In this document: positions 1 to 64,000 of the stretch, one piece after another
How the letters are laid out: each line of letters starts with the position of its first letter
How positions within the stretch are numbered: the stretch's first letter is position 1
Assembly: GCA_022813865.1 (NCBI GenBank)
Contig: JALDZX010000029.1
Span: 124,001-188,000, forward strand
DNA from: Xylographa opegraphella
Lineage: Eukaryota
DNA: 64,000 bases
Direction of reading: 5' to 3'
Translations under genes and position numbers: made by a program
Notes under the pieces: model-generated
Seen by the model: the letters and a program-made list of their open reading frames with translations, nothing else
What the model was told of the DNA's origin: nothing
The model's database searches: none

Positions 1-301
1 TCAATCATAATGATGGCACGGACGCCAATATGTCATGCAATACTACCATTTGCATATCCCACCGGACACGCGTATTCTGGAGCAATTACTACATGTTCGC
101 AGAGACGAAAATGAGTGATGAGATGATCCATTACGTGCTATCAAGGTCCTACAACATACATAACGAGTGCTTGCCATGGTATCATTCACGCTGCTCAACG
201 CCAGTAGAAAATAATACGCTTGCCGCATACGCTTGCCTCCAAGACCAACTGCATCTCACATTACCATTTCAGCTTTCGTGTCCGGGAATACTGAACAAAA
301 C

Positions 302-3300
302 TTAGTGAGGTCCGCTGACGGGGCTACCATATTGGCCGGTGCCAGTTGTAGCAGTCGTGTTGGCGGTGTTGGACGATTCCGCAAGGCCGTGGCTACCAGT
401 GGGATGGGTCACTGATGATCCATATTGGCCGGTGCCTGAGGATGCTGTGTAATCACTGGCGGGATCAATGGTTTCTCCTCGGTCGGCAACACTACGATAC
501 ATTAACTCAACCTCTCATCGCATACGGCCAAAAATGAGGTCAATACGTACGCAGGATCAAGCTTGTTGCCAAGCCCGCTAATGTGAGAACTGCTTGGTAC
601 GGACTCCCCTTGGGCAAGAGCCGTTGTACCTGTGCCTCCAGTGACTTGAGAAGCATAGCCGCTTGTGGGTGCTGCAGCATAGGAGGTGTCACCGGCCATC
701 ATGCTCGCAGGAGGGTCCTGGTCGAAAGTCAGTGAGATTTCTTTTGTGAAGTGAGTGGGAACCTGCCTTGTGTAACCTGTTTCGCTCGTGTTTCGCATGT
801 TCTTCACGCTCGTGCTCATTGATACCAATGGCTCCGGGTCCCGCTGCACCCTCTTCAGCCGGCTTTGCTCCACTGATGCCATATGTACTGGATTCCTGGC
901 GCTCGGCTTCTTCTTCCTTCAGTTCTTTGTCGGTCTTGTCTCGGTGGAGGAAGCCGAGTATGCCTCCATGTTTCTTGCCGTCGTGTTTCTCCTCCTTGGC
1001 TATCTCCTTCTCCCGGTGCTTTCCCTCCTTTTCCAGTGCCTTTTCATGGTGTTTCTCATGCTTGGCTTCCTTCTCCGCCTCCCTTTTCGAGAATTCTCCA
1101 GTACCAGCACTTGTAGCTTGAGAGCCATGTCCGTGTCGTTCAGCCTCATAGCCAGCGCCAGTAGCGCCGAGACCACCAGGGCCGACACCAGCAGCGGTGG
1201 CTTCGGAGTTATGTCTGTAGGCCGGAGGCCCATTGGCTTCCAGCGGAGTATATACCCCAGTAACTTTGGGATCATTGGGAGATGTCAGACCAGGGGCGCG
1301 TGTATCGGGCGCAACTGCGTCAGGGTTGTGCTTGTAAGATGGAGGTCCACTGGCTTCCAGGGGTGTGTATACGCCAGTTGTCTTTGGATCAGATGTCGCT
1401 GCCGTTGACTCTCGCCCGTGCTTCTCAGCCTCATACCCGACCCCGACCATACCTGCTCCAGCAGCGGCGGCTCCACCAAGTTTCTCTTTATCTTCAAAAC
1501 CTTCGTCTACATTGGTCTGGGACGTGGTGGACTTTTTCCGCGGGTCCAGTCTGCTGAAAATGCTTGGCTTACGCTCTTTCTCTTCTACGGCGCCGGTTTC
1601 GGCACCTACCGCTGTAGATCCATGTCGACTAGCGGCACCCTTTTTCCCGTGTTTTTCTTCATCAGTATATGCGCCGCCGTCATGTTTATAAAGGGGAGCT
1701 GCATTTTCCTCATATGGGACAACGACTCGGTTTCCCTGCATCCCTCCCGAGTCAGCAACGCCGTATTTGTGGCCAGTAGCGTCAGCGACAGGTGGATGTT
1801 CAACAGCAGCATAGCCCGCATCGCTAGTCGTTTGTTGGGGAACTCTTGGGTCTAGAGTATTGAGTGCGCCCGATTTGTGGTGTACATCTGAAGCTCCAGG
1901 ATCCATGCCGAGGTTCCTGCTCGACGCGGTGGAAGCTTTCCGGTCCGCGCCTACCACTCCGGAACTACCACGACGCTCAGCCTCATAAGCGGCGCCTCCC
2001 ATACCACCCACGAGAGCTGCATCGCGCGCTTTGTGACTTGGGTGTGTGGACGAGGCTGAATCACTGCCTTCTACGGTTTCAGAATCATGTTTGCCTGGAT
2101 GTAGAAGTCTACTAATCAAGCTCGGTTTGCGTTGTTTCTCAGCGGTGTCGTGCTCTAGTCCTCCTGTCGTAGAACCATGCGGACGTTCAGCGTCATAAGC
2201 GGCTGCTCCTGTGCCACTTGCGAAAGCGGCATCTCGATCTTTGTCTTTTCCAGTGGATGGTCCGAATCCAGTCTCTTGGAACATCGTGGGATCACGTGTA
2301 GTGGATCCGGTGCTTCCGACACCTCCCACGTTGCTCGTTGGTGCTGTATCATTCTTGTTGCCAGTGAGTCTATCCATGAGGCTTGGTTTGTGTTCAGTTT
2401 GTGCCACTGCAGGATCGGTTCCTTGCCCAATCGTACTGTGCGGTTGAGTGGTTGTGTAAGCAACGGCATCGGTACCCGGACCGAAGCCTGGACCATCAGC
2501 ATGTGGGTCAAGTCGGTTTGCGGTATCAGTGACATGGGGACCAGGTACGAAATGAGGTGCTGCCGGTTCTGCACCAGGACCACACGGATCAATGCTGGAA
2601 CCAGAGTGACCGGAAGTCATGCCAGTATTTCCGCTGGCATTGCTGCTGGTGTTACCAATGTCATGGTGGTGTTCATGTTCCGCTAGACCGGCAGCTCCAC
2701 TAGCGGCTCCTCCAAGTGTTGCGTCACGCTCGAGATGGCTTGGATGAGAAGTGGTGCTGGATGTTGGTCCACCAGTACCAGTTGTTGCTGATGAAGTGCC
2801 GCCTAAAGGAAATTCGCGTTCCGTAAGCGAGGACCCTAGGTTTTCTTGAGGCCCCTCTTCCCCACGTCCAGAAGCTATCTCCCCGATCTTATCTGTTGCT
2901 GAAGGGTGAGCAGTAGAAGCACTAGTAATCGGTTAGCCGACATTGTCGTAAAGAATGAAAGAATTCTCTGGCGTACCTCCCCACAGATCGATCAGGATAA
3001 GTGTTCCCGGTCAAACCACTGCCAGTAGTTGTCGAGTCGTTTTTTAGTGCTGATTGGGCGGCCGGGGACTCAGAAGTCCCAGCTGCTTGTCCTGCTGGGT
3101 CAAGACGACGGTCAGTCTCATATGCGGAACCACCTGTACTGCTAGCTAAAATAGTGTCCGTTTCCGTTGTCCCGTTGAGCCCAGAGCCCGAAGTCGCACC
3201 GGGCACGCCGTCTCGGATAGCTGTAGTGCTGCCAACCTCGCTGCTGAGCCCAGGCCTTTGCGCCGAGCTTAGATCTCTCGAGAATGGGCCATCAGTTGAT

Positions 3301-3551
3301 ATATTGTTGCTGGATGACGAGAAGGCTTCGTTTCCCTTGGCCCCGTCTTCTTGCTGACTGACGATACGACCTTGGGCAGAACCAGTCCGATTCGTTGACG
3401 TACCTGTATGAATAGGTTCAGACGACTGTCCAGAGCCGTAAAGGACCTCATTGTCGTGCTTCGACCCCGGGTTACTATGGCTAAAAGTTAGACGATTGCC
3501 GCGACCGCTTGGCTTCGATGGAGCTTACAGAATGTTCCCGAGCTTCTCCAT
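302..3551 (-). CDS. Large hydrophilic Gly/Thr/Ser-rich dehydrin-like (DPR-motif) stress protein, multi-exon
   Basis: ATG at 3551 (MEKLGNIL|HSNPGSKHDNEVLYG). Spliced exons join ORFs 2922-3206, 689-2620 and 302-502. It has GPH..NRLDPH, NTLDPRV and NKLDP motifs typical of fungal DPR dehydrin-like proteins, repeated AYEAER and KPSLxSRL units, and a charged EKH-rich block. Stop TAA at 302. Confidence 0.75.
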
Positions 3552-5148
3552 GATTGCGGGGTTGGGATTACAGTAGCAGTATAAGGGAGACTGGGGTGGG
3601 TGCAGGGCGTCGTACAATCGAATAGGTGGGAGAGTTGTGCTACTGAGGTGGGAGTATAGTTCTAATAGATAAAGATCAACGATGATGCTGTGGACGAAGA
3701 CAGTGTTCTTGTAGCAGCAACACGCACTACCGGCTATGACATCTATGTCACATTCACTGACACTAGTCCTGCGACTGGCTGCTTCAAGCTTGGCATTATC
3801 GACACACAGCTCCGACTCCAAATCGGCACGATGACGGAATATGTGGCTTGGACGAGCGCAATTGGGTTTAGGCGGAAGTGTGAGCCAATGACGGAGTACC
3901 TAAGATACCCTAGGCGAACGACGATGACTCCGTAGCGCTGGCCCCTGTCGCGGTCTAACCCCAATGCCTGGATAATGGTGGTTTCCGTTCGATGAGCACC
4001 AAAAGCGGGGCCGAGGCAGCCACAAGCTGGCTGGATTCGATTCAAGCACTGTGGCTGCACCGCCACTGTGGCAAACCCTCCACAAACATTCCCCCACTTG
4101 AGTTCGCAACATGAACAACGCTCAATATTAATTCCACAATTGCTCGATGTTTATTCTTGATAGTTCTCTACTGTCTCACTCTGGCTATGGAACCTGATAT
4201 GCAATACTGCTCGATGCGGAAGGTTGGTTACTTCTATTCTATGGCAAGACATTTCACTTCGCAAATTAGCCATGCAGAGGAAGCGCCATCCGCGTCATTC
4301 ATGCTTTTAGTGGTGCCTCTTGTAAACTGCCTGTTGACCGCAGAGGCTCCACCCAACTCCGCGCTTTACGGTTCTTTTGGTAGGTGACCAGGAAGCTCCC
4401 ACTGGATATAGGCTAGATTTATCAGTCTCCGTCCCAACTGGCGGTGAAGAGACTGCTTGCAACACGCCGTTGCGAACCTTACCACAGGTTTGGAACGCGA
4501 CAATCGCTGATCAAGGATGGTACGCTTGAGAAAGCATTGCATACTACCATGCTTTCTGCGGTCTAGACGCGTCCAAAACGGCCAGGGGATTACGGTGGTT
4601 CTCTCGCTGTGCAGACTTTGGATACTGTTTTCTGAACGTTCGGGAAGCATCCATCCCTACTCTGCAGAAGCTGGGCGTGTTGGGTGACTACTTTAACAAC
4701 TGAAAACACGAATAATCATTGCATGTGGAGTTTGTGAAATGGAACAAAGTCTTCCGGTTGAACAGAGCATCTCATGCATTCAAACATCCCAGAGATTTGT
4801 CTCCAGCAGTGTTGTTTCTCGTTACTCCACAGAATAGCAGCGATCCTTATAGTATCATCGTATTAGCTACAACGCGTTGTCGCTTTCGAGGTCTCACCAC
4901 TTCATGTCATATCATGCAAGAAGTAGCATGGCTACGGATGCTTGACTGCTCATTGCAAAACCGTCACATACATGAAGCCAACTTTCTTATTGTTAATCAA
5001 CTGAGCCTTCTATTCAAATAAGTTGCACGCAAGAATTCTTTCACACTCCTCTGCCACCTTTCCTTATCCCCATTGACAATTCTGACACATACTGGCCTCA
5101 GTCATACTAAATTCTAACCATGGCAACTTCGCTGAGGCCAAGAAAGGC

Positions 5149-5337
5149 TCAGTACTCATAGCTGCGATAGGTCGCTGCACAAGCGCTGCAGAAACTGGTC
5201 AGATATTGTTGGAAGAAGAAAATACCAATACAGCCCTCCTTCGTCTTTTTGGTTGGACATGCTACGATGTACGAGGAAGATACAGCGGGGCAGCCCGCCT
5301 TGCCACAAGCCCAGTAGATGGTCACTTGGTTGCACAT
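5149..5337 (-). CDS. 62-aa small Cys-rich protein (MC-x8-CG...CxxC), putative zinc-binding
   Basis: True ATG at 5337, 7 Cys with a terminal CSAC, pyrimidine-rich leader and a TATA-like CCTATATGA near 5484-5492. No signal peptide. Confidence 0.55.
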   Translation of the reverse strand: MCNQVTIYWACGKAGCPAVSSSYIVACPTKKTKEGCIGIFFFQQYLTSFCSACAATYRSYEY

Positions 5338-6329
5338 ACTGTATTTGTGGAAGATAATGATTCAGGACTTGTGGTTATGCTGGGTGGAGAGTTGTGGGAT
5401 TTGGATGAAAGAGTGCCAAGTGTGCTCCTGTGGGGAAGAAGGCGAGGGAATAGTGGTTGGTTCTGGAGGAAGAACAAAGCGGATCATATAGGAAAGACTT
5501 TGACTGCCCTTGATCGAATCGACAACACCTTGACTCACAAGTATACAAAGAGTGGGAGCGATGACTCGGAAGACCAAAGTAATTCACTGGTCTATGGTGT
5601 TGTTCTCATTGAGAGACTTGGTCATCAAAGAACAACCGGCACGTGTGAGCCGAATGGCGCACAGCGCTGCGAACCCTCAAGACGTGACCGTGACCAGCAG
5701 TGAAGTGAAAGTGTGGGCACCCATCTGGCCTACCAAAATTGGCACAAAGTCACGTCCAACAAAATACATGCCCTACATCGTCTGGAAATATGCTGGAGTT
5801 AGTGATTACGATGAAGTGAGAAATTCACGCTCGGTCGTCCGAAATGGTTCCTCTGCCATTCCGGAGTCGAAGATCATGTTTGTAGCACGGGTCATTGGTT
5901 GTTTAGGAGATCCTTTTAATCACGCAGAAAGGGCATTGTCGGATATCCTCGGTGTATGAAGCACATTATCGAAGGATGAGAAACGATAGGGTTCATTCGA
6001 CGAAAGCTTTGCCAGCCTTGTCCAGAAAAAGCTTACAATATAATTTCGGATAATGGCCAATAAGGTAGCAGAAATCATGTGGTTTCAAGGAATGCAGTGG
6101 TTGAATAATGCCGGGTACCAAATGGTCCATTGACAAACGAACGAGTCTGTGTCACCTGTCCAAGAGAAGATTGTTCAGATTAGGCTAAAACGCAGTCCCA
6201 TATGGTCGAAGAGAATGGCATGAACGCTCGCTCAAGAAACACAACATCGCCAGGTATCCAGATCCAGAAATCGCTCACAAAAGACTCATTACAAATGGAC
6301 ATGACATGACCCTGTGGACACTTCCTCCG

Positions 6330-7937
6330 TTACTCAGCCATAGGCTCCATCATAATTTCAGCAGACTCTTTCCCCTCGTCCCTCCGTTCCAGTGCTCCCA
6401 CAGCGGTTAACAGGGGCTCGATTGCCGTAGTAGCTATCGTCGGCACTGAAGAATGAGCCATTGTCTCAAGCCCGGACATAACACATTCCCCAGCGGACTC
6501 AACAATGCCCTTAGCGGACTCAAAGCCAGTGGCCACCGCACTCGGAACTGGCTGCATCAAAGACTCCACCGTCGCAGGCGTGGCATTCCTTCCCGTTGAC
6601 AAGAATAACACCACCATACTAAGCAGCGCGATGATCAGGTTCTTCCGCTCTCGCATCACCAGTCTTAGGTAATTGCGAAGCAGAACCCACAATTCGACGT
6701 CCTGGCAATCCCGCCTGGGCCTCGAGAAGCTCTGCCGGAGTATCTTTGGGCTTTCCTCGAAGCCGTCCACATATGCCTGGGCATCTTCACCATATATCTC
6801 CCGTATCCGGTCCGCGTCGATATTGCCCACCCCATGGATGGGCTCCGGGCTCAGATGGGCGTCGTATCCCGGCTCGCCCAAGCCCCTAAGCTCTTCCTCC
6901 TCCCTCCGAGCCTCCAATTGCCGCCTCAGCCCGTCTTCAATCCATGGCTGCACTTCCACATCGACTCTCTCCATCTCCCTCCACGCTGCACCCCAAGCAC
7001 CAGCGCGCATGAGCCCGTTCGCCGCATACACCTTGACATCCCACCGCTTCGTTCCCGTTCCACTCCCCATCCGCCCATCGCGTATCCTCCTACCACAATC
7101 TTCACATATGTCCTCATCCGTCTCACTCTCATCATCATCCTCCTCCACCTCTCCCTCCTCCAAATGGAAATGCCCGCACTTGAGTATTCTGGGGACCTTC
7201 AGCTCTAAGCTTTCCAGCAGCCGCTCCTCCAATAGATCATAATCTTCCCTCGGATGCGGTATCAGGATCCCGCGTTCTTGTACCGTTGCCGTAATTTTCT
7301 CCCCCAGCAGTTTCCACCCCTCCAATATCTCACCGGGGAGCACCGCCTCCATCACTTCCCGTGAGTAGGGTAACCCAAATGGTAGGACAGTCACATGCAG
7401 CAGCACGAGCGGGTGCTCTTTCCGAACCTTCTCCTTCCGCACGCCGCTCATCCGCGACGGGGAGCGCACAGAGTGACTTGATCGGGGCGTACTATTCCTC
7501 GTTGGCGTACTGAAGCGGGAGTCTTGCGCTTGAAGCTCCTGCTGCCGGTGGCCCGAGCGATTGATCACGAATGGCGGCGGTGTTGTTTCGAGTTGAACCG
7601 CTCGTACCGAGGAAGGGTGTCGGAAAGGAAAGATGGTCTTAAGAGGCGTGTAGGGAGAGGGGGGACGCTGGGCCGCTGCATTGTAGGAGGGTACGCGCGA
7701 GGACGCGGCAAGGGAGGAGATGTCATCGTCGGAGGTGTGCGGTGAGGAGTGGTGGGAATCGTGGTGTGTCGGGTTGTCAAAGACGGTGTCGTCGGGCCCG
7801 CTGGAGTTGTGAGAGTGTGGTTCAGAATCGGAACACTCGTCCTCGATACTTGCCAGCAGAGGGTTTTTCGGTTGTGAGGACGCGGTTGGGGAATGCGCTT
7901 GGTTGCTATGGGTGTCTGCGAAGTCTATCTGGTCCAT
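6330..7937 (-). CDS. Conserved fungal hypothetical protein (family often annotated pathway-specific nitrogen regulator), one C-terminal TM segment
   Basis: Intronless long ORF with first ATG at 7937. Conserved core PLVLLHVTVLP...RGILIPHPREDYDLLEERLLESLEL..PRILKCGHF...CxxCG...WDVKVYAANGLMRAGAW..AWREMERVDVE. Hydrophobic LIIALLSMVVLFLS near the C-terminus. Confidence 0.75.
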   Translation of the reverse strand: MDQIDFADTHSNQAHSPTASSQPKNPLLASIEDECSDSEPHSHNSSGPDDTVFDNPTHHDSHHSSPHTSDDDISSLAASSRVPSYNAAAQRPPSPYTPLKTIFPFRHPSSVRAVQLETTPPPFVINRSGHRQQELQAQDSRFSTPTRNSTPRSSHSVRSPSRMSGVRKEKVRKEHPLVLLHVTVLPFGLPYSREVMEAVLPGEILEGWKLLGEKITATVQERGILIPHPREDYDLLEERLLESLELKVPRILKCGHFHLEEGEVEEDDDESETDEDICEDCGRRIRDGRMGSGTGTKRWDVKVYAANGLMRAGAWGAAWREMERVDVEVQPWIEDGLRRQLEARREEEELRGLGEPGYDAHLSPEPIHGVGNIDADRIREIYGEDAQAYVDGFEESPKILRQSFSRPRRDCQDVELWVLLRNYLRLVMRERKNLIIALLSMVVLFLSTGRNATPATVESLMQPVPSAVATGFESAKGIVESAGECVMSGLETMAHSSVPTIATTAIEPLLTAVGALERRDEGKESAEIMMEPMAE

Positions 7938-8780
7938 GTTTGGCAGCGATACCTGGGAATTGGAGTACGCCACAACAGTAGGAAATGGTTCAAAGTAGAG
8001 TTTGCTGGTTATAGTGTAGCCGTCGCGTGAGGTTATAACCTCTGGACTACACTGCAATCAGAGCGCCCTCAGAGACCTGATCCAAAAGCGAAAGCAAACA
8101 GGATTAGACTTTAGGCCCGTCTCCATGGGTAACGGCTAGTTTAGAATACAGCTAGGATCATTCGCTAAGCTCTTGCGCTGTCACTATTTCTTCGCGACCA
8201 TCAATATCTGAAATTATGACTATAGAAATGTATACTCTAGAGTTTCGTCTCAGATCTATTCAGCATGATGTTGTCAGTCAATATGTCTGGCATTTTACTC
8301 ATGTGGCTTTCGAAATACTACACATCACTACCTCGGATGTTCTGTTTGATCACGAAAGATCTTGCTTCATGCTGCTTCTCTGATTATGTTCAATGTTTAT
8401 GATTCTCAGCGATAATACTCACGTTGATATGGCTTTTTGAATCTTCTTTGAGTTTCACGAATTTTCGCGTGTTTTCAAGGCCAGTTATGCTCGTGTCGAG
8501 TAAAGAGTAGACACTGGCCTTATGTCGTCTCCGATACTAGTGAAGGCTGGCCGAATATTCAGCGTGAAGCTTGGTACAGATGCGAGCCACGTTTCGGCGA
8601 GATTCCGGAAGCATTCCAAGTCTATTTCCCCAGTAAACATACTGGCCACCCCACAACTTCCCCACAACCCTTTCTCCGTTTTCAGTCCGATCTTTTTTCC
8701 GTCTGAAGTCGCAATTTGAATCTCGATGTTTCGTCGTCTTTGTTTGTCGCTTGCATAGTGAGCACTTGATCTCGTCGAGA

Positions 8781-11707
8781 ATGCGATCGTCCATACTTTC
8801 ACGCATACTAGGTGTCGCTCTATGTCTTACCTGGCAATTCTTGGCCGCCAACGCAGTATTTGACGCCTGTCGAAACAAGTATCGTGTGGTAACTACGGTC
8901 CTCATCTACGAGAATTCAGTCTATATCAACACAGATGTATTATCAAATACCACTTTCAAGGTAAATCCTGGAATGACTATCACGGTGGACAACGCGCCGA
9001 CGAGCTTCGACATTACCACTATATATATCTCGAAAGTCTCAAACGTCGACACTTTATATGTTTCTCCGGCACATCCAACCAGTCTGATCGAGGGCGCTCC
9101 GTTCACTCTACTTGTCGCAGGTCGCTCAAAATCCCACCGTCGTCGAAATTCGGGTGGTACTTATCTAGGCTTCAATGGAACCCTTAGCACATCATGCTCA
9201 TCCGCAAGCACGTACACATTAAGCGACGGTCAGCTTTATGAGCAGAACAATGGTGCCACTTTAGAGTTCTCTGCTGCGAGAGACATTGGCTACGAGTACT
9301 TTGTGCCAACTGCTTCACCTGCTTCTATCACCACGACTTTCTCCCTTGGAGAAGGAGGCTCTTTGCAGTGGGTAAACGATGCTTTCTTCAATGGCAACGC
9401 CTGTTCTGTGCTCTGAGCGATGGAACTATAATAGCAGTCTTTTCACAAGACGCTGAACCATCCGGCTGCGACTTTGTTGACATTACCATTGGTGATATTT
9501 CAAGCTGTGTTCCTCAAGCAGGACCTAGCGGTTAGTATACTGGAATGATCAAAGGATTATGGAGACGACGTTGATACTCGTTACAGGACCTCAGGGAACT
9601 TCGGGTCTGAGTGGTCAGTGGCCTCCAGAAGAGAGTTCAAGGGATATCTGCTGATATGATTCTAGGAATGCCGGGACCTTCTGGGCCGTAAATATCACCT
9701 CTCAAGCAATGAATCCTCAGTCTGATATGTCAACAGATCCGGTCCAACAGGTCCACAAGGTGTTTCTGGATTGAGCGGTTAGTTTAGAAGATATCGATTT
9801 TTATTCCCGAGTGGAGACACTAACAATGGAAAAGGGATACCAGGGCCATCTGGGCCGTAAGATACCTGCGGACCGAAATTATAATTTCTAACATGCGATA
9901 GATCTGGTCCTACTGGACCGCAAGGTGTTTCTGGACTTAGCGGTGAATAGTCCCAAGGGTGATTCAGCAGTCGTTAGCTTTACTCATGAAGATCCAGGAA
10001 TACCGGGGCCATCGGGTCCATCTGGACCGTGAGTTATTCATACAGCAACCTTTACTGCTGTTGACTTTATATAGTTCCGGTGCATCAGGCTTATCGGGAG
10101 CGTGAGTATTCGAGCACAGAGATGTGATATTACGCTGATGCATTTAGATCCGGCGCATCGGGGATATCTGGTCCTACAGGGTAGGTGTCTCTTGCGTTTA
10201 TATTAGTCTTGCATGATAATCGTATAATAACCTGGCACAGGTCGGTGGGTCCTTCTGGCCCTTCTGGCCCTTCTGGCCCTTCCGGAGCATCTGGAGCATC
10301 TGGACTTTCAGGGAATGTGGGGCCGTCAGGACCTTCGGGGCCTTCGGGGCCGTCGGGGTCGTCGGGGCCATCGGGACCGACAGGTTCATCTGGACTTGTT
10401 GGCTCGACCGGGCCCACTGGACCGATCGGGCCGTCTGGACCATCAGGACCATCAGAACCCACTGGAGTGTCTGGACTATCAGGCCTAGCTGGCTCGACTG
10501 GACCAAGCGGACCATCAGGGCCATTGGGGCCGTCAGGGCCTTCGGGGCCGTCGGGACCATCTGGCCCATCAGGACCATCAGGGCCATCGGGGCCATCGGG
10601 GCCATCGGGACCATCGGGGTCGACAGGTCCATCGGGGTCGACAGGTCCATCAGGACCATCCGGGGTTTCCGGGATATCGGGTATGGCTGGCTCGATTGGC
10701 CCAACTGGGTTAGTTTTCTCCTAACCTTTTATATATTGCTCGAGATCGGGGATTGACTTGGGGTAGGCCGGCTGGACCAAGTGGTCAGTAGATACTTATT
10801 GTTAACAAAGGAGATATTGATATCCGCTTCAGGACCGACAGGAGCTACGGGTCCTTCTGGTGCGTCTGGTGTCGCTGGAGCTCTTGGGCCAACCGGGTTT
10901 GTTTTCCTGAACGTTTCCATATATTGGTAGAGCCGCGGCGCTGACTGATGACAGACCGGCCGGACCGAGTGGTCAGTAGTCACTGGATCCATCATAATAG
11001 AAGTATTAATATTAGCTTCAGGACCAACAGGACCGACGGGACCGACAGGCCCGACAGGACCGACAGGACCGACAGGACCTTCTGGTGCATCCGGTATAGC
11101 CGGAGCGGTAGGGCCAACTGGGTTCGTTCCTGATGTTCTTGCATATTGTTTACGATCACATAACTAACCTTGAACTAGGCCTACTGGACCAAGTGGTCAG
11201 TAGACGTCTCTCCTCATACTGGTTATGATAGCATTGATATCTCCGTTAGGTCCAACGGGTCCAACAGGTCCAAGTGGCGCCAGCGGCCAGTCTCATTAGC
11301 CTTGAATGAGATTTCAACACGAGCACTGACACAGGGAACAGGCGCTGCAGGCTCTCGCGGCTTGCAAGGAATCGATTACGCTTACATTGGCTGCTTTCTA
11401 TCAAAGCGGGACGACTACGACAACGACGGGGAAAGTGCTCTCGACTTTCGAAGCCGTTTACACGGGAAGCGTCAACACGCAATGCGCCTCGATCTGTCTC
11501 GCCGGCGGCTTTACGTTCTTTGGTGTCGTCAATAACGGTACGACGAACGGAGACTGCTACTGCGGGAACGCGTTGAACTACGTTACCGTCACATTGCTGG
11601 GCACGGGTCAGGCGCCGGACAACAATTGCTATCTGTGCAATTACGGCTATGGGGAGTGTGGAAATTACACTTCGTCGACGATCGCGATCTATGCGCGGTC
11701 GTTCTGA
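8781..11707 (+). CDS. Secreted collagen-like protein: signal peptide + N-terminal domain + ~112 Gly-X-Y triplets + C-terminal WSC domain; 17 exons; two 1-bp frameshifts as assembled (possible pseudogene)
   Basis: Exons: 8781-9530, 9587-9613, 9666-9687, 9737-9777, 9835-9856, 9902-9942, 9998-10028, 10075-10101, 10148-10180, 10241-10708, 10767-10783, 10833-10896, 10955-10971, 11022-11121, 11179-11195, 11250-11285, 11342-11707. All junctions keep the Gly-X-Y register. 8-Cys WSC pattern YIGCF..CASIC..GFTFFGV..DCYCGN..CYLC..ECG..IAIY. Frameshifts at ~9400 and ~11396. Confidence 0.85.
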
Positions 11708-11808
11708 GGCGGTGCTTCCGGGTCTGGTGTCTTGCTTTATTTCACTCCTTCAGCGATACCCCATTTCCTTGGTCTTGGCATAGAGCGGGTAATTCTCGCG
11801 TTGGTGGT

Positions 11809-11875
11809 CTCGGTCACTGTTTCGGTCACTGTTTCGGTCACTGTTTCGGTCACTGTTTCGGTCACTATTTCGGAC
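11809..11875. repeat. Tandem minisatellite, 12-bp unit TTCGGTCACTGT x ~5.5
   Basis: Read directly; lies ~100 bp downstream of the collagen-like gene stop codon. Confidence 0.95.
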
Positions 11876-12467
11876 ATGAGTTATTTAGTCATCAAACGAC
11901 TTACAAGCTAGGTCGTAAGTGGAACTGAATGTCGATTGCATAAGGTCAGTAGTGATATTTGGATTCACCACGCTGCAGCGAGTGCTTGGGAGACGAAGCA
12001 CCGATTACCATTGCAGACACCGAGAGTCGCGCTTGGCCCTTTCTGTCCCCTGGGCACAGTCCCTCCCACGCAGCGCCCACTCCCCATTCCACCCTTCCCC
12101 CCTCCCTCCACCAAACCCCACACCCCAACCCTCCGCCTCACTCGTGGAGCTGCCCACCCATCATTCCCACAGCCCTAACTACCCCAGCCTTGCACACCCG
12201 TCCCCCCTTCCCCCCCCCCCTTCCCCTAGCGCCCACACACGCAAACGCATCTCACATTCGGCGAATTGCTCCGCTGCCCCCCAAGAATCTTTGTAAATAC
12301 GTAAATTACCCCCAAAACCCCTGTACGTAGCATTTGTACCGCTACACCCTAGTCGAATACTTTTACCCTAATAAATTAATTCTGTAAATAAATAAACTGT
12401 TGAAAATCAGGGCGTTAGCAGTCTGTGTTGTTGGTCCTTTACTATAGCCGATTAGGCCTAGCTTAGT

Positions 12468-12488
12468 NNNNNNNNNNNNNNNNNNNNN
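12468..12488. other. Assembly gap (21 N)
   Basis: Run of N; a further single N at ~13046. Confidence 1.
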
Positions 12489-12516
12489 TGGAGCCCCGTC
12501 TCCAGAAGAACTCTTC

Positions 12517-12967
12517 ACCTTCTTAGTGATTAAGCAATGCACTGTTACCTGCTGCCATTACCTGTGCCTAGTGATTAGTTTCAATATAATAATAAATAAA
12601 TTCGTATTTAAAAATAAAAATTTCGTTAAAATTGTTACGGCTCATCAACTCACCACACAAGCACGCCTAGAACGTAAGCTTTAGGTGGACGATTTTAACC
12701 CAGATTAAGATAAAGAAGCGATGAGGCTGCTCCATGGGCAAGAGTATATACTCAAGGTGCTAGTCCTGATCCAGCCCGACCCCTATTACTTGTGACTGAT
12801 GTGATAATCGTCACAAAAATTATACTTTTAAACCCCTTTTAACCTTTTTTTTTAAATTTTTAAATTTTTATTTAAATTTTTATTATATTCATTTTTATTG
12901 AATTTAATCACTAGGCACAGGGGTTTTGGCAGCAGATAGCAGTGCATTGCTCAATCACTAAGAAGGT
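12517..12967. mobile_element. MITE/foldback-like element with ~70-bp inverted arms (12517-12586 / 12896-12967) and an AT-rich core
   Basis: ACCTTCTTAGTGATTAAGCAATGCACTGTTACCTGCTGCC...CTGTGCCTAGTGATT matches the reverse complement of 12896-12967 at roughly 85%. No coding capacity. Confidence 0.7.
12633..12815. mobile_element. Solo LTR (183 bp) with 5-bp target-site duplication
   Basis: Starts TGTTACG, ends CGTCACA, flanked by AAAAT at 12628-12632 and at 12816-12820. Confidence 0.85.
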
Positions 12968-13198
12968 TGTTACGGCTCGCTATCTCACCAGAAAAGCAGG
13001 CCTAGAACCTCAGCTATAGGTGAGCGATTTCAACCTAGAATAATANAAGGAAGCAAGTTTAGTAATACACGTAGAAGTTAAAATAAACAGTGCTAACTCC
13101 AAGACTCCTAACCGCTTTCGAACTAGCCTGAGTCCCGGACGCGCTTTAGTCCCGTTCCGTCTATCACTTGTTAAGGTGCCATGTAACACGCCGTTACA
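12968..13198. mobile_element. Second solo LTR of a related family (~231 bp)
   Basis: Starts TGTTACGGCTC; the first ~85 bp align with the 12633 LTR at roughly 75%; ends CCGTTACA. No clean TSD seen. Confidence 0.7.
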
Positions 13199-13712
13199 GC
13201 GAGGTTCTTTAACGCGTGAATTAAATAATAAATAAATAAATAATTTATTTACTGCGATACGCCAGCGAGGTTTGAATCTATTATTAAGGTTAGCAGAGGT
13301 ATAATAATAAAAGACTAGAGTATATGAAAGAAAGGGGGGTTAGCGGAGTCGTTACAAGGATTCTTGGGGCCCTGCGCAGCAATTCGCCGATCTCACAGCA
13401 CAAAACGAGGGTGCGATGATGTCCCAACGCACAGATGCGAGATCTACAATACCTTGGCCCCGGCGAAAGTCTACGCTCCAGCTGCAGGCGCAGGCACGGT
13501 TCCGAGCCCGGCGCGCTGCGCGGGACATTGCTCCGTTCATACTGTTGTGGATGAATGGAGGGGCGGCTGAGTTCGTCGGGCGTGGAATACGTCGTCGCGG
13601 TTTTGGGGGTTTGGGGTCCGGAATTGGGAGGGGGTCAGGACGCATGAGGAAGCGGGGTGGCGATTTGTCCCTGCGGCTCGCTCGCTTGCTTGCTGGATGG
13701 TGCGATGAGGTG

Positions 13713-13778
13713 AGGTGGAGTGGAGGTGGAGTGGAGGTGGAGTGGAGGTGGAGTGGAGGTGGAGTGGAGGTGGAGTGG
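13713..13778. repeat. Tandem repeat, 11-bp unit GGTGGAGTGGA x ~6
   Basis: Read directly. Confidence 0.9.
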
Positions 13779-13849
13779 CGAGCGCCAGCTGGGCGATACT
13801 GGATGGTGGGGTGATAGTCGGGCGTTGAGAGGGGCTGGGACTATGGTAG

Positions 13850-15360
13850 AATACTTAGTAGGTACCTTACCTACCCAGACAAGTGGTGTGGTAGCGCGAG
13901 GCACGGTGAGATAAGGTGAGGTGAGGTAAGGTAGATCTCTCCTTCTCTCCTTTTCTAGCCCCCTTCCACCCGCCCTTCCATGCATCCCTTCCACGGCCCC
14001 CGCTTCTAGACCTCCTTCCTCCTGCACCCGTCTCGCTTCCTCAAACGCAACCATGCGTCATGATGAAAAAAAAGAACGAACGAACGAACGAGCGAACGTA
14101 ACGCCCCCGAAGGAGGATGGGTAGCGAACGTCTTGGGGTAACGTAAGGTAGGGAGGGAGGGAGGGAGGGAGGGAGGTGTGGCGTCATTTCGCTTCGGCAA
14201 ACAAGGTACCTTACCTTACTTTTGTGCTTCGATTGTAGGAAAGGTAGGTAAGGTAGGTTAGGTACTCGAGCTCAACCTTCCCACACACACGCGCACGCGC
14301 ACGCGCAAAACACGCCCTGGGTTCTACTTAACCTTAGTACCTTAGTACCTTAGTAAATAGGACATAGTCGTGCATCGCCAACGCTTCTTCTCCAGCAGGG
14401 ACGGAGAGAGGCAGGCAGGCAAGGAGAGCAACCGTACCATCTCCCATTCCTCGAACGCACTGCTAAAATCGTATACCCACCCACCCAGCACCCATCCCCC
14501 TCCCCCCTCCCCCTCGCCAAAAAACCAGCCGATCCCGCTCCCCATCCAGCACCTAGCATCCCTCCGCAGCCTACCTAAAATAAATCAAATTAGCGTCTCT
14601 AGCGTCCCTAGCAAGCCTCCCCCCCTTCTAGCGGTATTCTAGCGTACGTCAGAGGCGCACTTCCAACCGCCCGGGTTAGTAACCTAACTTACCTTAGCGG
14701 AGGGGAGGGTGTGTGTGTGGGGAAGATGATGCGCGCTAGAAGGGGGCTAGAAGGGGAGATCGGCGCTAGAAGGTTGGAGGAGTGTGGGAGTGTGGAAATG
14801 GGGGGCGGCAGGGGTGGGGGAGGGGGGGGTGATACACTACTGTTACCTACGAAGCTGAGGGGGTGATGGGTGATGGATGATGAGGGGGCCGTTTGGGATC
14901 TTCTGGGGCTTTTCGTGAGGGTGGTGGTGGTGATGATGGTGATGATGGGAATTGTTCTGCTCTGTTCGAGCTAGGAAGATAGGGAGCATACTAGCTATGG
15001 TAAGGTAAGGTACGGAGGAAGATAAGGTAGATAGATAGATTGGCCAAGTCACACCCTATCCTATCCCGTCCTGTCCTATCTTCGAGGCGCTTCTCACTCG
15101 CCACCCAAACAGCGGTCGTTCCTCCTTCGCTCCTCCTGATGGCGCCAGCTCGCCCGTCTAATCTCCCAAAATCCCGTGCGCCTGAACCGATCACCCAAGC
15201 CCCCAACCCCCTTAGGATCTTGAGAGAGAGGCCCCGAGGCCTCCCCTTCCCCATTCTTTTTGCTTTGCTGCGTGTGAGTCTATGCTGCAAGGGAAAAAAA
15301 GCCACCAACGCCGAAAATAACCGAGGGAAATCTATTTTTTTTTTTTTTTTTTTTTGCCTC
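13850..15360. repeat. Low-complexity/microsatellite-rich non-coding tract
   Basis: (AACG)n ~14075, (GGGA)n ~14150, GGTAA/GGTAG runs, alternating CA/CG ~14283-14306, TACCTTAG x3 ~14330, (GGT/GAT)n ~14920, poly-T ~15334-15356. Confidence 0.8.
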
Positions 15361-15532
15361 ATTTCGCGAGCCAGCCAGCCCCCAGAAACGCCGCCGCCCC
15401 CTGCGCCGTGATGCTAGCGAGTGTGACCGGTATGCCGTGCAATGATGACAACAAACCTCCCATTTTGAATGAACGATCAAACCGTAGTCGTAGTCAGCCG
15501 CTTCTCGAGGAGTCACGAGTCCGCGGGGGGGG

Positions 15533-17686
15533 CTACCCGAAAAGGACTTCTCGACCCATCTGCTGCGCGACGTCGCGCCAGCCGATCTCCGCCTCCCCAG
15601 CGTCCACCCGCCGCCAGAGCTCCTCACACACCTCCCATCCCGTCACGATGTTGCTCATACCCTGCCTGCTCTCGAGGTGGCGGAAGACCGTGCGCGCGAC
15701 TTCCCGGTCCGGCTCCTCGATCGCGTGCGTCGCCGCGGTGAAGAGCGGCCACAGCAAGGCGGCCATCGGACCGGAGAAGATGACGACGCGGAGGCAGTGC
15801 TGCAGCGCCTGCTTGGCCGAGGCCTGGATCTTGGGCGAGGATCGGGAGTGCGACAGGATGTCGTGGTAGAGGTGCACGAGCGCCGCTTGCTTGTAGGCGT
15901 CGGCGTTGTTCAGCACGGATTGCAAGCGGGAGTCGTCGGCGGGGCTGTCGACAGCGATCATGGACGTGGGGATTTTTGGGCTCCATTGGTGCAGACCGAG
16001 CTCGATGTTGGCCACGCTGGAGTCGAAGTCGGCCCGCATCGACGTGGTCTTGTCGTGACCGGGGTTGGCCATCTCTTCCCGTTCGAGGTTGCGCTTCACG
16101 TCGACCAAGCCGGCGAGGCGGTGGATCATCGGCCACAGATCGGTGATCAAACCGAAGAGAGTGTCGACGCCGGACATGGCCGATGTTTCGCGGTGGTTCA
16201 GGAGATCATTCGTCGTCGGTGCGAGGATCGTGCCGGACATGGGAGAGGTGGCAAAGGAAAGCGCAGAGGAAACGTCAAAATATCGGAAAGCCTATAGTCG
16301 AGAGATTAGTTTTGCATGTCCGGAGCTCTCTCCCCACGTTTCCGGAAGGCGGGCATACTCGTTCTAAGAAAGTGCTCGTGGTGCCGCGCCGGGCCCTCCG
16401 CTCCCGCATGATGGACAACGCACCGCGAAGATGACTGCTCAAGACCGTCGACGAACCACTCCGGACCAGCTGTGCGACCCGTCAGCGCGATTGCCGTCAG
16501 GACCGGGGGGGCAGCGCGCGCGCGCACCACTCACCTCGTAGTACAACAGCAAGGTAATGACCGCCAACACCTCGTCCCGGTTGCCGTCGTCCTTATGCGC
16601 TATAAGATTCGCCAGGCCCTGCAAAGCCTTCGAATGCAAATCCAGCGCCCTCTCCTCCACCGGCAAGCCACGATGCTCGAGGTGGGCCGTTGAAATAGCG
16701 TAGATCGCGTTGAGGAGGGGCGGGCTCTTGGGCGCCATGGGCAAAACCAATCGCCGGAATGGATTCCCAGAATCCTCCTTGAACACAATCAGATGGCTGA
16801 GAACATTGCAGAAGTGATCCAGCAAACCTCTGCGCGACTCCCGCGTGGTAAAGTCAGAAAATGCGGGCACCGCAAAGTCGTAGGGCGAGCCGCCGGAGGT
16901 GGGCGAGATGAAGGCGCTGGTGGGGTCGGGGTAGGAGCTGCTGCGGGAGAGGGCCGAGGTGGGCACGAACATGTCCTGCGTCGTCTGGACGTCGGCGCCG
17001 TAGACGTCCTTGGCGTACATGTCCAGGGCGCCCATGTGCAGCGGCTTGATGTCCGACAGCAGCTCGGCCGTCGTGCGCGGGAAGGCCTCCAGCGGGTCGA
17101 AGGGCGGCAGCGGGGAATGCATATCGAGAATGGTGTCACTCCCGCAACTGGAGGCCGAGTCGCTGAAGACCGAGTGCGCACTGTGAACCTCCCAATTCTC
17201 GGCAATGGCGGGCAGCGGAGGGGTGGGCGAGGTGGACATGATGGACGAGCCCGAGCCGGAGCTCGAATCCTGGCGCAGCGCCTGGAGCCGGTCGCGGAAG
17301 TCGAGGTGCTGGCCGGGCATGGTGGTGGGCGGACGCATCATGAAATGCTCGGGGTTGGACACCGTCCGTCTCCGCTTCCGGGGCTTCACCGGCTCGTACT
17401 CGCACTTGAGGCCCCGATCCATGCATCGGTCACACTGGGGACGCTCCTCGTTGCACTTCTTCTTCTTTTCCTTGCTGGCGGCCGGTCAGACATTGATGCT
17501 TCCACACCGTCACTCCCGTTCGGTGGAGAAGGCTTACCAGTGCACACAGCCTGATGCCAGTCAGTCATCCTCGTTCTGATCCCGATTACCATACCGGAGT
17601 GGGAGGGGGAGAAAGGAATCAAGCTTACCGGCGCGAGAGCGACGCTTGGGAGTCTTTGCAGGAACGGGACGGTGGTACAGCAACAT
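15533..17686 (-). CDS. Zn(II)2Cys6 transcription factor with C-terminal fungal-specific TF domain (Fungal_trans_2-type)
   Basis: Splices to [50 protein letters not shown] via a 13-nt exon (17538-17550). Downstream it reads HFCNVLSHLIVF..NPFRRLVLPMA..LLNAIYAIS..AFRYFDV..LLWPLFTAA..W. An upstream in-frame ATG near 17757 is possible. Confidence 0.9.
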
Positions 17687-20600
17687 GTTGGGATGATGCT
17701 GACGGGGAAGGAAAAGCGAGGGTGGCAACAAGTCAATGTGGTCGGAAGGAGCAAGCATGTAAACAGATGTCTTCTCGAACGAAGGATGGGGTGGAGATGA
17801 TGAGGGTCTGCTCGAGGCTTTTAAAACAAACTGGAGCAGAAGAAGAGACGAGCGATCCGGGCTCCCGGGGTTCAGTTGCATAGATACGTTGATACAAAAG
17901 GTCTGAAGGCTTAGGCTCGAGCTAGGGTCAGACGGCCGGGGTGTTATAGGCGCACATCAGAAAGTGTGCAGCGTATGCTGCTTGCGGGGTACGGGATGTG
18001 TGAGGGACTGGGGGGGAGTGTGTAAGGAAGAGGCCAATGTGGTCGTTACAGGTATTCGCAGCGACCAGAGCAGAGTAGGTTACGGGCATGCATGCTCGAG
18101 ATGCCGGACAGACACGATCCATTGGCGATTCGGTAGAGAGAGACAGACAGACGGTGGCTTCGACTACGGGACGTGCAGAGACGAGAGTGATATGGGTTGC
18201 AGGGATCTGAAGGAAGGACTGTCGTGATTGCTTTGCCAGAGAAGACAGAATTGGAAACGTCATGCCTGTCGAGGGGTGGCAGGGGTGCGGGGGATGGTCT
18301 GGAGTGCAGCTTCTCGGCGTCCCACTGAGCGCTCTTTCAGCTTCAGCTTGAGCTTTTCAGCTTGCAGCGAAGGCGAGAATGAAAGGCAGCAGACAAACGC
18401 AGGTGATAGATCAGGGCTTGCGCATAACGGGATTCCGGGGGGTGCTAAGGGACTAAGGCATGCTAACGTGTCCCGTCGCTGGGCGTTACTTAGCGGGATT
18501 AGCGGGCATCAGTCAGTCTGGAAAGCCAGAATGAGGGCAAGACCGCGTTCTGTTAGGGCTGTCAAGTGGACAAAAGTCGACAAAGTCCTTAGAAGGGGAA
18601 GGGATGTGATTGGGCCAATTCAGGGCCAAGGGTGGAGGGAGGATGATGACGCTAGAATGAATGGAAAAAGGAAAGTAAGTACCTGACACCAGCGCTAGTC
18701 CAAGCTTGTTCAATCACCTCCAACCAAACCACTCCCCCCCCTCCCCCCTCCCCTGCCTCTCCCCCCTGCTATGATCTGTTCCCTCCCCCCCTCCCCTGGC
18801 CCCACCCTCGCACTGGATGTGAGCGTCAGAAGGTCAAATCAAACATCACCGACATGCTTGGACCCCAAGTGGGAAACATCAGGGCGAGTTGGACAGCAGG
18901 AACCAAGATCCCCCATCCCACCAACGCTAGTCCCTGGATGGAGGCTTTTTCTCGTCCGCAATGGAAACTCGCCAAATTGCCACAAAGAGGAACGTTAATT
19001 CGTCATTCGTCATCCGCTAAACCCCCCCCCCCCTTCCCCTTCCCATGTGGCCCTAGTGACCAAATTAGTGGCCCTTCTAGGAAAACATTTGATGAGATAG
19101 GCGTTGCGAATGACAGTGAAGGGAGGCGAATGCGATGCCAATCCCCCATCCGGAACTGCCCCTTCCATCGCACTCCCAATGGCCCGCTTTCCCGCGCTGA
19201 ACATCGTTTTGGGGTCAAAGTCTTTTGGTTATGCTTATTCGCGCGCGCACGACGTCCACCGGGACACCCGCTCATGGCCACAATTGCTTCACCTGCAAGC
19301 TGAAACGAGTCGTGAAGGGAGAGAGGGATGGGGGCCTGGCCGTTCGACTGAGAGCGGTTTCAGTCCGGGCTAAGCCACTCGTTTCTCTCCGTGCCCGCAC
19401 CCCTTTCGGCCCAGTGACGAGCAGCTGAAACGCCAAAGCCGCAGGAGGGCGGACCGACGGTGTGGAGGGCAACGGGCGTGTCGTGTGTCTTGCGAACGGC
19501 ATTATTGTATGGGGCCTGCCCGCCATCTGGGACGTTCGACGAAGCACCGGGCTCCACAGCCCCAATGCGGGCGTTGCGCATCGAACCTTCCCAAAAGCCT
19601 GCAACTGGCGGGCGTCCGGCCAGGATCAAGCGTGCTGCGACGGCCCTACGCCCGAAGAGGAACAAAAAGACGAACGTTACTTAAGCAACGGCTCATTGGC
19701 GCGCCAACGTCACCGCGCCGAGGGAAAGGAATGCCGCTAGAAGGCCGCTAAGAAGCTTCCATGCATCGGTCGTGCCCACGATCGTGCCCTAGCCTCTGGT
19801 CGCCCCAACGTCAGACTTGGCTCCTTGTTGCTCTCCTCCCACCCCCCTTCGCACGTTGCTTCTCTGTCGTCGGTCTGACCAAGCGAATGCTCTACAAGCG
19901 AAATGACGATGAAATTGCTGATGATTCACGCGAAGGGGGGCGACGAAAGGGGGATGAACCATTCATTCTCAAGCGAGATCCACCGCTCAGGGCTCGGTGG
20001 GAGTGTGGAGGAGTACCTGAGGTATCGCATCCGAAGCTCTGAGCTCAGGTCTCAGCGCCATCTACACGTCCTTCATAGACATCCTCAATCAGCTGGCCCA
20101 CGTGCACCAAGCTCGATGGCGAATGCGGATTAGCCTACCTTGACCGCGAATGATCAACCACTCGTTGCGCTTTTGGCTGTGGGTCCAGGCTATCAGAGCC
20201 TGCTGAAGAGATCCATCCCTCTCGCAGTTGTCGCCTGCAGGGTCCATCGAGCGAAAAAGCTAGATGGGGTTTTCTCCTTCTCCAAAAGCTGGCAGTTCTC
20301 TGGTGCGTCTGAAGCATTCGACGGCCAAGGGACAGTCGTGACACGACATCCTCCGTGAGGTGGCGAAGTCGAAGGGGTTGTGATCGACGTTTGACGGTCG
20401 TCCAACTCTCTCTCTCTCTCTCCGCGTTCCTCTCCCTCTTACTCCTTCTCTCCAGCTGTCATCATCCCTCAAACCAGAGCACGGCATCTTTGGGTTGGCG
20501 TCGCTGAACTGATGCTGTCACATGATGGCAGTCACGAATGCAGTGGACAATGTTCCTCGATTGTGATAGGCTCCTGCTCCCAATAGAGTTCGTGAATTCG

Positions 20601-22955
20601 CTCGCGTAGGGCAGACCTATATTTGGCGCGCCCATCGCTACGTGCCGGCTCTCCCGCCCACGACGCCGATGATCGCCCCGGGGTATCAGAGGGCCTTGGA
20701 AACCGCCATCGGTGGACAGGTGAAACAAGTACAAAGCCCGCTCCAGGGCCGAGAAGGTGAGGATCTGGTCTCTCTGGCTTCCCCCATACCGGCACATCAG
20801 CACTGCCTAACCGTTTCTGACCGGTTTCGATGACTTCCCAGGCACGGGATTCATGCTTGGAAAAAACCTTGGGTCCCGTTTCATGGCGAACGTCCGCACC
20901 CGTGATCCGTGCATTGCCTTTTGAGCTGGGTGTTTCAAGCTAAAGCTGTCAGTGATGGGGAGACGCTGCCATTCTTGATGCGATACCCGAATTGCACTGC
21001 CTTGTAGACCGGCGACGACCCGGCTCGGAAAGGGGAAATCAACCCGATCATCGAAGATTCGAAGATCATGCCATCTCCTAATGGCCCGAAGCACCAAAAC
21101 CGGCTAGGAAGGATCGTTAACCGTCGATAATTCAGTGTCATTAGCGTGCATGGGTCGACTCCGCGGTCTTTGCAGGCAGGACCCAGCGACATAGGCCGAG
21201 AGCATCCACCATCCGGCCACCGGCCCCAATCACCGCCCGCCACCACTCGAGCCGCCACTGGCCAGGGCTCGGTGAAACTTGCTTGCTCCAAGCTCCATGA
21301 GTCTAGCCGCAAAGAACGCGTTGTATCACGCCACATGGCGGTCCAGCATACACGAGGGCCTCAAGCGACTGGATGGCACGTAGCCCAATCGACAACGGCG
21401 GATAGCGAGTCCGAGAGAAATGTTACGTGCCATCCAATGCCGCAGAAGACGCGGTGACTTTGTCCAGCATCGAAATGACGAGAGAACGTCTTCTTCTCGT
21501 AATCGTAACGGACGGACGCAATCCGGGCCCCTCAAACTATGACTACGGCTGCATTGCTCCAACGTGCTCCACAATCGACAGGCTTCACGACGGGTCACAC
21601 GATGGAAGACTCTGATCATACTTTACGGTCAGATGATCATGACCTCCATTCGAAAACCGTGCTCGTGAGAAGACTTTCGATTTGGCGGGTTGTAGAAAAT
21701 CGCTCACTGGGCAGGCGTCCGTGTAGATGGCGTGCAGCATGCTAGATGGTGACCGAGCTTAACCTCAGGATACTGCGTGCATCTCAACTTCTGAGTCATT
21801 TGGAGACCGCTGCATAAGTTCCTCTTAGACCCTCTTGGTATCGAGACCTGCATTGTGGTCACATGTCCAGAGCGAAAAAATTGGCAGACAACGAAGATGA
21901 GATTTCAAGGGACAAGTAATGAGCAGACCGCCCGACCGCGACGGCCGCTATCGGCCCTTCTTGGATATCTGCACTGCCGGCTTTTGAGTTTCGTTGTTTT
22001 CTTGAAATCAGCACTAGGAGATTAAGAGATTCGATCGCTTCGGTTGCAGTGAGAAACACCCTTCTTGCGTAAGATCTCGATCGCCGCGCACGGAACTGCA
22101 GACCTCTGGGAGAAAAACATCATGCTCAATCTCATCACGTGATATGGATTCGAAAGCAAGCATGACTTGTGATCTCATGCGCAATTTTATGAATAAACGG
22201 CATTACCATGGCGATCAGAACCTTTTTACATGGTTCGACGAATCATAGGCCGATCTCGAAACGATGACCTTAGATTTCTTGGCGTTGATGTTTTGTTGAT
22301 GAACGAAAGACATAAAAAGCCTTCTTATGAGAAAAGTAATCTCAGTCATTTACAGGAATTTACTAAGAAATGCAGTGCTTAAGCGTAGATAGTCAAGCAT
22401 ATATCCTTCAACCTTCAAATTCGGGAAAACTGCGCTGAGGAAGCCAAAAGCATTGACGGTTGTATTTCAAAACAGGCTAGTAATAGCAGTAAAGAAATTC
22501 AATAAGTCTGCCTTTTGGAAAACGAGATTCAACCGAGCTGCCGGACAACATAAACAAATTGTTTACCCACAAATCAATGAAACCCCCTGAGATATGGATG
22601 CGTAATTTCAAGCTACGCTGTCGTGACACTAGGTTCTTTGACAATATGAGATTAGAGCCTCAGACAGACGTGATAATTGTGTTCTGACGATGTCCAGAAG
22701 TACCGCATTCTCTCCTTTCTATTCAATACTGTGTCACGTCAACTACGTTCTTGGCAAGCGCCAGTTTATGGCACAACTTCCATTCGACGCTAAGCTTTAT
22801 CTCCGAGATTAACCGAGAGTTGGGACAGCTAAATTTTTGAGGGATCGACAACAGCAACAACAGCAGTCCATCCACCTTGTCACAAAAGACTCTTTCCTCA
22901 ACCCCCACGTATCACTCCACTCTTTCGCCCTTTTCAATCGTATCCATATCGCGCA

Positions 22956-24169
22956 ATGACTTCCTCACCACCCCCCACCTCGACCGGCTCGACCAAGCTC
23001 GATGCCGTCGTGCAGAGGACCGCTGCCGCGACGCCGGAAAAGCTCAGCGGACTGGCCCTCTACTCCCGATTCGCCCTTGCGGGTGCCATCTGCTGCTCCG
23101 TCACCCATGGCAGTCTCACCCCCGTTGATGTGTAAGTGACGATTGGAGCGCGGTGCGACCCTCGCGAATGGTGGACTGACGTGTTCCTTTCTGCAGTGTC
23201 AAGACGCGGATACAGCTCGACCCCCAGACATACAACAAGGGCATGGTGGGCGGCTTCCGTCAAGTCATCGCGAGCGAAGGTGCTGGCGCGCTGATGACCG
23301 GATTCGGCCCCACGGCCGCTGGCTATTTCCTGCAAGGCGCGTTCAAGTTCGGAGGGTACGAGCTCTTCAAGCAGCAGTTCATCAACTACCTCGGGTATGA
23401 AACCGCGTCGAATAACCGCACCGCCGTCTATCTTGCATCATCAGCCACCGCCGAGTTCTTCGCCGATATCGCCCTCTGCCCGCTCGAGGCTACGCGAATC
23501 CGTCTGGTGTCGGAGCCTACATTCGCCACCGGTCTCCTGAGCGGCTTCGGCAAAATCGCGAGGACCGAGGGCCTGGGCGCCTTCTACTCCGGATTCGGCC
23601 CGATCCTGTTCAAGCAGTAAGTGCCCAGGCACGTATCCGAATGGATCGTACTCACATCGCCCAGGGTTCCCTACACGATGGCCAAGTTTGTCGTCTACGA
23701 GAAGTGCGTCGAGTCCATCTACAAGCGGGTGGATAAGTCGCAGACATCGAACGGGATGCAGACGTTCTACAACCTGGGCGCCGGTCTCATCGCCGGCTTC
23801 GCGGCAGCCATTGTCTCCCAGCCAGCCGACACAATGCTCAGCAAGATCAACAAGACCAAGGGTCTCCCTGGAGAGGGAACCACCAGCCGTCTGATCAAGA
23901 TCGCCAAGGAACTCGGTCTGCGCGGGAGCTACACCGGTATTGGTGCTCGGTTGTTCATGTAAGGTTACCCTTTCAATCGTCGTTCTCCAGCTTCAAGGCT
24001 AATCAACGGGCCGCGCATAGGGTTGGAACATTAACGGCCGGACAATTCGCCATCTACGGCGACATCAAGAAAGCCCTAGGTACGTGACTGCCAATCTGGC
24101 TCCGTTTGAAAAAATTAAATTCACTGACCTCCTACAGGCGCCACCGGTGGCGTCGAGATCGCCAAGTAA
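22956..24169 (+). CDS. MIR1: Mitochondrial phosphate carrier
   Basis: [75 protein letters not shown]; 5 exons; TAA at 24167-24169. Confidence 0.93.
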
Positions 24170-25187
24170 AAGCACGCAGAGGATAGCAGAACGGACCGCA
24201 AGACAACACTACCCTTTCCCCTCGATCGGCACGCGAACCCACGCATCAAAGAATCCCCACTCGAACATCTTCCATCAGCGCATGCGCGTGACCATGCCGC
24301 CGTTTGTGTCGCGCACGATAGACCGCTTTTTGGCACGCATTGTATTGTAGCATCGATAGACTCGTCGGCGGGTAGACTAATCAGACTCCAGCAAAAAGAG
24401 GAAGGGGGTACACGCTATTCATTTCCCATCACACCTGTCTCCCGTCCCCGTGGGGGAACTTGGAACCCATGCTTTCGTGACCGTGTCTCGTCGACATTGT
24501 CCTGGCGTCCACAATCGTCTGAGTAGCTCTTAACCCGCCTCCCCACCCTGCCTTGCAATATCCGTAGGCTCGTAGCCAAGACTCTTGATCTACCTGCCCG
24601 TGGAGGGTTTTGGCCCATGAGGAAAATATCCCTGTACCGAACCCCCCAATGAGACACATGTGGGAAGTGCGTTTGCGGGACTGACAACGTGTGGGTACGA
24701 ACATAGTGTGGGCTGGTGTTGGAGACTTCAGTACATGAGGGACCTGCCTACCATGCGGTCAGCAGCCCTACATTTAAACAAGCCTGGTCCGCCGGTGCGA
24801 GAACGGTCCGGTAGGGCAGGAGGGAGGGGGAAGGGAATATCGGTTCCGTTCGACATGGAGCGTTAGCATCACTGGCGGGGGCGGGTGGAGATCGGAGAGG
24901 AGGGGTGGGATGAGGGGTGGCTTATGTAGGTACGTGCTGGCAATGCTACTTGGGTAGTAGGCAGTTCGGCCTGCGAGGAAATGGCGATCGGGGATGGATG
25001 GGGTGTGGTTCTATTTTCGTTCACGCACGAATGTTGTCAATTAAAGAAAGTAGTGTGCTAGGAACTCAAAACTATGAGTAGGTGGGGAGGCATAAGCATT
25101 CTATACAACACAGAGCTGCGCCGGTCAACACCCACGCGGAGCCAGGCAGCTCGAAGCGCTTGCATCGCCCTCGCCGAGCGGGTGATC

Positions 25188-27248
25188 CTACGTCTTGTAG
25201 ATATCGGCATCGCTGCGAGCAGTCAGCAGTCAGCCGAGACGGCGCGCTCAGCAGGAAGCCAGGACAGAAAAGACTCACAACTTCCCGAAGCGCTCTCGGC
25301 CCGGGGCGTCCCTCTTGACCCACACGGCGACGGAGGTGCCCGGGCAGGGGAACAGCCCGTTACCGTGCTCGTCGATGGTAACCTCGGAGGGCTCCCAGCC
25401 CAGGACGTCGGTCCACACCTCGCCCCGATGCAGGTAGCCGACGTACATGGTCTTCTCGTTCGGGCCCGCGTTGCTCATCACGCACGCGAGGCCGTGCGGG
25501 TAGTCCCACGTGCCTTCGCGCGTCCAGCCGATGCACTGCGGGTAGTCGAAGTAGTCGTTCTGCTTGCCGTACGCGTACAGCTTGCGCGCCAGGCAGAGGT
25601 CGGGGACCTTGCCGCCGCAGGAGACGCCGAACGCCTGCACGTGGTTGCCCGGGTCGCCTTTGATGCCGTAGAGGTCGCCGTAGAATACGCACGGGTACCC
25701 GGACTGGCGGAGCAGGATTAGCGCGTAGGCTAGGGGCTTGAAGAAGGGCTCGATGCGGACTTCGAGCGCTTGGTATGGTTGCGTGTCATGGTTCCTACAA
25801 TGTTAGTCCTCGGCGTTGGAAGGACTTTCAGAGAGCACGGACATCACCAGTGTCTAAAGGATATCAGCATATTCACAAGCCGGAATCTACATATCTTGGA
25901 TCGGACTCACCACAGCATTGTACGGCTCGACTTGAACCTAGCTCTGTATGTAAGTGTAGGTTGGATTTTGCCACTAAGATTGATCTTACCAGCGTATTGT
26001 CAAACACTTTTCTTAGGTCCGAATTTTCAGTCGTCGATAATTGAGAGAAATTGTACACAAGCGGAGCATCGAAGAGACTGAATTTATGGGCCATCCTCGA
26101 AAGATATGCACACATATCTGGTAACGAGTCCTTCCAGAACTTTGGCCAGATCAGTATATTGTGATGGAGGAAGACCTGGATGACTGACTTCGCCGACCAG
26201 AAACCATCCGGTGCCGAAGGTGGCATCCAGCGTTTCCACAAATTGTCTGAGAAAATCTTCCGAATACTAGACAATATGAGATGGAAATCCAAACTTGAAG
26301 ACTTGACTTGCATGTTTAATGGCGTCAAAACGGATACCCTTGATTCCAGTCTCATTGCCGAGCCATTTGCCCCAGTTCAAAACATCGTTGACCACTTCTG
26401 GATGATTGTAGTCCAGATCAGAATACATTAGAAAATCATAGTTGCCCTTCTCCTTATCGACTGATTGGGACCAATACTGCTTGTCGTCAGTTTCTACCAG
26501 AGGGGCTTCTTTGACCAATGCCTGTTCCAAATCACCTTTCCGTTGCCTTCGATCCTGTAAATAGCATTCTTTTGGTTTCTGGCATTCGTATCAGTACCAG
26601 AGAAATGGTACCTAATAGTGTCAGTTCGACGAAGCACATGTTGAGTCTAAAGTTATGGCTTGCCAGTGATACTCCTGGTTACTGTATTTGTGTTCCCTGC
26701 CTGGAAATTTAAAGTGGACCCAAGCTTCGATCTCATATGGAGAAGAGGTTTCTCGCGTACGGTCTGTATACAGTCAATTTGACACTTTGGAAGACACAAT
26801 AGATATTAACCATTAGGGTCAACCTCGACCGCCAGACACGTTTGCGTCTCGTCTGCTGCTGCCTTGTGATTAAGTACTGCGTCCCAGTAGATCCCGACCC
26901 CTACTTCGTTCGCCTTCTCAATCAGTTGCATTAGATCCTCCTTCGATCCCCATTTCGTAGGCTTAGAACCTTTCTGATCAAACTCGCCGAGATCGTAAAG
27001 GTCATAGATATCATATCCATTTCCTTGAGGAGAGGAGGCCTTGCAGCCAGGTGGGACCCATAAGTTGTCTATGCCGGTGGCCTTTAGACCTGCTACAGCG
27101 TCTCGAAGACGCTGCCAGTGCTTATGATCCGCTGGGACATACCACTCGAAAGCCTGCATCATTGTTTCATTCTCGGAAGTTTTGTCTTGAGTGCCTTCAG
27201 CACCTGCCACTGGATCACAAAAGCATTGAACTGACCTTGTCCTGCCAT
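25188..27248 (-). CDS. Intracellular alpha-amylase, GH13 subfamily 5 type
   Basis: ENETMMQAFEW, GNGYDIYDLYDLGEFDQKG, DAVLNHKA, NYDFLMYSDLDY; catalytic RFDAIKH / GEFW / NHDTQP; GYPCVFYGDLYG; ends FDADIYKT. No signal peptide. Multi-exon, with one GC-AG intron and an 11-nt exon. The first exon is inferred. Confidence 0.92.
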
Positions 27249-27704
27249 GGTTTACGAGTCTCGAATAGAACGCCGACTATATACCTGGTAAAGCAGTGCT
27301 ACGACGTCAGGCAATATGGCTACCAATTTATAGATATGTTAGTTTAACGCACAGGTGCTCGGACGAAGCAGAAGAGCTTATCACAGCCTATTATAAGTCT
27401 GGTCTTCATGGCTCGAGGTGGCTTGTCTTTTCCCCAGCTGGATGTCAGCCGCACAGGGCACGAGTTGAGGGCCTTTCCTTGTGGGAAAGGAGCTACCCTC
27501 AGGGTCCAATGTTGTTGCTTGCCGAGCTGTCGCTTAGGATAGGACCTAATCTAAGGTAGTCTGCCTTAGGGACAGCGAGATAAGCTAGGATACTGAATGA
27601 GGTGCAGATGGTTGGCTAATCTTGCGCAGGTCTTGTCTAAGATTAACGCATCTTAATGTACAAATCTATGGTACTGCTCTAAGTCAATCCAGATACCAAC
27701 GTGA

Positions 27705-28739
27705 TCATTGGCCTTCAACCTTTGGCAAAATCAAATGCTCCAACTCTCCAGCTTTCTTGGAGTCCTCAAAATCTGGCCTTGGAAGTTCAAAAAACCCAGT
27801 CGTCCGTCCGTATGTGATACCTCCCAAACGACTGACCGGTTTTAGAACTGCAGGGTCTATAGCGTTCCTCTCCTCGTTGATCGCATCCTCTCTGGCCCAG
27901 AACCGCGTACCTTCAATTATTGCCAAAACTCCGGTCTTCTTGCCAGGTGTTGCTCTACTTTCGAACTCCTTTGTCTCCATGAGCTTACCTTCTATCGAAA
28001 ATATAGCCTCCTTGACCCTGGAGGCCTTGACAGTGGTACATGGAGCAGGATGTAGACCTGATATCGCCCATTCCGATATGCCATATGGAGCATTCATTGA
28101 AGTGGAGTTGGCGGCTTCCACGAAATGCTCGGAGATGACGTTGATGACACACTCCTTGGTTTCTATAAGGTTCTTCAGGCTGTCTTTGGCATTCTCGTAA
28201 CCCCCAGCATAGCCGACGACGAAGATTGGCGGATCCTTGCGATATCGTTAGCAACGAACCAATAACAAGGAAGGGAAGGTATGTATCTTACGTGATTGAC
28301 GACGGTGGTGTAGCTGAATGGCGCAAGGTTAGTCGACGTTCCTGGTAGACATCAGTACACTGTTCTGGGGGTCAAACCCAGAAAACCTACCATCCTCGGA
28401 TCTTGTGCTTATAAACCCGATAAAACGAGGTATAATGGCCGAGATCATGAGCTTGTAGTTGAAAGCGGCTGGCCTACCCTCGGCGTACGGATCTATCTCT
28501 ACATGTTCCTTTTTCAGACTATCTCCTCCGTCATTCCCGCCTTGTCCTGGCTTCCAGCTTGGATTTTTGGTCTTTGTGAAGGTTCTTGCTGGATCTTCAG
28601 GCCAATCGGGCCTTGAAGCTTCGACCTTGCTGAAATCTGGATGCGGATTGCGTTGGATGGTTTTTTCGGAGTCTGCTCGCTGCTCGTGTGCCGATGGGTC
28701 ATGCACTCGTTGCTCGTTATCACCAAAGTTCTTCGTCAT
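27705..28739 (-). CDS. Flavin-reductase-like FMN-binding protein (DIM6/NTAB family)
   Basis: RNPHPDFSKVEASRPDW, YKLMISAIIPRFIGFIST, NLAPFSY, KDSLKNL, SEWAISGL, LKPVSRLGGITYGR; two introns. Confidence 0.88.
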
Positions 28740-29221
28740 AGTAGTGACAATGCGGTCCAGATCTACAATTTCGAGATGAAACTGTGACGAGATTTCGAGG
28801 TCTGTTACTTCGTAGTGTTAGCTCTTTGAGAAACGATCTACTCGACTGCAAATTGAGTTTCTATATTTGCTTCGTAGCACACATATCGAGGTTTGAAAAT
28901 CTTTCGAGTTGCCTTTATTTGAAAGCTACGTCATAGACTGATACATCTAGCAATTTGGCTTTCGATGTGTTCACCTGTGGCAGCAAAAAACCCGTAGATA
29001 AGCCTGAAAACCACTAGTTGTTACTCGCTATATACTGTGACATGCTCAGTTGGCGGGCGGTATCAAGGTAGGTATGCGGCCGGCTCCTCACACCTGGAAC
29101 CGCGATGGAACTTGAGTTTAAGTGCAGCACAGCTAGAGCAGGCACAAAGCAAAAGTGTAATGTGTGCCGCAGCTCCTCGAGAGTGGAGCGATTTCTGACG
29201 TACTGATAGATTAGTGCGGGG

Positions 29222-29233
29222 CTTATCGATAAG
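29222..29233. promoter_or_regulatory. Palindrome CTTATCGATAAG (inverted GATA pair) in a divergent promoter
   Basis: Perfect 12-bp palindrome between head-to-head genes; an identical copy is at 41151. Confidence 0.45.
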
Positions 29234-29369
29234 GTCGACAGGTGTTCTAGTAGATGGTCCATTGAGCTGCCTTATCCAGCGCGGCGTGCAGTGCTTGTTT
29301 GAGGTTATTCGAGTTCATGAATAAGAAAGTCATTCCGAGATTTTGATTTTACCAACTGAAAGATAAAAC

Positions 29370-30767
29370 ATGGCTCCGGATGCTTCCGAATTCGATACAT
29401 TCCAACTTGGAGATTGGGAACTTCAATGTGGTGAATCGATATCAAATGCCCACATTGCATACAAGACCTTTGGAGACCAGGAGTCGCCTGCCATCGTATA
29501 TCCGACTTGGTTCAGTGGCTGTAAGATCCTGTAAGGTGATTTTGTTCTCGCGACTTACTGAGGGTGACTAGCAATATCAGACAACGTCTGGCTGATTGGC
29601 GAAGACAAAACTTTAAATCCAAAGCAGGTAGAGCAGGCGACAGCTCCCCTTCCCATGTTGTGGAAATGACAACTGACTTATCGGAGTACTTCATCATCAT
29701 TCCCGCGTTATTCGGCAATGGCCAGTCCTCTTCCCCATCTAATCATGGATCTGACAAGCCGTTTCCAAAAGTCTCGTTCTTCGACAATGTAAGAGCACAA
29801 TATGAGCTGGTGACAAAGCATCTCAAGATCCAGCATCTTCACGCCGTCCTTGGATGGTCGATGGGAGCAGGCCAGGTAAGCCCTAGCGTGAGACAGGAGA
29901 TGAAAGAGACAGCCTTAATGATGGTGTCCAAATTAGACCTATCAGTGGATCACCCAATATCCAAACATGATGGATTTCGCAGTCCCATTCTGCGGCTCAG
30001 CCAAGACTTCAATACACAATCAAGTTTTCCTGGAAGGAGTCAAGAGTGCTATGCTGGCAGCCAAGGTTCAGTCCTCCGCTGGATCGAAAGAAGGAGCCAT
30101 TGCTGTGGAAGGAGAGAAGCAAAGAAAATGGTCTCACAAGGAGAAAGAGGTCGGAATGAAAGCTTTTGGGAGAGGCTATGCAGGATGGTAAGCGACTGTA
30201 AATCAATTGAGATTCTGTGCTTAAGTATCTTGCAGGGGGTTCAGCCAGGCCTTCTATCGAGAGCGACTGCATGAAAAGCACTATGGGTTCAAAGATCTAG
30301 AATCTTTTATGCAAGGAGTTTGGGAGGCTTGGGCTTGTTCAAAAGGTGATTTGCAGCGCCGCCAGGATACGCAGTGTTTTGCTGAGAGAGAACAGATCCA
30401 GAAAATATGCTTGTCATGTTGCAGACTTGGCAAAGCGGTGACTGTTCCAACCAGCAACCATACAAAGGCGATTTTGCGATGGCTATGCAGAGCATTAGGG
30501 CCAAGACATTGGTATTGCCGTGCAAAACAGATTTATACTTCCCGTATGTTGGAAAGTCCCAGCCCAAGTTGAAACACAGCTGATGCAGCCGATAGACCTG
30601 AAGATTCAGAGTTTGAAGTGGCCAACATGAGTCCAGGTATTGGCCGATTAGAGCAATTCCCGTCAATTTGGGGCCATTGGGCGGGTGGACCTGGAGACAG
30701 TAAAGACGACCTCAAGTGGCTTGATAATCATCTAAGAGATTTGTTTTCAAAAGCACAGCTCAAATAG
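29370..30767 (+). CDS. Alpha/beta hydrolase, homoserine O-acetyltransferase-like
   Basis: FQLGDWELQCG..AHIAYKTFGD..YPTWFSG, ALFGNGQSSSPSN, nucleophile GWSMG, DLYF, SIWGHWAGGPG; multi-exon. Confidence 0.88.
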
Positions 30768-31291
30768 AACAAGCAAGAAGTCAAGATGCCCTCAATGCTA
30801 TCAAATGACTTCGATGTCCACTTTAATCAGGATTTCGAGGGTGTTGTTGTACTCTGGAGGGTGATATTCAGAGCTCCCAGACGCTTTGTTAGAGTTGCAA
30901 TATCCTTATTGAGCGAGGCTATGGGAGTTGATAAGTACCCAAGCCTCTGTATTAGAGATTCGTTAGTAAAGATGAAATGTAGGTGGCTGTTCATAGCTCG
31001 AGCTAAGCCAGGATAAGATGACATATCATAGTGCGGGACTAAGCCACATTGGGCACCGCCTGTGGTACACTGTTTCCGAATCGTGAACCAGAGGTCTCAC
31101 AGTGCTACTTAGTGGTACGGTGTTCGACTTCGCAGACTGAGAAGGAAGCGCGTTTGTATTGAACTATTGCAGCATTTCGAAATGTCATGACTACCTGGTC
31201 AAGGAATGCTGTGCTCTCATAGCTTGCCCTTTTTTTATATCCTCCGTCCGTGGTTACGAACACTTCCAGAACTTCATTGCAGACAAACATA

Positions 31292-33450
<2,159 letters not shown>

Positions 33451-34843
33451 TACTGACTAAGGCTTGGGATCATTTGCTAGGGTCTGGCAGTGCAGCAAAA
33501 TGGATTGAAACGAAGATCATCTGAAAACGGATTACCAGGGAATTCCGCTTGACTTAGGCAACCTCAAGTCGTGCGATTTGTCACGATCCTCTACAATGGT
33601 TTGTACCTATCTAAGTGCTGTTTAGGGGTCAAGAGCGAGAGACATGCTCCGGAAGTTGAGCAGTCATCTTCCTCCGTCCACCGCGGATGAGAAGTTGCGA
33701 TTTTCCAACCAAAGCTGAGTCTACTTCCAAGGACGTATGAGCAATTTGAACGACGAAATACTCTAGCAGTTGGTTACAAAACACCTACAGCTCGAAGGCC
33801 ACGAGGATACTGTTCTGTACTACAAAGGCAGCCAAAGCAACACCTAGAATGGATCACATATCGCGCATATCTCCGCATAAGCACTCCTCTGCGGTAATGC
33901 GATCTATGCTGACAGCAGTCAAATAGGGAATATTCCAAGATGATAACTTTCCCACTCGAAAAGATCAAAGGGACGGCTACTGCTGAGAAACTGCCCGATC
34001 GTGTAAATATAGATTATTAGTAGCCTGTACGTAGCAATCTAATGAAAGCCCGATTTACCGAGGCCACGAGGCTCTAGAACCTCTGCATAGAGGATGTGCA
34101 AACTTCTTGGAGCAGTAAGCCTCGACATGACATTCGATAATTTTCGGAGCGTGGACAAAGAATTGATCTTCCAGCTGCTCTCATTGCCATATGGGACCCA
34201 AGCTTTCGAGATGAGGCTGTTCATCCAGTCGTGATAAAGCCACATCCGATGGAGACCATGTTCTTTTCGCAGTGTACTTTATGTAGCTTCGACAGCCGCC
34301 ACGACCAGGTACGATGGCGCGTAGAGACCAGAGCTGAAGCCAACCTTCCTCAGAAGCGGGGTGGCGGCCATGGCGATTCTTGGTAAGTGCCCGCATTGGG
34401 CACGCTAAACACTTCAGCTCTGCCACTTTGCTTCCGACGTGTCCCCATGGCATGATGGTGTAGTGCTGTGTCTGTTTAGCCTTGGCTGAAGTACCAGGCC
34501 TTTGCTGGGATGTCCCACACATGTATCGTACACGCCGGTCCTCTTGGGTGCATCCAAGCCAGGTCACATGCATTCAGTTCTCCGACGTGCTGTTATGTCC
34601 CCACTTCAGCATGCCTCTCATTCTTCAAGAAGCAGGATAGGTAGGATAGCTACAGCACGGACGCTGAAGTCGATTTTCAATTTCTTTCCATCCCGCAGTT
34701 CACCTTTCTCAAGCCTTGTCGTTCTCCAAAGTCAACAAGGGCGTGTGTTTGCTTTCCACCGTTCAACATACGCCTCTGCTTTCATCTGTGGTCTATCATC
34801 TGTAGGGCATTTAAAAAGACGGCACTTGCACGTATCTTCTGTC

Positions 34844-36604
34844 ATGAATCAGCCTAAAAGACTTATAGTTGCGTGTGATGGTCAGTGTATCTTACCTGCC
34901 AATATAAAAACTTCAGCAACTAACATCAGTATTTCACACAAGGCACTTGGGAGGTAAGCCAGCTCATGACATATCATGAACTTCCGGCATTGAAACCCTG
35001 ACAAGAGCATCTTTTCAGAATAGTGACGATGGCTTCGTCAGAGACAATTACTGGCCATGGAGTACCAGTGGTCACCTAGCAGATCCCACCAATGTCACTC
35101 GGTTCTGCCGGGCTTTGATGTCCCACAGTCCTCACAAAGACATCCAACAGATCGTCTACTATCAAGCTGGACTTGGCTCTGCAAATAACTGGTACGATCA
35201 GATTATTGGCGGAGGTGGGTTGCGTGACTATTTATTGGTGTGAGGGCAATGGCTGATTCAGCTTGCGGGCATTTTAAGCTACTGGTAATGGTATTTCTGA
35301 ACTCGTCCGGGAAGCCTACGGCTTCCTGTGTCTTAATTACGCGCCTGGTGATGAGATTTTCCTTGTTGGTTTCTCCCGCGGCGCTTTTACTGCCCGAACC
35401 ATCTCGGGCCTTATCGCAGACCTCGGGCTGCTCACTAGAACCGGCATGATGAGTTTCTATCCTATCTTTAAAGACTGGGAAAATCAAGTAAAGAAAGAAT
35501 ATGTCAGCCCGTGGCCGAACCTACCTTTTCCTAAGAAACCTCCATTCCATGACCCGCACTACACGAAGGAGCTCGAAAGGGTAAGTGTAACGATATGCTC
35601 AAGAGAATTAGCCACTGACGGTTGTCACAGCTTGATATGACGAGACTGCGGATCCCCATCAAAGCAGTCGGAGTTTGGGACACCGTTGGTATGGAAACTG
35701 TGGCCATTGCGAAACTTGAACTTGTCGTTGATGTGGGGTTTTAGGTTCATTAGGCATCCCGGATATCGGGCTTTGGCCTAAAGGTCCTTCGGAGTACGCT
35801 TTTATCAATACGGTAGTCTCTCCCAACGTGGAGAACGCCTTCCACGCCCTCGCCCTCGATGAACATCGCAAGCCCTTCTCGCCCACCATCTGGGAGAAAC
35901 CCGAGGGGCAGCAGTTGCCGAACAAGCTAGTTCAGTGCTGGTTCCCGGGCGTGCACGCAAACGTCGGCGGTGGCTATCCAGACACGGCCACCGCAGACAT
36001 CACGCTGGCTTGGATGATGTCGCAGCTCGACGAGTTCCTCGATTTCGATCCGGAGTACATTGTCTGGCAGCGCGAGCTCAACGTCAAGTACTACCAGGAC
36101 GAGAAACCGCCTGCGGCGGTCAGGCCCTGGGCTATGGGTGAGGTGTACCACACCTACAAGGGAATTGCATACCTGGGTAAGTCACCGTTCATTCAACATT
36201 GCTTGCATTGCTCATTCTCATCTGGATCAGGAGGCTCACAAACACGTACGCCCGGTCAGTATCACCCCACCGACGGCGTGACAGGGGACCCGAAACCTCG
36301 TTACCTCCGAGACACCAGAGAACATATCCACCCATCCGTGCGCGTTCGCCTTGCATGTGGCGGCAAAGGCGCCGAGGACCAAGGCTTCTACACTCCGGAA
36401 GCGCTGAAGAAGTTCAAGCTGCTTGCGCCTGGCGAGGTGACCGACAAGACGGCAGCCGTGCAGGATCCCTACGAACACCGCTACCGGTGGGTGCTCCGCT
36501 CGCGTGATAGGGTAGTCATTTTACCCGAAAGTGAGCTTGGAGACGTAGAGTTAAAGCTGCTGCGCATGTCCCCCGAGGCCGAAAAGATGGTCGAGCATGC
36601 TTAG
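34844..36604 (+). CDS. DUF2235 (Tle1-like phospholipase fold) alpha/beta hydrolase
   Basis: KRLIVACDGTW, PTNVTR, QIVYYQAGLG, GDEIFLVGFSRGAFTAR, GVWDTVGSLG, AFHALALDEHR, QCWFPGVHANVGGG; includes an 11-nt exon at 34943-34953. Confidence 0.9.
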
Positions 36605-37464
36605 CGAATTCTGGGTACATGCTTGGGCGGTTCTCGATGGGGGATTTATCGATACATTATAATCGTTTCCTTTTCTCCTTTTCTCCTTGGGGCGTCGGGA
36701 AGCGGTCGGCTCTGCAGTTCGAAAAGGCCCGATGGCGGTCCGACCTGCGTGAGCGCGGTCCTGCGAGCAGCGAGCTCTGCGGAGGGGTGTTGTTATGGGC
36801 GTTTGAGAAAATAGGGGGGTTGGAAATGTGCGAGGTCTTTGTAACCAGAGCTTCTTTTCATATACGGGTAATTATAATCATTATTGCCAATATACAAATT
36901 TTGCTCAGCGTCTGTGACATGTGCCGCGCTACGGAACTGTTTTCTTCGTAAAATGAAACCTCTGTCGAAGAAGTACGCCTGGCTCAAGAAGCTCGAGGAA
37001 GGGGATGGCTCTGCAACAAGATAGGAAGTGTTTCTGGTCTACATGGAAAGATTGCTTTCTTAGATAATCCTGTCTACATAGGCATTTTTTCTCAATGGGA
37101 GGATGCCCTTATCAGCTACGGGAGATACTTACGCGGCAGTCCTGTGCTTGGTCAACAAGTTCTTCGTCCCGAGAAGGCGATCGTCAACCAGGAACCGTAG
37201 TGCCAGCTGGGACGATCCATCCACCCTTCCAAAGTATGCAAGAAAGTCCACGATCCGCGGTACGATGAAGCCAAATTTTCACAGAGCTGCAAGATGACAA
37301 TCACATCGACACTTGCACACCTGCCGCCCCATCAAATAAATATGGAATCTCCCACTCGGTAGGCGGCATTTTCATTTCTGCAGCCACAGCGTAGCCGTCT
37401 AGCATACAACTGCACAGTTCGCCCAAGCAACGCTCTCCCCGCACCATTGTCTTCCCCCGTCTCT

Positions 37465-38353
37465 CTACCGATTACTCTTCGCCACACGCTCCAGCTCGTC
37501 CTTCTTCTTGATCGCGTAGCTGTTGCTGCTTCCCTTCGCAGCGTTGATCAGCTCTTCCGCTAGGCACTCAGCCACGCTCTTGACGTTCCGGAAGGCGGCC
37601 TCACGGGCCCCAATCGTCAGCAGAGCGATGGCCTGGTTTACGCGGCGCAAAGGCGAAACATCAACAGCTTGGCGGCGCACGGTACCAGCGGAGCCGATAC
37701 GTGTGCTGTCTTCGCGAGGGCCGCAGTTGACGATAGCGTCGACGGCAACTTGGATGGGGTTTTGGTCGGTCATGATGTGGATCTGTTGGTAGGGCGTGGG
37801 TCAGTATTTGTGTAGTGGAGGTGTATTTGGAGACTCAGTTATGGGATGTCGGGGGCTTCCGGAAGGAGCAAGAAAGTGTCTGGCCGTGATTGACGTACTA
37901 TCTCAAAGGAGTGAGCAACGATACGGACAGCCATCAGCTTCTTGCCGTTGTTGCGGCCGTTCATCATCAGCGAGTTCGTAAGGCGCTCGATAATGGGGCA
38001 TTGGGCTTTGCGGAAGCGCTTGCTGGCGTAGCGGCCGGCCGAGTGCGAGATGTATACGGGTGAGCGGATTTGGATGTAATCGCTGGAGGAGAGAAGACTA
38101 CTGTTAGCCAGTGCTTTGGGGAGTTCGAACAGACCATCAAGAGCCTGCAACCCGCCACACCGAAAGCAGATACTCCAGATTTCTCTCAATCTGAGGCTGA
38201 TGATGCTCACGTTAAAGAAATATCTCTGATCTCCACATCTTCGTAGCTCCACTTGTTGAACAGCTTGACGGTGCCGATTTCCTCGGTTACATCCTTGGGA
38301 AGCACGAGGTACCCGTTGGGCGTCTCGACCTCGACTTCACCGCTGTCAGACAT
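37465..38353 (-). CDS. RPS5: 40S ribosomal protein S5 (uS7)
   Basis: [46 protein letters not shown]; 3 exons. Confidence 0.98.
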
Positions 38354-38663
38354 GATGATAACTGTCTGGCAAATGCGTATGGATTGTGAAGGACTTTGGC
38401 GGTGGAATTGATCACTGTCGTTGTCGCAAATCACTAGTTTTGGAGAACTCGCCTGTGCTAGTTCGGTCGTGGGCGCTAAGGGTTTTCATGCCAAGACTAG
38501 ACTTTTCATCCTTTCAGTTCATCAAGATCGGGTATTTGAGACACTTTGGATGCAATCTTACCGATAGAAAGACCTTCGTGGACAAGAAGCTATACATATG
38601 AAGATTTTCTGCAAAGTATTTCGTGCAACTATGGGTATCACTAAATCACCTAGATACATTGCG

Positions 38664-41070
38664 TTATTTGCCCTTGTTCCCTCTCTTGCCTCCACGTTTA
38701 GCTCTTTCCACGTGAGCTTTCAAGACCCTCCCCCTCTCAACCAAGCTCTTCTTCTGCTTTCCTTTCGCCTTGCCAAGGGTCATCATAAAGTTCTTCTTTC
38801 TTGCCTTCTCTCTGTTCGTTGTGCTTTTGCCCTCGCTCTCCTTTTTCTCCCGGCGAAGGGCCTGAGTACTCTTGTGCCCCGTGCGCTCACCCTTGCCTTC
38901 TCTGGCCAATGCTACTTTATCGGCTTTAGATGCTTTCTTAGAAAGAGCTGCGAGCCCCTCAATCTCAGCCGCTGTCAGGGGATCGTCCGCGTGCCTATTT
39001 TGTTGTGCCTGTTGCTGCTGTGCCAGACGTTTCCGCTGGGAAGCTGGAAGCGCTTTGTTGACACTAGCTTCTAGTCGCAACTCGTGAAGCTTAGCAATAT
39101 CTGCTGGTGTCAGGATGCGTGTAGTGGCAATTGTAGAAGTTCTCTTTTCAAGCTCATTAGCTGCGCCTAAAGCGTTCTCTTTATTATCGTCTTGAGAAAG
39201 AGACACAGGCTCTACTTTTGTGCGTTTTGGTGCAGGTTTTTCGTCATCAGAATCGCTGATTTCAATTTCGACATCACTCTCGGCATTTATCCAGCCGCCT
39301 GAATCGTCACTATCGACTTCCTCGACCTCCCAGCCATTTTCATCTTCGTCATCTGCCACATCTGCTTCATCATCTGGGAGAGTTCCATCCAGCCTTTTCC
39401 GCTCTCTTTCCTCCTCCTTCCATTTTTCCAATAGCTCTAAGCCCTCAATTTCTCCTGCCTCTTCTTCTCCAAATCTACGCTCTTTGCGATCGCCAGCTCT
39501 CAATCCCATAGCTGCTTCTTTACCTCTATCTCTTTTCTTTAGCATATCCGCGCCCACTTCGCGATAGAGACCCAAAAGTCCTTTTGCAGCCATCACGACT
39601 CCTTTATCCTTACTTTTCTTGTACATAACAAGATCCTGCAGAAGCGTATCGTTCATAGCAAGTGGCTGTCGAGCGCATATTTCGCGAATAGCATTAAGTC
39701 CAGCAGAAGCAACTTCAGAAGCCGAAGCTTCAGATACAAATTCATTGGCAATTTTCTGTATTAGGGGCTCTAACACATCCGGAGGGACAAGAGAGTGTGT
39801 GGCTTGCGCGAGTGAGGCGAGGAAAGAGGTTACAGAGGGTTGTCGAGGAGTGAGGTATTTTATGAAATAAGAGTACAAGCTCATGATAGTGAGCTTATGC
39901 AGCCCCACGAGCCGAGAAACAAGCTGTAGAACTTGTAGCTTCTGTTCCAGATTCAGCTTGGATTTGGTGTTCTGCAGGTGTTTCGAAAATAGTGTCTCGG
40001 CAAAGCCTTGTGGATCGTGTAACAGATGAAACGCAGAGAAATTCAGAGGATGCGGCTGTTTCTTCTTACGTTCCTTCCTCTTGACCATTGATACAGCGTT
40101 CTCCATTACCTTAGCCTTCTTTTTGCTTTTTTTGTTGATGCCCATTTGGTGCTTCAGCTTTCCCAAGTCTATTGCCTCCTCGTCGCTGCTCTCGTCATCC
40201 AAGTCTTCTCGCTCTTTGTCGCCTCCCAGAAAGAACCTCACGCCTCCAACAATCACCTTCTCGTTATCAGCCAGACAAGCCTCTTTCATAATCTCCACTG
40301 TCTTCGGGTCAGTCCATATCTGTCGTTTCCACAGTTCCCTTGTAATCTTGACTGCCCATATCCCCTTAGAAGATGTTCGGTCAGACGTAAGGAGATTGAA
40401 TAGAACAGTTTGAATAGTTCTGTTAAGGCGATGATTCGTAGTTTTAGAATTGGAAGTCCGCAGATCAGATAGGATTTTTTGGAATAGTAAAGTGCGAAGG
40501 GATTTGCTCGGCGTCGAAGTAAGAATTGGAAAGAGCGCATGTAGCAGTCTGAAACATCAATATTATGAAGCACGCAAGAAAGGTGGTGGATGAGCTTACA
40601 CAGAGGAGTCAATAATATCCTTCCTTCGTAACAGAACCAAACTGCCCACTATCTTTTCTCGGAGTTCCGACTCGAGAACCTGGTGATGAAGCGTGAGAAT
40701 CTCTATCAATTCATTTGGGAATTTAGCAGTGAGCTCTGGAAAACACTCTGCGACGTGAGAGGTGAAATCGATGAGGTCTCGAAGTGACACTATCCCAGCG
40801 TTGGTGGCGGACGAGGGGGCCTGCAAGAAGATCTCTCGATGGGATTCATATTGATTGAATTGCTTGATAAACTCTTCTTTATATGATCTATCTAGCGTTA
40901 GTGCCACTCACCAACAAGAAAATGATCATTGTACATTGGATCTCGCCGTATTTTATTCTGTAAATTGGCTCTACATAAGTAATGGTCAGCGGCAAATTCA
41001 GATAGAACATACACTTCACCTACAAGTCGGCATCAACCTTTTCCAAGGCTCCCACCTTCCGCTTCACCAT
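38664..41070 (-). CDS. SDA1: 60S biogenesis factor SDA1
   Basis: MVKRKVGALEKVDADL, LNFSAFHLLHDPQGFAE, IANEFVSE, GLNAIREIC, RILTPAD, KSTTNREKARKKNFMM. Confidence 0.95.
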
Positions 41071-41150
41071 GGCATCAGGGTTGGCGCAAGCAAGGTATCT
41101 CAGACTTTTAAAACAACATGGAATTTTCGTCTTGGTGAAAACAAGCTAGC

Positions 41151-41162
41151 CTTATCGATAAG
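41151..41162. promoter_or_regulatory. Palindrome CTTATCGATAAG in the 174-bp SDA1 / FAD-oxidase divergent promoter
   Basis: Perfect palindrome located almost midway between the two ATGs. Confidence 0.5.
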
Positions 41163-41244
41163 CGAGGACTTTGCGGGGGCAATACGTGAACCGAGGTGTG
41201 TTCATGTTACAGTTCTGATTACTAGGTACCTTCATCTATAGACC

Positions 41245-42723
41245 ATGGCGGCGAATTCGGCAAAGTCAAGCTCTAGGGTTCTAATTGTGGGTGCTGGGAT
41301 ATTTGGGACCTCAACGGCATACCATCTCTCGCTGTCCGATCCAAATCCATCCAGCATTACTATCCTAGATCGCAATGATTTTCCTCCAGCCTCAGCAGCA
41401 GACTCCATAGATGCCCCGCTAGGTGCATCCTACGACATCAACAAGATTGTTCGAGCTGATTATTCTACACCTTTCTATATGGATCTTGCACATGAGGCAA
41501 TAGATGCATGGTCGACTAATCCCCTATACCAATGCTTCTACCACAGAACTGGATGGATAATGCTTGATGAGAAAGGCTCCGATCTAGCCGAAAGGATAAG
41601 GAAGAACTTCAGAGAATGTGGAAGACCAGACCCAACCAAAGATATGAGTCTCGAAGAGGTTAGGGGAGCCTGGGGAGGAGTGTTGCATGAGACAGACATG
41701 AAAGACTTTGGAAATGCTTACTGGAATCCAGAGGCCGGGTGGGCGGAGGCCGATAAGGCCGTTGAAGCAATGCTGAAGGAAGCAGTACAACGCGGTGTCC
41801 AATACCGCCAGGGAAATGCTGAAGCATTATTGTTACACAACAACCACAAACGTGGCATTCGAGGAGTCAGGCTTGCAGATGGCAGGATCCTCGAGGCTGA
41901 CAAAGTTCTGTTAGCTACTGGTGCGTGGACAAGCAGACTGATGTCGGGTATAGAGGACAGCCTAAGCATTGACGCGAATGATCGAATCGAGCAGCAAGTT
42001 AAAGCAGCCGGTGTTTGCGTTGCGCATTATAAACTCAGTAAAGATGATAAAATTATCTTTGACAAAATGCCAGTGATCATAAATGGAGAAAACGGTGGGT
42101 TAACTTTGATACTCCTGCAATATCCCTACCTAGATACACTTCATGTTATGCAAAAGATCCGCCACTATTGACCTTTGACTTTGATGTTGGATAATGCGAG
42201 TTTTCTGGCGACCAAGTCTGATCCTGGTTCTTCAGGAGACATTCAACCGCCGCCGTCTTCCAGCTTTCTCAAGTTTACCAACGGTCGGTCGTTCACCAAT
42301 ACCATTATGACTGATTCGAAGCACGAGATCTCAGTCCCACCGTCGTATTCACAAGACGTAGTACCACAAGCATTGAAATCAGAAACCATTGACATCATAG
42401 AACGCATCATGCCTCAGATGGCAGATCGTAAAGTCGCCTATTGGCGATTATGTTGGGACTCTGTGACTCCAACACAATATCAACTGATAACAAAACATCC
42501 GGACAAAAGACTTAGCAATCTGTACTTCTCTATCGGGGGCAGCTTTCACAGCTGGAAGTTCCTGCCGACAATCGGGAAGTATGTCTCAAACGTGCTGAAT
42601 GAAAAGAGTAATGGGGATGAAAAGGATAAAAGTTGGGCTTGGAAAGATGCTCGCTGGAGTTTAGGAGGAACTAGAGGTGCTCATGAAAAATCTTTGCCCA
42701 AAAGAGAGCTTCGGGACCTGTAA
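41245..42723 (+). CDS. FAD-dependent oxidoreductase, sarcosine oxidase / fructosyl-amino-acid oxidase family
   Basis: VLIVGAGIFGTSTA (GxGxxG), SYDINKIVRADY, AGWAEA, LLATGAW, RLCWDSVTP, GGSFHSWKFLPTIG; one intron ~42094-42235. Confidence 0.9.
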
Positions 42724-43657
42724 GACGCAAGTAGAAGAAGCCGACTGTAAAGGAAAGCTAAGGGAAACAGTCCAATGCGACTGCTGTGCTGGAGTGACAA
42801 GCGATTGAGGTCTTCTAATGAAATTGACGACACGATGTAATCTGCAGAATAATGAATTAGCGATGATTGGTCATCAAGCGTTGTCAATTGCATGTATACG
42901 ATATTGTGGTACCCTCAGTGATCTTGGTGTTTACAAGTATGATCATTGCCTCGAAAGGATCAGTTTTACTATCTAGTGCTGTGTGTTCTAATCATCGGGT
43001 ATGATTGTGTGGAAAGTATGAGGATATTTACTTACTTGTAAAATATATCATTTTGCTACAATTGTTGTAACAAATGCAACTTTCATGATGACAACACGCT
43101 TCATACACTTCACGAAAGGACTGTCCATTCTCATAGTGGACGTAAAGTCCAAAGCTTTCCAGGCAGTACTGTATGATCTGTTTGTTCAAAGCGATTAGCT
43201 CGTTGTGAGATGAGTTCAGAGGAGATAAATTGTTATTAAGTAGGGCATATTATCAGGATATGTAAGAAATAAATTTCACTTCCCCACGGCCGTATCGAGA
43301 CTCTGGCGGGAGTCTCACAGCGCGTAGTATCAATCGCAAATTATATCATCACGAAGAGAGTGCCAATAAAGAGAACAATGAGAAGGGACTTACTGTCAAA
43401 TTGGCTCTTGAGGGTAAAGCATTGTTAACGTGAAAGATCTGTAGTGCGAACGTTAAGCTAAGACTAGGACAAAAGGAAAAAGTTTTTTCCTTCGCAGAAA
43501 CCCTACAGTTTTAGTGCGCACAATTGCTAGCGTGAAGTGTCTAACCTCGAATTAGTGCCGAACATTACACACACAACGAATTGCAAGACTTCTGTAAGTG
43601 AACGTACAGCTGTTCTGCCAAGCTTACTTACTGACTCTGCGTCTGAAGAACGTTGCG

Positions 43658-44275
43658 ATGGCAGAAATTGAAGTCAAAGCCTCGCAATGGCGTTTGGTGG
43701 AAGTCGGCAGGGTCGTGCTCTTCAATAACGGACCTTACACTGGCCGTCTTGCTACTATTGTAGAAATCATCGATCACAAGCGCGTATGTCTACAGAATGA
43801 GGGTTGAAAACATGGGATATTGTGGCTGAATCACTTTTAGGCTTTGGTTGACGGCCCTTCAACTAATGAGCAGATCGCTCCTGTTCCTCGTCACGCTATA
43901 TCCCTTGCAAATGTCATCCTCACACCAATTGTCATTCCTAAACTACCTCGTGCAGCGGGTACAGGTGCAGTAGCAAAAGCATGGAAGAAGGAGGAAGTGG
44001 AAGAGAAATGGAGCGCAAGCGCGTGGGCGAAGAAGAGGGAACAAATGCTAAAGCGACGAAGTTTATCGGATTTTGACCGGTTCAAGGTCATGAGGCTGAG
44101 AAAGCAGGTACGTCTCGTATTTGAGTAGCGATTTTTTCGCGTTGCATCACAACAGGCAGTATTATTCTATGTCGAAACATCGTGGAGATCCCTTGTACTA
44201 ACCTCTGTCCCATTCTAGGCCCGCTTTGAAGTCCGAAAGTCTCACGCAAAAGTTCGTGCATCGGCCAAGTCATGA
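43658..44275 (+). CDS. RPL14: 60S ribosomal protein L14 (eL14)
   Basis: [43 protein letters not shown]; 3 coding exons plus a probable 5'-UTR intron at ~43594-43648. Confidence 0.97.
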
Positions 44276-44891
44276 GTACGAATGGATGCATTTTCAGAAG
44301 GAGTTAATGATAAATGGCATTAGCTTTCGTCGGCATTGAGTGTTCTTAGCACAGGCTGGATACGTCTGCCTCAAACAGAAGAGTATGCTTTTGAAGTCAG
44401 ACAAGTCTGTAATTTCTTTGTGAAACCATGTTACGGAAATCCCAATTCGCCTGAAAGCAGTTCTGGAGCGTCGTAAAGATTCCCACAGTTTAAGCAAGAC
44501 AGCCCACGGGCATACATGCATCGTAGTTCCATACCATAACTGTAATCGAGAAATATAGTATTGTCCTTATTGTGACTGGCTTGATTTCCTCAATATCTCT
44601 AAATCCCCGCTAATAATATTCGGTAAGGTAAGAAACACCACAAAGTCTCTCCATACCCCTGCCCAAGCCAAACATTTGATCCATTACCAAAGGTCCGCAT
44701 ACAGCAGCAGACCCAAATCAGAGGTGAGCATGAGATTATTTTCTTACTTGTCTAGGAACCAAGTTCTTTTCGACAATAAGATTGACTCGCTTGAGACAAA
44801 TTTAATCGCAAAATTCTGTTCCATAAGCACAAAGCTCAAACACAATCCATCAGTCTGTGGCTGACGTTCTGCCACATACTAGTCCTTGAGA

Positions 44892-45730
44892 ATGGCCAAT
44901 CCAAGAATCGAAGAGCTGCCAGACGATCCACCCGCGAAGAAGGGTGCCGAAGTTGACGATGCATCAAGCAGCTCCGACTCAGAAGTCGAGACTGGTGAAG
45001 CTGGCCCAGGAGCAGGCTCGTCGGTGCAGGTGCATTCGCGCAACGAAAAGAAGGCACGGAAGTCAATTGCGAAACTGGGCTTGAAACATGTCCCGGGTAT
45101 CACTAGAGTCACGTTGCGGCGGCCGAAGAATGTAAGTCTGCACGCGGAGCGGGTGTCAATTGCTGTCCACATAGTTACACGAGCGGCATACTGGAGCCAG
45201 CGTCACTTTCTCAGCAATTTGATGTTTTCTTGTTTCAGGACTGATGTCTGCGGTCATAGATACTTTTCGTCATCAGCCAGCCCGACGTCTACAAGTCGCC
45301 CACCAGCAATACCTGGATGTATGTACACCTTGTCCTAACTTGTGATCAAAATAAGTACTTTATAATTCGAAGCTGACCTATCCCTAGTATCTTCGGCGAA
45401 GCCAAGATTGAAGATCTGAACTCCCAAGCCCAAGCAAATGCCGCCTCTCAGCTCGCCGCTGCTGAAAACGCAAATGCGGGTGGTGATTCGCATGCTGGCC
45501 ACAACCACTCTCACGATCACGGCAAAGGCAAAGCTATTGACACTGCTGATGCTAAGAAGGACGAAGAGGAGGATGAAGACGACGGAGAAGAGGTCGACGA
45601 CACTGGGCTGGAAGCGAAGGACATTGAGCTTGTGATGGCGCAGGCGAGTGTATCGAGGAAGAAGGCGGTCAAGGCGCTGAAGGATAACGATAACGACATA
45701 GTCAACTCGATTATGGCGCTGAGTATGTAG
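44892..45730 (+). CDS. EGD2: Nascent polypeptide-associated complex alpha subunit
   Basis: [55 protein letters not shown] end [24 protein letters not shown]. Confidence 0.97.
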
Positions 45731-47180
45731 TCTAGTCTGCTTGGAAAAGTATTGATTGAAGATATGGAGGACTTGGCAGCTGTGTGATTATGATAGCTTT
45801 AAACGGAGTAAACCCATTTTAGCTAGTGACAATGTTACACAAACATTAGCATGTCAGTCAAAAACAAGTACTTGAGCAGTAGGAAAGCATGAAGGCTTAC
45901 TGGTAGGTATGCCACAGCCTTAACTCCTCAAGTGGCGCCCAAACTAGAATAAGTGCAGTCCATTGGCCAGCGGTGGCAATCATGTATTCGTATGGCTAAG
46001 TATCAGTGCTTCTGTAACATACAATCCATATTTCCAGATTTCCTTTCTATCTCTTAATGCTCACGCAGTCAAGACAACACAGCCTTTTGACTGAGTTGAT
46101 GTGCGTTGGTTGGGACAGGGGACTGGTCGCTTCATTCGTACTTTCTTGTCTGCTTCCACGTTACGGTGTTTTTGAATGTAGAATGCGGAAGCAATCCCTA
46201 TACGGCCGCGTTCATCCGGAATGTGGGGACTCGGTGTCAAAATCAATGCCGTAGCTTGTTCTTCGTTTCAAGCTGGTATCCTTGTAAAAAATATATGCAT
46301 GCAAGACGTAAGGTACTTCGAGTTTATGACCATTTTACGATTCATCTAACAGTTCTTTCCAACCTACGCTGTCTGATGAATTAATTTCATCTTTTGTATC
46401 AGCTGTATCATTTTCCCTGTCCTTGTCAATGCGATTCTTAAGATATATATCGACTTGTGAGTTCTCTGCATGGCCTTGCTGAGAACCTTCTCGGATGTGG
46501 AGGAAGCATGCAATCACAGGACAGTCGACCCAGCTCCAGGATGCTGCTAGGCCGCAAGTATCGTTGAAACTCGGCCTCGGATGTGCCACAGTAGTCGGCC
46601 ATGAAAATAGCTTTCAATAACTCCGCAAATGGTGGTTGTATCTTAGCAATTCTCGGAAGCTGGTGGCAAGAGGCAGAAGTCATATTGCGAGATTGCGAAA
46701 ATTGACATATATTCCGTGGAGAACCTCCAAATGAATTACCATCATGGCCCACAATGCTACTGGGCAAAACTCAACAAGATCACAAAATGCGATATGGCGC
46801 TGCTATCTAGGAAATTGAATTTTAAGGGCTCACTGGAAATGCCACTTGAGTACATGATCAGAGCATGAATATCAATATTGAGACAGTATTGCAAAGCATT
46901 AGTAGATCGCATTGGATTTAGTATGAATAGGAGAAATTACTATACTCTGAGTTGAGGGGCTTTCTTATCGGCATTGTGTAAATATGTACAGAGTTGATGA
47001 CCACCTTATGGAGATAACAGATAGAATACTCATACGGAGCACGATAGCTGGACATGAAGCTCGGCTCCGCACGTGACTCAGCCTTGTCGAGGTTGAGCCC
47101 AGATGCTACCAACACCTGAAGTCAATCGTGGAGAACAACAAAACTTTCCCACCTTGTTCAACCTTTCACTCAAACCTACG

Positions 47181-47888
47181 ATGGCTGTCGGAGTAAGTGG
47201 ACATCGATATCTCGATCATGACCAAGTCCCGATGACATACTGACCACCCTCGCACCGCAGCGAAGCGCAGCCCTTAAAGTCGACTGGGCGAAAATCGGCA
47301 CCTCCCTCGGTCTTAAAGGGCAGACCGCTGCAGCGCTGGCAGCCTTTAAGAAGCGCAATGATGACGCCCGCCGTAAAGTCCAATTGCTCTCCGAAGCCCC
47401 ACAGACCGTAAATTTTGAGTCATACCGCTCGCAATTGAAGAACCAAGCCGTGATTGACGAGATCGAGAAACATTTCAAGAGCTTCAAGCCTGCGACATAC
47501 GATGTGTCGAGGCAGATAAAGGCGATCGAGGCGTTCGAGGCGCAGGCGGTGAAGAATGCGGAGGAGACCAAAGGGCTAGTCGACAAAGAGCTTGCAGACC
47601 TGGAGAAGACACTGAAGAATATTGAGGAGGCGAGGCCATTTGAGGACCTGACCGTTGTATGTGGCTGTAGTGGTTACAGGATATGCAATGGATGCTAATG
47701 TTTGGGTGCGTGTCTAGGATGAGGTTGTTGCTGCAAGACCAGACATTGATGAACGCACAACTCAACTGGTGTCGAAGGGTCGCTGGTCGGTGCCAGGTTA
47801 CAAGGTATGCAGTCAAATATTGTGTATTCTCGAAGAACCGTGCTAATCAATTGAATAGGAGAAGTTCGGAGACCTGTCTGTGCTATAG
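47181..47888 (+). CDS. ATP7: Mitochondrial ATP synthase subunit d
   Basis: [70 protein letters not shown]. Confidence 0.96.
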
Positions 47889-48192
47889 AGATATTTCTAT
47901 TCCTTTACTCTGATAGTCTCCTGTACATTGTGTCGATTCTTCAAAAACAGCATTCCTCGTGTCCTTATGCTCTGTGTACTGAGCAGCCGTTTCATAGGCG
48001 CATTGCTTACTCCCATCCGTAGCCATATTGTTCTCGGAAAATTGGAGCTTGTACTAACAGTCGACTGCCCCCTTTTCATCAAGAAGGAAACATCAAAATT
48101 GCACAATCATCATCGAGTCTATAAGTTACTTCAATCTAATCTTTAAGCTTGAGCTACACGCTATGCACCTTTAATCTTGTTATGTCCATAAT

Positions 48193-49357
48193 CTATAGAA
48201 CTCCCTTGACTTTTCCAGCCCGCCCGGTTGAGCTGTCCTGCTTGCTCAGAACCCACATGAACAAAAATTGCACAACATATGCATACAAAAACAGGAACTG
48301 GGTCCTCCGATTCCTCTGAGACCGTGCCACAGTGTGGGCCATACCGCTTCCGGTAGGCGCCGAGGAATCTGGCAACAAAACATATTTGAGGGATCGTAGC
48401 TGCCACAAACTGTTAGGTCTGTTGATGGTTATGCTATTGGCAGTGCATGGGACTCACTAGAAAGAAAGCATTGGCAAGGAACGTATACATAAAGACCGTC
48501 CAGCTTGCCCATCCACCCGTGCCTCGCCCAAGATTGACTATCTCAGAAACCACCAACGTAACAATCACTCCAACGAATTTGTAGCCGGAATACGCAATAA
48601 GGTCAAGTAATTGGGATTCGTTCGTGATTGCCAGAAGATAAGTCCCGAGCTTTAGGATCAAAATTTCAAAAATGACCACGAAAAGCGCATAGGTGAAGGT
48701 GGTGCCCATGACTTCCGGATGAAAGGATCCACGGAGACCGGCTAAAAGTGCAGAAAGTAGAACGTATGTTACGAAAGCCATGACCGGTATGTACATGTCT
48801 GGGGAGTTGAGGTCCTCACGAGGTGGCAGAAAATAGTATGAGTAACTCGATTGATCTTGGGACCCTGTCGTTGATGGTCTCTGCTGTCGTGACCACGGCT
48901 TGTGTCGCCAGGGAAAGAGGACGAGTACGAGCTTGTGCAGGACATAAGAGGTTGTGACATTGAAATAGTGTTTCAAGGCTGATATCGAGACGTAACGGTT
49001 CAGCTGCCACAGTCTTTAGTATTGCTTACAACAACAACACAACTTATTGAGCGATTCTGCACATACGTTTTGCTCCATGTAGTCCTGTCCTGCTGTAACT
49101 GCACTCTTACCCAACTGGAAGCCCATCTGCGCGGTCTGGTCGTTCATGAAACCGCCGAAAGCTGGTGGGAATTGTCCTCCTCCAGTCGCTTGATTCATTT
49201 GTCCCCCATATGGTGTCCCATAGCCGGAGCCTCCCAGTGATTGGGAGGCTGGCGGTGGTGGTGAGCGCATCATGGGAACGGTGGAAACATGTTGCGGTAC
49301 GGGATGATGAAGAGGAGGCGAGTGAGCTATTGGAGGCGCATATCCTTGTCGTTGCAT
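48193..49357 (-). CDS. YIF1: ER-Golgi trafficking membrane protein Yif1/Hrf1
   Basis: DQTAQMGFQ, LKHYFNVTTSYVLHKL, PREDLNSPDMYIPVMAFVTY, DLIAYSGYKFVG, FFLLRSLKYVLLP. Confidence 0.94.
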
Positions 49358-50635
49358 TTCCCTATGGTCCTCCAATTAGTGTTTCTAGCTTTCGACCAGT
49401 GGTCTTGAGTTGAAATTGTACAATAGCACTGGGATATTTGAACGTTCTGGCTAGTCTACCTGAAAGTCGAGCATACCGTAGCTTTCGGCTATAATGCCGC
49501 CTAATTTACTTCGTAATCACGAGCTAGATCGCTTATGAGCGGCAACTAACTACATACGGCTGACCCGCTCAATGAGATCCATGGTATTTCTGTGGCTGTG
49601 TTGTTTTCCCTTACATCACAGGGTTGTCCATGCTGTGTTTGATCTCTGCCGTTTTGCTTCTCGCCCCTCCTGTGTACATGTTCACTTTTTGTTATCTCTT
49701 TCTACAACCCACTCCTTCTCAGCTTCAACTCTTCAGACTCTCCATGCCTCAGCCTCAGTCCCCCAATAGCACTCGCCGTCAATCACAACTTCCCTAGATG
49801 GAAGGGCTGAGCCAAATGGTGATACTACTTGCTCGGTCTGCTTATGTTCGCTCTCGGCGTCCATGATTTTGAAGATCAGTCCTGTTATTTCATTCCCTTC
49901 CTTGTCTGTGAGGGGCGACTTCACCCATGTAGGGCTACGCACATTTAATGTCCCCATGTTCTATACGCTTCTGCTTCTTGGGCTCAGTATGTTAACAAAG
50001 TAGTCGGAGTTCCTCGCCTAGGAAAAAGGACGCGACGAAAGGTGAATGGAAGTGGAAGCGCGGTAACGAGAGTACGCTGCTGGAGACTGGGAAGCGTGGA
50101 ATGGTGCACTGTCAGATCTTTGATAGTGTAATGAAGGATTGTCTCTTTGTAGAGTATGTACTGGGCAGTCAAGGGGCAGAGACAATGAAGTAAGCTCATC
50201 CATACCTACTCAGCGCTGCCTGCGAATAATCAATATCAGTAATATAGTACCGTCTACCAGCATATGAGCCACGCAGTCATTCAAGCTACGACTCGTTCCC
50301 TGACCGGGCAATAGTTGAATCGCCACCTTGGATTGATTTTGGTATCCCAGGCCATACCGACCTCGTCCACAAGGTACGAGAAGAATGTGAGATACTACTT
50401 CGAGGCTCTGGTGCAAATAGTAGTACGATCATCAGCAAAAAATGTCTAGTGACGCCTTGATGCAACGCAGCTATCCCAGTTGATGATATTTTATCATGTG
50501 GAAGTCTAGGTTGTTTATATTTTATCACAAGCATTGCACGTTCGAAAGTGAGAGAAAACAAGAACTTATATCTATCTGATGTAACATGAACGATTGCTTA
50601 TTCAATTTCTAATTTTGCGCGGCGACTTTCTGCAC

Positions 50636-51285
50636 TCAGTTTATGCGTATGTTCCGCTTTTGGGTCCTGTGCCTCTGCGCAGGTCGCTGTACAGCTGGTC
50701 CTGGAGCTGGTCGCTTCTTCGAATCGCCTACTTTCTTCTTGTCTGATTTGTTATCCGCGCTCGACACTGTGGATGCGGAATCCCATTCGGAGTTATTGAT
50801 AATTTCCCCGGATTTGCCGTTGCATTCGCACTCCTGATTGGAGCCACGCCCACCACAACTTGGTGCAGGACAAGTACAAGCCGGCTTACCACTCATTGGC
50901 AGGACCATGCAAGTCGCTTCCTTCTTGCCACGGCAGTAGCCTTCGCCATGCTGTAAGAGCATGGTACGTCAGCGGAGTGCATGAGAAGTGGGAGTCAGTG
51001 ACTAACGCATTCCCCGCGGGCAAAGAGGCGGCCTGGGTCGCGGCGGAAAAATCGCTGATGCGAGAGTTCTTCGTAATGGAAAGGGTCTGCTTCACGAGCG
51101 TGGATCTCGGGTTCGTTGCGTTCGTTGAGGTTGAAGTTGAAGTCACCAAACTCGTTGTCTCGCTCATATAGATCATAGGTCTCGCGGACATGGAGGTCTC
51201 CACTCTCATCACCGGGAAAGCCCTGTTGGACAGCAGCTGATGCGGCGATAAATGCAAGAACGACGCCGAATTTGAATTGACGCAT
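50636..51285 (-). CDS. 197-aa secreted prepro-protein with Kex2-type pro-repeats, 8-Cys core and basic tail
   Basis: Signal-like MRQFKFGVVLAFIAASAA. A 56-nt GTTAGT...GCTGAC...CAG intron (50951-51006) joins ORFs 50995-51285 and 50636-50962 in frame. TATAAA at ~51402-51407. Confidence 0.8.
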
Positions 51286-53342
51286 GGTGTAGATAAGGAG
51301 GGAGTAAGAGGATTGATATAAATACTTATGGTTTGCACGTTAGAACTGATGGGTTTGCGACTCTACTGGTGAAAGTGTGCATGAGGACCTCCGGCCCTGC
51401 CTTTATAGACAGCTTTTTGCTTACCCATTTCAAAGAACGTAGTAACGAATTACCAACATCGAAACACTGAATAATTCCATCAAGCGCTTAGGGATACTCT
51501 CCATCGGGAGTTGGGAGGCGCAAGCAATCAATATTCAGATCTTTATAAAGACGATCGGTCTCAAACTCATAATAAAGGGCCAGTGGACTCCGAGTGTGCT
51601 TACTACAGCGCCACTGAATACACAATATTATCTTTGTCCACGATAACATGCATGATTGGTACAACTATGACTGATTGATTACTATCGACTCCATTCGAAG
51701 ATTTTACACAATGAACGAGGCCTATCAAAATTGGAATGCTGCCGAGTAGTTACCAGATTTGGGAGGCCGTGCTGCCAACATGATTACCCTCGAATTCACC
51801 CGGCGGAGGTAAGCTTCATTACCTCCCGGGCACTCTCGAATATTCAGGTACTATATGCTGAAAGCGTGCTTGCATAACAATTTTTGGGAAAGAGCACTGA
51901 CGTGCGACTCCTGCAAGGAATGGCTGCAAGGCTGTAGATAAACGGGACAATACAATACGTGGTTATCGACATCGGAATTGCGGAGTCCAGTTTGCATTTC
52001 GCATTCAAAGCAACGTTTCATATCTACTAGAAGCTTGAGTACATCGTACATGAAGCTTGGAGTTATAGCCTTGGCCTGTGAGCACGGAAGGGGTGGAGGC
52101 ATCCGGGTACGTAAATGAGACCCGTGTATGTGAGGCACTTGGATCCTCCCGACGATAATCATAGTATATGATGAGATGAGACGCGCACAAGTTTCATGAT
52201 GAAGTAGGCATAGACCCTGCCACGGTTGGTCAGGATCTATAACCCTCGCAAGACGATGGGCGGTGACGAAACGAAATCTATTGAACTTCTTGAAGCCAAG
52301 GTAGATCGCTTCGTCCAACGTGGTTGCTGCCTGAAGTGTACAAGCCTCGTTTGTCGATAGGCATATGAGACCTCTTTCTGAGGGTGCAAATAGTTGGAAG
52401 GCCTATCAGAGAGCGGAAAACGGATCAGAGGCATTCATCAGAATTGGTTTCTTCATTAAGCTATTGAGAAAACCTTTTCGTACAACTTTATGAGTGAGAA
52501 TTCCTTGTACACTGAGTTCAATTGTGTAGTAATCGAAAGCTTTGCGAACAAGGCCTAGACATTGATAGCCCTTGAGCGATACGTACATAGCTTAGCTGTT
52601 AAAGATAGAGCTAGACTGCTTGACAGGCAGTACGAGTTGATAATGGTGCCTCGCCGCCGTTCCCAGACCTTCATCTCTTTTCCAATGCCAGGCGCCTGAG
52701 AAGACGATAACCGTCACAACAGGGTTACTGAGAATGCTTTCGGAGATCTATACTCCGGCAGTCAAGCAAGAGTCATAACATCAATACCGCTTGTAGAAAG
52801 ATAGATTTCTCCCGGGCTTGAGATGGTTCATTCTCTTTCCATATATCAGGAACAGATACAGGTCTGGCTGGCGATCGCTGCTATAAGTGACCTCCTCTTA
52901 TCAGACAATTGACGAACGAGTGTCATCACAAAGGAAAGCTCCATGCTAACCCTTACGTCCAGACCATGCTGAACTCAACATCGAGCGACAATGATTGAGA
53001 ATGTAGAAATGATCAGCTGCAAGCTCAGTAGCATTGGGTAGACTGAGCAGAGCGTAACACGACGAAGCAGCAGGATAGATGTGGACAACCGGCCACTCTA
53101 ATATTTGCATCTGGTTTCATGTGGTGTGCTTTCCCGCAAGGGGGCGACAACCCGCCGGTGACTCGTCACCAACCTCGTGCAGAACACGAAAAGTGTTTTC
53201 TATATTTGGAAAGTTCGGTCGTAGGAAGTGTGGCTGGTCATACTCCGTATGAATGCTGTATTCTTCTACCGCCAAGCCATGACGATGTGGAGTCAATCGA
53301 CACCAGTCTTTCTCTTCGACAGCCTTTGCAGATCTGTAAATC

Positions 53343-55508
53343 ATGCTCGATAGTTTCGAGATCCTCACCACATCCGGTGTTGTCCTTTGGTCGCGTTCTT
53401 ACGACTTTGTGTCTCCCAGTATCATTAATAGTCTCATAAAAGATGTCTTCATTGAGGAGACAGTGCTTCCCGGCGCAAGTGTTGCTGACGATGCCTCGGC
53501 AGCTCGCAACCTTCTGTATAAAAAGGACAAGTACACCCTGAAGTGGACGACCGTGAAAGACCTCGGCTTAATATTTGTTGTATGTGTGCTTAGACTCACA
53601 TCTGCTTTACCACTTGACATTTTGCTAATAAAGGAGTGTCGTTGGCGCAGGCAGTGTATCAATCTTTACTACAACTTTCATGGATCGACAAGCTTCTGGA
53701 TAATATTAAGACACTTTTTGTAGACCTATATGGCGATCAACTCAGGAAGCCCCATACAAGTGTTGTGGAGTGTGAGTTCGATGCATACTTTGACCAGCAA
53801 TTAAGGGAGTTGGATGGCTCGGTGGACACTCGTGGTCCACCTCTGAAATCGCAAGAGGACCTTACACCACCTTCGAGCTCCGGTACTGGAGATGAGCCTC
53901 CTCCTCCTATTCCAGGCTTATTACAAGGTGAGCACAGGCATATTTAATGGAAAGATGTTAATGCTAATCGCATACTACAGCCTCTCAAAGGCCTCTGCCT
54001 GGCAATGCTACGTCGACAGATGCGACCCCAATACCCACCCCAGATACTTCAAGACCTACTACGCCTTTAGTCGGCCATCTGCTGTCTGGATCAGCAGGTC
54101 CGAAAGGGACTTCACGCCGAGCCAAGAAGGCAGCAGCACTTTCTGCAAATGTTTCTTCGGGAGAGGAGACCTCGCGAAGAAAGCCAAAGCCCAACAAGGC
54201 AACATCGAAGAAATTAAGGAAATGGGACGCAGATGGATTTGCTGATGAAGACGACGAAGTGACTTTGGATTATTCGGCCACCTCGCCGGGTGCCGAGGGA
54301 GGAGATGAACTAGGCGAGAGCGCAAACGCCACTGTAGAAGATATAAGGCCAGAAACCTTTGGCACACGGACTGGCAAGGGACAATTCGTGCTAAAAGACC
54401 TCGACAATGAGGTACATTCGATACTGCAAGGCGCTAATGCCAAAAAAGCCCCTGATACTACAGTCTCAACCGGTGTCCTTGGGTCAAGCCTTGGTGCCAT
54501 CAGCGGCCTCTTCCGTAACATCATTGGCGGTAAAGTCCTTACTAAAGCCGACCTTGACAAGCCTATGAGAGGTATAGAGGAGCACCTTCTCAAGAAAAAC
54601 GTCGCGCGAGAAGCAGCTGTGCGCCTCTGCGAGGGTGTTGAGCGTGAGCTCATTGGTGTCAAGACTGGCAGTTTTGAAAGTACGCATCTCGTTCTCCCCT
54701 GCTGATCTCACCTAACTTAACCCCCGTATTAGGCGTTGAAGCCACAATCCGTACCTCAATGGAATCCTCGCTTCGCAAGATCCTCACCCCAACCACTTCC
54801 CTCGACCTCCTCCGTGCCATAACCAACACCACCTCCCCTTCCGCCTTAAACCCTCTCACCTCTTTCCGGCGCCCGTACGTCATCTCCATCGTCGGCGTCA
54901 ATGGCGTTGGCAAATCCACCAACCTCTCCAAACTCGCCTTCTTCCTCCTCCAGAACGACTTCAAGATCCTCATCGCCGCCTGTGACACCTTCCGCTCCGG
55001 CGCCGTGGAGCAGCTGCGCGTGCACGCCCGCAACCTGAAGGAGCTTGCTCAGCGCGAGGGGCTCGGCAAGGTCGAGCTCTTCGAGAAGGGCTACGGCAAG
55101 GACGCGGCCAACATCGCCAAAGATGCCGTTGCTTACGCGGCCGCGCAGCGATTCGACGTCGTGCTCATCGACACGGCGGGGCGCCGGCACAACGACGCGC
55201 GGCTGATGTCGAACCTGGAGAAGTTCGGACAGCTGGCGAACCCGGACAAGATATTCATGGTTGGGGAGGCGCTGGTGGGGTCGGACAGTGTGGCGCAGGC
55301 GAGGAATTTCAACGCGGCGTTTGGGCCCGGGAGGCACTTGGATGGCTTCATCATCAGTAAGTGCGATACGGTGGGGGATATGGTGGGGAGCTTGGTCAGT
55401 ATGGTGCATGCCACTGGGATACCTGTGGTGTTTCTGGGGGTCGGGCAGCACTATGGGGATTTAAGGACATTGAATGTGGGGTGGGCGGTTAATATGTTGA
55501 TGTCGTAG
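53343..55508 (+). CDS. SRP101: Signal recognition particle receptor alpha subunit
   Basis: MLDSFEILTTSGVVLW, GVNGVGKSTNLSK, DTFRSGAVEQL, DTAGR, FMVGEALVG, SKCDTV, FLGVGQHYGDL. Confidence 0.96.
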
Positions 55509-55813
55509 CATATTTAGAAGTCTATCAGTACTACTGTCTAGTATTACTCTCATTGTAGTTGAGACCACTAATAACTGTATGGTTTTCGCCTCCTGGGGCC
55601 AGTGGACAGTAGACATGGTGTGAAGGCCCAAATGCATTAGATCGATATGATTTGAAAGCGCGACTGCTTCCAAGATGTGATTACGTATTATCTGTCTAAC
55701 TTATTACATTGAGAGCTGTCCTCTCATCATCTATGGCGTCGACCTATGTGGTATGAAGTATGGCCCACAGGTTCTTCCCGATAAATTTACAGCCGTCAGA
55801 CAACTAAACTCTT

Positions 55814-57265
55814 TTATTTCTTTTTTCGAATGACTTCAAGAGTGTCAAGTAGCCAGTCACCAATGTTGGATCCTGCAATATCCACCGGTAAATCGCGAGA
55901 CTCGGCCCTTTTCTGCAATGCCCATTCCACAAGCTCGGTGTCGTCGCAGTCGATGTCAGTACTGGCATCGCCCCCGAGCAAAGCCTGGAGCGTCTTGAGG
56001 TTGGGCGTCTTCTCCAAGACGGCAATCTTCAGATGCTTGGTCGAAGACACCACACCTACAGTGGCGGACTCGAACCGGATTTTACTAGCCGGCATCCTCC
56101 ACGAAGCATGCGGATTTGTGAGGACTTCCAAAGTTAGTTTCCCCGTCTCTATATCCTCGCGGCATTGTTGGACATGGTTGAGTCGAGCCTCCTTGAGAAC
56201 ATCGGATTCCCATGTTCCCACTGTTCGGAGTATAGAGATTGCATTACTATTGTCTTCTCTAATCGCGTCTTCAAAACCTTGCAGTGCAACCTCGCCGCTT
56301 GTGCTACCGAGCCAGTCCAGCTTAGCTTCTGCATCGAGGAGCAATCTCAGGAAGTAGCCACGTTCATTGGTCCAGGGGCCGTGAAGTAACTTTTCTGGGA
56401 TTTGGCAATCTTTCATGGAGCCGGCTGAGAACATGGAATGAATGATACGCGGATATTTTTCGTGTTTATACAGAAAGTAATCCTTTGGCCAGAATTTGTT
56501 TTCCGGATCTGCTACCCACGGTGTAAAAACCTCCATGCAGCTCCCTTCATTATCCAAGACTATTGAGAATGCAACCCCTTCATAGTCGGTTCCGGCAAAT
56601 ACTATATCTCGAGATGAGCTGTCAGGGGGTGGAGGAAAATCTCCTGTAGATGGGTAACGAAGCGGGTCCAACTTCATCGATATTCGATGGCTCAAGCTGT
56701 AGTAATTATCGAAGGCTTCAGTAAGTTTCGCCATATTACCGCGATATACGTCTTGAGCTACCGCTCCAGAGTATTTCTGAAGAACCCGAATGGCGAGTCG
56801 TAGGAAATGAGTCTTTTGACAATGCTGAAGCAAATTATACGTCAACCACTTCTGGCGTAGCAAGCCTGACTGGAATTCAGCGTAAAGGAGAGGCTCATGC
56901 TCCGCGTGATCAGCAAAGGCATGTATTACGAGCTCTCTCCTCAAATGGGGTGACGCCAGGACAGATCCGAGATGTAAGGATGACAACGGGAGATTGAGGT
57001 TTATGGATTGGAGGAAAATTGTTTGGAGCAACTCCGTCGGCAGCTTCTCTAAGGCGGAAAGCTGATGGGGATATGTCGCCACCGTATTGGCTGCACCGTG
57101 ATCATCTGTTATCACTGACTGAGTTGCAAGACGCTTGCTGTTGCGCGGCCGGCCGGTACGAGGTTTGGGTTCGTCTTTAGCTGACGATGAAAATTCCGCA
57201 TGTTTTTGTTTCTTGCGCGACTGATCGCGCTTGTTCTTACCACGGACTCGTATTGGGGTTAACAT
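55814..57265 (-). CDS. Hypothetical protein with F-box-like motif
   Basis: ~480-codon intronless ORF from the first ATG at 57265. Basic N-terminus, LSALEKLPTELLQTIFLQSINLNLP (F-box-like), and later IPEKLLHGPWT..FLRLLL. Confidence 0.7.
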   Translation of the reverse strand: MLTPIRVRGKNKRDQSRKKQKHAEFSSSAKDEPKPRTGRPRNSKRLATQSVITDDHGAANTVATYPHQLSALEKLPTELLQTIFLQSINLNLPLSSLHLGSVLASPHLRRELVIHAFADHAEHEPLLYAEFQSGLLRQKWLTYNLLQHCQKTHFLRLAIRVLQKYSGAVAQDVYRGNMAKLTEAFDNYYSLSHRISMKLDPLRYPSTGDFPPPPDSSSRDIVFAGTDYEGVAFSIVLDNEGSCMEVFTPWVADPENKFWPKDYFLYKHEKYPRIIHSMFSAGSMKDCQIPEKLLHGPWTNERGYFLRLLLDAEAKLDWLGSTSGEVALQGFEDAIREDNSNAISILRTVGTWESDVLKEARLNHVQQCREDIETGKLTLEVLTNPHASWRMPASKIRFESATVGVVSSTKHLKIAVLEKTPNLKTLQALLGGDASTDIDCDDTELVEWALQKRAESRDLPVDIAGSNIGDWLLDTLEVIRKKK

Positions 57266-59857
57266 TGGTAACGCCCTGCTGAATGGAGGTGCGTCTGCCG
57301 ATGTGCGTTTCCACGTTGCCACGACCTCGGGTTCTATTTTCCAATTATGAGACAGCAAGGAGGGCTAGTAGTCAAAGAGCACCAATAATATTAGACGATT
57401 TAGGCAGGTAAAGGGATGCGGAAAGGTCCTGAATTTAAGGTTGACATTCCTAGGTGCGCAAACCTCGTTAAGCGAGCCCTAGCTAAGGAGCTAAGCTCAG
57501 CTAAAGTATGGTACCGACACACTAAGGTACATGACTCGGGTCTCGTCAAAATGATCCTGTCTCCAAGGCATTCGGTACCTACCTTATAATGTGGTCTGCG
57601 GACTTGTTTTCTTGATACTGTACAACCTTTCACCACAGTGACACTCCTCTGCGTTGGTTCAAGCCGTCACTGCATGGTAATTTATCGCATAGTACTTCAC
57701 TAGCATATTGTATGTGAACTTTTATGCTTCATGCCTAAATAATATGTAGAATAGCTTTATGCGCCTTCATGCATTGTTAAGTGCGAATGTATCTTCCGTC
57801 CACACACCACCTTTGCAATTTCGGCCATTTTGTCACCATCTTTGCTCTATAGTGGGACATTGTGTCTGCACATCTTTGGGGGTTTATCATGAGGATTGTC
57901 TCATCACGTAATGTGCTGCTCTTATCTTTCAACAAGCATATAATACCAGGACCGATCGTCAACGCGTCCTGGATATCTGGCCTTCACGTGACGTTCGTCT
58001 TGGATGTACCTCCGTAATGTGGACTTCCTTCGTGCACCAGCTACTGGCGGTAAAGAGCTTTGTGCTTCTCGTCTGAGCCTCTGCTGGGTAGAATGAACGA
58101 ATTGCCTTCAAATGCTCACATAACCCGAGACCATTGTCTCTGTCTCTATTTGTAGCCGGACCAGCAATCTTTCCATTAAGGGTTCCTGGATATCTTGAAA
58201 AGTACCCTGGGGAACGGGCCATCATCATAGAGCTCGGAGCAGGCACATGGTAGCCTTGATCACTTGCGTGCGCTCTACTAGCCACTTCGATGTAAGCCGC
58301 AGGAAGCCGTGGTAGCAGTATCGCAGTAACGATTTAGGTGTCAGACCTTTGAACCATGGGTCATGTACATCCTGAGAACCTTGGCAAACGTGTCTAAAAG
58401 GTACACACTTTTTCGAGCTGGCTATTACGAACGGCAATACCGATCCCCTACCCAGACGCGATGGAAACCTTGTGTTGCGGCAGCAGATGTGGCTCGAAGC
58501 TAAGTGGCTCGGTGACCACAACATCAAGATCATTCGTGACCACACCCACTGCTACTACAAGATCAAACTCCAGGCTCAAGAGGTAATGCTGTTATTGTGA
58601 CTTGTGGCTGGATGGTAAACATCGTTTGCACGTTTCGCAATGTACTTGCATTGTTAGTTAAGGAGAAAAGCTAAATAGCTATCGATATCAAGATCTCGTC
58701 GCTGTGTTCCAGACGTATCTAACTTGTACATAGAAAGGACTGACACGAATGACCATTACAAACGCCTGTTGGCGCCATCTTCTGCAATACCATCCTGCAT
58801 TCGAACCGAAATTTAATTTTGACTCGGTCACGGCACTTTGTTTGTCGTTTTACATCATCTGCATGTAAAAGCATTCAGGATAGCTATTGTCAACAGAACA
58901 AGTACAGTAACAACCAAGCAGTAACTGATCAAAAGGATACCTTCGTCTCCAAGCCCTCCCTGGTCCAGTCTTATCTAGATCCCGCAAATATCAGACTTTT
59001 CGCATATCCTCCAAGTGACAGCTTCCGCCACCTTCATATGTATTCCACAGGCCGGCAGACGCCCAGACCGATGGTGCGATTCGATACGTAATCCAACAAC
59101 TCCCTTCCTCCTTGGCGTGCTTGGTATCGCTCCCTCAACCTCCAGCAGCGCGTCTCACCTCCGTATCCGGCTAACGAAGATCACCAATCGGCACTCGCAT
59201 GACTTCACCAGCCACATCCACGCCACACGTCTCGGCACGATCGGCAGCTGATTTCCCCCATCCAGCTCAAGAGCAACGCCACTGCGCCGGGATCTTCACG
59301 CTTTAACCCGGACAGGAATAAACGTCCTGTGGCGCAAGCTCTTAGCAATCTCCCTTCCCAGTTCCCAGCTCAGCGCAGCCCTGCCGGCAGCACATCGTGA
59401 TATGAAGCGCGCGCTGTGATTCGATGCGCGAAAAGCTCAATCCGTGGCTCGGTGGTCGAATGCGGATGGGAGTATCACGCTGCGATGAAGTCATAAGCGC
59501 TTGGGATGCTGAGACAGGAGGTATTTAGATGGCTGGAGAGCGCTGCGCTTTCTGGAGAAATACCACGCACAAGTATTATTATTTATTGTCTGTTTGAGCA
59601 TCTGCGATCCAGACCTCTAGGCACTTTTAGCTCTGCCGCCCGTTACACACTGCTTGCTACGTCATTTCTAATTTCCACCGCAAAGAAAAAATAAGTAGGG
59701 CGCGCCGGCCTTTTTGCTTATCCACATCAACATCGTCTCCACAAAAACAGAGCATCAGCCGCAACGATCCACCAAAACCGAAACTCTTAGGTACACTTTG
59801 CGAGCCTACCCTCAAAGTCTCCAAATACAAGACGCGTAAAGCGCACCACCAGCAATC

Positions 59858-60331
59858 ATGGGTGCCGTCGTATCATGCGTAAGTCCTTCCCAACACCGCG
59901 CTGTACTCTCGAATTTCCATATCCACCTCAGCACCACATCCAAACCCCAAGAACAACAGCCATGGCTTGTTCTTCCGAAGCTCTATCTCGATTGCCGCTG
60001 GACCTCTTTCCACACCTTTTACGTACCGAGCACTGCTCGAGCTTTTCTCGCATAGGATTCATCCGCAACATTCATCCACCCATCCTTCTTCGTCGCCGCT
60101 CCTCAACTCTCCTCGCGTCCCTACATTTTATAACCTAGCCACTAACACGCCACCCAGATTAAATCCATCTTCCAGACCATCGGCGCATGCCTCATGGCCA
60201 TCGTCAACGGCATCGGCGCCGTCCTACAAGCCATCATCGGCGCCATCGTCAGCCTGTTCGACATCATTATCTCCTGCCTGACCTGCGGCCGCGGTGGTGG
60301 GAGGCGGAGAGGTGGCGGCAGTCATGTCTGA
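59858..60331 (+). CDS. 64-aa hydrophobic amphipathic protein, putatively N-myristoylated/palmitoylated
   Basis: Exon 59858-59878 (MGAVVSC), 279-nt GTAAGT..CTAAC..CAG intron, exon 60158-60331 (IKSIFQTIGACLMAIVNGIGAVLQAIIGAIVSLFDIIISCLTCGRGGGRRRGGGSHV*). Strong C-ending codon bias. Confidence 0.85.
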
Positions 60332-60812
60332 TCCTCACCCAGTGGCCAACCCCGTTCTCTCTGCTCCGCCAAGATAGATCACAACGAATCTCGAGTGTCG
60401 TGAGCATTGGTCGAATGATAAGGGATTGGAGGCTTGGGTGTGGCTTATACAGGGAAAGGCTTTGGATGTGAGAGAGATTGGGGTTATTGTGATACTAGCA
60501 TTCATTTCTTGAGTATTTGAACTTTCTGAGACGTTATCGTTTATTTGAGGAGGAAGGTTAGGAGAGACGGCTTGGAGGGCATGCGAGCGAGTGCGAACGA
60601 TGATACCCACTGCGAAACCGCGAACTGTATTAATGATTTGCTATTTCTCGCTTTACTCACGATGTTCAGGCGACATCTTGTGGACGTGTACGACTGATAT
60701 TATCTATGTACAGACACTTTAGCCTTTCGCCACAGCATCCGAAGTCTCTTGCGCAACACCGGAGCCTGTTGCAGCCCGGTCCATTCCTGCATCTCACCCT
60801 CGGCAGCTGCTC

Positions 60813-62886
60813 CTAAGAGTAACTCACAATGTTCCACAACGCTGATATCCTCTCGCCCATCCTTTCTCCATATCCCAAACCCACGACTCCCTTACAGACT
60901 TCCCACGCTCTACCCGCATTATTTATAGGATAATCTACCGCGCCCGGTATCGCCGTGTTGATCCATGCCGGAAAACGATCTCTGCACACGCTCTTCGTGT
61001 TACAGATCGCTCTCAAGCCTTCCTCTCCGGCAAACCTTCCATACCCACTGCCTCCAACGCCGCCAAACGGCAGCTGCACAGCGTAGTATACAGCGAAGTC
61101 GTTCACGCTGACCATGCCGGCCTTAACATTCGCGACGACAATGTCGAGATCTTTTGTCGAGGAGCCGAAAACGCTGGCGCCGAGGGCGTACATGGTGGAA
61201 TTGGCGAGTGTGATGGCGGATGGGAGAGAGTCCGCGCGCATGAGGAGGCAGATGGGGCCGAAGCACTCTTCCTGAGCGATGCGCATGGAGGGAAGAACGT
61301 CCACGAGGAGGGTAGGGGAAAAGTAGTGGCCTTTTGGGTAAGTTGGATGGAGGTAGCGCTTGCCGCCGACGAGGAGTCGCGCGCCTTGAGAGACGGCTTC
61401 GGCAATGAGGGCTTCGAGGCGGGGAAACGATTCGGCGGAGATCATGGCTCCAACGTCAACCTCCGGGTCTTCGAGAGTGGAGCCGAGGCGGAGAGTCTTA
61501 ATTCGGGTTTCAAGGAGTGAGACCAGCTGCGGATAGATGGCCTTGAGGGTGATGATACGCTCGATACCGATGCAATTCTGTCCGGCGGATTGGAAGACAC
61601 CGCGCATGAGGATTGAGGCTACTTTCGGCAAGTTCTTGACATCGTCGAGGATGATCGCAGGGTCCTTGCCACCGAGTTCTACACAGACCGGAGTAAGCGA
61701 CTTTGCTGCCGAGGCGCAGACGGAGTGAGCAACGGGACGAGAGCCAATGAAGGTGATATGGCCGATATCTGGGTGGGATGTCAAATGATTAGCAGTTTGG
61801 GGCCAGCAGACAATGGACTGGACGAGCTGAGGAGAGTGTCCACAGGCAGCAAGAGATGCGCGCGCAATCGAGCTGAAGTACTGAGACGACCAGGCCGTAC
61901 GTTCGGAAGCTTTGACAATGATAGCGGAACCTGTAAAGAGTGTTGATATTATGGGCCCAATAAGATTGTGGAACTAAGGGCTTTAGCACAAGGGTTGGCG
62001 GTGTAGAAGACGGAACGGTAGCATACCGGATAGCTTTCGAAGTCAGCAGGACGTCCTTTAAGCTGCAATGAAAACATCTCACTTCCAGCTCACACAAGCG
62101 GCCACGACTCCTAGCGGCTCCCATCTGACCTCGTTATACTTGTACATCATCAGGAAATTCGACGGCCTTCGCTCCGATCTCAGTGCTTTTTCTCCATGTT
62201 GTATTGTCCACTTCAGTTTTTCTGCAGTAACAAGGATCTCCCCAAAGCTCGCATCAACCTTTGTCTTCCCCGAATCCAAGCAAGCCACGGTAGCGATCGT
62301 GTCCTGATTTCGTAGGATGTACCTAAAAATTGCCGTTCGTGAGCTTCTGGTCTGAAGGTGTTAGATATTTGGAACGTAATGGTATGACTGACCTCAACAT
62401 AGTCTTCAAGACTCTTCTCCTCTGCCCCCATGTTGTTTTCGCCCATTTCACCTGCGCTTCCTTTGCTTTTGCAATTGCTCTGTCTATTCCATCCGAGGTG
62501 GTAGGATTGAAGTTGGCAAGAAGCCTACCATTAGCAGGGCAGTAGCATTGTATTGCACTTGACCCAGAGACCTTCGTAAAAGATACCACTTAGCAATTGC
62601 GACATATAGTTAAAGATTCAAGAAACGTTCTATTTACCTTTATATTTGGGTTGTCAAGAACTTCCCCTACCCATGCTGGCGAGCATTGCTCAGGTATCGG
62701 CACGGTAAAATTCACAGGCAACTCATCCTCATCGGTTAAAACAGTGTAGGTGAGAATTGTATATATAAATGCTATCACAATGAAGCTTGAAATTATTGCG
62801 ACCCAAGGTACTGACTTTGATGGGAACAATTCACGATACGGACGATCGAAGAGATCGAGCATAAATTGCCCGGCAAGGCGCTCCAT
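60813..62886 (-). CDS. MSC7: Aldehyde dehydrogenase with N-terminal TM anchor, MSC7-like
   Basis: IQCYCPANG, DASFGEILVTAEKLKW, EPLGVVAACVSWN, FIGS, ELGGKD, GQNCIG, EECFGP, LPFGGVGGSGYGRFAGEEGL. Confidence 0.88.
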
Positions 62887-63397
62887 GTTCTTGTTTTGTG
62901 ACGACTGAACGCCTTGCACACAGCTAACTTTGTCAGGGAATTTGTTTAGGGCTGTTCGCATTGCTTGTCGATAAAATTCATGCCGCTAAAATTCATGCCG
63001 CTTGCCGAACTTAGCGCTTGTCGACTAACCTATTTTGCTTAGCACGTCATATCTTGAGCGGGTAACACGCTTAACACTCACTGTGCTCAGCAATTTGCCA
63101 CAACAGGCTCACATCGCGCTTAACACGTACCGCCTTTAACGCTTGCCGCTGTAGGACGTGAGTCTTCTTGATGGATAGGTACATTATATAAGAAGGCAAT
63201 GCATTTCTATCGTAATACAAAAGCAAATTCAACGACTATTGACTGATCCTCGCCTCAAAGTCCTCCTGGCTGAGCAGCCCATGCTCATATAAAACGACAC
63301 TAACTTCCAGAGAATCTGATCTCAGTGATTCAATGCTTTGCCTGAGCACCTTTCGGTCAGCAGTTGTTCTCTTCTCCATGCTTTGAGATTGTTAAGA

Positions 63398-63713
63398 TTA
63401 CCATAAAGCACTTTCTGCTGGCTGCTGCCTGTCCTTTCGTTTCCTTAACTCGGCATCGCTGAGAGTTCCCGCTGCAACATTCAGCGTGTTCTGAACGGAA
63501 CTGGTGGTTTTAGTGGTGGAGAAGTAGGCGTTGAGTTTCTGAGTGATTGCATTGTGATTGAGGTTTCCAAATCGTCTCAGAATCATTGCGTGCTCGAGCT
63601 CCAGCCGCGTCCTCTCCAGTGTCAATATAAAGCTCCATAGAAAATTTGGGTTCAACTACTTACCATAGATGTCTTCCATTCGTAGTACCAGCAAGGTTGG
63701 TGCGGGTTGACAT
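63398..63713 (-). CDS. Small Myb/SANT-like protein (~87 aa)
   Basis: Exon 63664-63713, GTAAGT..TTGAC..GAG intron, exon from 63611. Gives MSTRTNLAGTTNGRHLWTRLELEHAMILRRFGNLNHNAITQKLNAYFSTTKTTSSVQNTLN. The 3' end may splice further to ~63325. Confidence 0.5.
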
Positions 63714-64000
63714 GATGACGATCGAGGTAGATGTGAGAGGAGTGATCGGTTTTGGGCCGAGGATGATGATGGGCAAGGTGGTTGATAAGTTCGAAAATGA
63801 TGTTGGAAGTTGGATGAAGGATGAAGGAAGGAAGATGAAGCATGCTTATAAACTAGGATGAGAGCGCTAAGGAAGCCACATGTGTATAGTGAATAATTCG
63901 AGCAATATAGCCGACCAAATCCAGGGGATTCCAGAATGTGGGTACTTGGAATTGTGTTCTTGTTTTCGCTCCTTGATGAATCATTGATAGATTTTCGCAC

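Follow-up and report, generated by a model that had tools for sequence, protein, structure and literature searches.

A micro-exon-rich collagen gene of Xylographa opegraphella with DUF7908 and WSC-like domains, most likely disrupted in the sequenced copy

Among the described proteins that come closest to the locus reported here, the Bacillus BclA carries GPT repeats, glycosylated threonines and a C-terminal trimeric head, MCL1 of Metarhizium is GPI-anchored, and WSC domains, found in a further group of proteins, carry eight cysteines. In lichen-forming and stress-tolerant fungi, symbiosis and desiccation tolerance depend centrally on the extracellular matrix, whose proteins are hardly known. 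According to PMC7776561, MCL1 is involved in immune evasion, and PMC7816849 describes binding of long beta-1,3-glucans by the Serendipita indica WSC3. Collagen-like proteins had been called uncommon in fungi in the first-pass annotation of the present DNA, a view that does not hold for Ascomycota: Linden and King 2021 count 73 of 169 fungal families with such domains.

The gene described below lies in a 64,000-nucleotide stretch of X. opegraphella DNA, referred to as the window. It almost certainly belongs to a conserved family of ascomycete genes that is as yet uncharacterised; the copy in the window has two frameshifts and is most likely a young pseudogene or null allele.

Gene model and collagen region

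The locus extends over 8781-11707 on the forward strand, from an ATG at 8781 to a stop codon at 11705-11707, and is predicted to consist of 17 exons and 16 introns (Table 1); that it belongs to a real gene family and has this predicted structure is almost certain. The introns are 45-60 nt long, fifteen of them GT-AG and one GC-AG, and all 16 have donors of the fungal type, with a CTRAY-like branch site that precedes the AG by 8-12 nt. Twelve of the exons measure only 17-41 nt (27, 22, 41, 22, 41, 31, 27, 33, 17, 17, 17 and 36 nt). The 17-exon model of the first-pass annotation was confirmed, the junctions being predictions from sequence.

Spliced positions 9521-11376 amount to 1008 nt or 112 Gly-X-Y triplets, with glycine in 111 and a glutamate in one (triplet 53, EPT), in full agreement with the earlier count. 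The X position is occupied by proline in 67 of the 112 triplets, and the Y position by serine in 64, threonine in 24 and proline in 3. A simple calculation that leaves the glycines themselves out of account puts the odds that 16 introns would all return to the Gly register by chance at about 3^-16. The GC donor of the last intron, at 11286, was adopted because the Gly register is otherwise lost, and the GC-AG junction between exons 16 and 17 alone gives 112 in-register triplets followed by YAYIGCF, as in the homologues. The frame-corrected protein proposed at first was right in its register, but it understated the corrections, namely two apparently real 1-nt frameshifts and a GC donor. With exon 10 alone, the Pfam Collagen profile (PF01391) scores 82.7 bits against a threshold of 27.2 (E 1.5e-23). 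When the exon-intron modules of the collagen part are compared, introns align together with exons at a mean column identity of 65-67%, and the region, cut as it is into micro-exons, probably grew by tandem duplication of such modules. A PDB profile search with the full-length alignment was swamped by collagen matches and was uninformative about the heads.

Table 1 Features of the collagen gene in the window
Feature	Positions	Strand	Remarks
Start codon and signal peptide	8781-8855	+	about aa 1-25; sequence and cleavage site read by eye
Pro-region	8856-9143	+	long beta-hairpins (P0003 model: strands 35-54, 75-94); ends at HRRR
DUF7908 (PF25485)	9093-9490	+	predicted beta-trefoil, split by frameshift 1; from Pfam and the model of homologue P0003
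Frameshift 1	9401-9402	+	one base missing relative to all homologues examined, FFNGNA/LFCAL; inside the beta-trefoil
Frameshift 2	11395-11398	+	one extra base relative to all homologues examined, YAYIGCF/YQSG; inside the WSC-like domain
Exon 1	8781-9530	+	750 nt; collagen register starts at 9521
Exon 2	9587-9613	+	27 nt
Exon 3	9666-9687	+	22 nt
Exon 4	9737-9777	+	41 nt; repeat D3, 84% identity with exon 6
Exon 5	9835-9856	+	22 nt
Exon 6	9902-9942	+	41 nt
Exon 7	9998-10028	+	31 nt
Exon 8	10075-10101	+	27 nt
Exon 9	10148-10180	+	33 nt
Exon 10	10241-10708	+	468 nt, main collagen exon; contains the sole Gly-to-Glu triplet
Exon 11	10767-10783	+	17 nt
Exon 12	10833-10896	+	64 nt
Exon 13	10955-10971	+	17 nt
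Exon 14	11022-11121	+	100 nt
Exon 15	11179-11195	+	17 nt
Exon 16	11250-11285	+	36 nt; the GC-AG intron (11286-11341) comes after it
Exon 17	11342-11707	+	final 35 nt of collagen, WSC-like domain (11377-11704) and stop

Globular domains and relatives

The signal peptide seen by eye at the N-terminus has a counterpart in the model of the homologue P0003 (pLDDT 78.8), where helix 3-23 occupies the signal-peptide position. The basic site HRRR at about 9132-9143 falls in a low-confidence linker of that model. Its arginine is invariant in 8 of 8 sequences and is conserved in at least 90% of 59 sequences, and the Kex2-like site of the first-pass annotation, like its signal peptide, is upheld, here as a conserved basic site; cleavage by Kex2 itself is something we infer from the sequence. 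Residues 105-207 match positions 3-101 of the DUF7908 profile with 80.5 bits against a threshold of 27, and positions 102-130 are matched by a piece in the next frame with 27.1 bits.

In the homologue P0003, the DUF7908 domain models as a beta-trefoil. A VIA-align search with the P0003 model (about 96-247) returned 34 chains with Z of at least 8, the best having Z 9.4 over 126 residues at an rmsd of 3.4, and the matches range from Z 9.4 to 7.7 across 106-138 aligned residues. The list is made up mostly of beta-trefoil lectins, toxin binding domains, FGF/IL-1 and Kunitz-type proteins; most of its chains we take to have the beta-trefoil fold, which the entry titles do not state. Foldseek found no match to the P0003 N-terminal model at E<=1e-3, its top entry being the lysenin pore (E 4.2e-3, TM 0.28, rmsd 23 A), and in VIA-align the same pair reached Z 8.4 yet an rmsd of 11.3 A; a lysenin-like reading, with a long beta-hairpin module plus a trefoil, is a weak lead only. 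One LQW, which may be compared with the QxW motifs of ricin-B-like lectins, can be seen in the sequence.

The C-terminal domain of the window copy scores 20.2 bits with the Pfam WSC profile (PF01822), below the gathering threshold of 27.8, as do the corresponding domains of 11 homologues (15.3-27.0 bits), and WSC is nevertheless the Pfam match at this place in all 11 homologues that include the domain. Eight cysteine columns are kept in 13 aligned sequences, the first cysteine of the window copy preceding frameshift 2. In the ESM Atlas, WSC clusters account for 27 of the 30 named-cluster matches to the domain, with scores of up to 0.91 on a scale that is uncalibrated for protein parts, and the AF2 model of the domain is poor (pLDDT 45.6). 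Of the eight-cysteine WSC domain claimed earlier, the cysteines and the likeness to WSC stand, and membership by the Pfam threshold does not. The chain ends in TIAIYARSF directly after the Cys-rich domain; by eye, the protein end has neither a hydrophobic tail nor a GPI signal, which agrees with the earlier statement that a TM or GPI tail is absent.

A phmmer search against 1.84 billion representatives gave 192 matches at E<=1e-3. Among the best 150 of these, DUF7908 is present in 127, together with Collagen in 17, with WSC in 1 and with GLEYA in 2, and in the precomputed Pfam lists of 26 relatives Collagen occurs in 17 and WSC too in 4. The named sources are Xylographa trunciseda, Lambiella insularis, Alectoria, Friedmanniomyces, Elasticomyces, Cladosporium, Hortaea and Saxophila, that is, lichen-forming Lecanoromycetes and stress-tolerant Dothideomycetes. 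The X. trunciseda protein (P0001) is 80% identical in the N-terminal part, and its model comprises DUF7908 and collagen only and ends inside the collagen; L. insularis (P0153) has 73% identity in the C-terminal domain. Full-length proteins annotated as hypothetical and possessing DUF7908, Collagen and the WSC-like domain in the same order as the window protein are found in L. insularis (P0153), Elasticomyces elasticus (P0162-P0164), Friedmanniomyces endolithicus (P0019) and Cladosporium fusiforme (P0167), and these share with it the basic site, the eight cysteines and the C-terminal end. With an X set at either break, the translated product can be aligned over its whole length with the full-length homologues P0155 (29-494) and P0019 (42-620). 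The collagen region of the window copy is longer than in the nearest annotated models, and its two frameshifts set this copy apart from all homologues examined. A metagenome scan gave, from 187 pattern matches, three short and distant loci with 35-50% identity, none of them orthologous; in one (L001) the Gly-X-Y repeat is interrupted by an intron-like stretch.

A Pfam scan and a homologue search had both been suggested in the first-pass annotation. The scan confirmed Collagen, placed WSC below threshold and additionally brought out DUF7908, and the search uncovered a family with no characterised member in the literature searched. In the openly searchable literature, no characterisation of DUF7908 proteins or of fungal proteins combining collagen and WSC was found, and nothing relevant on collagen of lichens, Friedmanniomyces or rock-inhabiting fungi. 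Judged by sequence comparison, the locus is a member of a conserved, uncharacterised family whose architecture is undescribed though present in databases. The initial impression of an unrecognised architecture is accordingly correct as far as the literature goes, but not for the proteomes of Lecanoromycetes and Dothideomycetes; since its public entries there read "hypothetical protein", the architecture is undescribed but not unseen. The exons that share out the collagen measure down to 17 nt, and the public models of several relatives (P0003, P0004 and P0001) are truncated or read into introns, so such genes are missed.

State of the window copy

The window copy has no open frame from the signal peptide through the collagen repeat: after frameshift 1 the ATG frame runs into a TGA at 9414-9416, which leaves a 211-residue product as sequenced, and frameshift 2 parts the first of the eight cysteines from the remaining seven. 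With the two frameshifts, the window copy as sequenced cannot make the full protein. At the first break the Pfam DUF7908 profile runs from position 101 to 102 into the next frame and tblastn switches frame at FFNGNA/LFCA; the second is read across as LGC[FY] by 12 of 12 homologues. The sequence contexts are GCC/CTG, which appears as GCCTG, and TGCTT(T)C. An intron bypassing frameshift 1 was considered and rejected, as it would cost the DUF7908 domain invariant core residues and the single GT...AG candidate (about 9372-9437) runs into a stop. Over 8700-11800, a contig built from the X1 reads (word depth 163) matches the window exactly, both frameshifts included (0 differences, 0 gaps). This excludes an assembler slip and leaves room for a systematic read error, X1 possibly being the data from which the assembly was made; in the runs X2 and X3 the sole matches, of 33-36 nt with 3-6 mismatches, fall inside the repeat and were uninformative.

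If both frameshifts were errors of the deposited sequence, one-base changes in short C or T runs, the gene would be intact and functional. Both indels indeed lie within short homopolymers, X1, the sole read set found, may be the assembly source, and the identity to orthologues in both globular domains is 73-80%. The gene is otherwise pristine: besides the two indels, one Gly-to-Glu change in 112 triplets and one GC donor, it has no in-frame stops and good splice signals at all 16 introns, and such lack of further decay would agree as well with an intact gene into whose sequence two errors had slipped. Against this stand the separately built read-derived contig with 0 differences over 3101 bases, the shortness of the runs, as errors do not typically fall in stretches of 2-3 bases, and the other long ORFs of the window (747, 630, 575, 516 and 386 aa), which are unbroken, what looks like a break in the poly(A) polymerase gene being an ordinary 48-nt intron; moreover, it would take a coincidence for two errors to fall in the same gene within about 1.1 kb of non-repetitive coding DNA. 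Sequence error thus appears unlikely and the frameshifts are probably genuine, with the window copy most likely representing a young pseudogene or null allele.

Very improbable, and considerably less likely than sequence error, is that the locus still yields altered products, such as a secreted 211-residue N-terminal fragment with the pro-region and a truncated beta-trefoil, or a protein with an alternative 3' junction. Signal peptide included, 211 codons can be read from the ATG before a stop, and a GT donor at 11290 with the AG at 11334 would leave a frame open through most of the WSC-like domain to the natural stop, with eight cysteines. The truncation, however, drops invariant DUF7908 core residues (A209, F211, C212 onward), and the alternative last intron, which was rejected, exchanges the YAYIGCF strand and the last five triplets for an out-of-frame read matched by no homologue, has a poor donor (GTCTCA) and places its branch site 4 nt from the AG as opposed to 8-12 nt in the other 15 introns. 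That there is no gene at all, with a 9-nt simple repeat giving rise to the Gly-X-Y periodicity, has a negligible probability: exon 10 is indeed 9-nt periodic, with 27 copies in register and several frames open on both strands, but all 16 introns return to a single register, the domains on either side are strongly supported by Pfam and by homologues, and full-length proteins of two fungal classes show the same order along the chain as the product, observations that together rule this reading out. An inactive window copy being the probable case, an intact relative would be the better subject for functional study.

Proposed architecture and comparison with known systems

A homotrimer prediction for three copies of the homologue P0041 (36-326), made with no alignment and calibrated on two-copy assemblies, scored 0.78 against 0.00 for the best of three controls, a value that may reflect recall of solved collagen triple helices; the mark set for this score is reached by 21 of 30 one-chain pairs and by 0 of 23 single-chain solved proteins. 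The runs agreed in at least 63% of contacts with a partner pLDDT of at least 70, and the predicted interface comprises residues 170-219 in the collagen and the C-terminal domain 248-326. A trimeric collagen rod in intact members seems rather likely. Since the N-terminal DUF7908 domain has a predicted beta-trefoil fold, lectin-like heads are probably present at both ends; the WSC-like tip proposed in the first-pass annotation is retained as the C-terminal head, whereas the N-terminal one had been overlooked. Binding of glycans by either head has about even chances.

Intact members would accordingly comprise, in order, a signal peptide, a pro-region up to the dibasic site, the DUF7908 beta-trefoil, a Gly-Pro-Ser/Thr collagen and an eight-cysteine WSC-like domain. 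Their chains might homotrimerise with nucleation at the C-terminal heads, and the collagen part would form a rod of about 95 nm. With proline in X and in only three of the 112 Y positions, hydroxyproline cannot stabilise the rod, a role that would likely fall to O-glycosylated serines and threonines, the glycosylation being presumed. With its three beta-trefoil heads and, at the opposite end, a trimeric WSC-like head, the molecule might be a polysaccharide cross-linker or an adhesin of the extracellular matrix. As a tentative proposal, more doubtful than the rod itself, intact members could be double-headed homotrimeric collagen lectins of about 100 nm, their helix held by O-glycosylated Ser/Thr, which cross-link the polysaccharide matrix by which lichen-forming and rock-inhabiting ascomycetes fasten their hyphae to one another, to algae or to rock. 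They could represent an independently evolved counterpart of the animal collagenous lectins, one that micro-exons have largely hidden from annotation. If they do act in this way, fungi possess collagen-stalked lectins of their own, with beta-trefoil and WSC-like heads on a hydroxyproline-free Gly-Pro-Ser/Thr helix.

The animal collectins, C1q and ficolins are alike in design, with a collagen stalk and a C-terminal trimerising head, but they are not of the same family, as the Pfam scan of the window protein found no C-type lectin (Lectin_C, the CRD), C1q or fibrinogen domain. Nor is there a coiled-coil neck as in collectins, the collagen running straight into YAYIGCF; the window family further differs from all three in its second, N-terminal globular domain and in having proline in X rather than Y, with no hydroxyproline chemistry. 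The collectin-like trimeric secreted lectin envisaged at first has the in silico trimerisation of the P0041 homologue in its favour, but lacks the CRD and neck of a collectin. Bacillus BclA is reached through a collagen profile match to 1wck_A (E 7.6e-8) with no homology outside the repeat, and in contrast to BclA and the bacterial collagen-like proteins the window gene is eukaryotic, intron-rich and equipped with other head domains. Metarhizium MCL1 is likewise a secreted fungal protein with a collagen domain, whereas the window protein has no hydrophobic C-terminal tail and carries two globular domains. With the S. indica WSC3 it has the Cys-rich WSC-type domain in common; WSC3 consists of three tandem WSC domains and no collagen, while the window protein has one divergent WSC-like domain per chain, which is presumably made trivalent by trimerisation.

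Gene architecture and the Gly-X-Y register

The collagen gene encodes, in this order, a DUF7908 domain, a collagen rod and a WSC-like domain. The open frame from the ATG gives a signal-peptide-like start followed by the N-terminal domain, and exon 1 matches DUF7908 (PF25485) with 80.5 bits (threshold 27) and exon 10 matches Collagen with 82.7 bits. The last exon has a weak WSC match covering profile positions 10-60 of 82 (20.2 bits, threshold 27.8). The C-terminal domain is assigned a WSC nature because sub-threshold WSC matches recur in 11 of 11 homologues carrying it (15.3-27.0 bits), eight Cys are conserved in the alignment of homologues, and WSC clusters make up 27 of its 30 language-model neighbours, with scores up to 0.91; its structural model is poor (pLDDT 45.6).

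The introns were placed by enumerating plausible donors and then picking, for each, the acceptor that preserves the open frame and the Gly register. The Gly-X-Y coding sequence is interrupted by 16 introns of 45-60 nt, and the 17 exons measure 750, 27, 22, 41, 22, 41, 31, 27, 33, 468, 17, 64, 17, 100, 17, 36 and 366 nt. Fifteen introns are of the GT-AG type with GTNNGT-type donors, and CTRAY-like branch sites lie 8-12 nt upstream of the AG. For the last intron a GC donor is required (GCCAGT; GTCAGT in three sister introns), since no other junction yields 112 triplets (1008 nt) in a single register that lead into YAYIGCF. Gly comes first in 111 of these triplets and Glu in one. Pro occupies the X position in 67 triplets, whereas the Y position is taken by Ser in 64, by Thr in 24 and by Pro in just 3. 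Asp, Glu and Arg each occur once in the entire rod, and Lys is absent. The first-pass annotation had described a 17-exon fungal collagen with a WSC lectin tip, and its counts of exons, triplets, twelve exons of 17-41 nt and a single Glu for Gly were all reproduced, as were, from the sequence, its HRRR site, eight Cys and absent membrane or GPI tail.

The three 3′ modules, each comprising an intron, a 17-nt exon, another intron and a longer exon, are mutually alignable including their introns (67% mean column identity), and so are the 5′ exon-intron modules (65%). The micro-exon array has therefore been enlarged by tandem duplication of exon-intron units. Intron phases are 1 and 2, and the exons do not come in multiples of 9 nt, in contrast to the 45/54-nt pattern seen in animal fibrillar collagens. 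The several frames open on both strands within the main collagen exon are expected from a 9-nt periodic repeat and are no evidence of antisense genes.

Coordinates of the collagen gene, its parts and other features in the window
Feature	Position	Strand	Remarks
ORF	692-2932	-	747 aa; upstream of collagen gene; no Pfam match at E≤1e-4
ORF	6333-8057	-	575 aa; upstream of collagen gene; no Pfam match at E≤1e-4
Collagen gene	8781-11707	+	ATG at 8781
Region homologous to P0003 residues 35-247	8880-9520		long β-hairpin module, then β-trefoil (predicted)
Frameshift 1	9401/9402		one base missing
TGA in the ATG frame	9414-9416		
Start of Gly-X-Y coding	9521		
Multi-frame ORFs in main collagen exon	10130-10756	both	176-196 aa
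Last intron	11286-11341		GC donor at 11286, AG at 11341
Frameshift 2	11395-11398		one extra base
Tandem repeat TCGGTCACTGTT	11810-11873		12-nt unit, 5.3 copies, 98% matches; ~100 nt past stop codon, in presumed 3′ UTR or terminator region
Zn2Cys6 transcription factor	15536-17485	-	Zn_clus + Fungal_trans_2; ~4 kb downstream of collagen gene
T6SS Tle1-like phospholipase catalytic domain	35278-36601	+	two exons; PF09994 (89 and 95.9 bits), a family with fungal members too
ORF	55817-57364	-	516 aa, uninterrupted; no Pfam match at E≤1e-4

Two frameshifts in the local copy

The DUF7908 match runs in the ATG frame as far as profile position 101 and resumes at position 102 in another frame, and tblastn with two homologues (P0003, and P0153 from Lambiella insularis) places the switch exactly at the FFNGNALFCA site, which is unbroken in the closest homologues. 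In the C-terminal domain, 12 of 12 homologues carry Y.[YFW].GC[FY], mostly as YLGC[FY], and continue uninterrupted through the remainder of the domain; the window has YAYIGCF and the following YQSGTTT in different frames, and therefore one extra base. A read-derived contig from the public sequencing run X1, the only run found to hold the region and possibly the assembly's own source, spans 8700-11800 as a single piece, without any difference or gap (word depth 163), and elsewhere in the window ORFs of 747, 630, 575, 516 and 386 aa are unbroken, some with strong Pfam matches. Both lines of evidence argue that the indels are real, which we consider likely for the pair. The local copy is probably a pseudogene or null allele, and a young one, because nothing else in it has decayed. 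What looks like a break in the gene for poly(A) polymerase was rejected as a frameshift, as it is an ordinary 48-nt intron.

Family members and predicted folds

When the N-terminal 211 residues served as phmmer query for 1.84 billion representatives, 192 proteins matched at E≤1e-3, of which 68 reached 1e-10 and 6 reached 1e-30. Among the best 150 of the 192, Pfam finds DUF7908 in 127, additional Collagen in 17 and additional WSC in one, and the 23 without a Pfam match are mostly short pieces matching the pro-region; simple counting gives at least four consecutive Gly-X-Y triplets in 32 of 152 stored proteins. The Collagen, WSC and Gly-X-Y counts are lower bounds, since fragments and mis-called models are frequent among the entries. 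Two of the 150 (P0064 and P0124) have a C-terminal GLEYA domain, one together with PA14, in place of the collagen and WSC-like part, and the β-trefoil therefore pairs with different adhesin or lectin modules.

The relatives include the Lecanoromycetes (Xylographaceae) Xylographa trunciseda (80% identity, model ending inside the collagen) and Lambiella insularis (73% identity in the C-terminal domain), as well as Alectoria fallacina. Given the 80% identity to X. trunciseda, the organism carrying the window probably belongs to Xylographaceae as well. Further relatives, from the dothideomycete Friedmanniomyces endolithicus and from Elasticomyces elasticus, Cladosporium fusiforme, Hortaea werneckii and Saxophila tyrrhenica, are all named 'hypothetical' or 'DUF7908 domain-containing'. 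The conceptual product of the window, with X at both breaks (~695 residues), aligns along its whole length with P0155 (residues 29-494) and with P0019 of F. endolithicus (residues 42-620). The models of P0003 and P0004 run out of frame or into introns right past the first triplets. Where P0003 is out of frame, its text resembles that of window exons 2-3, an indication that its species has the same micro-exons. In a distant relative on a metagenome contig (L001, 971-1391; 35% identity) Gly-X-Y leaves and then re-enters frame, as would be expected if other lineages also have introns in the collagen part.

The AlphaFold2 model of P0003 (59-sequence alignment, mean pLDDT 78.8) opens with a signal helix, followed by a module of two 20-residue β-hairpin strands (residues 35-94), a low-confidence linker carrying the conserved basic site, and a compact β domain (~residues 129-245). 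VIA-align against 48,161 chains finds 34 at Z≥8, the top match having Z 9.4 with 126 residues aligned at an rmsd of 3.4 Å; nearly all listed chains are β-trefoil proteins, among them ricin-type and fungal lectins, clostridial HA and Hc subdomains, FGF/IL-1 and Kunitz inhibitors or mycocypins. Foldseek gave no match to the N-terminal model at E≤1e-3. A weak likeness to the pore-former lysenin (Foldseek E 4.2e-3, TM 0.28; VIA Z 8.4, rmsd 11.3 Å) is too weak to claim as a reading of the modelled hairpin module and trefoil.

Three copies of the homologue P0041 (residues 36-326) are predicted to assemble with a score of 0.78, the best of the 3 controls scoring 0.00; the prediction may reflect memory of solved collagens. 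In the calibration, made with two copies rather than three, 21 of the 30 proteins solved as pairs of one chain attain the mark and none of the 23 solved as single chains does. At least 63% of contacts agree between runs, with partner pLDDT of at least 70. The confident interface comprises the collagen stretch (residues 170-219) and the C-terminal domain (residues 248-326), and the β-trefoil lies outside it.

Proposed working and known systems

From the domain order, conservation, register and predicted folds that the analysis demonstrates, a working of the intact members can be proposed. The protein would be secreted, a Kex2-type protease would cleave it at its basic site, and the C-terminal heads would nucleate trimerisation. 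With the collagen rise of 0.286 nm per residue, the 336-residue rod would be ~96 nm long. Because prolyl 4-hydroxylase acts on Pro in the Y position, which is Pro in only 3 of 112 triplets, the rod would be stabilised without hydroxyproline, probably helped by O-glycosylation of the 88 Ser/Thr in Y, for which the glycosylated GPT repeats of Bacillus BclA and the glycosylated Thr of Riftia cuticle collagen are precedents. The β-trefoil is a common lectin fold. One or both ends may bind polysaccharide. WSC3 of Serendipita is a binder of long β-1,3-glucans (PMC7816849), and two relatives have GLEYA/PA14 adhesin domains in place of the collagen-WSC part. Taken together, the analysis points to a matrix cross-linker or adhesin.

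According to the available text of Linden and King (2021, bioRxiv), which lists 508 fungal collagens with collagen domains in 73 of 169 fungal families and in which the term WSC is absent, such domains are not rare in Ascomycota. We found no literature on DUF7908 or on the collagen-WSC combination in fungi, and the family is catalogued yet uncharacterised, the local copy probably being an inactive member. Intact members are similar in design to the collectins, C1q and bacterial BclA-type proteins, although the heads of those proteins differ from the ones found here, and the present family has two kinds of head.

Follow-up and report, generated by a model that had tools for sequence, protein, structure and literature searches.

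A gene in a 64,000-nt stretch of the Xylographa opegraphella genome (contig JALDZX010000029.1; hereafter the window) encodes a collagen-like Gly-X-Y stalk on a row of very small exons with recurring sizes. The locus raises the question how such a stalk was built and whether its length is set in the DNA or could be adjusted by splicing. The preliminary description of the sequence had favoured growth by tandem duplication of exon-intron units, which would at the same time form a splice-tunable ruler. We consider it probable that the stalk of this secreted lichen-fungus gene grew by the copying of cassettes together with slippage in steps of 9 nt, that its length is set on the evolutionary time scale, and that the copy found here was inactivated recently.

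The gene lies on the plus strand, starts with an ATG at position 8781 and ends with a stop codon at 11707; positions 9587-11285 comprise its exons 2 to 16. Its host is a lichen-forming fungus close to Xylographa, and the nearest relatives of its product are Xylographa proteins. The encoded order is a signal peptide, an N-terminal beta region, DUF7908, 111 Gly-X-Y triplets and a cysteine-rich WSC-like domain. Judged from this order, the product would be a secreted multi-domain protein, with the putative signal peptide assigned by eye to the first 25 residues. Residues 105-207 belong to DUF7908 (Pfam PF25485; 80.5 bits vs a cutoff of 27); a frameshift splits the domain at profile position 101/103 and places its remainder (profile positions 103-130) in the next frame. 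Five Xylographa-type proteins show 79.7-88.3% identity across the N-terminal and DUF7908 region. In the stalk, exon 10 alone reaches 82.7 bits with the Collagen profile (Pfam PF01391; cutoff 27.2). The C-terminal domain is 67-73% identical to the C-termini of the homologues P0003, P0004 and P0005, and the protein-atlas clusters closest to it contain WSC (score 0.85). It shares with WSC proteins (PF01822) a similar cysteine spacing and weak profile matches in all six sequences, i.e. the window and five homologues, but these matches amount to 15.3-22.4 bits (20.2 bits in the window), and we call the domain WSC-like only, because all scores lie below the Pfam cutoff of 27.8 bits.

At E ≤ 0.001, the N-terminal domain matches 192 library representatives, and among 155 proteins examined, 29 contain at least 18 residues of Gly-X-Y. 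The complete order DUF7908-Collagen-WSC-like is found in P0005, P0022 and P0029, with Gly-X-Y runs of 138, 234 and 225 residues, respectively. The literature searched held no mention of DUF7908 and no report of its combination with collagen and WSC-like domains, and a search there for ‘collagen triple helix’ with lichen terms gave no paper with the collagen term among the 10 listed. Two metagenome scans yielded no usable relative, and a scan of a genome collection with a single protein query gave no match. One metagenome locus (L001) was discarded as a relative, with 27% identity and without a Gly-X-Y region.

For the gene model, 15 GT donors were fixed, every AG acceptor keeping an open frame was enumerated, and Gly was kept at every third residue. 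The resulting 16 introns, predicted from splice signals and homology, are each 45-60 nt long, 15 of them GT-AG and one GC-AG. All 16 bring an in-frame stop when retained, 14 have a YTRAY branch-like motif 9-12 nt upstream of the acceptor, and their G+C content is 0.34-0.48 vs 0.64 in the exons. Twelve introns split a Gly codon, four split an X codon and none lies between triplets. The exons within 9587-11285 measure 27, 22, 41, 22, 41, 31, 27, 33, 468, 17, 64, 17, 100, 17 and 36 nt, and the exon sizes and end points given in the preliminary description are thereby borne out by a model based on frame and Gly register. Exon 5 was assigned 22 nt (acceptor 9834) and not 13 nt (acceptor 9843), because the former acceptor is the first AG past a CTAAC branch motif and the length matches exon 3; this length was the analyst's choice, the script itself having picked the 13-nt option.

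With all features on the plus strand, exon 1 (8781-9530) opens with the ATG and encodes in an open frame the putative signal peptide, the N-terminal beta-rich region and DUF7908. Intron 1 (9531-9586; 56 nt, GT-AG, phase 1, inside a Gly codon, with a stop if retained) marks the point at which the gene models of X. vitiligo, X. bjoerkii and P0158 break. It is followed by exon 2 (9587-9613; 27 nt) and intron 2 (9614-9665; 52 nt), and the models P0007 and P0160 turn non-collagen directly past GVSGLS, the counterpart of exon 2. In the mini-exon zone, each of the six named gene models from Xylographa and Lambiella is truncated or wrongly joined, and because of this, current annotations miss the true architecture of the family. 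Cassette A1 (9666-9834) consists of exon 3 (22 nt), intron 3 (49 nt), exon 4 (41 nt) and intron 4 (57 nt), its 63 coding nt specifying 21 residues. Cassette A2 (9835-9997), recognised by its coding likeness to A1, consists of exon 5 (22 nt), intron 5 (45 nt), exon 6 (41 nt) and intron 6 (55 nt). A degenerate third A-like unit (9998-10240), identified through the alignment of exon 7, holds exon 7 (31 nt = 22 + 9 nt), intron 7 (46 nt), exon 8 (27 nt), intron 8 (46 nt), exon 9 (33 nt) and intron 9 (60 nt). Exon 10 (10241-10708) is intronless, measures 468 nt (52 × 9) and is rich in 9-nt tandem repeats, Tandem Repeats Finder giving periods of 9, 18, 27, 45 and 54 nt. Alignments of introns and exons define three further units: cassette B1 (10709-10896; intron 10 of 58 nt, exon 11 of 17 nt, intron 11 of 49 nt, exon 12 of 64 nt), cassette B2 (10897-11121; intron 12 of 58 nt, exon 13 of 17 nt, intron 13 of 50 nt, exon 14 of 100 nt) and cassette B3 (11122-11285; intron 14 of 57 nt, exon 15 of 17 nt, intron 15 of 54 nt, exon 16 of 36 nt). 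Intron 16 (11286-11341; 56 nt) has the GC donor, GCCAGT, where neighbours have GTCAGT; reading through it meets a stop after four codons (11297-11299), and 11341 is the only acceptor from which the Gly-X-Y frame continues into the C-terminal domain. The last exon (11342-11707) adds three further triplets, the cysteine-rich WSC-like domain, placed by its below-cutoff match to the Pfam WSC profile and its likeness to the C-termini of homologues, and the stop codon.

The repeated elements described earlier are present. The pair of 22- and 41-nt exons occurs twice (9666-9777 and 9835-9942), and the 17-nt exon occurs three times (10767, 10955 and 11179), with next exons of 64, 100 and 36 nt; the intron motif GTCAGTAG...ATT(G/A)ATAT is found in introns 11, 13 and 15, and GTTNGTT...ATATTG in introns 10, 12 and 14. 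In the preliminary description, only the 64- and 100-nt exons had been taken as partners of the 17-nt exon (81 and 117 nt). A third B pair adds up to 17 + 36 = 53 nt, a length not divisible by 3, and the 36-nt exon is symmetric by itself. The likeness of the introns to each other was measured over all 120 pairs, with 500 interior shuffles each and the splice-site bases fixed. The pairs 10/12 (z 5.07; 67% identity) and 11/13 (z 4.03; 71% identity) rank 1 and 2 of 120, and the pairs 11/15 (z 2.70), 13/15 (z 2.38), 12/14 (z 1.83) and 10/14 (z 1.82) rank 7, 11, 17 and 18, respectively. Together, the six cassette-B pairs exceed the rest with a one-sided Mann-Whitney p of 4.7e-6, the pairs not being independent, while the third copy, B3, is individually weak (z 1.8-2.7, ranks 7-18). 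At the exon level, exons 11/13 match at 14 and exons 11/15 at 15 of 17 nt, and exon 14 equals exon 12 plus 36 nt of GPT repeats. Intron 16 was considered as a fourth copy of introns 11, 13 and 15 and found unsupported (z -1.27 to -0.01).

No enrichment was seen among the six cassette-A intron pairs (p 0.58; ranks 15 to 120 of 120), and introns 3/5 (58% identical) and 2/4 (49% identical) are at background level. The coding parts of A1 and A2 differ at 12 of 63 nt and in 1 of 21 residues, and exon 7 is 61-65% identical to exons 3 and 5, with one additional triplet. Among the marks of a tandem cassette duplication, cassette B shows corresponding exon sizes, phases and intron sequence, and cassette A exon sizes, phases and exon sequence only. 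The claim that the stalk grew by tandem exon-intron duplication, and the intron similarity on which it was based, stand for cassette B but do not extend to the introns of cassette A, where no similarity is detectable. The sequences support an origin of cassette B by tandem duplication of exon-intron units, and cassette A was likely duplicated as well, as judged from its exons and intron positions and not from its intron sequences. A caution on cassette A is that collagen-coding exons are of low complexity and alike anyway.

We propose that whole cassettes of two exons and two introns may have been copied in register by unequal crossing-over (22 + 41 nt in A; 17 nt with 64, 100 or 36 nt in B), and that slippage of 9-nt repeats inside exons may have produced the 468-nt exon 10 and the extra 36 nt of exon 14. 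The exons of 27, 27, 468 and 36 nt were indeed found to be multiples of 9. However, this is no independent signal, because units copied in the Gly-X-Y register must be multiples of 9, and such lengths, like the matching intron phases, would be by-products of the copying. It could be objected that no cassette was duplicated at all and that the repeated sizes and motifs stem from independent intron gains (introner-like elements) or from low-complexity convergence, as the cassette-A introns are no more similar than random pairs and collagen-coding exons resemble each other by composition alone. We regard this as very improbable. The two most similar of the 120 intron pairs occupy matching places of adjacent units, the cassette-B unit can be aligned end to end, exons included, and no copies of these introns were found outside the gene within the 64-kb window.

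If the stalk was built by such duplications, a ruler operating through splicing would be a separate proposition. Its arithmetic, as laid out in the preliminary description, is correct: frame and Gly register both survive when the exon sets 3+4, 4+5, 5+6, 11+12, 12+13, 13+14 or 14+15, or the single exons 2, 8, 10 or 16, are skipped (removal of the 33-nt exon 9 keeps the frame and breaks the Gly register). In-register AG acceptors are also available within the GPT repeats of exon 14 (11030, 11048, 11057, 11066 and 11075) and 9 nt into exon 5 (9843). Nevertheless, we hold it to be highly unlikely that one gene makes stalks of different lengths through cassette skipping or in-register alternative acceptors. 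The symmetry of the exons follows automatically from in-register duplication, and the reading frame is here broken upstream of the stalk. Exon skipping is, moreover, rare in fungi: according to a study of 23 fungi, skipped exons make up 3% of alternative-splicing events and intron retention 61%, and intron definition is the mode by which short fungal introns are recognised (PMC3925392). The ruler starts from a low prior, and a functional one in the present genome is doubtful because the gene has two frameshifts relative to all orthologues. For intact orthologues, we see a very slim chance that cassette skipping, or a choice among the CAG acceptors occurring every 9 nt in the GPT repeats, yields a ladder of stalk lengths; if true, splicing would set the length of the spacer that links a beta-trefoil head to a WSC-like anchor on the hyphae of a lichen fungus, at their surface.

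The gene is here probably a young pseudogene, i.e. a recently inactivated copy, because it combines two 1-nt frameshifts with a GT-to-GC change at the donor of intron 16 and one Gly-to-Glu change. In comparison with homologues, one base is missing inside DUF7908 (9401-9402), where ...FFNGNA and LFCALSDG of the window lie in successive frames, whereas FFNGNALFC is unbroken in every homologue examined; the original frame ends after four more codons. The second frameshift is an additional T within a T run where the WSC-like domain begins (11395-11397); YIGCF and YQSGTTTT... again occupy successive frames, compared with an unbroken LGCFYQTG in homologues. In the spliced reading, a GAA (Glu) codon at a Gly position (10455-10457) is the sole break in the 111 triplets. 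A short intron removing the first frameshift was rejected, the GT...AG options around 9372-9433 giving a stop or an out-of-phase stalk. That the gene is instead intact and functional, both frameshifts being sequencing or assembly errors at short same-base runs, appears rather unlikely to us, although several observations speak for it. At both sites the change affects the length of a run of two or three identical bases, the stalk keeps all splice signals and the Gly-X-Y frame, and private substitutions in the N-terminal domain are not elevated (8 in the window copy vs 2-12 in five relatives, over 224 columns). Sequencing error is opposed by a contig from a public run (30,803 nt, word depth 163) that has no difference to positions 8700-11750 over 3,051 nt, but this run may be the assembly's own source and is then not independent. 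The two remaining runs of that study gave nothing beyond 33-36-nt fragments of low identity on the GPS repeats, and among the runs listed for positions 8700-11750 none is recorded as RNA. Other genes of the window read cleanly, the neighbouring housekeeping genes having long clean frames such as the 630 residues of SDA1, and two further lesions of other kinds, the GC donor and the Gly-to-Glu codon, argue against an intact gene. Frame-breaking changes relative to intact orthologues that are also present in reads, as characterise a unitary pseudogene, were thus found here, with a read source that is possibly the same data. No relaxed constraint was seen in the N-terminal domain, the private changes lying within the range of the relatives. 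Under the preferred reading as a pseudogene, the decay, if any, must be recent, because private substitutions are not in excess in the window copy.

For the X. bjoerkii protein (73% identical), AlphaFold gives a model with a mean pLDDT of 78. With VIA-align, all 50 matches listed for residues about 100-250 of this model are beta-trefoil proteins (Z 7.8-9.6, rmsd 2.8-3.9 Å, 107-132 aligned residues); Foldseek alone gave no match to the model at E ≤ 0.001. The DUF7908 region is beta-trefoil-like, a likeness of fold only, and it is possibly sugar-binding. For the stalk, a three-copy model of residues 345-494 of the homologue P0005 scored 0.62 vs 0.00 for the best control, on a calibration made with two copies and not three, and the runs shared at least 92% of contacts with a partner pLDDT of at least 79. 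The score mark is reached by 21 of 30 proteins solved as one-chain pairs and by none of 23 single chains; in eukaryotes it is reached by 17 of 29 one-chain pairs, but by only 1 of 7 without an older solved relative. The pass of P0005 probably reflects likeness to solved collagen helices, because the interface is mostly the Gly-X-Y part. Three chains would wind into a collagen-type triple helix, and this helix may serve as a rigid rod that keeps two putative carbohydrate-binding ends apart. For the C-terminal domain, an AlphaFold model from an alignment of 5 sequences has a pLDDT of 33, and the domain alone found no solved relative by sequence (no match below E 0.5). A full profile search against solved structures was swamped by collagen repeats and gave a weak sequence match to BclA. 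Collectins, C1q and bacterial BclA-type proteins carry a lectin or globular head on a trimeric collagen-like stalk, and in the BclA-type members the repeat number varies between strains. The gene product resembles them in a putative carbohydrate-binding or globular head held on a predicted trimeric collagen-like spacer. However, its heads differ, with a beta-trefoil-like DUF7908 at one end and a WSC-like domain at the other, and neither a coiled-coil neck nor a C1q domain was found in it.

Cassette number had been expected to differ between species. What can be seen is that the cassette-A zone, taken from the first block to a 16-residue block, measures 42 residues in the window, 117 in X. trunciseda and 36 in X. 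pallens, so that its length differs among three Xylographa-type proteins, but cassette counts in the other species come from automated protein models that are visibly broken in the stalk region. Stalk length would be tuned over evolutionary time as species gain or lose DNA units.

The view given in PMC2852846 is that animal fibrillar collagen genes expanded when a 54-bp exon unit, and subsequently a two-exon 54 + 45 unit, was amplified; their exons of 54 bp (or 45, 99, 108 and 162 bp) start with an intact Gly codon and end with an intact Y codon. The parallel to animal collagen genes drawn in the preliminary description applies to the principle of exon-unit copying but not to the detail. Common to both are a Gly-X-Y rod encoded on many small exons, tandem copying of exons plus introns including a two-exon unit, and exon sets that are multiples of 9 nt. 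In contrast to the animal organisation, all 16 introns lie inside codons, at the Gly codon in 12 cases and at the X codon in 4, exons range from 17 to 468 nt, and units of 63 and 81/117 nt are made of 17- to 41-nt mini-exons with introns of only 45-60 nt. The flanking domains are also unrelated, and common descent is not implied. Among fungi, Metarhizium MCL1 and Microbotryum fimbrial collagen are collagen-like cell-surface proteins, and the collagen domain is given for 73 of 169 fungal families in the accessible part of a survey (bioRxiv 10.1101/2021.10.08.463732); Aspergillus fumigatus cgnA is a further collagen-like protein (PMC8545126, accessible part). The present gene shares with these the Gly-X-Y repeats in proteins of ascomycete or other Dikarya fungi. 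No report of exon-intron cassettes in a fungal collagen-like gene was found in the literature searched, and the words ‘exon’ and ‘intron’ are absent from the accessible part of the fungal collagen survey (bioRxiv 10.1101/2021.10.08.463732).

In conclusion, the copy in the window is probably dead and nothing in it is mechanistically new. The locus provides a fungal case of a collagen-type rod built from copied exon-plus-intron units, in a lineage separate from animals and with different intron placement. The order of a beta-trefoil-like DUF7908, collagen and a WSC-like domain defines a secreted family in lichen-forming fungi that has gone without mention in the literature searched. With two putative sugar-binding ends on a rigid spacer, such a protein would be a candidate for a role in the cell wall or in contact with the partner.

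Translation of the window from 8800 to 12200 in three frames reveals a Gly-X-Y reading that switches frame across short, AT-richer gaps starting with GT and ending with AG. The stalk was modelled by fixing the 15 GT donors, enumerating all frame-open AG acceptors and choosing those that keep Gly at every third residue. The resulting exons between 9587 and 11285 on the plus strand measure 27, 22, 41, 22, 41, 31, 27, 33, 468, 17, 64, 17, 100, 17 and 36 nt, in exact agreement with the sizes and limits given in the preliminary description. For exon 5 the script picked 13 nt; we adopted the 22-nt option instead because its acceptor is the first AG past a CTAAC motif and its size is that of exon 3. 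Intron 16 (11286-11341, plus strand) has a GC donor, and 11341 is its only acceptor extending the Gly-X-Y frame into the C-terminal domain. Judged from sequence features, the reading of the short gaps as genuine introns is supported by their length (45–60 nt in all 16), a YTRAY motif 9–12 nt upstream of the acceptor in 14 of 16, a G+C content of 0.34–0.48 compared with 0.64 in exons, and the in-frame stop that retention of any of the 16 would introduce. The spliced reading comprises 111 Gly-X-Y triplets, among them 41 GPS and 18 GPT, with one Glu in a Gly position (10455-10457). Because CAG in the GPT-coding repeat recurs at multiples of 9 nt, five additional candidate acceptors in register are available to intron 13 (11030, 11048, 11057, 11066 and 11075, in the region 11021-11075). 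Intron 4 likewise has a single candidate, 9 nt downstream of its acceptor (9834-9843); choosing these acceptors would shorten the stalk by whole triplets.

The three units of cassette B, each a 17-nt exon with a 64-, 100- or 36-nt partner (10709-10896, 10897-11121 and 11122-11285), can be aligned end to end, and the intron motifs quoted in the preliminary description are common to the introns of all three. All 120 intron pairs were compared, with 500 interior shuffles per pair and the splice-site bases fixed. The best two of the 120 were the cassette B pairs 10/12 (z 5.07, 67% identity) and 11/13 (z 4.03, 71% identity); the remaining four B pairs ranked 7, 11, 17 and 18, and the six together stood above the rest (one-sided Mann-Whitney p 4.7e-6, the pairs not being independent). 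Identity was 57–63% for pairs with the third B copy and 48–59% for other pairs compared. By these alignments cassette B is demonstrably an exon-plus-intron duplication, of which copies 1 and 2 appear as the younger event. In cassette A, the repeated pair of 22- and 41-nt exons, the coding parts of the two copies differ at 12 of 63 nt and 1 of 21 residues, but intron similarity above that of random pairs was not found in the shuffle test over 120 pairs (p 0.58). The earlier proposal of tandem duplication with paralogous introns therefore holds for cassette B with its top-ranked pairs, but not for the introns of cassette A, which is plausibly an older duplication or one whose traces are confined to exons and intron positions. 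Exon 7 equals an A-type 22-nt exon plus one additional triplet. Tandem Repeats Finder detected within-exon periods of 9 to 54 nt, and exon 14 corresponds to exon 12 extended by 36 nt of GPT repeats; slippage in exons is therefore a second route of stalk growth. Neither intron copies nor another Gly-X-Y gene were found elsewhere in the 64-kb window.

The growth principle, amplification of exon units, is that of animal fibrillar collagen genes, which are held to have grown from an amplified 54-bp exon unit and later from a 54+45 two-exon unit (PMC2852846). The parallel drawn earlier with animal collagens extends to the duplication principle but not to unit sizes or intron placement: the introns of the window gene all lie inside codons, 12 of 16 in Gly codons. 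A duplicated unit inside a Gly-X-Y rod can persist only if it is a multiple of 9 nt with phase-matched flanking introns. The symmetry of the cassettes is thus an outcome of duplication and no extra sign of design.

It had also been suggested that skipping of cassettes could serve as a splicing ruler, and the underlying arithmetic, which we computed, is correct: skipping preserves both frame and Gly register. Nevertheless, such a ruler is unsupported and unlikely in this gene because exon skipping is scarce in fungi, with 3% of events compared with 61% for intron retention in a 23-species survey (PMC3925392), and because this copy has lost its frame ahead of the stalk. Among the public sequencing runs listed for 8700-11750 there was none of RNA. 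The length change shown is between species, with 42 residues of cassette-A zone in the window, 117 in X. trunciseda and 36 in X. pallens, the relatives' figures coming from automated models that are cut short.

At 9401/9402, within the DUF7908 domain, one base is missing (FFNGNA, with LFCAL in the following frame), which leads to a stop four codons on, ahead of the stalk. At 11395-11397, in the WSC-like domain, there is one surplus T (GCF, with YQSG in the following frame). Both breaks fall in stretches that are unbroken in every homologue compared. A public-run contig with a word depth of 163 had 0 differences over 8700-11750, although the assembly may itself derive from this run, and the neighbouring SDA1, poly(A) polymerase, SRP receptor and aldehyde dehydrogenase genes have clean frames. 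Due to the two frameshifts, the GC donor and the Gly-to-Glu codon, we consider the window copy to be probably a young pseudogene or null allele. It carries 8 private substitutions compared with 2–12 in five relatives (224 columns); given the absence of an excess, any decay would be recent.

The open frame begins at ATG 8781, where a putative hydrophobic leader recognized by eye precedes DUF7908 (80.5 bits, Pfam), the remainder of which lies in the following frame; the last exon (11342-11707) matches WSC with 20.2 bits, under the Pfam cutoff of 27.8. The nearest N-terminal relatives are hypothetical proteins of Xylographa vitiligo, X. pallens, X. trunciseda, X. carneopallida and X. bjoerkii (79.7–88.3% identity between the window and five Xylographa-type proteins over 224 columns), the nearest C-terminal ones hypothetical proteins of Lambiella insularis. 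These relationships place the source close to Xylographa, among the lichen-forming lecanoromycetes. A scan of a library of 1.84 billion proteins returned 192 representatives at E <= 0.001, of which 68 remained at the stricter limit of E <= 1e-10. Gly-X-Y sequence of 18 residues or more occurs in 29 of the 155 family proteins examined, and the full-length members P0005, P0022 and P0029 have the order DUF7908, Collagen and sub-threshold WSC match, with Gly-X-Y runs of 138, 234 and 225 residues. The secreted family is undescribed but ordinary-looking.

Between the N-terminal beta region and DUF7908, in a linker modelled with low confidence, the relatives carry a conserved dibasic motif followed by Gln (RRQ or KRQ), where the window has RRR (9138-9146) and the near-invariant Gln is lost; we take the motif to resemble a Kex2-type processing site. 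The Xylographa and Lambiella orthologue models P0001, P0003, P0006, P0156, P0157 and P0159 comprise 415, 409, 295, 255, 305 and 179 residues, and all six have faults in the mini-exon zone (early end, intron read-through or misjoin), several with the break precisely where intron 1 or 2 lies. As a rule, automated annotation appears to fail for the DUF7908-collagen family. In P0002, a model from Alectoria fallacina, a DUF7908 protein is joined to the N-terminal membrane domain PF01284, which may be two genes merged by annotation instead of a real fusion.

Modelled with AlphaFold (pLDDT 78), the N-terminal part of the X. bjoerkii protein had no Foldseek match at E <= 0.001. With VIA-align, all 50 of the matches listed for residues about 100–250 were beta-trefoil proteins (Z 7.8–9.6), lectins in many cases. 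The C-terminal domain, whose model reached only pLDDT 33, has protein-atlas neighbours that carry WSC (score 0.85), which serves as a lead only. Three copies of P0005 residues 345–494 scored 0.62 compared with 0.00 for the best control, with at least 92% of contacts common to the runs and a partner pLDDT of at least 79. In a two-copy calibration, 21 of 30 proteins solved as same-chain pairs attained the tool mark, compared with none of the 23 proteins solved as single chains. The trimer pass most probably stems from resemblance to collagen helices already solved, because the contacts lie mainly in the Gly-X-Y part.

A repeat of 5.3 copies of a 12-nt unit (TCGGTCACTGTT), with 98% match, follows about 100 nt past the stop (11810-11873), probably within the 3' untranslated region. 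The surroundings contain ordinary fungal neighbours, namely poly(A) polymerase (31687-33258), SDA1 (38664-40556), SRP receptor alpha (53968-55508), aldehyde dehydrogenase (60813-61973), a Zn2Cys6 transcription factor (16439-17485) and a Tle1-like (DUF2235-type) hydrolase (35732-36604). Two long open frames on the minus strand have no Pfam match: one of 747 residues (689-2932), which is Gly/Ala/Thr/Ser-rich and looks low-complexity, and one of 575 residues (6330-8057) directly upstream of the collagen-like gene.

Collagen-domain proteins were reported from 73 of 169 fungal families in a survey (bioRxiv 10.1101/2021.10.08.463732), and A. fumigatus cgnA is a further fungal example (PMC8545126). 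In the literature collection searched, we found no mention of DUF7908 and nothing on a DUF7908-collagen family. Among the papers listed by these searches, none dealt with how cassettes are arranged in collagen-like genes of fungi, and none of those listed for lichens mentioned the collagen triple helix. The window gene offers a new case of an evolutionary process that was already known, in a protein family that is itself undescribed.
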